A stretch of DNA of 64,000 bases from Octopus vulgaris (taxonomy: Eukaryota). The notes below the pieces were generated by a model. That model was not told where the DNA came from. It saw only the letters and a list, made by a program, of their open reading frames with translations, and ran no database searches. This document shows positions 1 through 64,000 of this stretch, one piece after another. A program made the position numbers and the translations under genes. The stretch is taken from assembly GCA_951406725.2 (NCBI GenBank), contig OX597831.1, positions 19,716,001 through 19,780,000 on the forward strand, read 5' to 3'. Position 1 is the stretch's first letter. Each line of letters opens with the position of its first letter.

Positions 1-104
1 TGCCATGATTCGGCGCAAAACGAATCAGTTACAGCGCAGACTTCAATGCGAATGGTTGTGGTTCTCCATCATGGTAACGTATGCTGAGGAAGGTGAGGCT
101 ATTA

Positions 105-205
105 TACTAGGCTTACAAAGAATAAGTCCTGGGGTCGATTTACTCGACTAAAGGTGGTGCTCCAGCATGGCCGCAGTCAAATGACTGAAACAAGTAAAAG
201 AGTAA
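105..205 (+). mobile_element. SINE 3' fragment (family A)
   Basis: Matches the 3' end of the full copy at 9466-9865 (aataagtcctggggtcgatt...ccagcatggccgcagtcaaatgactgaaacaagtaaaag). Confidence 0.85.
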
Positions 206-309
206 GCCCCCTCTAAAATATTTTGCCCGGTGCCTAAAATGTTGTTCAAATAGTGTTTAGTGTCCTAGATGGGGGTGCAAAAGCTATTAGGGTATGGCGG
301 TCTACTATC

Positions 310-310
310 T

Positions 311-356
<46 letters not shown>

Positions 357-357
357 T

Positions 358-412
<55 letters not shown>
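310..412. repeat. (TAG)n microsatellite
   Basis: Direct read; followed by degenerate (GTG/GTC/GTT)n to about 580. Confidence 0.95.
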
Positions 413-413
<1 letters not shown>

Positions 414-1366
414 TATCATTATCCATACTATATTGATTCAGCGTATAATTGATTCCAGATGATTGTTGTTGTTCTGGTGGTAGTCGTGGTTGTGGTGGTG
501 GTAGTCGTGGTGGTGGTGGTGGTGGTCGTCGTCGTAGTGGTTATGGTGATACGGTATTGTAGTTTTTGTTGTTGTTGTTGCTTTTATTGTCTATTCGTGT
601 GCGTTGTATGTACTGTAATCCATTCGAGTCTTCGGCATCGTTAAAGGTCTTCAATCTCCGCCGTTGAGAACAGGAACGGTAAATAATCTTGTGGAAATCG
701 AGACACATCAAGATACAAAACAACTTTACTCTGCTTATCACAAAAGGAAAACACGATGACAGCAACAACAACAACCACCACTACTACTACTACTACTAAC
801 AGAGCCGGTACAATAACGACGGTAAAAACACGCAACTATCACAAAAAGAAATTGATTGCAGTAATGTAGAATCTCAGAAAATAGAGACGCTTCGAGGTTT
901 TCAAAAACTTTGTACAGTTTATCACTGAAGATGCATCAGCAACAACAACAAAAGCAAAAATTGAAGCAATACAGAATGGTTTTTAAGAGGAGAAATAAGC
1001 AGAGATCTCAAACGAAAATAATTAAGCGAAGCCTGTTTTTTATTTTTAAAACAGAGTTAGAATCAATAAAGTTTTTTATGGATATTTTTGTTTTTAAAAT
1101 TCCATGAAAATATTTCCTCCTGCTCACGCTGGAGATAAAACAGTTGCTAACAGTGTCGACAACGCTGTCGTTAGCACTGCAGATTACCTTCATTCAAACG
1201 TTAATACATTTGCAAACGCTCCGCTGATAATGCTGCAGATAGCACTGCTCATAACATTGATCTTACCGCAAGTGACTTCATTGTATACGACACTCGTAAG
1301 CACTGCAAATACTACGCGATAAGAATCGCATTAGCACTATCAATAATATTGTTGTTAGTAATGTTA

Positions 1367-1547
1367 TTGGGTTGTCCTGAAAGTTCGTGCCGATTTTTAA
1401 AGGAAAAAAAAAGGTCAATAAATACTTGCCATTACATTTTTAATCAACCAAATATAAATCATTTTGTTACACAATGCGTCTCCATCTTTCCTTTAACTTG
1501 AAAATACCCTCTTCCCAGAATTGAGGTGGTTTCACGGCAAAGAATAT
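1367..1547 (-). mobile_element. mariner 3' fragment with one TIR
   Basis: Minus strand encodes FAVKPPQFWEEGIFKLKERWRRIV*QN (mariner transposase C-terminus); TIR-like ttgggttgtcctgaaagttcgtgccg abuts TA. Confidence 0.75.
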
Positions 1548-1652
1548 CTGATGAGAGAGGTCACTCCCACGTACACACAAAATTCTAAGTTATATGGAGC
1601 TGCGTCGAGCTATTATTGAATATACATACTTACATACATATATATGTCCGAA

Positions 1653-1772
1653 ATTGGCCTGCTCGCTTAGCCAGCGGGGTGGCGTCATTCGAAGGCTAAA
1701 ACAATGCGAACGCATTGTGACCAGCGATGTGTAAGAACATCTGAAGGTCTGGTCGGTCACATGATCACGTGA
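1653..1772 (+). mobile_element. SINE 3' fragment (family of 62627-62938)
   Basis: Near-identical to about 62816-62938. Confidence 0.8.
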
Positions 1773-2264
1773 TATGTCCGAAATACATGCATATATACAC
1801 ACACACACACATACATATGTATATTTCGCAACCATGTTTGCAGCTTTAGTGATACTACATAGAACCTTGGAATAGGGTCTTCCCCCATAGCCTCGGGGCG
1901 ACTGCTCAAAAGATGAAGAGTCTATACAGTTACTAGCAGTGCTAGAAAATACTACACAAATCCCAACATGTCCTCATGAAAGAGGAAGGCAAAATTGCAG
2001 ATGATTTTGCATAACACTGTTGTAAGAAACTGGTACGCGGAAAATTAAAGAAAATTGTCAGATATGCGTGTGTGTGTGTGCGCGCGCGCTATCCAGTAAC
2101 TAAACAGTTTATCAAAATAACCGATATAATAACTAACAACTTTAACAAATATAAGTGCAGGGACAGATTCCCTCGATTAAATTTCTTCAAGGTGGTGCCT
2201 TGGTGTGGCTGCAGTCAACTGACTAAAACAGTTAGAAGATTATAGATAAGTATATTCATCATGT

Positions 2265-2468
2265 TGAACCCTGAAACCCTAAACATTTTTTTACTCTCTC
2301 TGTTTCCCTTTTTTTCGTTCTCTCTCCATTTTTATTTCCTCTCAAACCTTTTGTCGAAGAGCGTAGGCTTGAAACGTCAAAGGCATTTCCAGTCTTCCGG
2401 ACGAGTGTCAAACTAATAAACCTTCTTGTTCTCTCATTTGTTTTCGCTTGTGGTTTTCTGTAAATTTG

Positions 2469-2472
<4 letters not shown>
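2265..2472 (+). mobile_element. PLE terminal (pLTR-like) fragment with atypical hammerhead-like motif
   Basis: Similar to 55740-55910, which follows a GIY-YIG fragment; gaagagcgtaggcttgaaacgtc motif; ends in (TA)n. Confidence 0.6.
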
Positions 2473-2529
<57 letters not shown>

Positions 2530-2698
2530 AAACCAGCCGAAACTGCAAAGATAACCTGCAAATCGACTGCCGAAAGAAAACTCCGAATCACCCGTCCTTG
2601 TTTTTTCTTGTCCTTTTTTTGTATCATCTAACTGTTTGGATGCTTCGCATTCTTGTCACATTTTTTTTTGTATTCTTTTATATATATATATGAATATA

Positions 2699-2775
<77 letters not shown>

Positions 2776-2780
2776 GTATG

Positions 2781-2814
<34 letters not shown>

Positions 2815-2817
2815 CAT

Positions 2818-2856
<39 letters not shown>

Positions 2857-3066
2857 TACATATAGGTATATGTATATATGTATCTGTATATATGTATATG
2901 TATTTATATATACATATATAAGAAAAAACTTTTTAAACTTTTCATTTAATTTTTCCAAAATTTAATTGTTTTCCATACTTACAGTTGAAAAAGTCTCAAT
3001 GACTGATACTGGAACTAAACTGTTTTTTTATAAAATGATTTTAGCATTTACTACCTTGACTTTTTT

Positions 3067-3112
<46 letters not shown>

Positions 3113-3346
3113 ACCCGTGTGTTCTTTTTCAACCTTCTACATGTATATATATATATTTATAAACAGAAAAATAGGATGTAAAGGATTTAGCGGTACATAT
3201 GTTTCTGGGTTTATTAGAGAGTTTATATCAATGCATAATTGATGTAATATGTATGTCAATAGCCTTCTTCAGCCGCACACAATTACCACACCAAAGACAT
3301 GTATTACATTATAAGTTTGGGAAGCAAATCCTCATAGTCGCATACA

Positions 3347-3381
<35 letters not shown>

Positions 3382-3388
3382 TGTATAA

Positions 3389-3430
<42 letters not shown>

Positions 3431-3904
3431 TCAGCAATGGAAACTTCATTCAATGATTTATTGTTTAAAAGTATGATTAGGGAAGCCATCATTGTCTTTG
3501 GGCTGAAGCCTCACCGAGGCGCCGTAATACTCTACTAATAATAAATCATCCATTCAAAATGGATGTATTTGTTTTATTTCATCTTTTGTTGCTTTTGCTA
3601 ATATGTTCGTTGTTATTGTTCTTGTTAATGTTTTTACTACTTTAGTTTTCTATATGCAACCATAATGGCTTCTAATCAATGGATTTCAAAATGGCGTCCA
3701 TAAGACTTCGGATCGTATTGCTCTTTGATACTTGTTGCGGACGATCTTATAATAAACGCTGATAATTTCTGTAAAGTTATATATAATGGACTCATATTGT
3801 GCTACATCAATGGACAATGTAAATAATCAATTTTTGCAAAGAACGAACACTAAGATCCTTCTTCTTTCATTTTGTATTTGTGGGACGGAGATATCTTGCA
3901 AACA

Positions 3905-6900
3905 ACTTGCACATGCAAGTGCTACCAGTTAAAAGCTCCGTATATCGGAAGCTAGCAAGTTTATGGGGTCATCAGGAGAGAATGCGCGCCGTTTCGGGGC
4001 CTACCTCTCGACGGCATCAATGCGCACCGGCCCCCTCACTGATATGAGGCCCCGCTTGCTAGATCAGCTGGTTATGATGAACTCAATATACTTCTAGCCA
4101 TCGCTCATCGTCTCTTTTTAACCAAATCCAGTGGCTAGCCTTCTCCACTGTAGATTGGATATCAGTCATGGTGGTATTGACTTTACGATGAGTTAGGCCT
4201 AACGATAACAACAGTCGTCTCACGCTGTGTCCTACAAACCCTCTACATCCGACTTCGATAGGAAAATGTTCCGCTTTCCAGCCTGCGTCTTCATATTCCT
4301 CGAGGAGGTTTTCATAACGGTTTAATTTTCGAGCTCGAGCGGCGTCCATATTATCTTCGTGAGGAACCGTTAGCTCGACTATATTTAAAACTTTCTTTCT
4401 TTCACACCACATCAAAATATCTGGTTTTTTCGAAACTGGGATGGGAAAGAAAACCTGGCACCCAGGTAAATCTGCAGTTACCTCCCAATAGTCGTTCCAC
4501 TTTTCATTTTTCTCAGGAAGTTTCTTGGTCTTCTTCTTGAAACGGATCTGCTGACCTGGTCGCACGAAGGTAATGAACTCTCTTGATGGTACTTTTAACG
4601 ATTTTTCCTCAGTGTTGTTGAGATGAATTTGATTCTTTATAGCATTGAAGATAACCTTAAGGACCAAGTTGTGCCTCCATGTGTACCTGTTCAATGCTAA
4701 CGAACAGTTGGAAAGAATATGTTTTAGTGTACCGACTTTTCCACATTTGCAGACGTCATTCTCTAAGACGTTCCATCTTACTAGATTCGTAGGTGATGGC
4801 AAAACATCATAAGATGAACGAATCAGGAAACTCAGCCGAGATGTTGTCCACTTCCACATCTCATCCCAACTTATCTTCCTCTCAACAACATGTTCTTCCC
4901 ATCTCGTCATCTGACCTTGATGAACACATCGGATCAAATGAAGCTCTCTTCTCTCTGCTTCTCTTGTTTTGACGCTGTTGCTAACAACAGATCTGCGTTC
5001 ACACGGCATCATGCTTGCAAACGGTCTGAACTGATCCGCGCCAAAACCAAATCCTTTCCGATGGTTCTGCGTTGCTCCCACCATATCTCTGTGTGTAAGA
5101 GAAGACAAGATGTTGTCAGTTTCTGCTTCTGCTTTCCACTTCCTGGCTGTTTTCACCTCTGGTGGGTTACGCCTGATTTCCATATCCTTCGATTCTCTCA
5201 GCATCATGACCGTCCGTATCTTCCCCAACTTATATATTTCGACTATTGAGGCTATTGGTAACTGCAACGAACCTCTTTTACGATAAAGAGCTGAGCTGTT
5301 CAACATACGAGGTAGACCTAGCCACTTTCTAATGAACACATTACATTTTTGTTCGATCTTTTCAACTCGTGACAATGCTACTTCGTATATTAAAAGTGGC
5401 CACGCAAGTCGCGGGTACAGGCCGAACTGCAAGCACCAAATTTTATATTTACCTGGTAACTTCGAAACATCAATCGCTGATAACCCAGCCTCGGCCTGTT
5501 TCATAATTTCAATCCCACGACTTCTATCTGACAATGTTCCAGCGTATACTCGTCCCAAGCTCTTGACGGGCTCTTCCTTGACTGTTGGAATGCTTTCTTC
5601 CGATATTCGAAATTTAAATTCTTTCTGCACTCCCTTAACAAATGTCAGACTACGCGACTTTTTTGCTCTAAATCGCATCCTTGACCACCTTACACGTTCG
5701 TCTAATCTCAAAAGGGCATTCTGCATGATTTGTTTATCTGTAGCTAGAAGTGTCACGTCATCCATGAAGGCTTTCTTAGGCGATTGTACATGGGCGATTT
5801 GTTCCGAAAAATCTACACCTTTCAAAATCAACTCCATGACTAAGATAAACCACGTGACAGATATTGTACAGCCAGCAGCAATGCCAACCTCCAATCGGTG
5901 CCAATTTGTTGTAAAACTTCCAGTTGTAAACCTCATTTCGAAACTTTCATAGTACATCCTCATTATTTTGATCACTTTGTCAGGAATGTGGAAGTGGTCC
6001 ATGGCTGTTATTAGTAATTTGTGTGGCACTGAACCATACGCGTTAGCTAGGTCGAGCCATACCACGTTCAGACTTTTCTTGTTCTGTTTGGCATCCTGAA
6101 TCGCTTTCCAAATCGAAAAACAGTGTTCAACGCATCCAGGGATCCCGGGGATTCCGGCCTTTTGAACAGATTCATCAACATATCCGTTACTCTGTAAATA
6201 TGTCACTGTTCTCCTCGACAGAATTCCCATAAAGATCTTGCCTTCCACATTCAATAAGGATATCGGCCTAAACTGTTTTATGGTCTTTGCATTGGCCTCT
6301 TTCGGCAGGTATATACCTTCTGCCTTACACCAATCCTCTACTATAGTCTCCTCGCGCCACAGTTGTCGGATTAGGACGAAGAGCTTCTTTCGCAGACGAT
6401 TGCAGTATTTGTAGACTTTATATGAGACGCCATCACCTCCTGGGGCACTCTTCGCTCTAGCTTTTCTTACGAAGTCATTCACCTCTCTCTCCCTGATGTC
6501 CCCAATCTGGAATTCGATATCAGGTCCTGAGAGATGATTTAGCCCATGTAGAGATGGCAGCGGCTGATTACGGTGCGGATCGCTGTAGGTTTCCTTGATA
6601 TGAGCATCCAATTCTTCTTTAGTGCACGATAAAGTACCACTCTTCGGCTCAGTGAACAGCTTCTTAGTAAACCCGTACGGGTCCTTCAGAAACTGCCCTC
6701 GAGTCCTTTTACTTTCTTTTCGACGCTCATATCGGCGAATATGTCGTTGCACATAACGACATTTCCTCTTCAAATCGTTATACAGCAACGCAAGGCCAGG
6801 TTTCTCATCTAGTGCAGCACATCTCCATCTCTTTCTTAAGTCGGACTTTTCCTTCCTCAACTGCTGCATTTTTCTGATCCTCCTGCTTGGTCCACACTTT

Positions 6901-7010
6901 CCTTTCTCTAGTCGGATATTCTCTTTTATTCCAAATAAATCTCTTGCTACATCGTATATTGAGCTTGATAATTTTCCCAGTTTTTCCACTGTAGAGCCTG
7001 TCATTTTATA
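3905..7010 (-). mobile_element. HERO-type (R2 superfamily) non-LTR retrotransposon, 5'-truncated
   Basis: 973-aa ORF plus a GC-rich, self-complementary ~170-nt 3' UTR; no N-terminal zinc finger; in-frame stop 8 codons upstream of the Met. Confidence 0.85.
4083..7004 (-). CDS. Reverse transcriptase + CCHC knuckle + restriction-like endonuclease
   Basis: SAPGGDG, FRPISLLNVEGKIF, WLDLANAYGSVPH, GIAAGCTIS, KAFMDD; CKCG...LKHILSNC...RYTWRHN; KPDI...IVELTVPHE...KLNRY...PIEVGCRG. Confidence 0.93.
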   Translation of the reverse strand: MTGSTVEKLGKLSSSIYDVARDLFGIKENIRLEKGKCGPSRRIRKMQQLRKEKSDLRKRWRCAALDEKPGLALLYNDLKRKCRYVQRHIRRYERRKESKRTRGQFLKDPYGFTKKLFTEPKSGTLSCTKEELDAHIKETYSDPHRNQPLPSLHGLNHLSGPDIEFQIGDIREREVNDFVRKARAKSAPGGDGVSYKVYKYCNRLRKKLFVLIRQLWREETIVEDWCKAEGIYLPKEANAKTIKQFRPISLLNVEGKIFMGILSRRTVTYLQSNGYVDESVQKAGIPGIPGCVEHCFSIWKAIQDAKQNKKSLNVVWLDLANAYGSVPHKLLITAMDHFHIPDKVIKIMRMYYESFEMRFTTGSFTTNWHRLEVGIAAGCTISVTWFILVMELILKGVDFSEQIAHVQSPKKAFMDDVTLLATDKQIMQNALLRLDERVRWSRMRFRAKKSRSLTFVKGVQKEFKFRISEESIPTVKEEPVKSLGRVYAGTLSDRSRGIEIMKQAEAGLSAIDVSKLPGKYKIWCLQFGLYPRLAWPLLIYEVALSRVEKIEQKCNVFIRKWLGLPRMLNSSALYRKRGSLQLPIASIVEIYKLGKIRTVMMLRESKDMEIRRNPPEVKTARKWKAEAETDNILSSLTHRDMVGATQNHRKGFGFGADQFRPFASMMPCERRSVVSNSVKTREAERRELHLIRCVHQGQMTRWEEHVVERKISWDEMWKWTTSRLSFLIRSSYDVLPSPTNLVRWNVLENDVCKCGKVGTLKHILSNCSLALNRYTWRHNLVLKVIFNAIKNQIHLNNTEEKSLKVPSREFITFVRPGQQIRFKKKTKKLPEKNEKWNDYWEVTADLPGCQVFFPIPVSKKPDILMWCERKKVLNIVELTVPHEDNMDAARARKLNRYENLLEEYEDAGWKAEHFPIEVGCRGFVGHSVRRLLLSLGLTHRKVNTTMTDIQSTVEKASHWIWLKRDDERWLEVY

Positions 7011-7799
7011 AAGAGTCCGACAAGTTTACTATTCTTACTATTTTGTCGTTAAATTGACGAAGTTTTGTTTTATTTGGTTCAACAACGATAGCGTTGTTGG
7101 TTAAATATTTCCATTCACTGGTTCGCTCGATTTTAAACGGTTTCACTAGCAAAAGAGTTTGTATGTTTGCAACAAAATAAAAGATTTCGTTTCTAAAAAG
7201 AGGCTTTTCTATTTTGTAGACTAAAAACACGCACATGCACACACATCTCACTTATTCATGCATACATGCGTGTGTGTCACATGTATAAATGTACATATAT
7301 ATATATATATTATTTATTGAACGCCCCTCGTATATACATATAAAGAGGTCACATATGTGTGGCGAAAGATTTCCAGAAAATAAACACACGATGAAATAAT
7401 AACAATGATGAACGAGTGAAGAACGAATATATAGGTCGTGTTTATTTGACAAGAAAAACAACATTACCGTTATATAATTTCTCCATTATTTTGTGTACAT
7501 CTTTCAACCTGACGCAAATGTCAGGCAGCATTTGAAATATTAGTTACTGAAACTGCCAAATAAACAATGCACCGTGTAGTAATAAGAGAATATTTTGTTT
7601 CCGAGAAAATTGCAATAGATTCAAGGAAAATATTTAATTGAATACAGCAGTTGCGAAAATAGAAACAGGTCGCTAGTGAAAAGCATTAACAAGTGACTAG
7701 AACGGGGCTGGTTTAACGTTGGCGAGTGCCTAATGGGAAAGGGTCAAAATGGGAAATGTAACAATCGTCAAGTCATTCGCATGTATGTGATAGAAGGAT

Positions 7800-8000
7800 C
7801 ATCACGTGATACTTGACTGACTATCAGATGTTGTTACACATCGCTTATCACAATGTACTTTTGCGTTGTTTTAGCCTTCACATGACGCCACCCCTGCTGG
7901 TTAGGCGGGCAGGCCAACAATCCCCCCTTGGTCGAAGGGGAAATTGATCGACGTGAAATGAAGCATGTTGCGCAAGAACACAACGCGCCCTCAGTCAGGG
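7800..8000 (-). mobile_element. Degenerate SINE (3' tail as in 62627-62938)
   Basis: Reverse complement matches ...ggcgtcat..aaggctaaaacaa...gcgatgtgtaacaacatctgatag. Confidence 0.7.
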
Positions 8001-8404
8001 ATCATAGAGTCTTACATTTTAGATTTTAAATGCTTGAATTAGACCAAAGTTAATGAAATAAGATTTAATTTGTATTTCTGGAGGAAGACTAAGATATTCA
8101 TTTCTCAGATTATTTCGTTCGTTTCAATTTATCTGAATCTTTCCCAGCGTTATTTGAATAAACACGGAAAGTATTTTTATTGGAGTTTTTAATGCACTTT
8201 TTGTATCTCTAAGCTTCATTTACAACTTTTGTTTATTGTTTTTGAGACTTAAATAAATTTTTCTTCTTTTCAAACAAATCGCCATTAAGTATCAAGTGGA
8301 AAAGGAAAATAGATTTATCTTACAACCCAATACATAAAAACTGTCTCTTGATAAACTATTGTAACTTCGCAGTAAAATATTACATCAACACGCATACACA
8401 CACT

Positions 8405-8698
8405 ACTTCAATGTTGCTGTTTGTTCCTTCTCGAGCCATGCTGACATAGACCGATTTTCTTGGCGTATAGGTTCCCCTCCTGGACGGGACACCGGTCCGT
8501 CGCAGGTGAGCTGCAAGATGCAGGAGGAAAGAGTGAGAGAAAGTTGTGGCGAAAGAGTCAGCAGAAGTTCGCTATTACCTTCTGCCGGAGCAGCGTGGAA
8601 CTTAGGTGTTTCGCTCATAAACACACACATCGCCCGGTCTAAGATTTGAATCCGCGAGCCCTCGACCACGAATCCACTGCTCTAACTACTAAGCCATG
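8405..8698 (-). mobile_element. tRNA-derived SINE
   Basis: Minus strand begins tggcttagtagttagagcagtggattcgtgg...ggattcaaatc (A/B boxes); body shared with 62627-62815, different tail. Confidence 0.8.
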
Positions 8699-8920
8699 TA
8701 TATTTATTCATTGATGGATCCATTCGATTTCTATTAAAGCTATGAGGTTTTGGATTTAAGCATAATTGTCGGATTCTAGCAAGTAAACTTTACGTAACTT
8801 CCCACGTCTTACGTTTAACCTCAAAATACTGCTTACGCTTCCAAAATCTTTTCTAATGCGTGTGTGCTGTACATATGCGTGTGTGTGTGTGTGTGTGTGC
8901 ATATGCATACATAAACTATG

Positions 8921-8979
<59 letters not shown>

Positions 8980-8982
<3 letters not shown>

Positions 8983-9178
8983 TTTCTAAATCTCTCATAG
9001 AGATATGTACGGTGGTGGGGCGATAGAATGGTTGCATACAGTCAATCTAACGTGAACGTGACAGTAGGGGATTACACCACCGCTGTTTCAGGAAGCGTCG
9101 ATGCCTCCTAGGGCTAAACAGCGGTGAGGTAATCCCCTACTGTCACGTTCACGTTAGATTGACAGTATACAACCATTC

Positions 9179-9180
<2 letters not shown>
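8980..9180. mobile_element. Asymmetric palindromic mini-element within (TA)n
   Basis: Arms at about 9023-9088 and 9116-9181 are inverted copies; same family as the single copy at 50876-51012. Confidence 0.75.
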
Positions 9181-9227
<47 letters not shown>

Positions 9228-9465
9228 TATATATATATTAAGGGTATTACTATACATAAATGTCTCACGCTAGGAGGCATTACTCACGCTATACTATGTA
9301 TAGAATGTCCTTAATATAAATAAATATATCTAATGGGAATAATTAATAAATTTTTCTTTTATGAGGATTTTCACGCTAACTACTTGATAATTTCTTATAA
9401 AGATTTTATCCTATCTTTAAATTATATATATCCTGGTCACGGCAGCGCAGTATAATTTTAGTATA

Positions 9466-9865
9466 GGCGCAGGAGTGGCTGTGTGGTAAGTAGCTTGCTA
9501 ACCAACCACATGGTTCCGGGTTCAGTCCCACTGCGTGGCATCTTGGGCAAGTGTCTTCTGCTATTGCTCCGGGCCGACCAATGCCTTGTGAGTGGATTTG
9601 GTAGACAGAAACTGAAAGAAGCCTGTCGTATATATGTTTATATATATGTATGCGTGTGTGTGTGTTTATGTGTCTGTGTTTGTTCCCCTAGCATTGCTTG
9701 ACAACCGATGCTGGTGTGTTTACGTCCCCGTCACCTAGCGGTTCGGCAAAAGAGACCGATAGAATAAGTACTGGGCTTACAAAGAATAAGTCCCGGGGTC
9801 GATTTGCTCGACTAAAGGCGGTGCTCCAGCATGGCCGCAGTCAAATGACTGAAACAAGTAAAAAT
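9466..9865 (+). mobile_element. Full-length tRNA-derived SINE (family A) with internal (TA/TG)n
   Basis: A box tggctgtgtggt, B box gggttcagtcc; at least 8 related copies in the window; (aaaaat)n tail. Confidence 0.9.
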
Positions 9866-9912
9866 AAAAAAATAAAAAATAAAAAATATATACACACATA
9901 CACATTATATAT

Positions 9913-10297
9913 AATCCTTTCTACTATAGGCACGAGGCCTTGAAATTTGAGAGGAGGGTTTAGGTCGATCGCATCCACCCCAGTACCCAACTGATACTTA
10001 ATTTATCGACTCCGAAAGAATGAGAAGCAAAGTCGACCTCGGTGGAATTTGATCTCAAAACGTAGCGACAAACGAAATACCTATTTCATTACTACACAGA
10101 GAGGACAAACAAGGACAGACACACAGATTAAGTCGATTACATCGACCCCAGTGCGTAACTGGTACTTATTTAATCGACCCCGAAAGGATGAAAAGCAAAG
10201 TCGACCTCGGCGGAATTTGAACTCAGAACGGAACGGCAGACGAAATGCCGATAAGCATTTCGCCCGGCGTGCTAACGTTTCTGCCAGTTTGTCGCCT
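9913..10297 (-). mobile_element. Two adjacent tRNA-derived SINEs (family B)
   Basis: Minus strand: ggcgacaaactggcagaaacgttagc...gagttcaaattccgccgaggtcgactttgcttttcatcctttcggggtcgat; the central part resembles the MetaSINE domain as I recall it (unverified). Confidence 0.8.
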
Positions 10298-10864
10298 TTA
10301 TGCACATCATATATAATGATATCTACGGTCTACAGGGAAGATTAAGGAAAATCCGGACAACATTAGGAACGAATATTTTAAAACTATCTAAAGGATAATA
10401 ACATGTAATATTCTTTTGCATCCAACATTTCCGTTTATGCGCATTAATGCTGTTCCGTGTATAATGTATTCTGCCTTTGAAGACATTATCGTTTAATGTT
10501 ATTATGAGAAACAGGAAAGTTAAATGTTTCCCTTGTCAGAAGGCAAGTTATGTATGAGTTGACTAATATTATTAACTGGATTTCTGAGGATTAATTGAAG
10601 GTGATTTGAATGCATGTGACTATACTGCACTTTCTCGTTAGATTTAGTATTAGTTTAGTGTTTACTAGTATCTGAATATAATATTTCTATTTCTCGTAAA
10701 TATCATCAGATCCTTAATAGAAATGGTTTTGTGGTGAGCTCTAGCGACTTTTATGAAACTTGTATTTGTGATTACTGGAACTGAACAGTCACTAATGATT
10801 ACATGCGAGCACATACTTGCATATATATGCGCACATATACGTATACATGCAGACACACAGAGAA

Positions 10865-10901
<37 letters not shown>

Positions 10902-11134
10902 ATTAATGTATTTATGATTACATGACGTACATGTGTAAGGTATAAATGATTATACATTATATATATATACATACATATATATACATATATATATACATAT
11001 ATGTACACAGAGTACATCTTCATATTTATATATGTATGTATATTAACAATAATAGTAGGGAATATAATTCCAAACTTAGAGGGAAAAATTCAAATTAGCA
11101 ATTCTTAATCAAATTTCACAATATATAATATATG

Positions 11135-14100
11135 TATATAATTAAGAGAAATAACTTCTATTAAGTAATTCAATAGTAAAAGACATTATCCACACCATAT
11201 AGAAAAAAAAGTGAATATACTAAAATAAATATTATTCAAAAAATCACTAAATTAAAAAAAACTTTAAATTGACTACGCGCGTTTCGTGACTATATCTTTA
11301 AATCGATAATAATAAAATGATATAAAATCGATACTATTTAAATTATTTCGATTTTAAATTAATTCGATTCAAAAATATAGCCACTCTTCAGGTCTAAAAT
11401 AATAATAAAATAAATGTATCTAAACATATAAGAAATTAACAAATAAATATAGAAATATACGTATCTTAACACTAAAAAATCGAATAAAATATAATAATAT
11501 TAATGAATAATAAAATCATAACTTATCTTATTGTAGAATTCCAGTTAACTGACATTTTAAAAGTTAAACTTATAACCTAGCGTTACTTAGAAATTCATCA
11601 CGTGACACAATGACGTAAATAATAACTATAGAATAAATAGATTGAAATATGTTATTTTAGCTATGAAAATAACAATATGTATTTTACCTGTGAAAATAAG
11701 AAATAAACCATATAACCTTTACTGGAAAAATTCCAAATTCTCAATAATTCAAAAATTAAGTACGTAAAATACATAAAATATACTAAATTTCGATAACTTA
11801 ATCTATATTCATCAATTTATCTATTTATTTTATAAACACCTTGGTTTAATCTTATTCTAATTATGTAATATACACTACATAATCTACTGCTAGTTTATAC
11901 TCATTATACTACTACAAATTATAACTACAAAAATTAGTAACATAAATTATGGTTAAATTTATACACAAATTAACTAAACTTATATAAGTAATTTACTTTA
12001 TGTCTACTTTTAATTTTTCGCTCATCTTGGTAATTAATCAATTTTTTATTATTAGATAGTAATATTTGCATAAATTCATTTGTACATAATAAACAAAAAT
12101 TATTACCTATTCGATAAGATTTAGCTTTACAAACTATCTTCCAATTTACATTATACTTAATTCCTTTAGATTTCAATTCCCATATATATTTGCTAAGTCC
12201 GGTAGAATTAATCAATGTTTTATTCTTAAATGAATTCATGTGTTGAGCCACCCTTAATTTTATTTTATTAGAGGTCGACCCCACGTATATCGCATTTAAA
12301 TTATAACTATTTGTATTAATATTATCATCAATCAAAGTCACTACACATTTATATACTACATCATCCAAATAACATTTATTTTTAATGCTTATAGTAATCA
12401 CCCACCCTCAATTAAGAAATTGTTGATAGATAATATAGGTAAAAGAATATCGATGCTTTCTTCTAATTTTGAGATTTTCCCAAAACACGCACCTTATTAT
12501 AATGAAGCCTTGCGGGATAAGGATATAATAATAGTATTAAATTCTTTAATAATTATGTCTTATCTCTAATTAATGTACAATTAATTATATTCTGGTATTT
12601 ATTATTATTGGAATAATTATTTAATTTGTTACTGTAAAACTTATAAAGCTCAAATCTATTAAAAGAAGAAATAATGTTACCAACATTATTAGTAGTAGAA
12701 TAACCAACTCCAAAATTATTACTAGAAAAAAATTTTATTATATTTTTTATTATCTATAATGAATACTTCAATTATTTTAATATCTCTTTAATAATGTTTG
12801 TTTTAACTTGAGCCCCATAAGGAATAATTAACCAAATTTTGTTCTTATTATTAACATTATTTTTCTTTATTATATTAGCATATTTATTATTATCATACTA
12901 CAAATTAAATTTATTCTTATCTTTTAGTCTATTATTATATTTTTGCATTATCATAATACCTATTATTAAAACCATAATTACCAAAATAAAACTCATCATA
13001 ATTCTTAATATTAGGTTTATTATTATAAATATCATAGGAATCATTTATATTATAAGTATATTTATATTTATTAAAGAATTTAATACTATTATTATATCCT
13101 GTATTCCACAAGGCTTCATTATAATAAGGTGCGTGTTTTGGAAAAATCTCAAAATTAGAAGAAAGCATCGAAACTCTTTTACCTATATTATCTATCAACA
13201 ATTTCTTAATTGAGGGTGGGTGATTACTATAAGCATTAATATATCTATAGTTTTCATTAATTTTATGGAATGGTTGGGTTTTACCTGTTATTAGATTAAA
13301 ATCAGCATGTAAATAATTAACATTATAGTTCTCTTTATATATAGTAAAACCTAATCTATATATCTTAAAAACCTTTGTAGTTTCTTCTTGTATAACTCTA
13401 GTGTTCTATTGGTGCAATTTTTTGTTAGTAATAAAATGTCATCCCTATATAATCCACCCTCCAACTTGAATTTTTCTAATTGAAGTTCCGATAATAAATA
13501 AATACCTACTAAATCAGTCACCTGGGCAGAATCGTGTGCCCCATAGGTATACCAAAATAGTCTTCAGTATCTTTCCTAGCCCACGATTTATTATTATATC
13601 TAATCAACGATTTTCTAGCGTCTTTAACTGCATTAACTTCATCATAAGTCATTCCAACCTTATATATTGCATAAATTAGGGCCTTATTGAGTACAATCTC
13701 ATTTATAGAAGAATAATAATTATCTATATCTATTTGAATGAATTGATATCTATTTTTATCATTGGTATTATTAAACCATTTTAAAGTATCATTAGTACTA
13801 CTCCAAAGCTTTAGATAATTAAGTTCATTTAATCCATTAATATATTTATCTAAAATGATCTCACTTAATTTACCTAGATCTGATTTACATGGATAAATAA
13901 GTTGGTCAGAATAAAAATTATCCTTATGGTCTTTTAAATTAATTCTAGGGTGCATAGGTACATAAAGTTCAGTTTTATAATCTGACTCATATTTCATCAA
14001 GATTAATTTAGAGTCCTCATCTATATTATAAAGATTATTTTCAGGAACAATTTTATATTTTTTATTTATTTATTTCTCTAATAGATTATCATATAACTTA

Positions 14101-14180
14101 ACATCTAGTTTATACAGGTTCCTAGTTTCATCTGATTGTACTATAATTCCTTCCATATTTCGCATTTCTTTTATTCTTAT
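11135..14180 (-). mobile_element. Degenerate AT-rich Penelope-like element (YRDD-type RT + GIY-YIG)
   Basis: FIQIDIDNYYSSI, FGIPMG, GGLYRDDILL (about 13430-13465), NHPPSI; GIY-YIG VVYKC...YVGSTSNKIKLRVAQH (11970-12375); hammerhead downstream. Confidence 0.85.
11271..11394 (-). ncRNA. Type I minimal hammerhead ribozyme
   Basis: GAC-CUGAAGA-GUGGCUAUAU...AUAUAGUCAC-GAAAC-GCGC-GUA/GUC: full core, 10-bp stem II base, palindromic loop III. Confidence 0.85.
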
Positions 14181-14199
14181 ACCCAGATTTCTTAAATAT

Positions 14200-15060
14200 T
14201 AATTGTGCCTAAACAAACAGATTCTCAACAATACTTACTATTCTCCTCATTTTGTCCCAAACACACGAAGAGTAATATCCCCTTTAATCTAGCAAGAAAA
14301 ATCGCAATCAACTCAAACCCTGAAACCTGCAAAAAAAGATTCCAGGAACTAAAACAAGAACCAATATCCATTAATAGTGATAGACAACGGAACAGAATGT
14401 GCCAAGGCAATAAATATCGAACGACTACAGAAAACGAAAAACGCTCCAGATACATCCAATAATCTACCTTTTATTACAACACACAATCCAAGAAACACAG
14501 AATTGTCTATTAGCATCAATATTATCTAACAGAACATCCCACTACTAAAATGAAACCTAAGAATGAAACAAGCATTCGAAATACACAAAATAGTCAAAAG
14601 TAATTGACAATCAAAGTCCCTCAAAAAATTCCTTACGAGTGCAACATTACCTTCGACAGTTCCTACACCAACAGCCAAAATATGTGGCCTCCCTAATTCC
14701 TGGACTTGTATCACCTTTATTGAAGACACAGCATACAAATTCAAATCAGGACAGATTTTACCGTAAAATTCACTTTACATGTTCTTCAAGGAATTTAATA
14801 TACGCTATCAAATATCAAGGATGTAATGAAGATTACACATGTCAAACAAAGCTTACTCTAAGAAATAGACTAACCATTCACCGACAACAAGTACGGGACC
14901 CCAATACTAGACAGATTCCACTGAGTGGTCACATAGACATATGTGCAAAAAATAAGTCTCCCAAAATCCAAGTCTTCTCAATCTATGTTTAGCGAATACC
15001 ACAAATGAAGCACGATAAACAAAGAAAATACTTAGCAAGAATTAGCAAGCTTTAACTGCG
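14200..15060 (+). mobile_element. Degenerate PLE (Neptune-like) RT thumb + GIY-YIG
   Basis: KQTDSQQYLLFSS..PKHTKSNIPFNLARKI; FTCSSRNLIYAI...QTKLTLRNRLTIHRQQVRD; frameshifted. Confidence 0.8.
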
Positions 15061-15779
15061 TACATATACAAATAACTATTCACACTTAAAATTCATTCTA
15101 CCAAGTATCATGAGGAAGTTACACAACTAGCAACCAAAATTTTAATAATTAGACTACATACAAACGATTCCTTTCCACTCTCCCACCCGACAGATTAAAT
15201 TCGGAGTGCCTTGGTTATTACTAAACATGTTCACTCAACCGTGTCGGTCTTCTTTTTAGGCGTAAAATATATTATCATGTGACACTAACGCACGGACGTA
15301 GTGGGAAACGTACAAAAGGTTAAAAACTTAATCGTGTGTTCAGGCTCTACAAACACTTGATAGAAAACATTCTGAGCATTGAATGTTTGAACTTTTTCAG
15401 TTAAATGTGTCAACCTTAACTTACGACACCAAACATTGTCACTTGATACTAAGACGCAGACGTAGCGAGGAACCTACAAACATTTCTAAGACCAATCATG
15501 TGACTACCCTCTACTAATCAAATCCTATTCAAAACATATACTTATTTGAGCCATGAACTCCCTATAAAAACATGGCAAAGTTCAAACACTACTCAGAAGC
15601 AAAACGGCTGCGACATAAGAAACGTCTTTCTTTTTGAACTTTTGAAAATCAGTGGAAACTGTGAAAGCGGTTTAAGCTTCAAATATATTAATAAAGAATA
15701 TTTTAGCTATTCTCAGTGCATTTTAACATTCTGTTTTTTCCTATGTTTCTATCCGTGTGGAATAAACTAACCTTGATAA

Positions 15780-16950
15780 ATATATTGGGAAGGGCATATT
15801 CCATAGCGCAGAATGTGCCCACGTGGTATTTCTTTGTGTACAGTGTCACAGCATCAAGAGATTTCTTAATATCCAGTGTCAAGAGATTGTGTGATGTACG
15901 GTGTCGAGAGATTGGCAAGTGTACAGTGTCAAGAAAGAAGACATGTTTTTTTTACCGTGCCACCACTTTCTCAAAAGAGAAGTGAATGTATCGCTTTTCT
16001 TATCAGAGATTGAATAATCCATTACAGAAGAATGGAGGAAAATCTGTAGCATGAACGTAGTAATCAGCATATTTTGAATTATTTTTCATGGAGGAATCCC
16101 GAACAAAGAATTTATTCAAACCGATGCAGGGAACATTTTCTGCATCAACGAATTACAGCAGATAAGATTAACTTGGCTAATATTTTGCACTTTCTAATTG
16201 ACATGTTATATTTTGACGTGAAAGGAAGTTTTTACCCAGTGGTACCCTTCATCTTATTGGCAACGAGGAAAATGTTTAAGTACCATGAAGTTGGGGAAAT
16301 TCTGCCTCATTGGGATTCATTACTTGAAACCCATATCGAAATCAAAGAAAACCAGGAAAATAGAGTAAATCTCGAAGACTCTGAATAACAAAACGGATTT
16401 AACATTAATCCGTTAGCTGAATCACAAAATGCATTTATTTCTGTTTCTTTCCATCTACTTTCCAAACACAGTTACTAAATTATCAAAGACAAAATTTTAT
16501 CCAATAACAGTTCGTGCAACGTCTGTTTCTACGCATATCGAACAAGCATCATGTAGTTATCAATCATTGCCTTCAAAGAATACATTTTGTGTTTCGGATT
16601 CAAGATAGATATGAATATCTTGATGACTGTTATAAAAAAAAATCTGTTTCTGGTATTGTAAAGCTGATACAAGAAACATTGAAGATTACAGGAATTATTC
16701 GTGCGTCAATTGTGCCAATATGGCAGCCGGGTGAAAGGGAGTACAAATGATATTCTTTAATGGAAATTCTCGTGCTATTTCGCCACAATGTAGATGAAAT
16801 ATATTGAATTTATGTCCCAAGAATTCTATACTGAAGCAGTTAGCTTTCATGGCTGTATCTGAGTTATTTCTACGAAGTGTTCTCCTACAGAGAAAAACAT
16901 ATCTATACTTCTTTTGGTTCACATGAATTGTCAATCAGTGCATCGATATG
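15780..16950 (-). pseudogene. Possible highly decayed APE-RT LINE
   Basis: Only scattered motif echoes (LDIKKSLDAV, FGIPP, SIDMFF) in LINE order. Confidence 0.3.
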
Positions 16951-17009
16951 TGATCAATCCAGTGGTCAGTCAGAATCGATAGTGTGAAATTATTTTCATC
17001 AATTCTCAA

Positions 17010-17152
17010 TAGGCGTTGCTGTATGCTTAAGAAGCCTGCTTCCCAAGGTTTTGGGTTCAGTCTCATTGCGTGGCATCTTGGGCAAGTGTCGTCTGCTATG
17101 GCTCTGGGCTGAACAAAACTTGTGAATGGATTTGATAGAAGGAAGCTGAAAG
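17010..17152 (+). mobile_element. SINE family A, 5' half
   Basis: gggttcagtctcattgcgtggcatcttgggcaagtgtc. Confidence 0.75.
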
Positions 17153-17774
17153 AGGTCCCACCATCTAAGCAATTTTATTGACATTGTTTTGAAACCACTA
17201 TGTACCTACACACCAAGTTTCATCCGGGATGACATCGACTTCCTGTCCATCTTCCCAAAACAACTGAAACAAATTCACTTCTACTTAGTTTTGTTGTGGT
17301 ACACCAATATACCACATGATTTAGGAATAAAGGCAATTAGATACTGGGTAGAAAAACATAGAGACGTGATCTCCAACAGATTCACAGTGTCATTTATAGT
17401 AGGCGCAGTCAGACGTATTCTGGAAAACAACATATTTTTCTTCAATGGAAAGAATTACATCCAAATTAATGGCACGACAATGGGAACGAGGTTTGCTCCC
17501 GTTTACGCGAACTCTGTAAGGGCTTATCTAGAACGAATCTACCAAGAAGTTGAGGAAAACTATGGCACTGGATTTAGAAATTATATTGAAAAGGCATGGA
17601 AGACATACCTTAACGATTTTTCATATTCTGGACAGAATCTGTAAATACTCTGGAAGAGTTCAATATCCTCCTGAACAACCTACACTCATCTCTCCAATAT
17701 ACAAAAGAGATGAGTAGTACCAAATTACCATTCCAAGATATAATGGTGATTAAAATGGACACCACCATTACCAC

Positions 17775-17830
<56 letters not shown>

Positions 17831-18960
17831 TGCAAACATATAGACACACATCAATACGTGAATTCTAAGTCGTGCCATCCACCACATACAAAACGCAACA
17901 ACCCGTACTGCCTAGCCAGAAGAATTTGCACCATTGTAGAAGACGCAAATATCAGGAACAAACACCTAACAGAACTAAGAAAATTTTTGCTCAAACAAAA
18001 ATACCCGTCTGCTTATAGAAAATGGAATGCAGCGGGCTATAAAAAGACCCATACATCAACTGAGGACAACTCAAAGAAGAGGAAAACAGAAATATGTCAT
18101 AACATTTATAGTGACATACAACCCGTATCCCCAGAATATCTTCAATATTGCCACAGAAAACCAACCAATCATAGTTCAAAGTAATGAATTTAAAGATATA
18201 ATCACAGATCGAGCTATGGTTCTAAGTAAAAGACAAACTAAAATTTGAAAACATAATTAACAAAGGCAAAGTTTTACCTTAGCAACAAAGACCAATCTTT
18301 CACTGTATTTAAATGCAACGATAGCCGATGTGGCACATGTCAATTCATACATACTGGTCAATATATGAATACAAACACGAGAAAAATATTCACAAACGCA
18401 AATATGAACAGCAGAAGGAGAAATTTCATTGACTGCATCAAATTGTGAAGAACTATATGTAGGTCAGACTGGAACAGCACTATCAGAACGTTCACGTGTG
18501 CACCGACAGCAAATAAGAGACCCAGATGTCCGTCACATACCTTTGAGCAACCATCTAGCAACATGCAGTCAGAAAATATTTAAAATATTTCCATTCCAAA
18601 AACTACACGGTCCAAGTGAAATTGAGAGAAAAATCAGAGAAAAGAACTTTATTAATAAATTCCAACCAAAGCTAAATAAGCAATAATACTAATACTTAGA
18701 GGTACTATTTCTACTGCTACGACCACTACCACTAACAACAACAAAATACTAAAGGTGCTCATGATGACGATAGCAGGAAAATACTAGCTGAGTCAAGAGA
18801 AAAATACATGAACCTGAAGAATAGATAGCTTAATGCATGAAAGTACTAGTTCAATCAGAATGGACATTTAATATTCTATCATTTCATTATATTATATTAT
18901 GTTATATTATTATAAGATCGTAAATAAAACGTGAAAATCAGTTGGTATTTCTTAGTGTAA
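17153..18960 (+). mobile_element. Degenerate PLE (Neptune-like), RT + GIY-YIG + terminal hammerhead
   Basis: YTNIPHDLG, ILENNIFFFNGKNYIQINGTTMGTRFAPVYAN, SCHPPHTKRNNPYCLARRIC, CEELYVGQTGTALSERSRVHRQQIRD; ends in (TA)n. Confidence 0.9.
18809..18853 (+). ncRNA. Type I minimal hammerhead ribozyme
   Basis: UGAAC-CUGAAGA-(weak stem II)-GAAA-GUAC-UA/GUUCA; palindromic loop III; about 120 nt after the GIY-YIG stop. Confidence 0.7.
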
Positions 18961-18998
18961 TATATTCTTCTATACACAATCATACACACCCGTATATT

Positions 18999-19044
<46 letters not shown>

Positions 19045-19299
19045 ATCATGTACGTATATATATATATATATACATACATGTATATATATATACATATATA
19101 TATATATACATCTATGTATGTATATATATATATAACAAGATCTCAGAACACTCCCCAAATTGCATGCATAAGAATTATGCAAACTACAAGAACTATAGAC
19201 CTACCCGGCAACCAGATTGATGACACCCCACCCACAAACCCCCCAATCCCACCGTTCCCCTAGCACCCCCGATTACCTTTTCTCCTAAGACCTTTCACA

Positions 19300-19412
19300 T
19301 ATTGTATGTGTACGCTTGTATATGTGTATCGTATATATGTATAGAAATGTATGGGTATAGTAGGAATATACGCATGTATTATGTGTGTGTGTGTGTATGT
19401 ATGTATGTAAAA

Positions 19413-19446
<34 letters not shown>

Positions 19447-19727
19447 GTATATATGTATATATGTGTGTATGCATATGTATGTGTATATGTATGTGTGTAT
19501 ATATATGTATGTATATATAAAATATTATATAATTAGGGCTTAGTAAAATAAATTACTTTGCCACATACTGAACTTTCTAGAAATAGCAGCCAAAAAAGTT
19601 TTTTAGCCACTTCCACTACTTAAAGAAAATTTCTCTCAGACAATGTTTACTCAAAGATAATGGTCCTTTTACATACTGAATACTTGGTGAAATTGATTAA
19701 TAACTAATTAACTTTACCCTCAATTGT

Positions 19728-19795
<68 letters not shown>

Positions 19796-20206
19796 CTGTG
19801 TGTATATATATGTGTGTATATATATATTAATATATATATATATATATATGTATATGTATATGTATGTGTATATGTATATATATATATATAAGTGTACGCG
19901 AGTATGTCGATGTATATGTAGGTATGTAGAGTTATGTGTATGTGCATGTATGTGTGTGTATATACAGATTGTAGATGGGTATATATATGTGTGTATATAT
20001 ATATATATATGTGTGTATATATGTGTGTGTATTTGTATATATATATATGTATATATGTAGGTATGTAGAGTTATACGTATGTGCATGTGTATATATATGT
20101 ATATATATATATGTATGTGTATGTGTATGTATGTATATATATGTGTGTGTGTGAGTATGTGTGTATATGTATGTATATATGTATATATGTGTGTATGTGT
20201 ATGTGT

Positions 20207-20305
<99 letters not shown>

Positions 20306-20431
20306 AATATGTGTGTGTATATGTACATATGTATATATATGTATATATATATATATATATGTGTGTAAGTGTGTGTATATATGTATGTGTAAGTGTGTGT
20401 GTGTGTATGAGTATGTATGTATGTAGGCACA

Positions 20432-20471
<40 letters not shown>

Positions 20472-20562
20472 GTGTGTATGTATATGTGTGTATGTATATG
20501 TATGTGTGTGTGTATATATATATGTATGTGTGTGTGTGTATGTGTGTATATGTATATGTATG

Positions 20563-20605
<43 letters not shown>

Positions 20606-20804
20606 ATGTGTATGTGTGTGTATGTATATGTATGCATATATATATATATATATATATATATGTGTATGTATATGTATGTATGTATGTGTGTGTATGTGTA
20701 TGTGTATATGTACATATACGTGTACGCTCGTGTGTTTATGTATATGTAGGTACGTAGAGTTATGTATGTGTGTATGTATATGTACATATGTGTAAGTATG
20801 TATA

Positions 20805-20845
<41 letters not shown>

Positions 20846-21213
20846 AAGTTTATATGTATGTATCCGTCTGTATAATAGGTAACTGCACGTATATATACTT
20901 AATATTTATTATTTATTTTTTGAGTATGCATGTATGTATATGAATAACTGCACGTATATATATTTTATTATTATTTATTTTTTGAGTATGCATGTAATAT
21001 ATGACCATAAGGAGGCGCGTGTGTGTGTGTGTATGTGTAAGCATATGTATAGATATATGTATACTTTTACGCATGTGTGTACTTATGTGTATATATGGAT
21101 GCGCGTGTGTATGTGTGTGTATGGGTACGCATGTATATGTGTATGTGTGTGTATGTGTATATGTGTATGTATGTGTGTGTGTATATATGTATATGTATGT
21201 ATGTACATGTATG

Positions 21214-21258
<45 letters not shown>

Positions 21259-21351
21259 GTGTATGTGTATATGTATGTATATGTATATGTGTGGGTGTGT
21301 ATGTGTATATATGTATGTATGTATGGGTGTATGTATGTATGTATATATACG

Positions 21352-21386
<35 letters not shown>

Positions 21387-22135
21387 TTGTATGTAGGTGT
21401 ATATGTATGTGTGTATATATATTTATTGGAGTATATGTATGGACTAGTGTTCTAAGCGTGTAGACATGAATCTGTAGGTACGCGTTCGTATGTGTATATA
21501 TGTGAATGTATGTAGATGTATGTATGTATGAATATAACGCGTGCGTGCGTGTATGTGTATGAGTGTACGAATGAGTGAGTGTGCGTGCTAATGAGTGTGC
21601 GTGCGTGAGTGAGTGCTTGTGTTCAAGTAGAAAGATATATGGACTTGCTGTCGTAGCCAAGATGCTTGTGACCCGCGGTCAAAGATAACAAAAGTAATAA
21701 ATGAAGATAATAATAAAATTAAAATTAGGGAATGGGTTTGTATTTGTATGTATATGTGTGTATGTGTAGGTATGTATAGGTACACATATGTATATATATG
21801 TATATATGTATATATATATATATATATATGTATATATGTGTATATAGGGACTTGTGTGTGCATGTGTGTATGTGGATATGTGTGTGTATGTGTGTATGTG
21901 TATGTGTGTGTATGTATATATTTTTGTGTGTATATGTATGTGTGGTCGTGTGTGTATATATACATGTGTGTGTGTATATGCATGTATATGTATATATATA
22001 TATATATATGTGTGTGTATATATATGTGTGTATATATATATGTATATATATATGTGTGTGTGTGTATGTATGTGTGTATGTATATATGTGCGTGTGTGTG
22101 TGTGTATATATATACATATGTGTATAGGTATAAGT
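19300..22135. repeat. Compound (TA)/(TG)/(TATG) microsatellite field
   Basis: Direct read; contains short duplicated unique blocks (e.g. about 20878-20935 and 20943-20998). Confidence 0.9.
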
Positions 22136-22339
22136 GAGAATCTCCTTATTTACCTAAAACTCTATTCTTCTATATATTTTTTTATTCTTTTATTTATTCT
22201 TTTATCTAATTTACCACTGACTCCTTGACCACTCCCCCAAGTATTATATTTTGCGCTATGCCTACCCCCAAAAAGTCCCCCACCACCACCCCTTTAAACC
22301 TGCCTAAATGTATAAATGCCAATACAATTCTTGTTAACT

Positions 22340-22390
22340 AGCTTCCTGATGATTTCTCTTGAATGAAACAGTTCTAGTCCTGTAGAAGCT
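22340..22390 (+). ncRNA. Type I hammerhead ribozyme
   Basis: AGCUUC-CUGAUGA-UUUC UCUU GAAU-GAAA-CAG UUCUAGUC CUG-UA/GAAGCU: 6-bp stem I, 4-bp stem III, canonical core. Confidence 0.85.
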
Positions 22391-22473
22391 CCTTCTATAT
22401 AATAAATTAATTTTACTCTGCTATGTATTGAGTACCTTATTTACTGTGGTTAACCCTGAATCAACCCGGGACC

Positions 22474-22517
<44 letters not shown>

Positions 22518-22521
<4 letters not shown>

Positions 22522-22772
22522 GAGCAAGATACGTTGCTCCAGTCTACTCAGCTGGCAAAACTTAATGAGCTGCCCCTGTATTTCAAGGGGCTTGTATATA
22601 AATGAGTTGTACCTGTATTTCACACTGTGTCATGCTGAATCTCCCCGAAATCTACGTTATGGGTACACTCGTCTGTGGAGTGCTCGGCCACTTGCCCGTT
22701 AATTTAATGAGCAGGCTGTTCCGATGATCAGATCAACTGGAACCCTCGTCATCATAACAGACGGAGTGCCAC
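22518..22772 (+). mobile_element. 5'-truncated CORE-like SINE
   Basis: ccttgagcaag...gttgctccagtctactcagctg shared with 57640-57988; different tail. Confidence 0.6.
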
Positions 22773-22869
22773 GATATATATGTACATACATATATATATG
22801 TTTTTGTGTGTGTTTGTTTGGGTGCTGAGTGTGTGTGTATATGTATGTGTGCGTGTATCTTTGTGTTAT

Positions 22870-23068
22870 GTCTATCCCCCTCCATTGCCTAAAAGCCGGT
22901 GTTGATTTGTTTCCGTTCTTATGACCCCAGCAGTTCAGCCAAAGAATGTGACAGAACTATCATGGTTTAAGAAATAAGTACTGATGGGCGGTTTGCTCCA
23001 TTACACAATTCAAGGCTGTGCCCCAGCATGGTCACAGTCCAATGACTGAAACGAGTACAAGATAAAAG
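22870..23068 (+). mobile_element. SINE family A, diverged 3' half
   Basis: ...gtgccccagcatggtcacagtccaatgactgaaac. Confidence 0.7.
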
Positions 23069-23622
23069 CGTATGGAATATGGTCCTGCAGTACGCTCTGA
23101 AACAATTTCATACCAAATACCAGAAAATAACTAACAGGGCCTAAGAAAGACATATCGGTTTTTAGATAAACATTCGTGTCATTCGCATTGATATTGATTA
23201 AAGGATGTTGCTTCCTTTTAAATCTCTGACTTTGTATTACAGGATAAAAGATGTCTCCGCTTATTTTGAAGAAGACAAAAGTTGAATTGTCATTGAGGAT
23301 CTACTCCGCTGACAGAATTAAAATCCACTTACAGACGGCAACTTGAAAGAACAAATAGATATAGAGAACAGAAAACTAAAGAAATATTTTAATAATCCAG
23401 TCAAGGGATGAGAGCCACAACAACTTTTCTTGACAGAAGATGCAAGGATATTATTTGGGACAGCAACGGAGATTTGTTTTATGTCACTGTTCTAAAACAA
23501 GTTTTGATGCTACAAAATATTTTTGATGTTCTTTCATTTCTCCGTTGTATTATATTTTGGTCTGACCACTAAGAGAAGATTGTTCTCAAGAAATTTCAGC
23601 AAATGCCAGAACGTAAATTTAA

Positions 23623-23680
<58 letters not shown>

Positions 23681-23708
23681 GTATGTATATATATGCATAT
23701 ATATATAC

Positions 23709-23780
<72 letters not shown>

Positions 23781-23789
23781 TAAATTTGT

Positions 23790-24082
23790 CCTTGGTCAAA
23801 AGACACCTGTTGTTATGTCCTGTTATTTATATTTGTGTAACATTTCTGTTTTTATTTTCTCCGTCCTTGTTTCGTATACAATCGCTGCTTTCTTCCAAGG
23901 AATCTAATGCTCTTAGCTTATTTTTCCTTGGGAATCGCCAGATTAGAGCAATCTCGAGTATAACCAGCCGAAATTGCAAAGATAGTCTGGAACTCGACTG
24001 AGGATAGAAAACTCCGAATCACCCGTCCTTGTTTTCCTTGTATCGTCTGTCTGCATATTTTGCGTTCTTGTCCCATTTTTGT
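23790..24082 (+). mobile_element. Microsatellite-embedded structured repeat (second, partial copy at 2528-2680)
   Basis: aaccagccgaaa.tgcaaagata...aaaactccgaatcacccgtccttgttt occurs at both loci. Confidence 0.7.
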
Positions 24083-24090
24083 ATGTATAC

Positions 24091-24160
<70 letters not shown>

Positions 24161-24872
24161 CATGTTGTGTTTGGGAGGAGTCATTATGTCTTTACGCCTT
24201 ATTAACTAACACTATCACCGGTTCGATTTCCATTCGGTTCATTTATATATTTTTCCCCAGAATTTTCTTTGCTTTTTGCAACCTTCTCAATATTTGTCGA
24301 CTCTATCCGTTATCGGTGTTCCGTTCCTTTTCTTTGTTTGTGCGCATGTGTGTGCATCAGCATGATTGTGCATACACATATGTATGTACGTATGTATGTA
24401 TGTATCTATGTATGTTTGTATGTATGTATGTATGTATGTATGTATGTATGTATGCATGTATGTATGTGTGTTTATGTGTGTGTGTCTGTGTGTGTGAGTA
24501 TGCATATATGTATGTATGTGTGTACTATCTATGTATGTATTCTGCATATTCATGCTTTTGTGGGGGGGGTTTGTATGTGTGTGTGTGTCTGTGTAAATCT
24601 TTTGACCACAGATTATGCTTTATTACAACGCTGATATAAATGACAAAGAAATTTCTAATACATTCGTCAGCAGATAAATCTACGACACAAAAGGCAAATA
24701 TATAAGCCTATACATTATAGATATTTATCATCAAACAAAACGACATCGAGTAGGACAACACGGTTCCAAATCTCTGTAAATCACTCGGGGCTGTCTTCAC
24801 GATGCCTGAAACGGGAACCTCAACAGACAGTTTGCTTTAAGAAAACCTAAACTGATAAAGAACAAAAACACC

Positions 24873-25235
24873 CTTTACTCTTTTACTTGTTTCAGTCATT
24901 TGACTGCGGTCATACTGCAGCACCGCCTGTAGTCGAGCAAATCGACCCCAGGACTTATTCTTTGTAAGCCTAGTACGTATACTATCGGTCTATTTTGCCG
25001 AACAGCTAAGTTACGGGGACGTAAACACACCAGCATCGCGACAAACACAGACATATACACAGATACATATATACGACGGGCTTCTTTCAGTTTCCGTCTA
25101 CCCAATCCATTTACAAGTGTTTGATCGGCCCGAGGCTGTAGTAGAAGACACTTTCCCAAGATGCCACGCTGTGGGACTGAACCGGTACCATGTGGTTTGT
25201 AAGCAAGCTACGTACCACACAGCCACTCCTACGCC
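24873..25235 (-). mobile_element. SINE family A, near full length
   Basis: Reverse complement of 9466-9865 with a small internal deletion. Confidence 0.9.
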
Positions 25236-25344
25236 TATATACCCTGTCATAAAAATCCCGTCACAATGTCGTCTGATTTACTTCTTCTCAAAGCAATATG
25301 GAATCGGAAATTAGTTGCAGTATTTATTTAAGATGTAACAGATA

Positions 25345-25550
25345 GGCGTGAGGTGGCTGAGAGGTAAAAAGCTCGCTTCTCAACCACATGGTTCCGGGTT
25401 CAGTCACACTGTAAAGCAGTTTGAGCAAATGTCTTCTACTATAGTCTTGGGGCGAAAAAAGGCTTGTGAATGGAGGTGGTAGACGTTTCGGGGTAAATAA
25501 AATAACTACTAGTGGAGCAGTGGAGTCAATGTAATGGACTTAACCCTCAC
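25345..25550 (+). mobile_element. SINE family A 5' half joined to a family B fragment
   Basis: A/B boxes at 25353-25405, then tttcggggtaaataaaataa...tggagtcaatgtaatggactta. Confidence 0.65.
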
Positions 25551-25552
25551 CA

Positions 25553-28500
25553 ACATCTGGCGACTTGGGTATAGCTTCAAATTTTCTTACATCTTGTGCC
25601 TTGGGTATAGCCATCCAATTTCTTACATCTGGCGAACTGGGTATAGCCTCAAAGTTTCTTACATCTCACGCCCTGGGTATAGCCTCCAAGTTTCTTACAT
25701 CTTGCGCCCTAGTTATAGCTTCCAAGCTTCTTACATCTGGCGCCCTGGGTACAGCCTCCAAGTTTCTTACATCTGGCGCCCTGGGTATAGCCTCCAAGCC
25801 TCTTACATCTGGCATCCTAGGTATAGCCTCCAAGCTTCTTACATCTGGCAAACTGAATATGGCCTCCAAGCATCTTATATCTGGCACCCTGGGTATAGCC
25901 TCCACGTTTCATACATCTACTGCCCTGGGTATAGCCACCAAATTTCTTATATCTGGCGCCCAGGGTATAGCCTCCAAGTTTCTTATATCTGGCGCCCTCG
26001 GTATAGCCTCCAAGCTTCTTACATCTGGAGCCCTGGGTATAGCCTCCAAGATTTTTACATCTGGCAAACTGGGTATAACCTCCAAGCTTCTTACAGCTGA
26101 CGCCCTGGGTATAGCCTCCAAGTTTCTTACATCTGGCGGCCTGGGTATAGCCTCCAAACTTCTTATATCTGGCACCCTGTGTATAGCTTCAAAGCTTCTT
26201 ACATCTGGCGCTCTGGGTATAGCCACCAAGCTTCTTAAATCTGGCACTCTGAGTATAGCCTCCAAGCTTCTTATAACTGGAACCCTGTGTATAGCCTCCA
26301 AGCTTTTTACATATGGCGCATTGGGTATAGCCTCAAAGCTTCTAACATCTGGCGCACTGGGTACAGCCTCCAAGCTTTTTATATTTGGCGCCCTGGGTAT
26401 AGCCACCAAGTTTCTTACATCTGGCACCCTGGGTATAGCCTCCAAGCTTCTTGCATCAGGCGCCCTGGGTATAGCCTCCAAGCTTCTTATATCTGACGCC
26501 CTGAGTATAGCCTCCAAGCTTCTTACATCTAGGGCCCTGGGAATAGCCTCCAAGTTTCTTAAATCTGGCGCCCTGGTTATAACCTCCAAGCATCTTATAT
26601 TTGGCACCCTGGATATAGCCTCCAAGTTTCTTAATCTAGCGCCCTGGTTATAGCCTCCAAACCTCTTTCATCTGGCACCCTGGGTATAGCTTCCAAGTTT
26701 CTTTCCTCTGACGCCCTGGGTATAGCTTCCAAGCTTCTTACATCTGGCGCCCTTGGTGTAGCCTCCAATTTTCTCACATCTGTCACCCTGGGTATAGCCT
26801 TCAAGCTTTTTACATCTGGCACTCTGGGTATAGCCTCCAAGCTTCTTACATTTGACACACTGGGTATAGCCTCAAAGCTTCTTACATCTAGTATCCTGGG
26901 TGTAGACTCCAAGCTTCTTCTATCTGGCACCTGGGTATAGCCTCAAAGCTTCTTACATTTGGTGCCTGGGTATAGCTTCAAAGCTTCATACATCTGGCGC
27001 CCTGGGTATGGCCTCCAATATTCTTAAATCTTCAGCCCTGTGTATAGCCTCAGAGCTTCTTACATCTGGCACACCGGGTATAGACTCCAAGTTTCTTACA
27101 TCTGAGGCCCTGGGTATAGCATCCAAGTTTCTTACATTTGACGCCCTTGGAATAGCTTCCGAGCTTCTTACATCTAGCGCCCTGGGTATAGCCTCCAAGT
27201 TTCTTATATCTGGCACAATGTGTATAGACTGCAAGCTTCTTACATCTTGTTCCCTGGGTATAGCCTTCAAGCTTCTTACATCTGACGCCCTGGGTATAGC
27301 ATCCAAGTTTCTTACATTTGAGGCCCTGGGTATAGCTACTTACATCTGGTGCCATGGGTATAGCCTCCAAGGTTCTTAAATCTGGCACCCTGGGTATAGC
27401 CGCCAAGTTTCTTATATCTAGCACCTGGGGTATAGCCTCCAAGCTTCTGACATATGGAACCCTGGGTAGAGCCTAAAAGTTTCTCATATCTGGCACATTG
27501 GGTATAGCCTCCAAGCTTCTTACATCTGGCGCACTGGGTATATCCTCCAAGCTTCTTACATCTGGTGCCATGGGTATAGCTTCCAAGGTTCTTAAATCTG
27601 GCACCCTGGGTATAGCCTCCAAGTTTCTTATATCTGGCACCTGGGGTATAGCCTCCAAGCTTCTTACATCTGGGGCACCGGGTACAGCCTCCAAGATTCT
27701 AACATCTGGCAAACTGGGTATAGCCTTCAAGCTTCTTACCTCTGGCGCCCTGGGTATAGCCTCTAAGCTTTTTATATTTGGCGCCCTGGGTATAGCCTCC
27801 AAGTTTCTTACAAGTGGTGCACTGGGTATAGCCTCCAAGCTTCATACATCTGACACCCTGGGAATAGACTCCAAGTTTCTTACATCTGGCGCCCTGGGTA
27901 TTGACTTCAAGCTTTATACATCTGGCGCCTTGGGTATAGCCTCCAAGCTTCTTAAATCTGGCGCCCTGGTTATAGCCTCCAAGCATCTTATATTTGGCTC
28001 CCGGGATATAGCCTCCAAGTTTCTTAATCTAGCGCCCTGGTTATAGCCTCCAAACTTCTTTCATCTGGCGCCCTGGGTATAGCCTCCAAGTTTCTTTCCT
28101 CTGGCGCCCTGGGTATAGCTTCCAAGCTTCTTACATCTGGCGCTCTGGCTAGAGCCTACAAGTTTCTTACATCTGGCACCCTGGGTGTAGCCTCCAAATT
28201 TTTTACATCTCGCGCCCTGACTATAGCCTCCAAGTTTCTCACATCTGGCACCCTGTGTATAGCCTTCAAGCTTTTTACATCTGGCACTCTGGGTATAGCC
28301 TCCAAGCTTCTTACATTTGGCACACTGGGTATAGCCTCGAAGCTTTTTACATCTGGTATCCTGGGTTTCAGACTCCAAGCTTCTTATTTGGCGCCTGGGT
28401 ATAGCTTCAAAGCTTCATACATCTGGCGCCCTGGGTATGGTCACCAAGTTTCTTAAATCTTCAGCCCTGGGTATAGCCTCCAAGCTTCTTACATCTGGCA

Positions 28501-31500
28501 CACTGGGTGTAGCCTCCAAGTTTCTTACATCTGGCTCCCTGAGTATAGCATCCAAGTTTCTTACATTTGACGCCCTGGGAATAGCCTCCAAGCTCCTTAC
28601 ATCTGGCACACTGTGTATAACCTCCAAGTTTCTTATATCTGGCACCATGGGTATAGACTCCAAGCTTCTTACATCTTGTTCCCTGGGTATAGCCTTCAAG
28701 CTTCTTAAATCTGGCAAACTGGGTATAGCCTCCAAGTTTCTTACATCTGGCGCCCTGAGTATAGCCTCCAAGCTACTTACATCTGGTGCCAAGGGTATAG
28801 ACTCCAAGGTTCTTAAATCTGGCACCCTGGGTATAGCCTCAAAGTTTCTTATATCTGGCACCTTGGGTAAAGCCTCCAAGCTTCTTACGTCTGGCGCACT
28901 GGGTTTAGCCTACAAGTTTCTAACATCTGGCAAACAGGGTATAGCCTTCAAGCTTCTTTCCTCTGGCGCCCTGGGTATAGCCTCCAAGCTTTTTATATTT
29001 GGCGCCATGGGTATAGCCTCCAAAGTTCTTACATCTGGCGCCCTGGGTATAGACTCAAATCTTCTTACATCTGGCGCCTAGGGAATAGCCTCCAAGCTTC
29101 AAACATCTGGCATACTGGGTATAGCCTCCAAGTTTCTTACATCTGGCACACTGGGTATAGCCTCCAAGCTACTTACATCTGGTGCAATGGGTATAGCCTC
29201 CAAGCTTCTTCAATCTGGCGCCCTGGGAATAGCCTCCGAGTTTCTTATATCTAGCACATTGGGTATAGCATCCAAGCTTCTTAAATCTGGCACAATGGGT
29301 ATAGCCTCCAAGTGTCTTATATCTGGCACAATGGGTATAGCCTCCAAGGTTCTTTTATCTGGCATCCTGGGTATAGCTTCAAAGCTTCATACATCTGGCA
29401 CCCTGTGTATGGCCTCCAAGTTTCTTACATCTGTAATCTGGGGTATAGCCTCCAAGCTTCTTACATCTCGCGCCCTGGGTATAGCCTCCAAGATTCTTAT
29501 ATCTGGCACCCTGGGTATAGCTTCAAAACTTCTTACATCTAGCGCCCTGGCAATAGACTCCAGGATTCTTACATATGTCGCCCTGGGTATAGCCCCAAAA
29601 CATCCTACATCTTGCGCCCTGAGTATACCCTCCAAGCTTCTTACATCTGACGCCCTGGGTATAGTATCCAAATTTTTACATCTGACGCACTGGGTATAGC
29701 CTCCAGTTTCTTATATCGGGCACCCTGGGTATAGACTGCAAGCTTCATTCATCTGGTTCCCTGGGTATAGCCTCCAACCTTCTTACATCAGGCGCGCTGG
29801 TTATAGTCTCCAAGTTTCTTATATCTGGGTCCCTGGGTATAGTTTCCAGGTTTCTTACATCTGGCGCCCTGGGTATAGAGTCCAAGCTTCTTACATCTGG
29901 CGCCCTGGGTGTAGCCTCCAAGCTTCTTATATCTGGCACCCTGGGTACAGCTTCAAAGCTTCTTACATCTGGCGCTCTGGGTATTGCCTCCAAGCTTCTT
30001 ACATCTGGCACTCTGAGCATAGCCTCCAAGCTTGTTGTATCTGGAACCCTGGTTATAGCCTCCAAGCTTTTTACAACTGGCGCCCTGGGTATAGCCTCCA
30101 AGCATTTTATATTTAACGCCCTGGGTATAGCCTCCAAGTTTCTTACATCTAGTGCCCTGGGTATAGCCTCCAATCTTCTTAAATCAGGAGACCTGGGTAT
30201 ACCCTCCAAGTTTCTTACATCTGGCGCCCTGGATATAGCCTCAAAGTTTCTTACATCTGGCACCCTAGATATAGCCTCCAAGTTTCTTACATCTGGCACC
30301 CTGGGTATAGCCTCGAATTTTCTTACTTCTGGCAACTTGGGTATAGCGTCCAAGTTTCTTCCATTTGGTGCCCTGGGTATAGCCTCAAAGTTCCTTAAAT
30401 ATGGCGCCCTGTGTCTAGCCTCCAACCTTCTTACATCTGGCGCCCTGGGTATAACCTCCAATTTTCTTGCATCTGGCGCCCTGTGTATAGCCCTCAAGCT
30501 TCTTACATATGGCACCTTGGGTATAGCCTTCAAGTTTCGTACTTCTGGCGTCCTGGGTATAGCCTCCAATTTCCTTACATCTGGCGCCCTGGGTAGGGCC
30601 TCCAACCTTCTTACATCTGATTACATTATAGCCTCCCAGCTCCAGGATTCATTATAGCTACATTATAGCCTCCAAGCTTCTTACATCTGGGTCCCTGGGT
30701 ATAGCCTCCAAGCTTGTTCAATCTGGGTCCCTGGAAATAGCCTCCGAGTTTCTTATATCTGGCACATTGGGTATAGCATCCAAGCTTCTTAAATCTGGCA
30801 CAATGGGTATAGCCTCCAAGTTTCTTATATCTGGCATCCTGGGTTTAGCCTGCAAGCTTCTTATATCTGGCGGCTGGGTATAGCTTCAAAGCTTCATACA
30901 TCTGGCGCCCTGTGTATGGCCTCCAAATTTCTTACATCTGTAACGTCGGGTATATCCTCCAAGTTTCTTACATCTGGCACCATAGGTATAGCCTCCAAGC
31001 TTCTTACATCTCGCGCCCTGGGTATAGCCTCCAAGCTTCTTATATCTGGCAACCTGGGTATAGCTTCAAAGCTTCTTACATCTAGCGCCCTGGCAATAGA
31101 CTCCAGGATTCTTACATCTGTCGCCCTGGGTATCTCCCCGAAACATCCTACATCCTGCGCCCTGAGTATACCCTCCAAGCTTCTTACATCTGACGCCCTG
31201 GGTATAGTATCCAAACTTTTACATCTGACGCCCTGGGTATAGCCTCAAAGTTTCTTATATCGGGCGCGCTGGTTATAGTCTCCAAGTTTCTTACATCTGG
31301 GTCCCTGGGTATAGTTTCCAGGTTTCTTACATCTGCCGCCCTGGGTATAGCCTCCAAGCTTCTTTAATCTGGCGCCCTGGATATAGCCTCAAAGTTTCTT
31401 ACATCTGGCACCCTAGATATAGCCTCCAAGTTTCTTACATCTGACGCCCTGGGTATAGCCTACAAGTTTCTTACATCTGGCGCCCTGGGTATAGCTCGAA

Positions 31501-32977
31501 TTTTCTTACTTCTGGCAACTTGGGTATAGCGTCCAAGTTTCTTCCATCTGGTGCCCTGGCTATAGCCTCAAAGCTCCTTAAATATGGCGCCCTGGGTCTA
31601 GCCTCCAACCTTCTTACATCTGGCACCCTGGGTATAACGTCCAATTTTCTTGCATCTGGCGTCCTGGGTATAGCCCTCAAGCTTCTTACATCTGGCACCC
31701 TGGTTATCGCCTCCAACTTTCTTACATCTGGCGCCCTGGGTATAGGCTCCAAGTTTCTTACATCTGGCATCTTTGGTATAGGCTCCAAGTTTCTTACATC
31801 TGGTATCTTTGGTATAGCCTTCAAGTTTCTTACTTCTGGCGCCCTGGGTATAGCCTCCAATTTCCTTACATCTGGCGCCCTGGGTATAGCCTCCAACCTT
31901 CTTACATCTGGCTACATTATAGCCCCCCAACTCCAAGCTTCATTATAGCTACATTATAGCCTCCAAGCTTCTTACATCTAGCGCCTTCTGTATAGCCTCC
32001 AAGTTTCTTATATCTGGCACAATGGGTATAGCCTCCAAGATTCTTTCATCTGGCGCCTTCGGTATAGCTTCCAAGTATCTTTCACCAGGCGCCCTGGATT
32101 TAGCCTCCAAGTTTCTTACATTTTGTACCCTGGGTATAGCCTCCAAGTGTCTTACATCTGGCGCCCTGGTTATAGCCTCCAAGCTTCTTACATCTGGCGC
32201 CCTGGGTGTCGCCTCCAAGTTTCTTACATCTGGTGCTCTGGGTATAACCACCAAGTTTCTTACATCTGGTGCCCTTGGTATAGCCTCCAAGCTTCTTATA
32301 TCTGATGCCCTATGTATAGCCTCCAAATTTCTTACACCTGGCGCCTTGGATTTAGCCTCCAAGTTTCTTACATCTGGTGCCCTGGGTATAGCCTCCAAGT
32401 TTCTTTCATCTTGTTCCCTGTGTATAGCCTCCAAGCTTCTTATATCTGACGCCCTGTGTATAGCCTCCAACTTTCTTACACCTGGCGCCCTGGATTTAGC
32501 CTCCAAGTTACTTACATCTGGTGCCCTGGGTATAACCTCCAAATTTCTTTCATCTGTTTCCCTGGGTATAGCCTCCAAGCTTCTTATATCTGGAACCTTT
32601 TTATAGCTTCCAAGTTTCTTACATCTGGCGCCCTGGGTATAGCCTCGAAGTTTCTTACCTCTGACGCCCTGGCAATAGCCTCCAAGCTTCTTACATCTCG
32701 CATCTTGGTTATCGCCTCGAATTTTCTTACATCTGGTACCCTGGTTATAGCCTTCAAGTGTCTTACATCTGGCGCCCCGGGTATAGCCTCCAAGCTTCTT
32801 ATATCTGACGCCCTATGTATAGCCTCCAAGTTTCTTACATCTGGCGCCCTGGATATAGCCTCCAAGATTCTTACATCTGGTGCCCTGGGTATAGCCTCCA
32901 AGCTTCTTACATCTGGCACTCTGTCTATACCTTCCAGGCTACTTACATCTGGCGCCCCGTGTATAGCCTCCAAGTTT
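25553..32977. repeat. 36-bp minisatellite array, about 7.4 kb, about 205 units
   Basis: Consensus CTGGGTATAGCCTCCAAG(T/C)TTCTTACATCTGGCGCC; produces 12-aa repeats in the ORF track. Confidence 0.97.
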
Positions 32978-33308
32978 ACCTTAGGCAAATGTCTTCTCCT
33001 ATAGTCCTAGTAAAGCTTTTGTGTGATTTTTATACATGGAAACTGAAGGAAGCCCTGCGCCTATGTGTGTGTGTGTGTTCGCGCGTTGTATTTTTGTGTC
33101 TGCGTTTGTCCCTTCTCACCTCTTGACAAGCGATGCTGGTGTGTTTACATCCTCGAAACTTAACTGTTCGTCAAAATTAATCGACTGAATAAATACTAGG
33201 CCTAAAAAGCAAAATTAATTGGATAGGTTGATTCGACCGACCAAAATTTTGGAAAGCGGTGCTCCAGCATGGCCACAGTCTAATGACTGAAACTAGTAAG
33301 TGAATAAA
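32978..33308 (+). mobile_element. SINE family A lacking its head, abutting the array
   Basis: accttaggcaaatgtcttctcctatagtcc...gcggtgctccagcatggccacagtctaatgactgaaac. Confidence 0.8.
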
Positions 33309-33332
33309 AGTTATATGTATATATATATATGC

Positions 33333-33377
<45 letters not shown>

Positions 33378-34404
33378 TATATACATAAACACACATGCAT
33401 ATATACATGTATATGTATGTTGGGGGTGCATGAATGTATGTATGTATGTATGTATGTATGTATGTATGCATGTATGTATGCATGTATGTATGAATGTATG
33501 TATGTATGTACCTGCACACCCAAGCATTAAGAGAAACATGAGTGGGCTGTTAGAGCATTGTATTATTGGGAGCAGAACACGAAACCTCTGCCGATATTTC
33601 GAAATCTTATCCATTTGTTCATTTTATAATTCTTCTCATTAATGTTAGAGCCTCAAAACCATAAACTCATTAGATAATCAGTTCATGTGGCTTGCACTTG
33701 TCAAATAGACATACCAAACTGTTTAAAATCTCCCATTTCTTGACGGCAACGACAGCATTTCTTTCGCAGCGTCCGCATCAGTTTCTTAGAGAAATTTATC
33801 TGTCAAACGAGTTGAGTGTGGGGATATTCCAGTAGACACCTCGTGAGAGGCATAGCTAAGGAGAAAGCAACATACTATCAATATAATGCTTTGAATTCTT
33901 TCTGAAATAATAGGAATGGCTTTTAAATCAATGGAAGTAACGAGAAGTCTTGCATCTTGTTAGTTCCAAATTACTAAATTACTTTGGTTTTCAAGAATTA
34001 ACAGAAAAATGATAAAAGACGAAAGTTGCGAGTTAAAATTGTCTACAGGATTGGTTCAAGAATATTAAACTCTTTTTTTTTTTTAGTAGCAGAGCGAAAA
34101 AGTTTAGTCGTATATTTTCGTGTTTGCTTTCAATTTATAACCATAACTTGTATATTTGTGTAGGTGAGCATAACTCTGTGTGTGTGTGTGTGTGCGTGAG
34201 TGTGTGTGTTTGTGTGTGTGTATACATGTGTATATGTATATATATATATATATGTATATGAATGTATAATTAAGTGTGGATATATATATATTAATAATGA
34301 ATAATATATATATTATTTATTTATTATTATATATGTATATCTACACATAATTATACATATACATGCTTATATACACACATAAACACACACATACATGCAC
34401 ATAC

Positions 34405-34448
<44 letters not shown>

Positions 34449-34533
34449 ATATATATATTTAAATATTATTGTTTAGGGAATAGAAATTCCGGCATAACAG
34501 ACGTTCAAATTATTCTCAATGAAGAAATATATT

Positions 34534-34657
34534 TTAATTTAGAGATAGACCCCTACATCTCACCAAATAAAAAGAATTTTTATATTTGTTTTAAATGTCT
34601 ACTGTTTTATTACTTGACTTCTTTTTAGATGGTGAGATATAGGGGTCTATCTCTAAA

Positions 34658-34661
<4 letters not shown>
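34534..34661. repeat. Inverted repeat of a pLTR-like terminus next to (TA)n
   Basis: ttaatttagagatagacccctacatctcacca / tggtgagatataggggtctatctctaaattaa. Confidence 0.7.
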
Positions 34662-34693
<32 letters not shown>

Positions 34694-34698
<5 letters not shown>

Positions 34699-35592
34699 AT
34701 CCCGTAAATAATGTGGTTTTTAATTGTATGAACTAAAAGTTGGAGGTGGGCGGGGTAAACTGCCTGCATCCACTTACTATAAAAGCAGGTAGTAATTTTA
34801 CCTTGAGCTTATTCTTAGTGCAATTTTTGAAGAGTGCAGATCGATTTTAACAGTTATTTTTTCAGAGCTATATTGGAAATGACAAAGGAGTATATTCAGT
34901 ATATTTTGTTTTATGAGTTCAATAAAGGCAACAACACAATGGGAAATGCAAGGAATATTAATGCAGTATATAGGGATCGGACAATAAGCGTAAGCCAGTG
35001 TCAACGGTGGTTCCAGAAATTCCAAGCCGGAAGCAGCATCCTAGAGGACGATTCTGGTCCTGGAAGATCTGTAGAACTCGACGAGGACGTCCTAAAAACC
35101 CTGGTGTAACAAAATCCCATCGTAACTGTTGAGGAACTGGCATTCAAAGTCATTCAAGTCAGCGATAGAAGAAAAACAACCATCTTTGGTTTCAAGACGA
35201 AAGGTGTTCTTCCATCAGGATAATGCCCGGCCACGTACTGCAAGGATGTCTGTCATTCCAAGGGCTGGAGCAGTTTGAATGGGAAACGATGCCCCACCCA
35301 CCATATTCGCTGGACATTGCCCAATCTGATTATCAATTATCCCGCAGTATCCACGACCATTTGGACAGAAAAAATATGAATTCTGTGGACGAAGTCTACA
35401 CTACTGGGGGAGAATGTTTCGTCTCGGACAATTGGATTTGGAGGGAGGAGCCTTTCAAGTCCAGCAGATGGATGGAAGAGCATTGCAGAAAATAAAGGAG
35501 AGTATATTTTAGATTAAAAGCGAAATTTTTTTACCTTAATTTTGAAAAATAATATAAGTATAAAAAACCACATTATTTATGCTATGACCCAT
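34694..35592 (+). mobile_element. Internally deleted mariner transposon
   Basis: TIRs share taaataatgtggttttt; HTH region ...CQRWFQKFQAG...GPGR; HQDNARP; HPPYSLDIAQSDY (YSPDLAPSD variant). Confidence 0.9.
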
Positions 35593-35598
35593 TATATA

Positions 35599-35646
<48 letters not shown>

Positions 35647-35670
35647 GGGGTCCATGTATGTATACATATA

Positions 35671-35804
35671 CGAGGGGTGTATAAAAAGTTTTGAGCCTTG
35701 AAGTATTGTACCTTCATCAGAACTCTTGTACCATGTTTTGCTTTTTTTTGTTATTTGTTTTTTTTTTTGTTTTTTTAGGCTCAAAACTCTTCATATACTC
35801 CTCG
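35671..35804. mobile_element. mariner-type MITE
   Basis: TIRs cgaggggtgtataaaaagttttgagcct / aggctcaaaactcttcatatactcctcg, TA on both sides. Confidence 0.8.
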
Positions 35805-35811
35805 TACATGT

Positions 35812-35903
<92 letters not shown>

Positions 35904-36011
35904 TATGACACTTACATGCATACTTAAACATGAGTGCAGCGTTTGTGGGATTTTTCTTGCAATATGTTCTGTGTATAAAGACATACAAAACTCCAAACAA
36001 CGTCGTCGGAC

Positions 36012-36056
36012 CATCAGATACCACTGTTTCGGCTTGAACTCACCTTTTCAGTGACA
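36012..36056 (-). ncRNA. Degenerate hammerhead motif
   Basis: UGUCA-CUGAAAA-GGU...GCC-GAAAC-AGUG-GUA; G8 substituted and stem I offset. Confidence 0.45.
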
Positions 36057-36531
36057 GACAACGCCTCGATCCCTAGAAACCAAGCAAGAACATTTACAGG
36101 TAGAGCGCCGTACAATACATGATACCAGTTACGTCCATACATCTTTCACCCTTTCGAACAATGACGTAAAAATAATCGTATACTGCACGGTGAATTCCTT
36201 GCCACTAACGTGAGTAAATTCAGGTCTTTTTAGAAATGAAATGACCCAAACAATTGACTAAATTAATTATTCACATACAAAAAGGCGGAGTAGATTTGCC
36301 CTAAGCACTGTCTTTATTAACTAGCGTTACGTGTGGTTTCGGCATAATGGGATAAATAGAACGTGAAGAATGAGCTTAGCTGTGCTTTGTCCTATGAATA
36401 TATTCATTTGTGTGCGCTGTCTACGCTATAGGATAACGGTTATATTCTTCCGAGCAGTTTTAAGTTATATAATGCCTTCGGATAAATTCCCATTCCACTG
36501 CACAACACAACATATATGTATGTATGTGTGC

Positions 36532-36577
<46 letters not shown>

Positions 36578-37164
36578 ACATATACATATATATATATGTA
36601 TGTATATATAAATAAATTTATGTATATAAACATATATATATATATATATACATATATTTATGTATATATGTATATAAACACACATATATAGGTATTATAT
36701 ATACATATATATAATATATATATGTATATAAATAATTTATATATTAGAGAGAAGGTGTGTGTGTGTGAGAGATAAATAGATTTATATGTAAATTTGTGTC
36801 GCATATTTGCGTTTGAATACATATATATATGTAAGTGTGTATGTCTGTCTGAATGTCTGTGTGTGTATGTGTCTTTATATATATATGTGTTTGTGCACAT
36901 TCATGGTTGTCTAAGTTTAAGCACACACGTACACAAACACACACACATACACACACACACACATATATATATATATATCCATACATGCCTATATATATGT
37001 TTGTGAATATGTGTGTGTCCGCTTGTGTGTATGTGTGTCGGTGTGTGAGTGTGTGGATGTAAGCACAAGTGTGTATATGTATATATGATAGGCGTATATT
37101 TACAGGCCTATTATGCGTGCGGATGTACACATCTATGTATATGACTGTACTTATTTCCAAAACT

Positions 37165-37226
37165 CTTCTTCTTCTTCTTCTTCTTCTTCTTCTTCTTCTT
37201 CTTCTTCTTCTTCTTCTTCTTCTTCT
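37165..37226. repeat. (TCT)n microsatellite
   Basis: Direct read. Confidence 0.95.
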
Positions 37227-37574
37227 TCTTCTTCTTCTTCTTCTTCCTGTAATGTTACTTGTGTGTATTTCTCTATCTTCATGACTATGTGTGCATATTT
37301 ATGTACACGTGCATGTCTGGGTATATTTGCGTAAATATGTGTACCTATACGCACGCACACACACGCACACACACACACATACACACGCATATATATACAT
37401 ATATAAATACGTACGTGAGTGTGTGAGTGTGCGTCTGTGAGTGTGTATCTCTGTGTGTGAATGTGTGCGCATGTATACATGAATGGTCACATATCCTTAT
37501 ACAAATATATATCACTTTGATCACTTTCTCATCCACGTGATCCCAATCGTCCTCCTGAAATCGTAACTCCACCG

Positions 37575-37731
37575 ATTAAAAATGGGGAGGGATAGCTTAT
37601 GGCAGTTCTTTAGGTTTCCCGTCCATAGATGGTTTAGCTTTATGGCGTATCGTCAGATCTCATAAAACTAAATCCTTTATAGACAGGAAACCTATGGGTA
37701 ATCCCATAAACCGACCTTCCCCATTTTTAAT
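37575..37731. repeat. Imperfect 157-bp foldback (MITE-like)
   Basis: attaaaaatggggagg / ccttccccatttttaat; taggtttcccgtc / gacaggaaaccta; tttagctttatg / cataaaactaaa. Confidence 0.7.
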
Positions 37732-37801
37732 ATACACCGCTCTACATTTTAGTCTCCTTTCGGATTTTTTATAAACGATATGTGTGTGTGTGCGTATAAA
37801 T

Positions 37802-37860
<59 letters not shown>

Positions 37861-38077
37861 AACATAATTATTTTATTCCAACCACAGATGTCCTTGCATC
37901 TGCAGGCATCACCTCAATTAAAGCTATGATTTTGAGGAACTAAATGAGTTGGTATGCCCATATCGTTGGGGGTGGTCAAACTCTGCATAAGGAGTAGACA
38001 ACCACCATATATATATTATATGTGTGTATAAGAGTTATACGCTGAGGGAAAGCCACCATATATATATATATATGAAA

Positions 38078-38320
38078 TAAATGTGCCCTTTTAAAGCCTA
38101 GCCAGGTTCATGGGCCCGGTTTGTATGGTGCATGTGTTCCCCAGCTAGACGGGACGCCAGTCTATCGCAGCGTTACTCATTTTTGCCAGCTGAGTGAACT
38201 GGAGCAACGTGAAATGAACTGTTTTGCTCAAGAACACAATGCATCGCCCGGTCCAGGAATCGAAACCACAATCTTACGATCATAATGCTGACAACCTAAC
38301 CACTAAGCCACGCGCCTCCA
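38078..38320 (-). mobile_element. tRNA-derived CORE-like SINE
   Basis: Minus strand: ggaggcgcgtggcttagtggttagg...ggtttcgattcc...ttgagcaa...gttgctccagttcactcagctg. Confidence 0.8.
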
Positions 38321-38334
38321 CTCACACACACACT

Positions 38335-38448
<114 letters not shown>

Positions 38449-39006
38449 TATGTGTGTGTGTGCGCGCGTTTATATCTGTGAGGCGGTAGAAACGCAGAAG
38501 AAATCGCGGTTGTGCTCAACTCGAGAGAAAGATAGGAGATAAGAATAAGAATGGGCTAAATTAGGAAATGGCAAACGGTAAGCTTAGAAAGGATATGAGC
38601 ACTTGAATTAGAAATTCACAAGATAATAGGGCTCACAAGAACTTCCTCGAACAATCTATTTATAAATCTCTAAATCAGAGAAATCTTTGATGGAAGTATA
38701 GCGTAGCAAATCTAGAAATTCGGACATTACTGTATTAGAATTTCGGGATTGATATACATTGACCCCTTATCTGTTGATTGATCCAGCCTTCGGCATTAAC
38801 ACGGGTTTCTTATCAACGGCAGATCTTTCATTTGCCAAGGACACTTCAGTTTTATCTTGACCAACATAGGCCATATGTTACGCAATTAGATTTGATCTAG
38901 AATAGTTAGTATTTCTGTACATGAATGCGCATGTGTGTATGTGTGTGTGTGTCTGTGTGTGTACATACATGTATGCACACACGCATACACATATACATAT
39001 ATATGC

Positions 39007-39055
<49 letters not shown>

Positions 39056-39168
39056 GTATATAAAATATAAATATAATATATATATGTGTGTGTGTGTATA
39101 CGCAGAAATATAGACGCCAGAAAAGCGAGTAAGGGCACTAGTCAGCACCAGTATTGCTATATATATAA

Positions 39169-39208
<40 letters not shown>

Positions 39209-39211
39209 ATA

Positions 39212-39416
39212 CAGGGTGTCCCAGAAGTCGCGCACCACCCTGGTGCTTTAAAAGAATATACCCTTACTGATTTCAAAAACACTTTATTGAAATTAATCGT
39301 AACAAATGATCAAATTAAGCAACTCTACAATAAAACATGAAGAAAAAATATAAAATAAATTGCCTTAATTATTTTTAATGAAAACCAGAACGGCACGTGA
39401 CTTCTTGGACACCCTG
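39212..39416. mobile_element. Tc1/mariner MITE
   Basis: 21-bp TIRs cagggtgtcccagaagtcgcg / cgtgacttcttggacaccctg, TA on both sides. Confidence 0.85.
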
Positions 39417-39457
39417 TATATATGTGTGCGTGTGTGTGTGTGGTTGTGTGTGTATGT

Positions 39458-39499
<42 letters not shown>

Positions 39500-39765
39500 A
39501 GGTTGAATAAAAATTCATCCTTTATTTTGCGGGGTTCCAAAGGGCGATTCCTCACAGATTCTTCATATATCTTACTAGTAGCTTACTGGTGGGAGATTTA
39601 TGAGAATTTATGGAAAGGTATTCCATAGAAACTCAACGAATTTGTATAATTCGGAGAAGAGAAGATAAAATTTGAAAGAAATTGAAAAATTTCTTTCAAA
39701 TTCTAACATCTCTTCATTTTTAACCATAAATTCTCATAACATACCATATACACACACACACACAC

Positions 39766-39842
<77 letters not shown>

Positions 39843-39845
<3 letters not shown>

Positions 39846-41243
39846 GAGAAGCTGTTTAATCCGACCAGGGAGAAGCTGTTTAACCCGACCAGGGAGAAGC
39901 TGTTTAACTCAGCTCCTACAACACTATGACTGGGTGCTGAAACGACTGCTCAACCACTCAAATGTGGAAGTGATATATCTCGACTTTGCAAAGGCCTTTG
40001 ATAAAGTCGATCATAGAATGATATGTCACAAACTGCGTGATCTAAACATAGTTGGAAAACTGGGAGAATGGCTTCATGACTTTCTGAAGGATAGAAGTCA
40101 GTTGGTAGTAGCCAATGGGGCCACTTCCATTAACACACAAATAGTGAGCGGTGTTCCGCAGGGCACTGTTCTGGGACCACTACTGTTCATAATGGCCCTC
40201 TCAGACATGCCCTCAGCCACGCAGAGAGCCACGATCACAAGTTATGCAGATGATACAAAAGTTTCACAGGCAATACAGAACCCTGAGGACACTATACGCC
40301 TGCAATGTGAGCTGGACGAAATATACAAGTGGGCTGAAAAGAATAGCATGCAGTTCAATGCTGGAAAGTTTCAAGCTTTATACTATCAGCATGCAAAACT
40401 GAATGCAATACCCAATGAATACACTGGACCCGGAGGGATTGCAATCCCAGAGGCACAATCAGTGCGTGACCTGGGTATTCACATGAGTGATGACGCAACC
40501 TTTCATGTACTTGTTGCTAAACTGACAATGAAATGTAGACGGCTGGCTGGATGGATTCTTAGAACCTTTAGAACAAGAGAACAAGAAACCATGATGGTCC
40601 TCTGGAAGACACTTGTCCTAAGCCACTTTGACTATTGCTCTCAGCTATGGTCACCATCCAGTGTCAAGTTGATCACAGAACTTGAGGCGATCCAACGAAG
40701 CTACACAAAGAAGATAGCCTCTATGCAGAATGTAAGCTACTGGGAAAGACTCAAGAGATTAAAGCTCTATTCCCTGGAGCGTAGGCGAGAAAGATATGCC
40801 ATAATATACATCTGGAAGATCCTGGAAGGCCTTGTCCCAGACTTTGGCATCGAGAGTCACACAAATGCCAGAACCGGACGCCACTGTGTAGTACCAAGGA
40901 CTCCAAATTTGCCATCAAGATGTAGGACAAGATATTGTGATAGCCTGGGCTTCAGAGGCCCACGGCTCTTCAATATCCTCCCGAAGAACCTGAGGGACCT
41001 GCATGGTGTGGATGCGGATGTCTTTAAAGTAGGACTGGATCTCTTCCTGTCAGGTGTCCCGGATGAACCAACTTCACGGCAGGAGGTGCAGATGAGAGCA
41101 GCTGCATCGAACTCTCTCATGCACCAGATGGCGTTTGCCAACAAACATCCGTGAGGTAAAACCGTGTAGCAAACCAAATGGCGGTGGCCCAGCATGGCCA
41201 CAGCTCATTAGCTGAAACTGGAAAAATCAAAATCAAAATCAAA

Positions 41244-41247
<4 letters not shown>
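39843..41247 (+). mobile_element. 5'-truncated CR1-group LINE inserted in (TA)n
   Basis: RT ORF, short 3' UTR hairpin, (AAAATC)n tail; (TA)n on both flanks. Confidence 0.9.
39934..41154 (+). CDS. LINE ORF2 C-terminal part (reverse transcriptase)
   Basis: IYLDFAKAFDKVDH, SGVPQGTVLGPLLF, YADDTK, VRDLG, DYCSQLWSP, LYSLERRRER; frame extends upstream to RPGRSCLTQLL. Confidence 0.92.
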   Translation: MLKRLLNHSNVEVIYLDFAKAFDKVDHRMICHKLRDLNIVGKLGEWLHDFLKDRSQLVVANGATSINTQIVSGVPQGTVLGPLLFIMALSDMPSATQRATITSYADDTKVSQAIQNPEDTIRLQCELDEIYKWAEKNSMQFNAGKFQALYYQHAKLNAIPNEYTGPGGIAIPEAQSVRDLGIHMSDDATFHVLVAKLTMKCRRLAGWILRTFRTREQETMMVLWKTLVLSHFDYCSQLWSPSSVKLITELEAIQRSYTKKIASMQNVSYWERLKRLKLYSLERRRERYAIIYIWKILEGLVPDFGIESHTNARTGRHCVVPRTPNLPSRCRTRYCDSLGFRGPRLFNILPKNLRDLHGVDADVFKVGLDLFLSGVPDEPTSRQEVQMRAAASNSLMHQMAFANKHP

Positions 41248-41330
<83 letters not shown>

Positions 41331-41362
41331 TTTATTTAAGGTAGCAGAAAATTCAACAAAAC

Positions 41363-41400
41363 CTGTTACTCTGAGTTTCACGTTCCCGTTCGTCGGACAG
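41363..41400 (-). ncRNA. Hammerhead motif (CCGACGA core variant)
   Basis: Inverted copy of 41407-41444. Confidence 0.7.
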
Positions 41401-41406
41401 GAAAAA

Positions 41407-41444
41407 CTGTCCGACGAACGGGAACGTGAAACTCAGAGTAACAG
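41407..41444 (+). ncRNA. Hammerhead motif (CCGACGA core variant)
   Basis: CUGU-CCGACGA-ACG GGAA CGU-GAAACU CAG AGUA/ACAG. Confidence 0.7.
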
Positions 41445-41551
41445 GTTTTGTTGAATTTTCTGCTGCTTTAAATAAAGCATATTACTCTACTCCACCACTG
41501 GTATTTGAGTACTCTTTTTTCCACTTTGTTTCACATTTATGTGTTTACTCC

Positions 41552-41619
<68 letters not shown>

Positions 41620-41627
<8 letters not shown>

Positions 41628-42225
41628 TGAGAATGTGTGTCTGTCTGTATGTGTGTTTCCCTAAAACTTGAGAACTGCACAACCAATTTCATTCAAATTT
41701 TACACATGCCTTACTTAGGGTCCATGTAGATTCATGAGCAAAAAAAAATGTTCAACTTCTTGCCTGGGGCGAGCCCATAGCAATATCATATATTCTCCAC
41801 TATTTCAGTATTACGTGTTAAAAGTGAAACAAAAACATTTCTCTATTCTATGTCAGATACTTTCATTTTAACAATAAAAATTAGAGATAATAATAACAAT
41901 TGAATTATATGTAGTAAGTAATAATTAAAATCAAACTAAAGTATAATATAATCGTAACATAACAAAAGTAAAAAAAGACAACTGGTATAAAATTGCATCA
42001 ATGACTTGAACTTGAATAAGTGGTTTCACATGAATGGGAATAAATTGAAAATAAAATTGGTGTGCAGAAATGGAATAGTCCAGATGGAGCTGTGCACATA
42101 CCGTTTACCACAGCTTTTACATTAGATTATCTGCTAATTAGTTAGCATTAAGTATCTATATGAGGTTTGGCTGTATGTATTGTCTGTTTTCTCGAACAGC
42201 CGGTTCTACTGAGTACTGCCGTTAG
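41620..42225 (+). mobile_element. Possible non-autonomous Helitron-like element
   Basis: 5' tatataaaactgagaatgtgtgtctgtctgt style start; decayed 3' end ...actgccgttagt. Confidence 0.35.
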
Positions 42226-42444
42226 TTTATTCCGTATACATAAAGGACTATAGCTTCAACTGCTATAGTAAAAAATAGTAAAAAATAGTAAAAAAGGTGT
42301 GCGAGATGACAAGTGTGTGTGTGTGAGTGTGTGCGTGTGTGTGTGCGTGTGTGTGTGTGCATGGTGGACAATGGCTAGTAGCAGGCCGTAGTAGAATTAA
42401 GGGGTGGTGTGGGGGTACCCTAGCAAGTCAGAAAGGCAGGTCAG

Positions 42445-44620
42445 AAACAGGGAGGTATGTGTGTGTGTGCGTGTATATGTATCGTGTGTGTGTTTTGTTG
42501 TAGTATGTGTGTGTGTACGTGTGCGTTTTGTTGTGTGTATGGCGAGTAACTGTGCTTGACTTAGTGTAGGTGTGCGTGTGTGCTTGTACGTGCGTGTGTG
42601 CTTGTACGTGCGTGTGTGCTTGTACGTGCGTGTGTGTGTATATATACGTATGTATAATTGTGTGCGTGTATGTATGGTTGTGTGCCGTATGGGATGTATG
42701 TGTGGGTTCATTTGTGTGTGTGTGCGTGTGTATGTATATGCGTGTAGTTGTGTGTACGTGTATGTGTGCTTTTGTATGTGTGTGTGTAAGCGTAAATGGA
42801 TATATATGCGTGTATCCGTGGGGTTGTGAGTTTCTTTTTGCACGTGTGCGTGCGTATGTGTGCGCATGCATGTGTGCGCATGTGCATGCGAGTGTGTATG
42901 TAGGTATGTGTGTGTGTATGTATGTATGTATGTGTGTATGTAAGTATGTGTGTGTATGTGTATGTGTATGTGTGTATCTGTGAGTGCGTCTATGTATGTG
43001 TGTATGTATGTATGTATATGTGTGTGTATGTATGTATGTATGTATGTACGTGTGTATACGTGTATGTGTGTAAGTGAGTGTGTATGTATGTATGTATATG
43101 TGTGTGTGTATGTATGTATCTGTGCATGCGTGTATGTGTGTATGTATGTATGTATGTGTGCATGCGTGTATGTGTGCATGCGTGTATGTATGTATGTATG
43201 TATGTATGCATGCATGTGCTCATGTATGTGTGTGTGTATGCATGTGTGTATGTATATGTGTATGTGCGTATGTGTGTGTGTGTATGTATGTGTGTGTATG
43301 TATGTGTGTGTATGTATGTGTGTGTATGTATGTATGTGTGTATGCGTGTGTGTATATATGTATGTGTGTATGTATGTGTGTATGTATGTATGTATGTGTA
43401 TGTGTATATTTGTGTGTGTGTATGTATGTATGTATGTATGTATGAATGAAAGTATGAATGTATGTATGTATGTGTGTGTACGTATGTGTGTGTACGTATG
43501 TGTGTGTACGTATGTGTGTGTACGTATGTGTGTGTACGTATGTGTGTGTGTGTGAATGTATGCGTGTGTGCGTGGGGTTTCCTCTGGAGTTGTGTGGGCG
43601 TAGTGTAGGTATGTATGCGTGTGTGTGTGTGTATGTATGCGTGTGCGTCTGTATGTGGGTGTGTATGTATGTTTGTGTGTGTGTATGTATGTGTGAGTGT
43701 ATGTGTGTATGTCTGTATGTATGTATGTATTATGTCTTGTGTATGTATGTCTTGTGTATGTATGTATGTGTGTGTATGTGTGTGTGTATGTGTGTGTGTG
43801 TGTGTGTATGTGTGTTAGTGTGTGTGCGTGTGTGTATGTAGGTATATATGTGTGCGCGCGTGCATGCATGCATGTATGTGTGTATGTATGTATACACACA
43901 CACACACAACACACACACACGCACACATATGGGGCCGGCCGCACCCCATGCGCGCGAGAACGCGCGTGCGCGAGAGAGCGCGGACTCACAAGCACCCACA
44001 CCAAAAAAAACGGGAACTCCATCAATCCCTCAACTAAAAAGCGTGCACCTGGATACAAATATATGTATATGTGTGTGGGCATGCGTGTAAGCGTGTGCGT
44101 ATGTATGCATGTATGTGTGCATGTGTGTGTGTGTATGTATGTATGTATGTAAGTATGTATGTATGTACGTATGTGTGTGTGTATGTGTGTATGTATATGT
44201 GTATGTGCATATGTGTGTGTGTATGTGTGTGTAAGTATGTATGTGTGTGTGTGAATGTATGTATGTGTGTGTACGTATGTATGTGTGTGTGTGTGTGTGA
44301 ATGTATGCGTGTGTTCGTGGGTTTTCCTCTGGGTTTGTGTGGGCGTAATTTACATGCGCGTGACGTGCGTGTATGTGCGTGTGTGTCTCTACTGGGTGTT
44401 TATAAAGGTGTGCGTATCTGTATGGGTATTGTTTTGTTGGTGTGTGTGCACGGGCATGTGTGTGTGCGCGTGGGGGTGTGTGGGGGGTGTATAGGTGTGG
44501 AAGTATGTGTGCGTACAAGTGCGTGTAGGTTGTATGTGTGTGGTGTATTGGAGGTAGGTGTGTGGAAGTAGGTATGTGGGGGGTGTTCGAGGATATGTGG
44601 GTATGCGTGTGTGTGTTACT
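42445..44620. repeat. Compound (TG)/(TATG) field downstream of the PLE ORF
   Basis: Direct read; block at 43550-43605 duplicated at 44296-44350. Confidence 0.85.
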
Positions 44621-44681
44621 GTATAAGGATTTAAAAAAAGAAAAGGAGGAGAGGGGGAGAAAGAGAGGTGGCGCGTAGTCA

Positions 44682-46005
44682 CTAAGAGGAGGGGGCTGTG
44701 TTGAGTCCGTGTGGGGTATTGGTTTGTAGAGTGAAGATGAAACGTTGCTCCAAGTGGAGCCTGGATTGTGGAAGACCGTTGTGTGGGGCGAGACCAAACA
44801 CAGAGATGTCATCGGGGGAATGGCTGGCCGAGCGGAAGTGACGTGCGACGGGAGAAAGGGACCGTAGGCGAACATCCCTCAGATGTTCGGCGAGTCGGTC
44901 TGACAACCGGCGTCCGGTCTGTCCTATATACAGCATTCCGCAGAGGTTGCATTTAATACAGTATATGAGGCCAGACGAAGTGCACGTAAAAGAATGTCTG
45001 ATACGTACAGTTCGCTGGTTGGAGCCGGTGACAGCAGTGGTGTTGGTGATGAAGGGGCAGGTGTTGCAGCGGGATCTAGAGCACGGGAATTATCCGTGTG
45101 GGGCTGAGGGGGAAGAAGAGAGGGTTCTATAGACCAGGAGGTCGCGTAGATTCCGGGCTCGTTTGAAGGAGGACAGGGGTAGGTTGGGGAAAATGGGGCG
45201 TGTCGTGGGATCGCGCTGGAGGCGACGGAAGGCACGTAGTATCTTCCGAGGAAGGGGTAGAGTAGAGGGGTGGAAAATGAGGGGAAAGGGGGTGCGGTTG
45301 GGGGTGTGAAAGGAAGGAGAAAGGGTGGTGGTGCGGTCGATGCGATGGGCGCGGGCGAGGGCATTTGAGACTAGTGTAGGTGGGTATCCTCGGTGCCTGA
45401 ACAGGCGGGCCAGGTATTGAGATTTGGTCTCGAAATTCTTGTCGCGGCTGCACAAGCATCGGAGGCGGAGGAACTGGGAGTAAGGGATGGCCCGTTTGGT
45501 GTGGAAGGGGTGGGAGGAGGAGAAGTTGAGATAGAGGTGGGAATCCGTGGGTTTAAAGAAGGCGGAGGTGGTGAGAGAGTGGGAGGGGTGGTCGATGCTG
45601 AGAGAGATATCAAGGAAGTTGACAGAGGTGTTGGAGATGGTTGAAGTGAATTGTAGAGAGGGGTGGAAGTTGGAGAGGAAAGAGATGAATTGGCAGAGAT
45701 GTTCGCAGGAAAGGGAGGTGGCGCCTATGCAGTCGTCTATATAGCGACCGTATAGTTCGGGGGTCGGCCCGGAGAATTGGGAGAATACTTGGGCCTCAAT
45801 GTGGCCAAGAATGAGATTGGCGAAATTGGGGACCATTCTCGTTCCCATCGCGACCCCGGACAGCTGCTGGTAAGTTTCCCCGGCGAACGTGAAACAGTTG
45901 AGGGTGAGGACGAGCTCTGCCAGGCGGAGAAGGGTGGGGGTGCTGGCGGTGGGGTCGGGACGACGGTCGAGGAAGTGTTGGAGAGCTAAGAGACCGTCGT
46001 TGTGA
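44682..46005 (-). mobile_element. GC-rich Neptune-like PLE, 5'-truncated at (TA)n
   Basis: [13 protein letters not shown]...[50 protein letters not shown]; GIY-YIG LYIGQTGRRLSDRLAEH...PVARHF. Confidence 0.92.
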
Positions 46006-46192
46006 TATGGATATATATATATATAGATATAGATATATACATATACATATAGATGTAGATATATACATATAGATATAGATATATACATATATATATACAT
46101 ATACATATATATATATGTATATAGATATATTTATGGATATATATAAATATATGGATATATATATGTTTATATATATATATATATACATATAC

Positions 46193-46229
<37 letters not shown>

Positions 46230-46399
46230 CATATATATATATATAATTATATATATATATATATATATACGTATATGTATGTGTATATATATATATATAT
46301 ATAAATATAAATATATATATGTATATGTATGTATATATATATATATATACATATGTATGTATATATATATATATATGTATATATATATGTGTATGTATG

Positions 46400-46800
46400 T
46401 ATATATATCTATATATGTATGTCAGGTCACTTTCGAGTGCTACTGGTAACATGTAACCCAGTACAACCTGTTGCATGGTCGTGTCGTCGGCGACTAAACC
46501 GGCAACCCCACCAAGCTTACTTGGTGATGAGGGTGTATATTAGCTGTAAAACAAAACCCGTCTAAGGGCGAAGTAACTCTTGAGAGTCAACGACCATCCA
46601 ATAAATGTCTTAAGGTTGTATCATGCGCGGGGACATAGAAATAATCGGACTGAATACCCGATCGCGCGGTTAAACCATTGGGAGTGAGGGACTCCTAGCC
46701 TTTGTTAGGGCATCCTTCTAGGAGAAGGTAACTCAGGTAACTGGGATAACTCCGACATAAAACCTGCGGCTCAGTTGTTACCGATGATGTTGAGTTGTTC
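46400..46800 (+). mobile_element. Possible RTE-type 5' UTR or non-autonomous derivative
   Basis: gtgtcgtcggcgactaaa and ggcatccttctaggagaaggtaactc resemble RTE 5' UTR motifs from memory; no ORF. Confidence 0.4.
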
Positions 46801-47770
46801 ATCACAAAACCTCGCTAAGCTATGTATATATTTATATTTAAGATCTTTAAATTTTAAATTTTAATATTTTATAAGTCTTATGGTGTAATATTATTGTTTT
46901 TTTATGTAAATATCGTTGTTTATGTAATGATCTAATTATCGTAATTTTCTATATAATTATTAGATAGTAACTTTAAGTTTATTCGTAAGAATTTACTTAG
47001 CGATAGATATGTTGTTTGATAGCAAGTATACGAGTTGTTTAAAGTTAGGTTTCATGTATATATACGTATTAATAGTATTAATTGTAGTTTTAAATTTCTT
47101 ATAATTATTATTTTAACTTATATATTGTCTTTTTAAATTGATATTTGCGAGTTTTATTATTCCCATTGATAAATATATTTATAGTATTTATTTGATACTA
47201 TATAACTACGAATTGATTATTTCTTTAAGTATTTTAAATATAAGATTACTGTAAGTTACTATTTAGCCAACGAGATATAAAAATAGTTAATTTGCTATAG
47301 CGTTCGTTTAAGATTGTTTGTTTGTATTTTTGAAATTAGCTATTTCATCTTTAAATATGAAAAATTAATTTATTAGGTCTTTATTATATGTGCATATATA
47401 TTTATTTATAGAGATTATTTTAGATCTTAATTATAATATTTATATACATTTATATATTTTCATTGATAATTTATATATTATTTAAATTTTATATTTTTAA
47501 TAATATAATAGCCTTTTTTTTGTAAAATATTTATGTAATTAGATATTGACTATTACTGATATTAGATTATTGGTGGGTTTCTTACCTTAAAAATTAATAC
47601 TTAAAAATTAAAATTAATATTTAACATTGTAATCGATTTTTTGATATAATCATAATCGTTAAGTTTCTAGTTTGATAATAGAGTTTTTTTATAAGTAAAA
47701 TTATTATATTATTTATTTCTTAAAAAATATTGTTTAAATATTTCTGATTATTTATTAAAATATTACAATT

Positions 47771-47864
47771 AACCTGAAGATTGACTGTAACCATAATTCG
47801 AATTATTAATTGAATTTAAATTATTGTTATTCGAATTGGTTACGGACATGAAACGATCGTAGTG
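47771..47864 (+). ncRNA. Type I minimal hammerhead with long stem II
   Basis: AAC-CUGAAGA-...CUGUAACCA.AAUUCGAAU...AUUCGAAUUGGUUACGG...-GAAAC-GAUC-GUA/GU; palindromic loop III; weak stem I; module ends in (TA)n at about 48030. Confidence 0.75.
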
Positions 47865-48028
47865 TTTTTACTCTTTATCTTACATTAACTTTTAATACTT
47901 TTTGAAAGTTATATATTTAAAAAAACAAATAAATAAATAAAATAAAATAATAATTAATTTTATTTCTATGTATTGGCTTATGATTTTCGTTGTTTGATTT
48001 GCCTAATAGTGGTTTTATCTCTAATTTA

Positions 48029-48095
<67 letters not shown>

Positions 48096-48229
48096 ACTTA
48101 GAATAACTTAGAAAGGTTTTGGCCAGTATTGGCCCAGGCCATGTCTAACTTAATAGCACCACCTGGCGAAATCTTTTAATTCAGGATTTGGGCACCAAGG
48201 CCCATTCGAGCAGAGAGTTATTGTTTGCG

Positions 48230-48412
48230 AAGAGTTTACGAAAAAACAAAAGACGAAGACAGGTGGTGTACAAAACAAACAGATGTATTAGTTCAACGCT
48301 CAGGAATAGAAAAAGTCTTTTACGTTTCGAACTTATGCTCTTCTACAGAAAGGGACACAGAAAAAACAAGGAGAAAAAATGTGTATGGTGGCTAACGATC
48401 TATTATGGCGAC
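48230..48412 (-). mobile_element. PLE terminal fragment with atypical hammerhead-like motif
   Basis: Reverse complement matches 55742-55905. Confidence 0.7.
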
Positions 48413-48422
48413 TAGTAAATAC

Positions 48423-48560
48423 TCTTACTCTTTTTGTTTCAGTCATTTAACTGCGGCCATGCTGGAGCACCGCCTTTAATCGAGCAACTCGACCCCGGGA
48501 CTTATTCTTTTGTAAGCCCAGTACTTATTCTATCGGTCTCTTTTGCCGAACCGCTAAGTT
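48423..48560 (-). mobile_element. SINE family A 3' fragment
   Basis: Reverse complement of the family A tail. Confidence 0.8.
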
Positions 48561-50616
48561 ATATATATATAAATATATATATATATACATGTATATATAA
48601 ATATATATATATAAATACATATATATATACTGATGTATATGTATAGATGTATTTCTATAGATATACATGTATATGTAAACATGTATGTCTAGATGTATAT
48701 ATAGATGTACATGTAATATGTACACATATATATACACATATATACATGCATACATATATACACCCATACACACATACCGATACACCCACCCACACACACA
48801 CGCGAACACACACACACAGGTGCAGGTGTGGCTGTGTGGTAACAAACTTGGTTCCAAAACACTTAGTCCTCAATTCAGTCCCACTGTGTGGTAACTTGGC
48901 ATGTGTCTTCTGCTATAGCCTCAGACCAACCAGAGCTCGCTCTGGGCGACTGTACACAGCTACCAGCCCACAGTCGACGCTATGGGGGTTGGGTTGAGAG
49001 GAAAGAATTTCCATTATATATTGAGAACTATAGCGCGAAGGCAGCATAAAAACAACAACTCTTCCTCAATTGTTGGCAGATTTACCTACTCCGCATTGCG
49101 AGCAGTGCAACAAGAAGCGTCTTTGTCAAAGCAAATTAAATAAAATTTGAGATACGTGGAACGTCAAAGCTGCTAACAAAAACAGGACAGTGAAAGCATT
49201 CGGTAAGAGCTGTTTAACCCTAACGAGGTGAAGTGGTGAACGCTGGAGAAAAAAAGCTTTGTCAAGAGACCGACAAGAATGCGTCTTATAGTTATAAACT
49301 GAACGAGAAGGAAAAGAATTACATTCAGAAATAGAGATCTATAATTATTGAGGACAGAATTTGAGTTAGAAATAGAGAACTGGCCAAAACCTTTCTAAGT
49401 TATTATATATATATATATGGGAGTGAACGTGTCAATAAGAATTTCCACAATTGTTAAGCATAATCTTAAAGATGCCATGGAAGCAAGATAAGTCAAGTAA
49501 CCCTTTTTACTATAGACAGAAGGCCTGAAATATTAGTGGGGGGAGCAAGACAATTATATCGACCCAAGTGCTCAACTGGTACTTATTTAATCGACCCCAA
49601 AACGATGAAAGGTAAAGTCAACCTCGACGGAAGAAACGTCAAATAATAACAAAATGCCATTATGGATTTCAAAACAGAAATAAAGACCATTGGCGTAGAG
49701 AAAATCATAAAATATTGGTGATGCATATAAATTGTAAATAAATAAATCGCTATACTTCTCAGTAACACAATATGAAAAATAAATATAAAAATAAACAAAA
49801 ATTGAAACGTTTTGTTGTGAGGAAACTTGTTTAAGGGATATCAGTATACGCACCAACATCCTTTTAATAAGAGTAAAAATGCACCTGAAAGAAAAATGTC
49901 TTAAGAAATTCGGTCGCAATCAATCGGTAGTCTACGCAGAGGAATGAAAAGAGAGTAAATAAATTTCTTGAGAAAATTATGGAGAATGACCTTAACTCTG
50001 ATGTGATATGTCTAAAAGAATTCCAAAGTAAGTAATGACATTGAATTACCTCAAAGGTATTCTGTCACTGCCAATAACTTGATAATGGTGGTATCCTTGA
50101 GACTATGATAATTCCAAAGGTGGTAATTTGGAGTAAGATAATAATCTACTATAGAAATAGTTAACGAATTGAATTAACAGAATATCTGCCCAAGGAAAGG
50201 TTGGGAATCACTGGAGAAGTGAATATCCTCAACCACAGCAGTTTACTGCTGCTTTAATTTACACGCGTCGAAAGCTAGAAAGGCATAACTGATGTCAGCG
50301 GGAATTGAACTCAGAACCTAAAGGATATGGAATAAACATTGATTAATAAACGACTCCAGTATTTGAATGCTACAATATATATATCGGGTGCAGAGAAATT
50401 GCGAGTGGTGGGGTGGATAGCTGCGCTGAGAGTTGAACTTAGAACGTAAGGGAGCATGCAGAACATCGTATCGCAGAGCAATAAAAAGCGAAAAAGCAGC
50501 AAACAATAAACAAACTCCGGCGCCAGGTTTTGCTGTTGCTTCCAATGATATTACAGAACACAAGAGATACGGGACAAAATGTGTGTGTGTGTGTAATGAC
50601 ACACACACAAACACAA

Positions 50617-50700
<84 letters not shown>

Positions 50701-50814
50701 AATTTTATGTGCTGAATTTTATTTTATTTGAGAACATAATCTTTGTGGAGAATGGCGATTTGACGTCTATATCTAGCATGTTGACTGTCCACTTTTCGTG
50801 TTCAGTCCTTAATT

Positions 50815-50868
<54 letters not shown>

Positions 50869-50875
50869 AAATATT

Positions 50876-51012
50876 GAATTTCTAAATCTCTCATAGAGAC
50901 ATGTACGGTGGTGGGGCGATAGAATGGTTGCATACTGTCAATCTAATAAGAACGTGACAGTAGGGGGTACACCACCGCTGTATAGCCCTAGGAAGCATCG
51001 AACGCCTCCTGA
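50876..51012. mobile_element. Structured (TA)n-adjacent repeat (single arm of the 8980-9180 family)
   Basis: High identity to 8980-9088. Confidence 0.75.
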
Positions 51013-51073
51013 TGGCTTTGACACATTTTCCCCTCTGACCTTATATACATATACGAAGGGGAGACAAACACCC

Positions 51074-51159
51074 CCGGCTGCCGGAACTGCATCTAGGGAC
51101 ACCGTGTTTCAGGATCGTTGTCCTTCATCGGCCTAGAGTAGCAGACACCGGTCAGCCGG
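51074..51159 (-). ncRNA. Type I hammerhead with extended stem I
   Basis: CCGGCUG.CCGG..CUGC..UCUAGG-CCGAUGA-AGGA CAACGA UCCU-GAAACA CGG UGUC/CCUAGA.GCAG..CCGGCAGCCGG. Confidence 0.8.
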
Positions 51160-51223
51160 TGATATTTGCCTCTACTTCGTAATTGTATATATCTATATTC
51201 AGTGAAGTCTATTCACTGATTAT

Positions 51224-51258
<35 letters not shown>

Positions 51259-51261
<3 letters not shown>

Positions 51262-51632
51262 CCAACCGCATGGTTCCGAGTTCAGTCCCACTGCGTGGCA
51301 CCTTGGGCAAGTGTCTTCTACTATAGCCTCGGGCCGACCAAAATCCTTGTGAGTGGATTTGGTAGACGGAAACTGAAACAAGCCCGTCGTATATATGTAT
51401 AAATATACATGTGTATGTGCATGTGTGTGTGTTTGTGTCTGTGTTTGTCCCCCTAGCATTGCTTGACAACCGATGCTGGCGTGTTTACGTCCCTGGAACT
51501 TAGCGGTTCGGCAAAAGAGAACGATAGAATAAGTATTGGGCTTACAAAGAATAAGTCCCAGCGTCGAGTTGCTCGATTAAAGGCGGTGCTCCAGCATGGC
51601 CGCAGTCAAATGACTGAAACAAGCAAAAGAGT
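51259..51632 (+). mobile_element. SINE family A, 5' clipped by (TA)n
   Basis: High identity to about 9498-9862. Confidence 0.9.
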
Positions 51633-51902
51633 ATATATATATGTATATATAATTTTATATTTCATTGCAGAATTTCCTTTTGTATACACACATGCACACA
51701 CACACATACATACACACACAAAAGTATGTATATATGCGAGTGTTCCTATATGTATATCTACATTCATGTACGCATATATGTACGTGTGTGTGTACGTGAG
51801 TATATTTATATGAATACTACATATAATATACATTTTGCATATACACGTATATATAAATATACAAACATATATATGTATATATATGTGGGGGTGTATGTAT
51901 AA

Positions 51903-51950
<48 letters not shown>

Positions 51951-52438
51951 ATATATGTATGTATAATGTATATTTATATATACGTATTTATACGTAAGTA
52001 TGTATGTATGTCTATGCAATTTTAAAATTTATTGTCGAAAATTAGATTGCATTATTCCATATAATATGTTACGATATTTTTCTTCATCTCTTCAAACAAA
52101 TAAAATCTCTAACTTCACTCACAAAGAAATAACTTAAACAGAGAAAGGGAATATTTTAATTCGAATACCTCAATATGAACAAAAAGATAAAGAAAGACAT
52201 GTTATAAATACACAGATATGGTTTTTCGATTCTAATGAAAATTGGTTAAACTAGACATGTTTAATATCATTATTACAAGTGGTAAATATATAAGATAAAC
52301 ATATTGCAATATTTGAGCGACGTGTATTCGTACCGACTATAATAACATATTCCGACATATATATATATATATATATAATATTGTCTACGTAAATATTTAC
52401 AGACATGACTACATACATACACACATATTTGCATATAC

Positions 52439-52551
<113 letters not shown>

Positions 52552-52677
52552 TACATATGCATATACACATATATATATGCACACACACATATACACACAC
52601 GCACGCACAAACATATTGTCTACGTAAATATTTACATACATGAGTACACGCATCACACACATATATATGCAGATACA

Positions 52678-53045
52678 AGCGCGCCTGTGTGGTAAGTAGC
52701 TTGCTTCCATACAACACAGTTCAGGGTTCAGTCCCACTGCGCAACAACTTGGACAAGTGCTTTCTACTATAGCCTCGGGCCGACCAACGCCTTGTGAGTG
52801 GATTTGGTAGATTGAAGCTGAAAGAGGCTTGTCGTATATGTGTGTGTGTGTGTGTGTCACCAATGCTAGACCACCTGTACTGTTGCATTTACGTCTACGT
52901 AACAGCAGTTCATCATAGAAGCTCGATAGAGTACGTGCTGTGCTTAAAATATAATAAGATCTGGTGTCGATTTGTTCAGCTAAAACCCTTCAAGGCGAGG
53001 CCTCAGCATGGCCACAGGCAACTGACTGAAACAAGTAAAAGATCA
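52678..53045 (+). mobile_element. SINE family A, diverged
   Basis: A/B boxes and tail recognisable. Confidence 0.8.
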
Positions 53046-53089
53046 AAGTTGATAGTGCGCGCGCGTGTGTGTGTGTGTATGTTGGATCA

Positions 53090-54113
53090 AAATACCTGCG
53101 AGTTAACATGGGATCTCTTGACGATGAAGTAACATTCATTTGAAGTAATTACTACTTCCCACGTTGTGGCGAGTGCAACAGGGGAAACGGAAGAAGTTGT
53201 ACTTCTACTCACGTACCTTGGAAGTAAGGCTTCTAAGGTGGGGCTAGAAAGAAATCCACCCGATACAGAAGTGACTTGTGTTGCGGCAGCTGTCCTCGTT
53301 GGAATTGAGGAGGAGATGGCCGACCTCCAAGCCACAGAAGCGGAGGACGGAGGATGGAGAGGAAAAACACTGGACCTCATTACACAGGCAGAGGAGAGGC
53401 ATTTGGAGAGCTTGGCGGAGATGGTGACGTTGGGAGAGATTGTGTTAAGAGTGCGGGTGGAGGGCAGAGTCCCACGATGTTTTAAATGAGGCCAAAAGGT
53501 CCACATTAGAACGCACTGCCCTCTGTAGAGGAAAATAACAAAAGAAGCGGAATTGGAGACGGAGGAGAAAAGAGAAGAACAGACAGACGGAGGGAATAAG
53601 GAGGAAGAGTGGATAGTGACAGAGAGTAAAAGGAAGAACAGTGAGTATGATGTGGTACCCCCAAACCAACTGCATCCCATCCAAGACCACTCAGACCCAC
53701 CCTCCCCATACAGACACCAAATCCATCCACACCCTTTCCCCACAGGAAAAAAAAGAAGAAAGAACAGACATCACAAAATTTACAAGACCCTTCCCCCGTT
53801 GGAAAAGGTTATGTGTATATGGAGGAGAGATGGGGAAAAAGGAAAGACTAGATTAAAGACTAAAGAAGACTCAGGACTCAGAGGGGGCGAGTGGCGTTAC
53901 TCAGTGTCAGGTGAGTAACACACTTTCCCTATTCTCATTTATCAGTTATCATTCATGTTATCCTCATTTCAATATTTTGATTTTAATGTTTTTCATGTTC
54001 ATTTACATGTGTCACTCATAGCATCATATTTTTATTTTAATTGTAATATGTCCCCACATGTGTTCTAGTGTCCCCCCCCCATGTAATGCCTTTATGGCAA
54101 TTTAAAAGAAATT
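53090..54113 (+). mobile_element. Gag/ORF1-like zinc-knuckle remnant without RT
   Basis: LRVRVEGRVPRCFK*GQKVHIRTHCP is a decayed CX2CX4HX4C; purine-rich body; tail gcaatttaaaagaaatt. Confidence 0.5.
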
Positions 54114-54309
54114 AAGTAGCTTGCTTACCAACCACATGGTTCCACATGATGTCTCTATAGTCCCTTAATTTAGAGGTTCGCAAAAAAGAGACCGATAGAA
54201 TAAGTACTAAGCTTTAAAAATATGTACTGGGGTCGATTCGTTCGAATTAAATTCTTTGAGGTTGTACAGTCTAAAGACAGAAACGAATGGAAGAAACATG
54301 AAGCATACA

Positions 54310-54367
<58 letters not shown>

Positions 54368-54573
54368 CAGTAATCCCTTGACTATTGCGGGTGTTACGTT
54401 CCAAAACCCCCGTGATGGGTGAAATTCCGCGAAGTAGAAACAGTAGTGTACCGTATATTTTTTTATAATTTATATATATTTACTATAAATGCAAAACAAC
54501 ACCACGGATTAATCAACGTAAGCTGAAATAATAAACCGCGATAGGCGAACCGCGATATGGTGAAGGATTACTG
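54368..54573. mobile_element. pogo/Tigger-like MITE
   Basis: cagtaatccct... / ...aaggattactg termini with TA flanks; internal accgcgata repeats. Confidence 0.75.
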
Positions 54574-54614
54574 TATATATGTGTGTGTGTGTATGTGCGT
54601 GTATATGTATGTAT

Positions 54615-54615
<1 letters not shown>

Positions 54616-54686
<71 letters not shown>

Positions 54687-54704
54687 GTAGATAGATAGAC
54701 AGAC

Positions 54705-54748
<44 letters not shown>

Positions 54749-54753
54749 GGATG

Positions 54754-54801
<48 letters not shown>

Positions 54802-54803
54802 GG

Positions 54804-54878
<75 letters not shown>
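54616..54878. repeat. (GATA)/(GACA)n microsatellite
   Basis: Direct read. Confidence 0.95.
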
Positions 54879-54879
<1 letters not shown>

Positions 54880-54884
54880 GATAT

Positions 54885-54921
<37 letters not shown>

Positions 54922-54924
54922 CAT

Positions 54925-55910
54925 ATCGGTTCGCGGAACAACTCCGAGACATCCGACTCAGCAATGACACCCCGGTCTCGCGCCATTTCCGCTCTACCGG
55001 TCACTCTTTGCAACACTTGTACATGTTCGGATCGTCCTTGCACTGGGGCCATCCGGACTCCCGTTTGCGTTGTGAACAGGGATTAATCTTCTCTCTTCGC
55101 TCCTTTGCGCCACATGGGCTCAACTCTCCTCCCCTCTTCATCTAACCTGCTCCCATCACCTCTCTCCCCCTCACACCTACTTCCCCCTACCCACCTCTCC
55201 TCTCTTGCTCCGACTCCTACTTCTCTTCACTCTTACTCTCCTTCGCTCTTCTCTTCACTCCTACCCGGCTTCTCCTCCCCCTTCATCGTCACCTCTCCCT
55301 CGTTAGACCACCCCACCCCTACACATTCCAACCCCACCTTCCTTATCCTTCTCATCCCACCCCACCCCCATCCCTCACACACCACACCCACATACTGCAC
55401 ATCTACCCCCACCTTCTGCCTACCCACATACCCCACCCTCAGCCTAACCCACAACCCAGGCTTGCTTTCCCAACTCACACCTCCCCACCTCCCAATACCC
55501 TTATACTACACCACACACCACACAACACATCATATCACAACACACCAGCACGACCACTTTCCAGCCCCACATTTTCACACCTACACATACACACACGCAT
55601 ACGTCAAGATCACCAGCCCTCTTCCACACGCACATACATACTCTCTTATACACACGAACGCGCACCTTCGTTTTAGGATCACCACTACTTTATAATCTCC
55701 CCTTCATCCTAGCTCTCCTGTGTGACCCTTCTGTTCGGCATTCGCCATGATAGATCGCTAACCACTACACATTCTTTATTTTCTCTCCTTGTTTCTTTCA
55801 GTGTTCCTTTCTGTGGAAGAGCGTAGGCTCGAAAAGTTGAAGACTTCCCGAGCATTATACCAATACATCTGTTTCTTATCTTCGTCTTTTATTTTTTGTG
55901 AATTCTCTAC
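54925..55910 (+). mobile_element. 3' part of a Neptune-like PLE (GIY-YIG end, C/A-rich UTR, terminal module)
   Basis: [27 protein letters not shown]...[17 protein letters not shown], homologous to 44682-44900; (TA)n on both flanks. Confidence 0.85.
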
Positions 55911-56331
55911 ATATATATATATATATATATGGACCAGAAGAACACCAAACTAGCAATAAACTAAAGTGTATAAACAGTCAATTTATAATTTGTGAATTAA
56001 AAATACAAATTTCTCAACTTTAAAACACAGTAGCATTTTAATTATCGATTCAATATAACTTCCACAGAAGGCATTCAAATAAAAAAAATTTATTCGTTTA
56101 TCAAAGGTTTTCCAGTTGAAAGAACCTTTCCTCTCATCTATTATGAGCCTCATTAAGAATGCAATAAAACTCTGACTATCATATTTCAAATTCTATCCTT
56201 ATTTGTATTCATTCTGGAGTTTTGTCTCAAGTTCTGACAATTTTTTAATGCGATTAATTGCTACATACTGTTTTCTTTCAATTTTCATTAATATGAATAT
56301 ATATATTTATATATATATGAATATATATATA

Positions 56332-56409
<78 letters not shown>

Positions 56410-56619
56410 GAAATAGAAAGATGAATAATCTTGTTGCAGATTAATCAAAAGTTTAACCGATACCTTGGAAGCAAAAATCACAGCAGAAGACAGCACGGTT
56501 GGAGGTACAACCATATGGTGTTGCAACCGTGCGTTGGTGTGGATAATTATATTTTAATATTATTAGTGAATTGAAGAAATGGAGTTGAACGAAGATTGAA
56601 CAGAAATCGTTTTATTGCA

Positions 56620-56699
56620 TTCTACACGTGTTTCGAAAGGCACAATTTACCAAATTCCGATTGAATAAGGAGACCATATTGTGTCTTTCTCTTCAGGAA
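56620..56699 (-). ncRNA. Type I minimal hammerhead
   Basis: Inverted copy of 56830-56909. Confidence 0.85.
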
Positions 56700-56829
56700 G
56701 AAATAGGAAATCCGTTGGAAAAAACAAAAACAGAACAGAGGCGGAGCAAAACAAATCGAACGAGGCTCCTAAGAGCCCATGGCCAAATTGCCATGGGCTC
56801 TTTGTTTTTTCCAACGGATTTCCTATTTC

Positions 56830-56909
56830 TTCCTGAAGAGAAAGACACAATATCGTCTCCTTATTCAATCGGAATTTGGTAAATTGTGCCTTTCGAAACA
56901 CGTGTAGAA
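56830..56909 (+). ncRNA. Type I minimal hammerhead
   Basis: UUC-CUGAAGA-GAAAGACACAAU...AUUGUGCCUUUC-GAAAC-ACGU-GUA/GAA; palindromic loop III. Confidence 0.85.
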
Positions 56910-56966
56910 TGCAATAAAACGATTTCTGTTCAATCTTCGTTCAACTCCATTTCTTCAATTCACTAA

Positions 56967-57017
<51 letters not shown>

Positions 57018-57145
57018 TCATATATATTTTTGTGTATATATATATATATATGTATATGTATATAATATATATATGTATATATATATACATATATATACAC
57101 ATATATATATGCATATATATTTGTATATAATATATGTATATATAC

Positions 57146-57193
<48 letters not shown>

Positions 57194-57639
57194 TATATAT
57201 ATACATATACATATATATACATAAATATATACACACACGCACACACACATATATATATATGATTGTGCGTGTGTGTGTGCATCTGAATGTGTATATAATT
57301 ACGCAAATCTGATGTATGTGTGCGTATATGTATGTGGATATATCTTGTTTGTTGCTTTGTTTTTATTAACTATTTGATTTTTCTTCGACTCTAAGTAACG
57401 ATCTGGTTGCTAACAAAGTAAACAAAGCCTCATCGTTGGATTTTGCATAACAAAAGCGATGCGGGTTAGACAAGTCTTACGTAATTTTACTGATCACCAC
57501 ACAGATTGTATTTGTAAAGTGCTTGAAAACCCAATTTTTTTTTATTCTGCCGCTGAGATATCTACTAATAATAAAAAACATATCTGCCAATTAATTATAA
57601 TTATAAATGTGAATTTAAAACTGAGTATTGAAGCTGTTA

Positions 57640-57988
57640 AGGTGAATGGCTCGGTGGCTAAAGTGTCGGGCTCGCAATCATGAGGTAGTGAGTTCGAATC
57701 CCGCACCGGGCTGCATGTTGTGTTCGTTAACAAGACACCTTATTTCATGTTGCTCCAGTTCACTCAGCTGTAGAAATGGGTTGCGACGTCACTGGTGCCA
57801 ATCTGTATTGGTATTTGCTTTCCCTTGGATAACACTGGTGGCGTGGTGAGGGGGAGGCTGGTATGCATGGACGATTGCTGGCCTCCCATAAACAATCTGG
57901 CCCGATCTTTTGCCACGGAGGGTAACTTTCTAGGTGCAATCCCCTGGTTATTAATGACAAAAGGGTGGGAGTCTTTACCCTTTACCCT
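57640..57988 (+). mobile_element. tRNA-derived CORE-like SINE
   Basis: A box tggctcggtgg, B box gagttcgaatcc; gttgctccagttcactcagctgtagaaatg; (tttacc)n tail; sister copy at 62102-62440. Confidence 0.85.
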
Positions 57989-58146
57989 ATTGCAGCTGTA
58001 AGTTTCTAAGTTGTTTGTAATACTCCCCTTCGTGATTTTTAAAGGGTTCTTAAAGTACATTCCTATGAAGAAGTGGAAATAGGTAATCTCATCGACTATA
58101 TTATACTCACAAAATAATAAGGTCTATATTTAGGTAGTTGATTGTA

Positions 58147-58494
58147 TTACTCTTTTACTCTCTTAGCTGTTTCAGTCATTTGACTGCGGCCATGCTCGAG
58201 CACCGCCTTTAGTCGAGCAAATCAACCCCAGGAGTTATTCTTTGTAAGCCTAGTACTTATTCTATCGTTCTCTTTTGCCGAACCGCTAAATTACGGGGAC
58301 GTAAACACACCAGCGTCGGTTGTCAAGCGATGTTGAGGGGGAGGACAAACACAGACACGCAAACATATATACGACGGGTTTCTTTTAGTTTCCGTCTACC
58401 AAATCCATTTGTCCAAGGTGCCATGCAGTGGGACTGAACCCAGAACCATGTGGCTGGTAAGCAAGCTACTTACCATACAGCCACTCCTGTGCCT
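58147..58494 (-). mobile_element. SINE family A with internal deletion
   Basis: Reverse complement of 9466-9865. Confidence 0.88.
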
Positions 58495-59085
58495 ATTAAT
58501 AAAAATTCCTTGTATTGATACAGAAGCACAATTTTTGAGTTGTACAGAACGGTTTAATTCGAGAGATAACTGATATTCAACTTAACTTCAAATATTGTAA
58601 ATACCTTTTGAACTGTTAATACAAAGAAACGTAAACGTTATAATAAAATAAATTCCATTCGACATTCTGCAATTCTGCTACGCCACCGCAAAATAGCACT
58701 GTACACTTCTATACAGAAATAATCTTGATAATTTCTAAGAAAAATCTTCGTCCAGCACAAATTGTGAAGGACACATCTGTCACAAGAAACTCGTTGCAAG
58801 ATTACTTCTAACAGTCGACCTAACATACATGCTTGACTGAATCCAAACAGTATCAACATTCCTGTATCAAACCGCCTCCATTATTCTTTCCTCTCCACCC
58901 ACGACCACAAGCATAAATTTCTCCTGTCTTTCTATATCCATTTCTTACACGATCACCTCTTTCTGACTATAAACCCACTTGTACGACGACTAAGAAACAC
59001 TCAGCCATAAACATTATATATTAATCAAACTTTTGAGGTGTTGAGAGATCGTTTAATTAAAACTACAATCTTTTATATATATGCA

Positions 59086-59131
<46 letters not shown>

Positions 59132-59649
59132 TGCATGTATGTGTGCATGTATGCCATTGTTCAGTTTTATTTCAAGATTTCTTGCTAATGGAGAAAGAGC
59201 CGGTTTCTTACCTTGGTCCAAGGTCTCTTCATTGGAATTTCAAAATCAACAACAGGGTATTCTTGTTTGTATGTATGTTTGTATGTATGTATGTATGTCT
59301 AACAATAATTGACTACTCAAAAATAAATGCTAAATCTTTCTCAAATCGTATCTCACAGACTCTACCATTAAAACCAAGTAAAGGACACAAACGCAATGTA
59401 GGCATCGGTGTAGCATTTCTGAGCGGTGTGATGACAATAACAGTTCTGACTACAGATGTCTGTGAAAGACACTGTCCGGACATATTTGCATTTAACATCA
59501 TTGCTTAGCTATAAGTAAAAATAATAACACGAGCACAAACCTCTACCAATGCAACACCAACGTCCTCCTAACGATTAGCCAGAGATGATTTTTAAAATGA
59601 GAATATCTTAAATAAACTCGACTGCTCTCACATACGAGGATACTAAACA

Positions 59650-59880
59650 TGAACCCAACCGCTCACAAAAATTTAGAGAATAAAACGGAAAAATAATCCA
59701 GAACCCTTGTCCGGTACCAAATCGATTCCAAATTCTAATCAATTCGTACCAGTCGCAAGGCCAAACGCCCCTAAAAACTTTATCTGAATCCATCCAGCGA
59801 TTCTTGAGATATCTTGTCCACGGACAAACAAACGCGACTGAAAATAATACATCCGCTTTAGCGAAGGCAGAGGTAATAAA
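59650..59880. mobile_element. Possible Helentron-associated (HINE/DINE-1-like) element end
   Basis: cggacaaacaaac...gaaaataatacatccgctttagcgaaggcagaggtaataa: tetranucleotide run followed by a terminal hairpin. Confidence 0.45.
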
Positions 59881-60852
59881 AGATTAGAACTAAAACAGAG
59901 CTGCCTTTGAACATTCGTTTATCTATCAACTGAAAACCAGCACAATCATGGAACCATTGAATATACACAGTGACGACTTAAATGACAGAAAATTCAACTT
60001 TGAACGTATTACTTTAGCATGGACTTGACTATGAAAGCTAAAACAAAATAAAAAATAAAAAAGAAGTTTGTAAAAGATCTGCTAAGATATCTATGTCTCG
60101 GTTCACCATAGGGGTTGCCTGAAACTTGAAAATATAAGTCAGGATGATCCTGGAACTGATCTGGAGCTAAAAAGAAGCCACATTTTAAAAAGTATATGAA
60201 AAAAATTCGAAGTGTAATTATTGTGGTGTCAGCTAATTAACATTTGTGATAATTAACATTTCGAGTTAAGTAACATTCGTTAATTAAAGTTTGCAACCAG
60301 AAAGAATCATTAATGGATAATCAGATTAATAAATTAGGAAAAAATTGTGACGTCAAAAAACATTTTATTTTAAATTTTTTTTCAAATTTTTCCAGTGCCA
60401 GCAGTTTTTGAGGGGAGGGGACGGCGATTACATCAACACCAGTCCTTGACTGGCAGTTATTTCATCGAACCCCGAGGGATAAAATGTAAAATCGACCCCA
60501 GTTTGAGATCAGAACATAAAGACGGACGAAATGCCGCAACGCATTATGTCCGGAATGCTAGCAGTTTAGCCAGTTCGCTGCATTAGATTTACCTAAAAAA
60601 CATTAAAAGTAAGGGAACAGCTAAACTTGAGTCAATAGAGTGTTAGACAGAACACTTCACTGTATTTGTTTAGGAACTCTACTATCTGAGTTCAAATCCC
60701 ATCACGGTTAAATCTGTCTTTCGTCTTTTCAGGGTCAATAAAGAAGCATCAAGCGAAAATGGTGGATTGACAGAACGGTAAAAATGCTGGGCCGGATAAC
60801 TTGCAGTATTTACTCCAATTCTTTACGTTTCGAGTTCAAATTCCACCATAAC

Positions 60853-61377
60853 CCGCAGTGGTGGAAAGATTAAGCTCACTGCAATCCCCCATCCTCCAGG
60901 GCCATTGAAGAAACTGTTGTCATCAAGATTCCAAGCACTTCCAAAACAAAATTAGACAATACAACGCTGCACTACAGATGACATCATATGGAACTACAAG
61001 AGACTTAACTGAGTCACAATTCATGCAAACTTTCAAGATCCAAGGTCAGATTTATCATCGGATTGGCCTCTGTCAAAGGAATCACCAAAATCGGCCTTTT
61101 ATTCTTTATAATATGTACCTGTTTTTTTCTTTTACCAAAATAAACTACAGAAAACGTGCTTTGGATTACGTGTTTTTACTTTATATATATATATGAGTTG
61201 AAAACTTTCTTTTAACATTTCACTTAACGTCTATATTCTATGCTGGCATGGGTTGGAGAGTTATTAATGTAGAAAGTTGGTATCTTAGCTACTAGTAGTT
61301 GAAACCTGCGTGATCAAGACGGCGCTTTTAAATTTCATTATTCTCTTTAACCCGGGCAACGCTGGGTATATCTGCTA

Positions 61378-61379
<2 letters not shown>
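60853..61379 (+). mobile_element. Helitron remnant (RepHel N-terminal piece + 3' end)
   Basis: SGGKIKLTAIPHPPGPLKKLL...SKHFQNKIRQYNAALQMTSYG...TFKIQGQIYHRIG; 3' hairpin cccgggcaacgctggg then CTAG|T at 61375-61379. Confidence 0.8.
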
Positions 61380-61416
<37 letters not shown>

Positions 61417-61421
<5 letters not shown>

Positions 61422-62057
61422 CTCTTTCAATTTCAGAATTACAACTATTGGCGGTTTGAGTTTGGCTGCTCTTTCTAGTGAGTCGGATGTCCTATTATGG
61501 CAATTCCTTATATTTTTGAATGTAAATTATATAGTCTTTGACTATTTTTTCTTTCTCGCTAGACCGCTGGTAGCGGAAAATTTTTTCTAGAATTTTTTGC
61601 TACCCTTATATTTATTAATTAATGATTTTTTGACTAATTTTGAAATTAAATCAGCAGTTTATATTTGCTACTGAGAAGACCGCGCGATTTCTGTAGAATT
61701 TTGAAAATTTATAGCATATAGACTGGAGCCTTCTTTACCATTGCCTCGTGGATATATGTTCGTCCTTGGCTTCTCTGCTGACGAGACACGCCAGTTGCAA
61801 ATAAATTTAATTTAATTTAATTAATTTGTTTACCACAGTTTGCCGAAACTATGCATAGACCAGAGATGAAAGGGTAAACGTTTTTATTTCTCTTTCAATT
61901 TCAGAATTACAACTATTAGCGGTTTGAGTTTGGCTGGTCTTTCTAGTGAGTCGGATGTCCTATTATGGCCATTCCTTATATTTTTGAATGTAAATTATAT
62001 AGTCTTTGACTATTTGTTCTCTCTCACTAGACCGCTGGTAGCGGAAAATTTTTCTAG

Positions 62058-62063
<6 letters not shown>
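61417..62063 (+). mobile_element. ORF-less direct-repeat hammerhead element (retrozyme-like), 468-nt period
   Basis: About 180-bp direct repeats 61417-61596 and 61885-62063; hammerhead in the spacer; (TA)n on both sides. Confidence 0.8.
61772..61866 (+). ncRNA. Type I hammerhead motif, cleavage triplet variant
   Basis: UCUCUG-CUGACGA-long stem II-GAAA-CUAUGCAUAG-AC/CAGAGA; U16.1 replaced by A. Confidence 0.65.
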
Positions 62064-62101
<38 letters not shown>

Positions 62102-62105
<4 letters not shown>

Positions 62106-62440
62106 GGTAAAGACCCCCTTCGGTCATGAATGACCATGGGATTGCACCTAGAAAGTTACCCTCCTAGACACAAGTCCGGGCAAGGTTGTTTATGGAAGGC
62201 TAGCAGTCGCCCATGCATACCGGCCTCCCCTCTCCACGCCACCAGTGTTATCCAAGGGAAAGACAAAGGTCGATACAGCTTGGCACCTGTGACGTCGCAA
62301 CTCATTTCTACAGCTGAGTGAACTGGAGCAACGTGAAATAAAATGCCTTGCTCGAGAACACAACACGCAGCCCGGTCCGGGATTCGAGCTCACAACCTCA
62401 CGATCGTAAGCTCGACGCTCTAACCACTGAGCCATGCGCC
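62102..62440 (-). mobile_element. tRNA-derived CORE-like SINE
   Basis: Reverse complement matches 57640-57988. Confidence 0.88.
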
Positions 62441-62441
62441 T

Positions 62442-62486
<45 letters not shown>

Positions 62487-62523
62487 ATATATGTATATAT
62501 ATATATATATGTATATATATATG

Positions 62524-62554
<31 letters not shown>

Positions 62555-62579
62555 GTATCTATATATGTATATATATATG

Positions 62580-62626
<47 letters not shown>

Positions 62627-62628
<2 letters not shown>

Positions 62629-62938
62629 TGGCGCAATGGCCTAGTGGTTAGGGCAGCGAACTCGCGGTTGTAAGATCGCGGTTTCGATTCCCAGACCGGG
62701 CGTTGTGAGTGTTTATTGAGCGAAAAACACCTAAAGCTCCACGAGGCTCCGACAGGGGGTGGTGGCGATCCCTGCTGTACTCTTTCGCCACAATTTTCTC
62801 TCACTCTTTCTTCTGTTGGCCTGCTCGCTTAGCCAGCGGGGTGGCGTCATTTGAAGGCTAAAACAATGCAAAGCGCATTGTGACCAGCGATGTGTAGCAA
62901 CATCTGATAGCCTGGTCGGTCATGGTGATCATGGTGAT
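62627..62938 (+). mobile_element. Full-length tRNA-derived SINE
   Basis: A box tggcctagtgg, B box ggtttcgattcc; tail shared with 1653-1772 and 7800-7920. Confidence 0.88.
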
Positions 62939-63102
62939 ATATATATATATATATATAATTTCATATTTATATTGTATTTATTATTTTAGATTTACTGTTT
63001 TATATTTATATTTCACATATTATTTTACATATTCATATACTATGTTATATATTATTTTATATATTCATATATTATTTTATATATTTTTATGAATGAATAT
63101 AA

Positions 63103-63138
<36 letters not shown>

Positions 63139-63319
63139 TGTATGTATGTATGTATGTATGTATGTATGTGTGTGTGTGTGTGTGTGCATGCATGTATGTA
63201 TAAAACGTAAAAGACTTCATTTTTCTCGGAAGTTAAACTACTACACCTGTTTGTTGTTCCTACACCTGTCTTCGCCTTTTGTTTTTTTATAAATTTCAAC
63301 TATACATACATATATATAT

Positions 63320-63390
<71 letters not shown>

Positions 63391-63490
63391 GGAGTAAACA
63401 CATAAATGTGAAACAAAGTGGAAAAAAAGAGTACTCAAATACCAGTGGTAGAGTAATATGCTCTATTTAAAGCAGCAGAAAATTCAACAA

Positions 63491-63534
63491 AATCTGTTAC
63501 TCTGAGTTTCTCGTTGCCGTTCATCAGACAGATT
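63491..63534 (-). ncRNA. Type I hammerhead
   Basis: Inverted copy of 63542-63585. Confidence 0.8.
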
Positions 63535-63541
63535 CTAGCAA

Positions 63542-63585
63542 AATCTGTCTGATGAACGGCAACGAGAAACTCAGAGTAACAGATT
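63542..63585 (+). ncRNA. Type I hammerhead
   Basis: AAUCUGU-CUGAUGA-ACG GCAA CGA-GAAACU CAG AGUA/ACAGAUU; canonical core, 7-bp stem I. Confidence 0.8.
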
Positions 63586-63614
63586 TTGTTGAATTTTCTG
63601 CTGCTTTAAATAAA

Positions 63615-63652
<38 letters not shown>

Positions 63653-63713
63653 TCAGGGTGAATACTCGATAATTGTAAGCACCTGTATATACCATTTAGT
63701 GGTGTAGAAAAAT

Positions 63714-63808
<95 letters not shown>

Positions 63809-64000
63809 TACATATATACATATATATATATATACACATACACACACACATATATATACATATAAAAATTTTAACTCGTGTATATATATATACTTGTGTT
63901 TGTACCAGCTAATATTGCCCACGTAATGTAGCGATTCAGCGTAAGAAATCGATAAAATAAGTGCACACCCTAAAAACATCCCTCTGAGAACGCTTTGATG

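Follow-up and report, generated by a model that had tools for sequence, protein, structure and literature searches.

The locus examined here raises the question of what a short palindrome with a hammerhead motif in each arm represents, and how its two arms came to lie head to head within a (TA)n repeat. It is located in a window of 64,000 nucleotides from Octopus vulgaris (C18, 19716001-19780000), which is the whole stretch of DNA analysed, and an earlier note had described it as one of two copies of a recurrent 227-bp element. Pairwise comparison within the window bears out the kinship: a single family has inserted twice, each time into (TA)n, and the two copies are oppositely oriented and share about 87% identity. 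The long arm of each ends, as had been noted, at ...TTACTCCGG, with an inverted short arm of about 74-76 bp. Both copies are genuine, but the unit is neither self-contained nor fixed in size. Their equal length of 227 bp is a coincidence that arises from spacers of 6 nt versus 13 nt, from a duplication of 5 nt in copy 1 and from the choice of boundary.

As detailed below, each palindrome is built from the pLTR, the end with the hammerhead, of a Hydra-type Penelope-like retrotransposon (PLE). Positions on the element are counted from +1, the first C of CTGTC ahead of the hammerhead core. Copy 1 is bordered on the left by the (TA)n target repeat (41248..41326; read from the sequence, ends approximate) and on the right by a second stretch of it (41554..41623, end approximate). 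Its tail-less arm (41327..41400, minus strand) comprises pLTR positions +1 to +71 plus 3 nt common with the TA repeat, carries a hammerhead motif at 41400-41363 (minus strand, read from the sequence) and matches the 3' end of the full-length copy L128 at 8389-8464. The tail-less arm stops at +1 and the tailed arm begins at -4; the head-to-head junction between them (41401..41406) consists of a single G followed by positions -4..0 of the tailed arm. On the plus strand follow pLTR +1 to +71 (41407..41477) and the PLE tail (41478..41553), which measures 76 nt via the 5-nt duplication as compared to 71 nt in the parent. The minimal type-I hammerhead motif of this arm (41407..41444, plus strand, read from the sequence) has the older-subfamily core CCGACGA (U4C) and a predicted cut between 41440 and 41441. 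In copy 2, the tailed arm (63389..63531, minus strand) contains the tail and the pLTR back to near +1, where it stops, with the younger-subfamily core CTGATGA; the tail-less arm (63532..63615, plus strand) covers -12 to +71 and thereby starts exactly at what we term the 5'-end cliff of the family. The U4C exchange, at window positions 41412 and 41395, belongs to older subfamilies and is yet widespread, with C in 60 of 83 tailed arms.

Every arm of the two copies has a minimal type-I hammerhead motif that can be read from the sequence; a search of the window against Rfam at the gathering score gave no hammerhead match. The predicted fold is one long hairpin per copy (-141.7 and -135.6 kcal/mol), and according to this model a hammerhead could not form inside the full-length hairpin of either palindrome. 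The dsRNA that the earlier note expected from transcribed palindromes is a folding prediction only.

Several other elements share the window. Copy 1 with its (TA)n lies directly after the end of the 3' part of a CR1-like RT (39844-41154, plus strand), which ends in a short AAAATC repeat. A PLE-type RT fragment of another clade, with YIDD and thumb-like motifs, adjoins (TA)n at 45090-46130 (minus strand), and a (TA)n-flanked insert at 50866-51228 carries a third hammerhead-like motif, CCGATGA...GAAA, near 51131 (minus strand), possibly from another PLE family. An apparently intact open frame of 980 codons at 4083-7025 (minus strand) presumably belongs to a non-LTR RT whose C-terminal part is restriction-like. 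Between 25553 and 32974 lies a 36-bp tandem array of approximately 207 copies with 79% matches. Both of its strands have stretches of 250-370 open codons with 12-residue repeats, and it represents either a satellite or a decayed coding repeat.

The supposed parent PLE exists, as full-length copies were found in the same genome. It was reached by stepping upstream from the arm into RT and endonuclease frames, followed by a protein search, in which 150 of 11,260 candidates were scored and many proved near-identical with open frames of 727 codons. Homologues of the 711-aa protein number 1,074 at E<=1e-20 among 7,999 scored. In L128, the counterpart of the long arm found in the window immediately precedes the ORF (5026-5167), the tail-less element end is located at 8389-8464, and an inverted truncated partner terminates in the tail; the same plan of pLTR plus tail, ORF, tail-less 3' end and inverted partner is found in L126/127, L129, L132 and L133. 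The parent unit measures 3,355 bp with a tail of 71 nt and about 1.1 kb beyond the ORF. In full-length copies the tail continues into the ORF leader, with the ATG about 70 nt after the tail. The long arm of a palindrome is the sequence directly 5' of the ORF, and the short arm is the normal 3' end of the element. In a very young subfamily (e.g., L126/L127, L129 and L133), the 727-codon frames are numerous and near-identical, and the inverted arms, kilobases in length, are 99.8-99.9% identical; judged from these sequences the subfamily is likely still active.

The single 711-aa ORF, linked to the repeat, combines an RT with a GIY-YIG-type endonuclease. It carries RWK at residue 37, DKT at 113 and YRDD at 344, together with CxCx5C, CxxC and CxH at 562, 667 and 695; the endonuclease core GVVY...YTG is found at 580, and the core at 580-600 is devoid of Cys. 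A GNKY is read at residue 51, the Hydra trait being that an N-terminal GxKF/Y is not conserved. Pfam and PDB sequence searches with the ORF yielded no match. The motifs point to a Hydra-type placement, since RWK, DKT, CxCx5C, CxxC and CxH are given as marks of the Hydra clade in the available text of PMC8557442, together with a size usually below 3 kb and insertion into (TA)n. The unit of 3,355 bp exceeds this size; (TA)n is the target here as well, although the patterns used for counting ends themselves require TA. Further traits of endonuclease-bearing (EN+) PLEs are present, i.e., partial-tandem pLTRs, an inverted 5'-truncated partner, a one-end tail and a hammerhead motif in the pLTR, the last resembling the Hydra rows of File S2 in PMC8557442 as far as this source was available.

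According to the accessible part of Craig et al. 2021 (PMC8557442), Hydra-clade PLEs including Hydra-1_Obim share with the present family the RT with C-terminal GIY-YIG-type domain and its motifs, the pLTR hammerhead, the (TA)n target, the inverted 5'-truncated partner and the one-end tail. The differences are a tail of 71 nt here versus 30-40 nt in Hydra PLEs and the 3,355-bp unit with its approximately 1.1 kb past the ORF. The hammerhead row of Hydra-1_Obim, the octopus Hydra family, differs from ours in the same material, and the present family is therefore another one. An inverted truncated partner with a tail at one end is the standard PLE form in the portions of PMC8557442 and PMC3846280 at hand, and the former declares the origin of tandem and inverted PLE structures open. 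The palindromes themselves are a known form of PLE insertion, the family is new, and the reading as a mini-element is not supported.

Genome-wide counts and the mapping of a sample of ends show how the two arms are arranged in general. Exact-pattern counts in the 2.8-Gb genome gave at least 4,918 tailed ends, at least 4,279 tail-less ends and 68 tail-to-ORF junctions, while reversed control patterns had no match genome-wide. The presence of a twin within the window is unremarkable, as 4,918 exact ends in 2.8 Gb correspond to one per approximately 570 kb. Arms were studied at the first 100 of the 4,918 tailed ends, on C1. In 54 cases, an outward-facing exact tail-less end lies no more than 12 kb away; the distances are 93-7,821 bp, with 24 of the 54 paired lengths at 200-239 bp. 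An adjacent inverted arm is present at 71 tailed ends; none was detected at 24, and 5 extend beyond 900 bp, and both of these classes, the single-arm and the run-off loci, are excluded from the arm-pair counts. With end positions taken from BLAST, where an error of a few bases is possible, 65 of the 71 inverted arms stop at +69..+78. The junctions overlap by 1-16 nt in 44 cases, are blunt in 5 and contain filler in 22, and both hammerheads are complete in 30 of the 71. On the element, a constant 71 nt separates the two outer ends; the inner ends vary in position, and most are joined at overlaps of 1-16 nt.

This has consequences for the fold-back point near stem I that the earlier note had proposed. 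BLAST mapping of these arms shows that the points are not constant, in accordance with the range of paired lengths, but cluster at a hot spot near stem I. Junctions do cluster just 5' of stem I, with both arms stopping within -13..0 in 19 of the 71 two-arm copies; what was taken for a constant is a hot spot. A uniform size was initially apparent from a palindromic query (40 best matches) and was rejected as query bias, since tail-only and positional samples vary widely.

We consider it highly probable that the palindromes are head-to-head insertions of the Hydra-type PLE, each 5'-truncated in both arms and likely formed from two cDNAs primed on both cut strands of (TA)n. The RT-endonuclease would nick both strands of the target, by analogy with an anole PLE in vitro. 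Two internal positions, +71 and +142, would serve as starts of reverse transcription and yield the tail-less and the tailed arm from one RNA source. The template RNA would begin at -12, where hammerhead stem I has its base, so that the cDNAs would run off with maximum lengths of 83 and 154 nt; two such run-off cDNAs could anneal via the near-palindrome around CTAG to give the common 200-240 bp form. The recurring variants of the junction centre are explained by this near-palindrome. Long and tandem copies would require a template without an end at this position, be it a read-through tandem, a circle or strand transfer.

The assumed template end is based on the distribution of arm ends. Tailed arms stop at a rate of 0.089 per nt at -12..-6 versus 0.0015 at -100..-21, a drop of about 60-fold, and tail-less arms at 0.11 versus 0.007, in a zone whose microhomology to (TA)n and to itself inflates the local counts. 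An initiator-like YYANWYY is present at -12, a short and common motif that corresponds to the initiator consensus YYANWYY; no TATA box is conserved at -30 in this family. The cliff suggests run-off from the 5' end of a capped RNA. It was predicted that ORF-bearing copies also stop at -12, and this prediction failed: 36 of 54 tailed arms stop in -20..0 versus none of 33 ORF-bearing copies, drawn from 40 of the 68 tail-to-ORF junctions (p=3e-11). The absence of such stops argues against a sequence barrier, and also against one linear template for all copies, so that a second template must be assumed. Whether run-off at a template end at -12 explains the short cDNAs, with an endless template for the long copies, seems to us evenly balanced on the basis of junction sequences. 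The more specific version, in which most insertions would be strong-stop-like run-off products of a capped mRNA starting at the foot of stem I, with full-length and tandem copies from an endless template, is held tentatively and falls slightly below that balance. If it is true, the RNA start would be mapped by thousands of junctions across the genome, and these would reveal two templates in the PLE cycle. Our literature search, which covered few subscription papers, found neither a 5'-end cliff at stem I nor an extra G described for PLE insertions; nor is the cliff described for Hydra PLEs in the available text of PMC8557442.

A second family in the window serves as a replicate. It bears a hammerhead and targets (TA)n, with a copy at 22340-22481 (plus strand) and an upstream part from about 22130. 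Its exact tail has 3,970 matches genome-wide, and the head-to-head plan of tailed and tail-less arms recurs: of 30 loci examined, 24 have an inverted tail-less arm. Tailed arms stop at -1..+3 of stem I in 13 of the 30, placing the cliff at the first base of stem I, and TATAAA is found at -29. By hand count, the single base between (TA)n and this first base is G in 35 of 48 cases; a further junction set, also counted by hand, has G in 8 of 23 and T, i.e., the repeat itself, in 11 of 23. Read-through copies have T or C at the G position. The G could also arise by one fold-back step of the cDNA on stem I. In the family of our two palindromes, an extra G was seen in 12 of 100 in one listing and 4 of 100 in another, at no single position. 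From the accessible part of PMC11702581 it is known that an extra G marks the 5' junctions of capped full-length L1 insertions.

The strongest competitor, which we regard as rather unlikely, keeps the two-cDNA origin and explains the cliff otherwise, either as a structural stop where the cDNA closes the stem I hairpin or as a later collapse to the CTAG centre. The extended stem I is predicted to close precisely at -12, the cliff of the second family is the first base of stem I, and the first family lacks a clear extra G, all of which would suit a structural stop. Such a stop should act on a second pass too, but none of the 33 ORF-bearing copies ends there. A collapse is at odds with single-arm copies that are joined directly to (TA)n and also end at the cliff, and a deletion adds no G. 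A 3' splice site at the cliff is not favoured: YAG|C is found in both families, and a Drosophila virilis intron ends at helix I according to the portion of PMC4209133 available, but the arms of the first family retain 4-6 bases 5' of the AG, and the listed arms have no common upstream exon. Nor do the arm ends appear to be determined by hammerhead cleavage. The cut, at +33..+37, was ruled out as a candidate template end, since just 2 tailed arms out of 95 and none of the 71 tail-less ones stop there.

Turning to the arms themselves, the earlier note had considered a fold-back of one template at stem I. In this scenario one cDNA folds back near stem I, self-primes its second strand and then joins the target; we judge it improbable. 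It would account for the hot spot at the self-complementary CTAG, for the perfect centres of several copies and for the alleles shared by the arms, and self-priming was inferred for palindromes at inverted PLE junctions in the part of PMC3846280 accessible. However, a folded-back copy cannot exceed its own template, yet in 30 of the 71 pairs it is the tail-less arm that extends further 5' (the tailed arm in 17; within 3 nt of each other in 24), for which reason two cDNAs fit better. In 7 copies there is almost no overlap between the arms, the tailed arm being little more than tail, and in L128 the tail-less arm measures approximately 4.4 kb versus 2.8 kb for the tailed one. Fold-back would need frequent later one-sided deletions, but the 23 youngest copies are equally variable in arm reach. 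What does hold of the former proposal is that the palindrome was formed at insertion from one source, as the arms share alleles and length class; the long or short class of the two arms is concordant (7/1/3/60, p=7e-7). Both cDNAs likely share one source at insertion, although shared alleles could reflect the subfamily active at that time rather than one RNA.

Very improbable in our view is a fixed non-autonomous palindromic unit, MITE- or retrozyme-like, whose arms are kept alike by gene conversion. A MITE or fold-back DNA element has a uniform length and fixed terminal inverted repeats; the present copies span 93-7,821 bp with asymmetric ends and a retroelement parent. Non-LTR retrozymes form head-to-tail tandem arrays of a short unit, and here head-to-head pairs of variable length are found. 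The 40 best matches to the palindromic query do look uniform, and nearly half of the exact pairs (24 of 54) share one size class, but the uniformity of the former is the query bias mentioned above. Junction types are mixed within subfamilies. A short-arm-specific allele at +59 (8 of 96 loci) was discarded, as it is confined to the query-biased set.

Arm divergence was determined for 96 palindromes with at least 40 shared columns, 28 of 124 distinct loci being dropped as shorter, and amounts to 2.8% within a copy versus 6.4% between copies. In 48 of 74 palindromes the two arms carry one and the same six-site haplotype (shuffle mean 9.6, maximum 21), 22 of the 96 having been dropped for lacking one of the six sites. 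The haplotype of the 41.3-kb copy occurs in both arms of 13 of the 74 scored palindromes and that of the 63.5-kb copy in 8. The variants that had been called copy-specific, CCGACGA/GGAA in the two arms of the 41.3-kb copy and CTGATGA/GCAA in those of the 63.5-kb copy, are consequently subfamily alleles. Conversion would be supported by 11 non-diagnostic variants that are present in both arms, 3 of them at a single locus only. Against it, variants in one arm only occur at 141 of 5,695 sites, i.e., 0.0248 versus 0.0250 expected without conversion, where the expectation is taken from the single-copy tail; for the unbiased 45 loci the values are 0.0207 versus 0.0261. Together with the varying lengths, this speaks against the self-contained unit with arm homogenisation that the earlier note had offered as an alternative, and later conversion between arms is likely little or none.

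An assembly or sequencing artefact from chimeric fold-back reads has a negligible probability: long perfect palindromes can be artefacts, and no contig of the independent runs spans copy 1, as such contigs cannot span a palindrome, but old mutations distinguish the arms, two biological sites define the outer ends, and short-arm/long-arm joints at varied positions appear in short-read contigs from three out of four runs (X1, X4 and X16), run X12 having none among the matches listed.

The two-cDNA reading is best compared with Poseidon_Ac (PAc), an anole PLE studied in vitro, for which the available text of Frangieh et al. 2024 (PMC11167929) reports that both target strands are cut and extended, that two RT starts define the tail and that hammerhead cleavage is not needed. 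The likeness lies in two RT starts bracketing the tail, in the use of both target strands and in an AT-rich target. PAc belongs to another clade, and its ORF starts within the hammerhead, in contrast to the ATG about 70 nt past the tail here; neither a pairing of tailed and tail-less arms per insertion nor run-off products are part of the report as far as it was available. Judged from the accessible portions, the inverted-pLTR Penelope of Adineta vaga (PMC3846280) shares head-to-head repeats, palindromic junctions, an optional tail and microhomology joins with our family, and the opposite-strand dual min-HHRs of Schistosoma (PMC4209133) are minimal hammerhead pairs 100-700 bp apart, as here. 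Both sources propose self-priming or circular templates in these parts, whereas the arm lengths observed here favour two cDNAs. Animal non-LTR retrozymes are likewise short non-coding hammerhead sequences derived from PLE pLTRs, but form tandem arrays in the part of 10.64898/2026.07.22.740005 available; the present copies are inverted pairs of variable length without a sign of spread as a unit. In twin priming of L1 (PMC11702581, accessible part), both target ends prime reverse transcription and inner ends are joined by microhomology, as here. L1 twin-primed copies represent adjacent, mostly non-overlapping RNA, while the present arms duplicate one region from fixed starts. The available portions of PMC2377424, PMC13282606 and 10.64898/2026.07.22.740005 contain nothing further on the junctions.

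For the biology of PLEs, the family offers thousands of junctions together with near-identical intact copies. It provides in vivo support for the two-start, both-strand chemistry known in vitro from one other PLE, and the data oppose single-strand self-priming as well as conversion between arms. The cliff predicts an RNA start at the foot of stem I and a second, endless template. The insertions have also scattered thousands of perfect hairpins of 70-80 bp over the octopus genome, which may be dsRNA substrates if they are transcribed.

Follow-up and report, generated by a model that had tools for sequence, protein, structure and literature searches.

The window, the whole 64,000-nt stretch of Octopus vulgaris contig OX597831.1 that was analyzed, contains at positions 61417 to 62063 a 647-bp segment made up of 1.38 units of a 468-nt noncoding repeat. 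The segment lies between two (TA)20 runs, which form the left half (61379 to 61419; [TA]20.5) and the right half (62063 to 62102; [TA]20) of a (TA)n target microsatellite. A first full unit on the plus strand (61417 to 61884; 33% G+C) is followed by a partial second unit (61885 to 62063), which corresponds to unit positions 1 to 180. Ungapped, the direct repeat pairs positions 61417 to 61585 with positions 61885 to 62053 (169 nt, 96% identity, spacing of 468 nt); gapped alignment extends it to 180 nt at 96.1% identity, with differences at 7 of 180 sites. The longest stop-to-stop frame within the segment codes for 79 amino acids and runs through the TA repeat. Coordinates and frames thus agree with the first-pass annotation, which had described a repeat, a hammerhead-containing spacer, and the same repeat between (TA)n runs, with a period of 468 nt and no open reading frame (ORF). 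A blastn search of the window with the 468-nt unit returned no other copy, and a tRNA scan found no tRNA near 61417 to 62063.

The window copy is single-armed, showing the partial tandem without an inverted arm. Its 5' end lies at unit position 1 and its 3' end at unit position 180, which is neither of the two canonical 3' end sites of the family and falls 23 nt short of the usual site at about position 203. Mapping of arm ends in other copies placed the first fixed 3' end site (unit position 117) at AUUAUAUA (61526 to 61533), which is read through in the window copy, and the second (unit position ~203) at UUAUAUUUAUUAAU (61606 to 61619), both on the plus strand. The first full unit matches the column majority of 25 full-length copies at 94.9% identity. 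Four derived bases are common to both repeats of the window copy, with three private to the first repeat and four private to the second.

A 343-nt SINE-like repeat directly adjoins the segment in the same TA microsatellite (62103 to 62445). All 40 of its scored genomic copies were 97 to 100% identical, and 39 were nearly end to end; because the scored copies are so alike and nearly full length, this family is judged very young and probably active. ARAGORN reported no tRNA in the 343-nt repeat, whose minus-strand end was judged tRNA-like by eye only. The sequence AAAGGGTAAA after the right TA run was considered as a tail of the 468-nt element and rejected, being the fixed end of the neighboring 343-nt repeat. 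Elsewhere in the window, weak Chorion_1 matches (31 and 25 bits) occurred at 25544 to 26653 and at 29686 to 30657, with no single stretch passing; these frames are probably low-complexity sequence.

A type I hammerhead-like motif was located on the plus strand at 61764 to 61874, with the core boxes CUGACGA (61778 to 61784) and GAAA (61845 to 61848), a helix III of CUA and UAG around a UGCA loop, and G-A-C at 61858 to 61860. The three bases at 61859 to 61861 are position 16.1, C17, and the base that immediately follows the predicted cut, which would fall between 61860 and 61861 (unit positions 444|445). Helix I is open; helix II comprises 4 bp, an internal loop, and 11 bp, leaving ~60 nt between the core boxes; and helix III has 4 bp and a palindromic UGCA loop. 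The repeated part of the window copy begins 24 nt after the predicted cut. The first-pass annotation had set this boundary about 19 nt after the ribozyme; the offset proved to be one of many variable 5' ends and did not hold across the family.

To the alignment of 51 distinct motif copies, the hammerhead structure was applied by hand, and pairs were then counted. Standard pairs occupied 94% of 1,514 cells (30 pairs), compared with 29 to 47% when the 3' partners were slid by one to three columns. The A15.1-U16.1 pair (GUC) was present in 49 of the 51 copies, as the first-pass annotation had anticipated for a consensus, and GAC was confined to the window copy and one other. Compensatory changes were found in helix I (columns 18-113: CG in 39 copies, UA in 8), in proximal helix II (31-91: GC in 31, AU in 11, other in 8), and in distal helix II (50-74: AU in 42, GC in 5). 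These changes track subfamilies and so amount to about three events, not many. The number of pairs with compensatory change was not raised over shuffled alignments (4 versus a mean of 3.9), and the number of cells with such change was (25 versus 7.2).

Rfam hammerhead models gave no match at the gathering score anywhere in the window and none at E values of ≤10 in 61300 to 62500, where the sole hits were low-complexity look-alikes on TA repeats; nor did they match four sister loci with canonical cores. The miss is likely due to the ~60-nt helix II. Because there is no match to a curated model, identification of the motif rests on the core letters and the pairing. RNAalifold applied to the 51 copies recovered distal helix II alone and not the hammerhead fold, and single-sequence folding of the window motif was no better than that of shuffled sequences (z = −0.82). 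We read the family motif in the aligned sequences as a hammerhead of type I, with predicted cleavage, in which helix II is unusually long and helix III short.

The family has the type I core (CUGANGA, GAAA, and NUH, in order), and the window copy, with GAC, departs from it. The A at position 16.1, pointed out in the first-pass annotation, was read directly at 61858 to 61860. A second defect is the A at 61786, where 31 of the 51 copies have G; it stands opposite C, so that the second helix II pair (10.2-11.2) is an A·C mismatch. Because of the GAC in place of GUC and the helix II mismatch, we predict that the ribozyme of the window copy is inactive, and the locus is likely a fossil rather than a source element.

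Across the genome (2.8 Gb, 227 contigs), the 468-nt unit yielded 2,665 first-look candidates, the best 40 of which were scored and gave 121 matches on many contigs; identities ranged from 80 to 96%, with the window's own copy at 100%. An 88-nt query (unit positions 30 to 117) yielded 1,777 candidates, 40 of which were scored. The 40 candidates scored in each search were picked by likeness to the query, and the counts are not a census. Arms of 0.1 to 2 units with variable ends were dispersed among the copies, in keeping with the variable n-mers and permuted ends expected at the outset. A one-off local tandem duplication carrying a chance hammerhead look-alike, a reading that the Rfam result would favor, is refuted by the 121 matches on many contigs among 40 scored candidates and by a motif that is conserved and covarying in 51 copies, and it is considered extremely improbable.

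The 25 full-length copies were 86 to 96% identical to the column majority, and no pair exceeded 98%. Within insertions, repeated portions in direct orientation were 94.2% alike (48 comparisons) and those in inverted orientation were 94.7% alike (34 comparisons); between loci, unit positions 1 to 117 were 91.6% alike. The sampled copies are therefore old, given the divergence both among and within them. Every one of the 25 had the same 468-nt unit, and none had a coding insert.

Three further observations concern the spread of the family. A 3-kb nest of at least five family arms (loci L019 and L020; G000:C18:61993367-61996326) includes some tandem portions that are 100% identical (263 and 198 nt) and others that are 92 to 97% identical, which suggests recent local duplication or conversion. 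A lone 72-nt fragment, 81% like unit positions 46 to 117, lies in a TA run beside a truncated Penelope-like element (PLE) (L043, 326 to 397) and may belong to a diverged sister family. Sequencing runs under two coded organism labels (X1 to X13) hold small shares of family words, with likeness to the window copy mostly <95% for run contigs from organism A and higher for those from organism B; the family may be common to related species.

Every arm in 62 loci was mapped onto the circular unit. Two samples were used, one selected by likeness to the full unit and biased to long copies, and one selected by likeness to the 88-nt piece and less biased. A (TA)≥4 run was found within 16 nt after the arm 3' end in 81 of 105 cases, compared with 38 of 764 control 16-mers drawn at random from those loci. 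When 106 arms (76 paired and 30 single) were classed by their ends, 33 ended at unit position ~117, just after AUUAUAUA, 47 ended at ~195 to 211, after UUAUAUUUAUUAAU, and 26 ended elsewhere. The 5' ends were spread all around the unit. Arm lengths ranged from 0.1 to 2.0 units, the longest arm being 938 nt (L019). Of the 58 length-biased arms, 41 were longer than one unit, compared with 3 of the 42 less biased arms; none was longer than 2.0 units, and no long array was seen. A constant arm-length difference of 86 nt was looked for, and none was apparent among the listed arm lengths.

In 38 of 68 insertions, there were two arms that lay on opposite strands and faced each other with their 5' ends, and no insertion had arms with 3' ends facing; L031, with a 78-nt gap between its arms, was left out of the two-armed count. 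Among the 21 two-armed insertions in which both ends were canonical, 19 paired site 117 with site 203, 2 paired 203 with 203, and none paired 117 with 117, whereas random pairing predicts unlike ends in 48.5% (P = 6.5 × 10⁻⁵). One of the two 203/203 cases (L087) had a 24-nt gap between the arms and a TA repeat beside the 5' end of one arm. In twin priming of L1, both cut DNA ends prime on the RNA, which yields an inverted 5' part. The octopus family, in which both cut ends are likewise proposed to prime, differs from L1 in that its primers would use fixed AU-rich sites and its two arms overlap widely.

Candidate enzymes were sought through the GIY-YIG domain, for which the genome gave 6,136 candidates; of 150 that were scored, 148 matched, including 16 that lie in open frames precisely 781 amino acids long. 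One such frame (L071, 945 to 3287; G000:C16) scored 30.6 bits for GIY-YIG, above the cutoff, and 28.9 bits for RVT_1, just under the cutoff of 29.6, and it contained a DKG motif, a linker of the form C-x4-C-x2-C, and a GIY-YIG core with Cys residues. On these features, we read the 781-amino-acid PLE as putatively Neptune-like, following the description in Craig et al. 2021 (PMC8557442). Copies of this PLE continue for ~1.08 kb beyond the stop codon before ending in (TA)n, and this 3' region contains internal repeats about 90 nt apart (L047, 2026 to 2274 versus 2118 to 2377, 78% identity). Another, truncated PLE also ends in (TA)n. The 468-nt family and the coding PLEs of this genome therefore have the same target, (TA)n being present both at the arm ends counted above and at the ends of the intact 781-amino-acid PLEs.

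The architecture of the insertions also resembles that of PLEs. Endonuclease-bearing (EN+) PLEs with a (TA)n bias, including those named Neptune, Naiad, and Hydra, are described in PMC8557442 as having pLTR-like partial tandems, (TA)n targets, and, on the 5' side, an inverted copy that is 5'-truncated, and hammerhead motifs are described there in the noncoding ends of canonical PLEs. The combination of partial tandem and inverted 5'-truncated copy was found in the octopus repeat at the level of the family. The octopus repeat differs from EN+ PLEs in lacking an ORF and in having no sequence in common with the PLEs sampled in this genome. A blastn comparison with 30 GIY-YIG/PLE loci (drawn from the 6,136 candidates) gave one hit, the 72-nt retrozyme-like fragment in L043; a profile of the repeat family (nhmmer) found no shared sequence in the 30 PLE loci; and comparison with the full 781-amino-acid PLE by tblastn and nhmmer returned nothing. 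Because no sequence is common to the repeat and the sampled PLEs, the link between them is one of target and architecture. The insertion marks of the sister copies likely come from a Penelope-type retrotransposon enzyme.

The same comparisons bear on the idea, raised in the first-pass annotation as a possible refutation, that the spacer is the deletion remnant of a coding PLE that kept its two pLTRs and lost its ORF. Partial tandem repeats are typical of PLEs, and frog retrozyme consensus sequences match PLE termini according to a 2026 preprint by Li, Clavereau, and Pollet (10.64898/2026.07.22.740005), both of which would suit such an origin. Against it, neither the DNA nor the protein comparisons revealed any likeness to the 30 PLE loci or to the full 781-amino-acid element, and the spacer showed no likeness to PLE coding sequence; moreover, the same 468-nt unit without a coding insert recurred in all 25 full-length copies. 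An origin by deletion from a coding PLE is therefore judged very unlikely.

Movement by a (TA)n-targeting reverse transcriptase (RT) of another kind was also considered. The window contains a 980-amino-acid frame on the minus strand (4083 to 7025; RVT_1, 69 bits) with a Cys/His-rich C-terminal part and without GIY-YIG, which is a non-PLE retroelement; TA and ATAG repeats occur ~650 nt past its stop. This element, or the partner of the neighboring SINE-like repeat, could be the source of such an enzyme: the very young 343-nt repeat sits in the same TA microsatellite, and TA runs are very common in this region. The inverted 5'-truncated arms and partial tandems, however, are the footprint described for PLEs in PMC8557442, and transfer by a non-PLE RT is considered unlikely.

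Taken with these comparisons, the 647-bp segment is most probably a decayed, single-armed copy of a many-copy hammerhead repeat in (TA)n, one that was likely inserted by target-primed reverse transcription (TPRT) by a (TA)n-targeting Penelope-like enzyme (RT plus GIY-YIG) from an RNA of more than one unit. Under this reading, a nicked end of the TA-repeat DNA would pair with one of the two AU-rich sites of the RNA (unit position 117 or ~203) and prime cDNA synthesis. In more than half of the insertions, the second cut end would prime at the remaining site, either on that RNA or on an identical one, and so give rise to the inverted arm. Arms that run through the ribozyme's own cut site would have been copied from uncut (concatemeric) or religated (circular) RNA.

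The form of that RNA was addressed through the position of site 444|445, which was internal to 48 of the 58 length-biased arms and to 19 of the 42 less biased ones; no indel was present at this site in any of the 51 aligned motifs. Because a cut linear monomer cannot give arms containing 444|445, the template would have been either an uncut concatemer or a religated circle. Among the 42 less biased arms, 9 had 5' ends in the 28 nt that follow the predicted cut (P = 7 × 10⁻⁴) and 1 had its 5' end in the 26 nt before it, a pile-up that must be read with the caveat that the 88-nt query favors short arms ending near there. In two arms, the 5' ends lay at 445 and 446. Arms longer than one unit had 5' ends at unit positions 452, 453, 461, 1, 1, 2, and 2, that is, 8 to 26 nt after the upstream cut, and the window copy had its 5' end at position 1. 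Both arms stopped at the same coordinate in L018 (2/2) and L077 (460/460).

Contigs from the four best read runs, whose labeling as RNA is a guess, were 66 to 316 nt long and derived from diverged family members. A single joint that appeared to go back 441 nt was a diverged copy aligning across two repeats, and loose contig ends at 61619 ran into TA repeats, as do genomic copies.

One account is rolling-circle reverse transcription, in which hammerhead cleavage and ligation would have yielded a ~468-nt circular RNA around which the cDNA ran more than once. It is consistent with arms of up to 2.0 units (938 nt, L019) that pass seamlessly through 444|445 and with the use of unlike start sites by paired arms (19 versus 2), as expected of a single-unit molecule on which each site occurs once. 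Tandem portions also match one another as closely as inverted arms do, and circular RNAs are documented for mussel, coral, and axolotl retrozymes in Cervera and de la Peña 2020 (PMC7229834). However, the less biased sample contains few arms longer than one unit, and no arm of either sample is longer than 2.0 units; 5' ends cluster just downstream of the predicted cut, where a circle has no end; and the pairing of unlike ends would also follow if the second primer took the next AU-rich site on a linear RNA. Copying around a circle is thus possible, and we lean against it.

The other account invokes a linear RNA of more than one unit, transcribed from a genomic 1.x-mer or tandem, cut upstream, left uncut internally, and copied to its 5' end. 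Many arms longer than one unit do stop 8 to 26 nt past the point where the upstream unit is predicted to be cut, and the arm pairs of L018 and L077 share a stop coordinate, which is the pattern expected of run-off from a single RNA end. Few stops coincide exactly with the cut, though; AU-rich microhomology with the target could set the junctions instead; and sampling with the 88-nt query favors short arms ending near the cut. A linear template is accordingly rated as a serious possibility that falls somewhat short of an even chance. Where the first-pass annotation had inferred either cDNA copied more than once around a ~470-nt circle or a minimal nonautonomous PLE, the assignment to retrozymes or minimal nonautonomous PLEs stood. 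Repeated rounds on a circle are one of two possibilities, since the template must exceed one unit and a linear concatemer would satisfy this equally.

In terms of known elements, the locus is an unremarkable, decayed animal non-LTR retrozyme. Such retrozymes are described in PMC7229834 as noncoding, low-G+C elements of 170 to 400 nt with type I hammerheads. The octopus family shares with metazoan non-LTR retrozymes a noncoding unit of a few hundred nucleotides with 33% G+C and a type I hammerhead, together with many dispersed copies and coexisting PLEs. Head-to-tail repetition is limited, the window copy having one motif in its 1.38 units. The 468-nt unit is longer than the 170 to 400 nt given in PMC7229834 and is within the range of 51 to 972 bp for retrozyme consensus sequences in the 2026 preprint (10.64898/2026.07.22.740005), which reports likeness to PLE pLTRs in frogs. 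Differences from these retrozymes also include the very long helix II (~60 nt between core boxes); the occurrence of copies as one- or two-armed insertions of 0.1 to 2.0 units rather than as long arrays; and the targeting of TA repeats, the two fixed 3' ends (putative start sites), and the inverted second arm. Compared with the minimal dimeric hammerheads of PLEs and newt satellites, as presented in Cervera and de la Peña 2014 (PMC4209133), the motif is likewise of type I with a short helix III and a palindromic tetraloop (UGCA here), but its helix III has 4 pairs instead of 1 or 2 and its helix II is much longer.

PMC7229834 nowhere uses the words octopus, cephalopod, microsatellite, or target site. 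A literature search on cephalopod or octopus retrozymes, with bioRxiv supplements outside its scope, returned no article describing them or TA-repeat targeting, and a search for Penelope-like elements together with twin priming returned articles on other subjects only.

As a dead copy of a known class, the locus itself matters little. The family is useful because the element abuts a TA repeat, which makes its 3' ends sharp, and in that its insertions are often two-armed. Its copies display the start points of reverse transcription, the unlike start sites of the two arms, and long arms that mostly cross the cut site. We suggest, tentatively and with more doubt than either template reading alone, that the genomic copies preserve the way in which a Penelope-type enzyme reverse transcribes ribozyme RNA, that the two cut ends of the TA-repeat target primed at different fixed AU-rich sites of one small RNA, with synthesis passing through the cleavage-ligation junction, and that circular or religated hammerhead RNA would then be the template of retrotransposition in cephalopods. 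The published literature leaves open which enzyme mobilizes animal retrozymes and what form of RNA it copies; the family bears on this question and offers a compact system for addressing it, consisting of a 468-nt RNA and a 781-amino-acid PLE protein.
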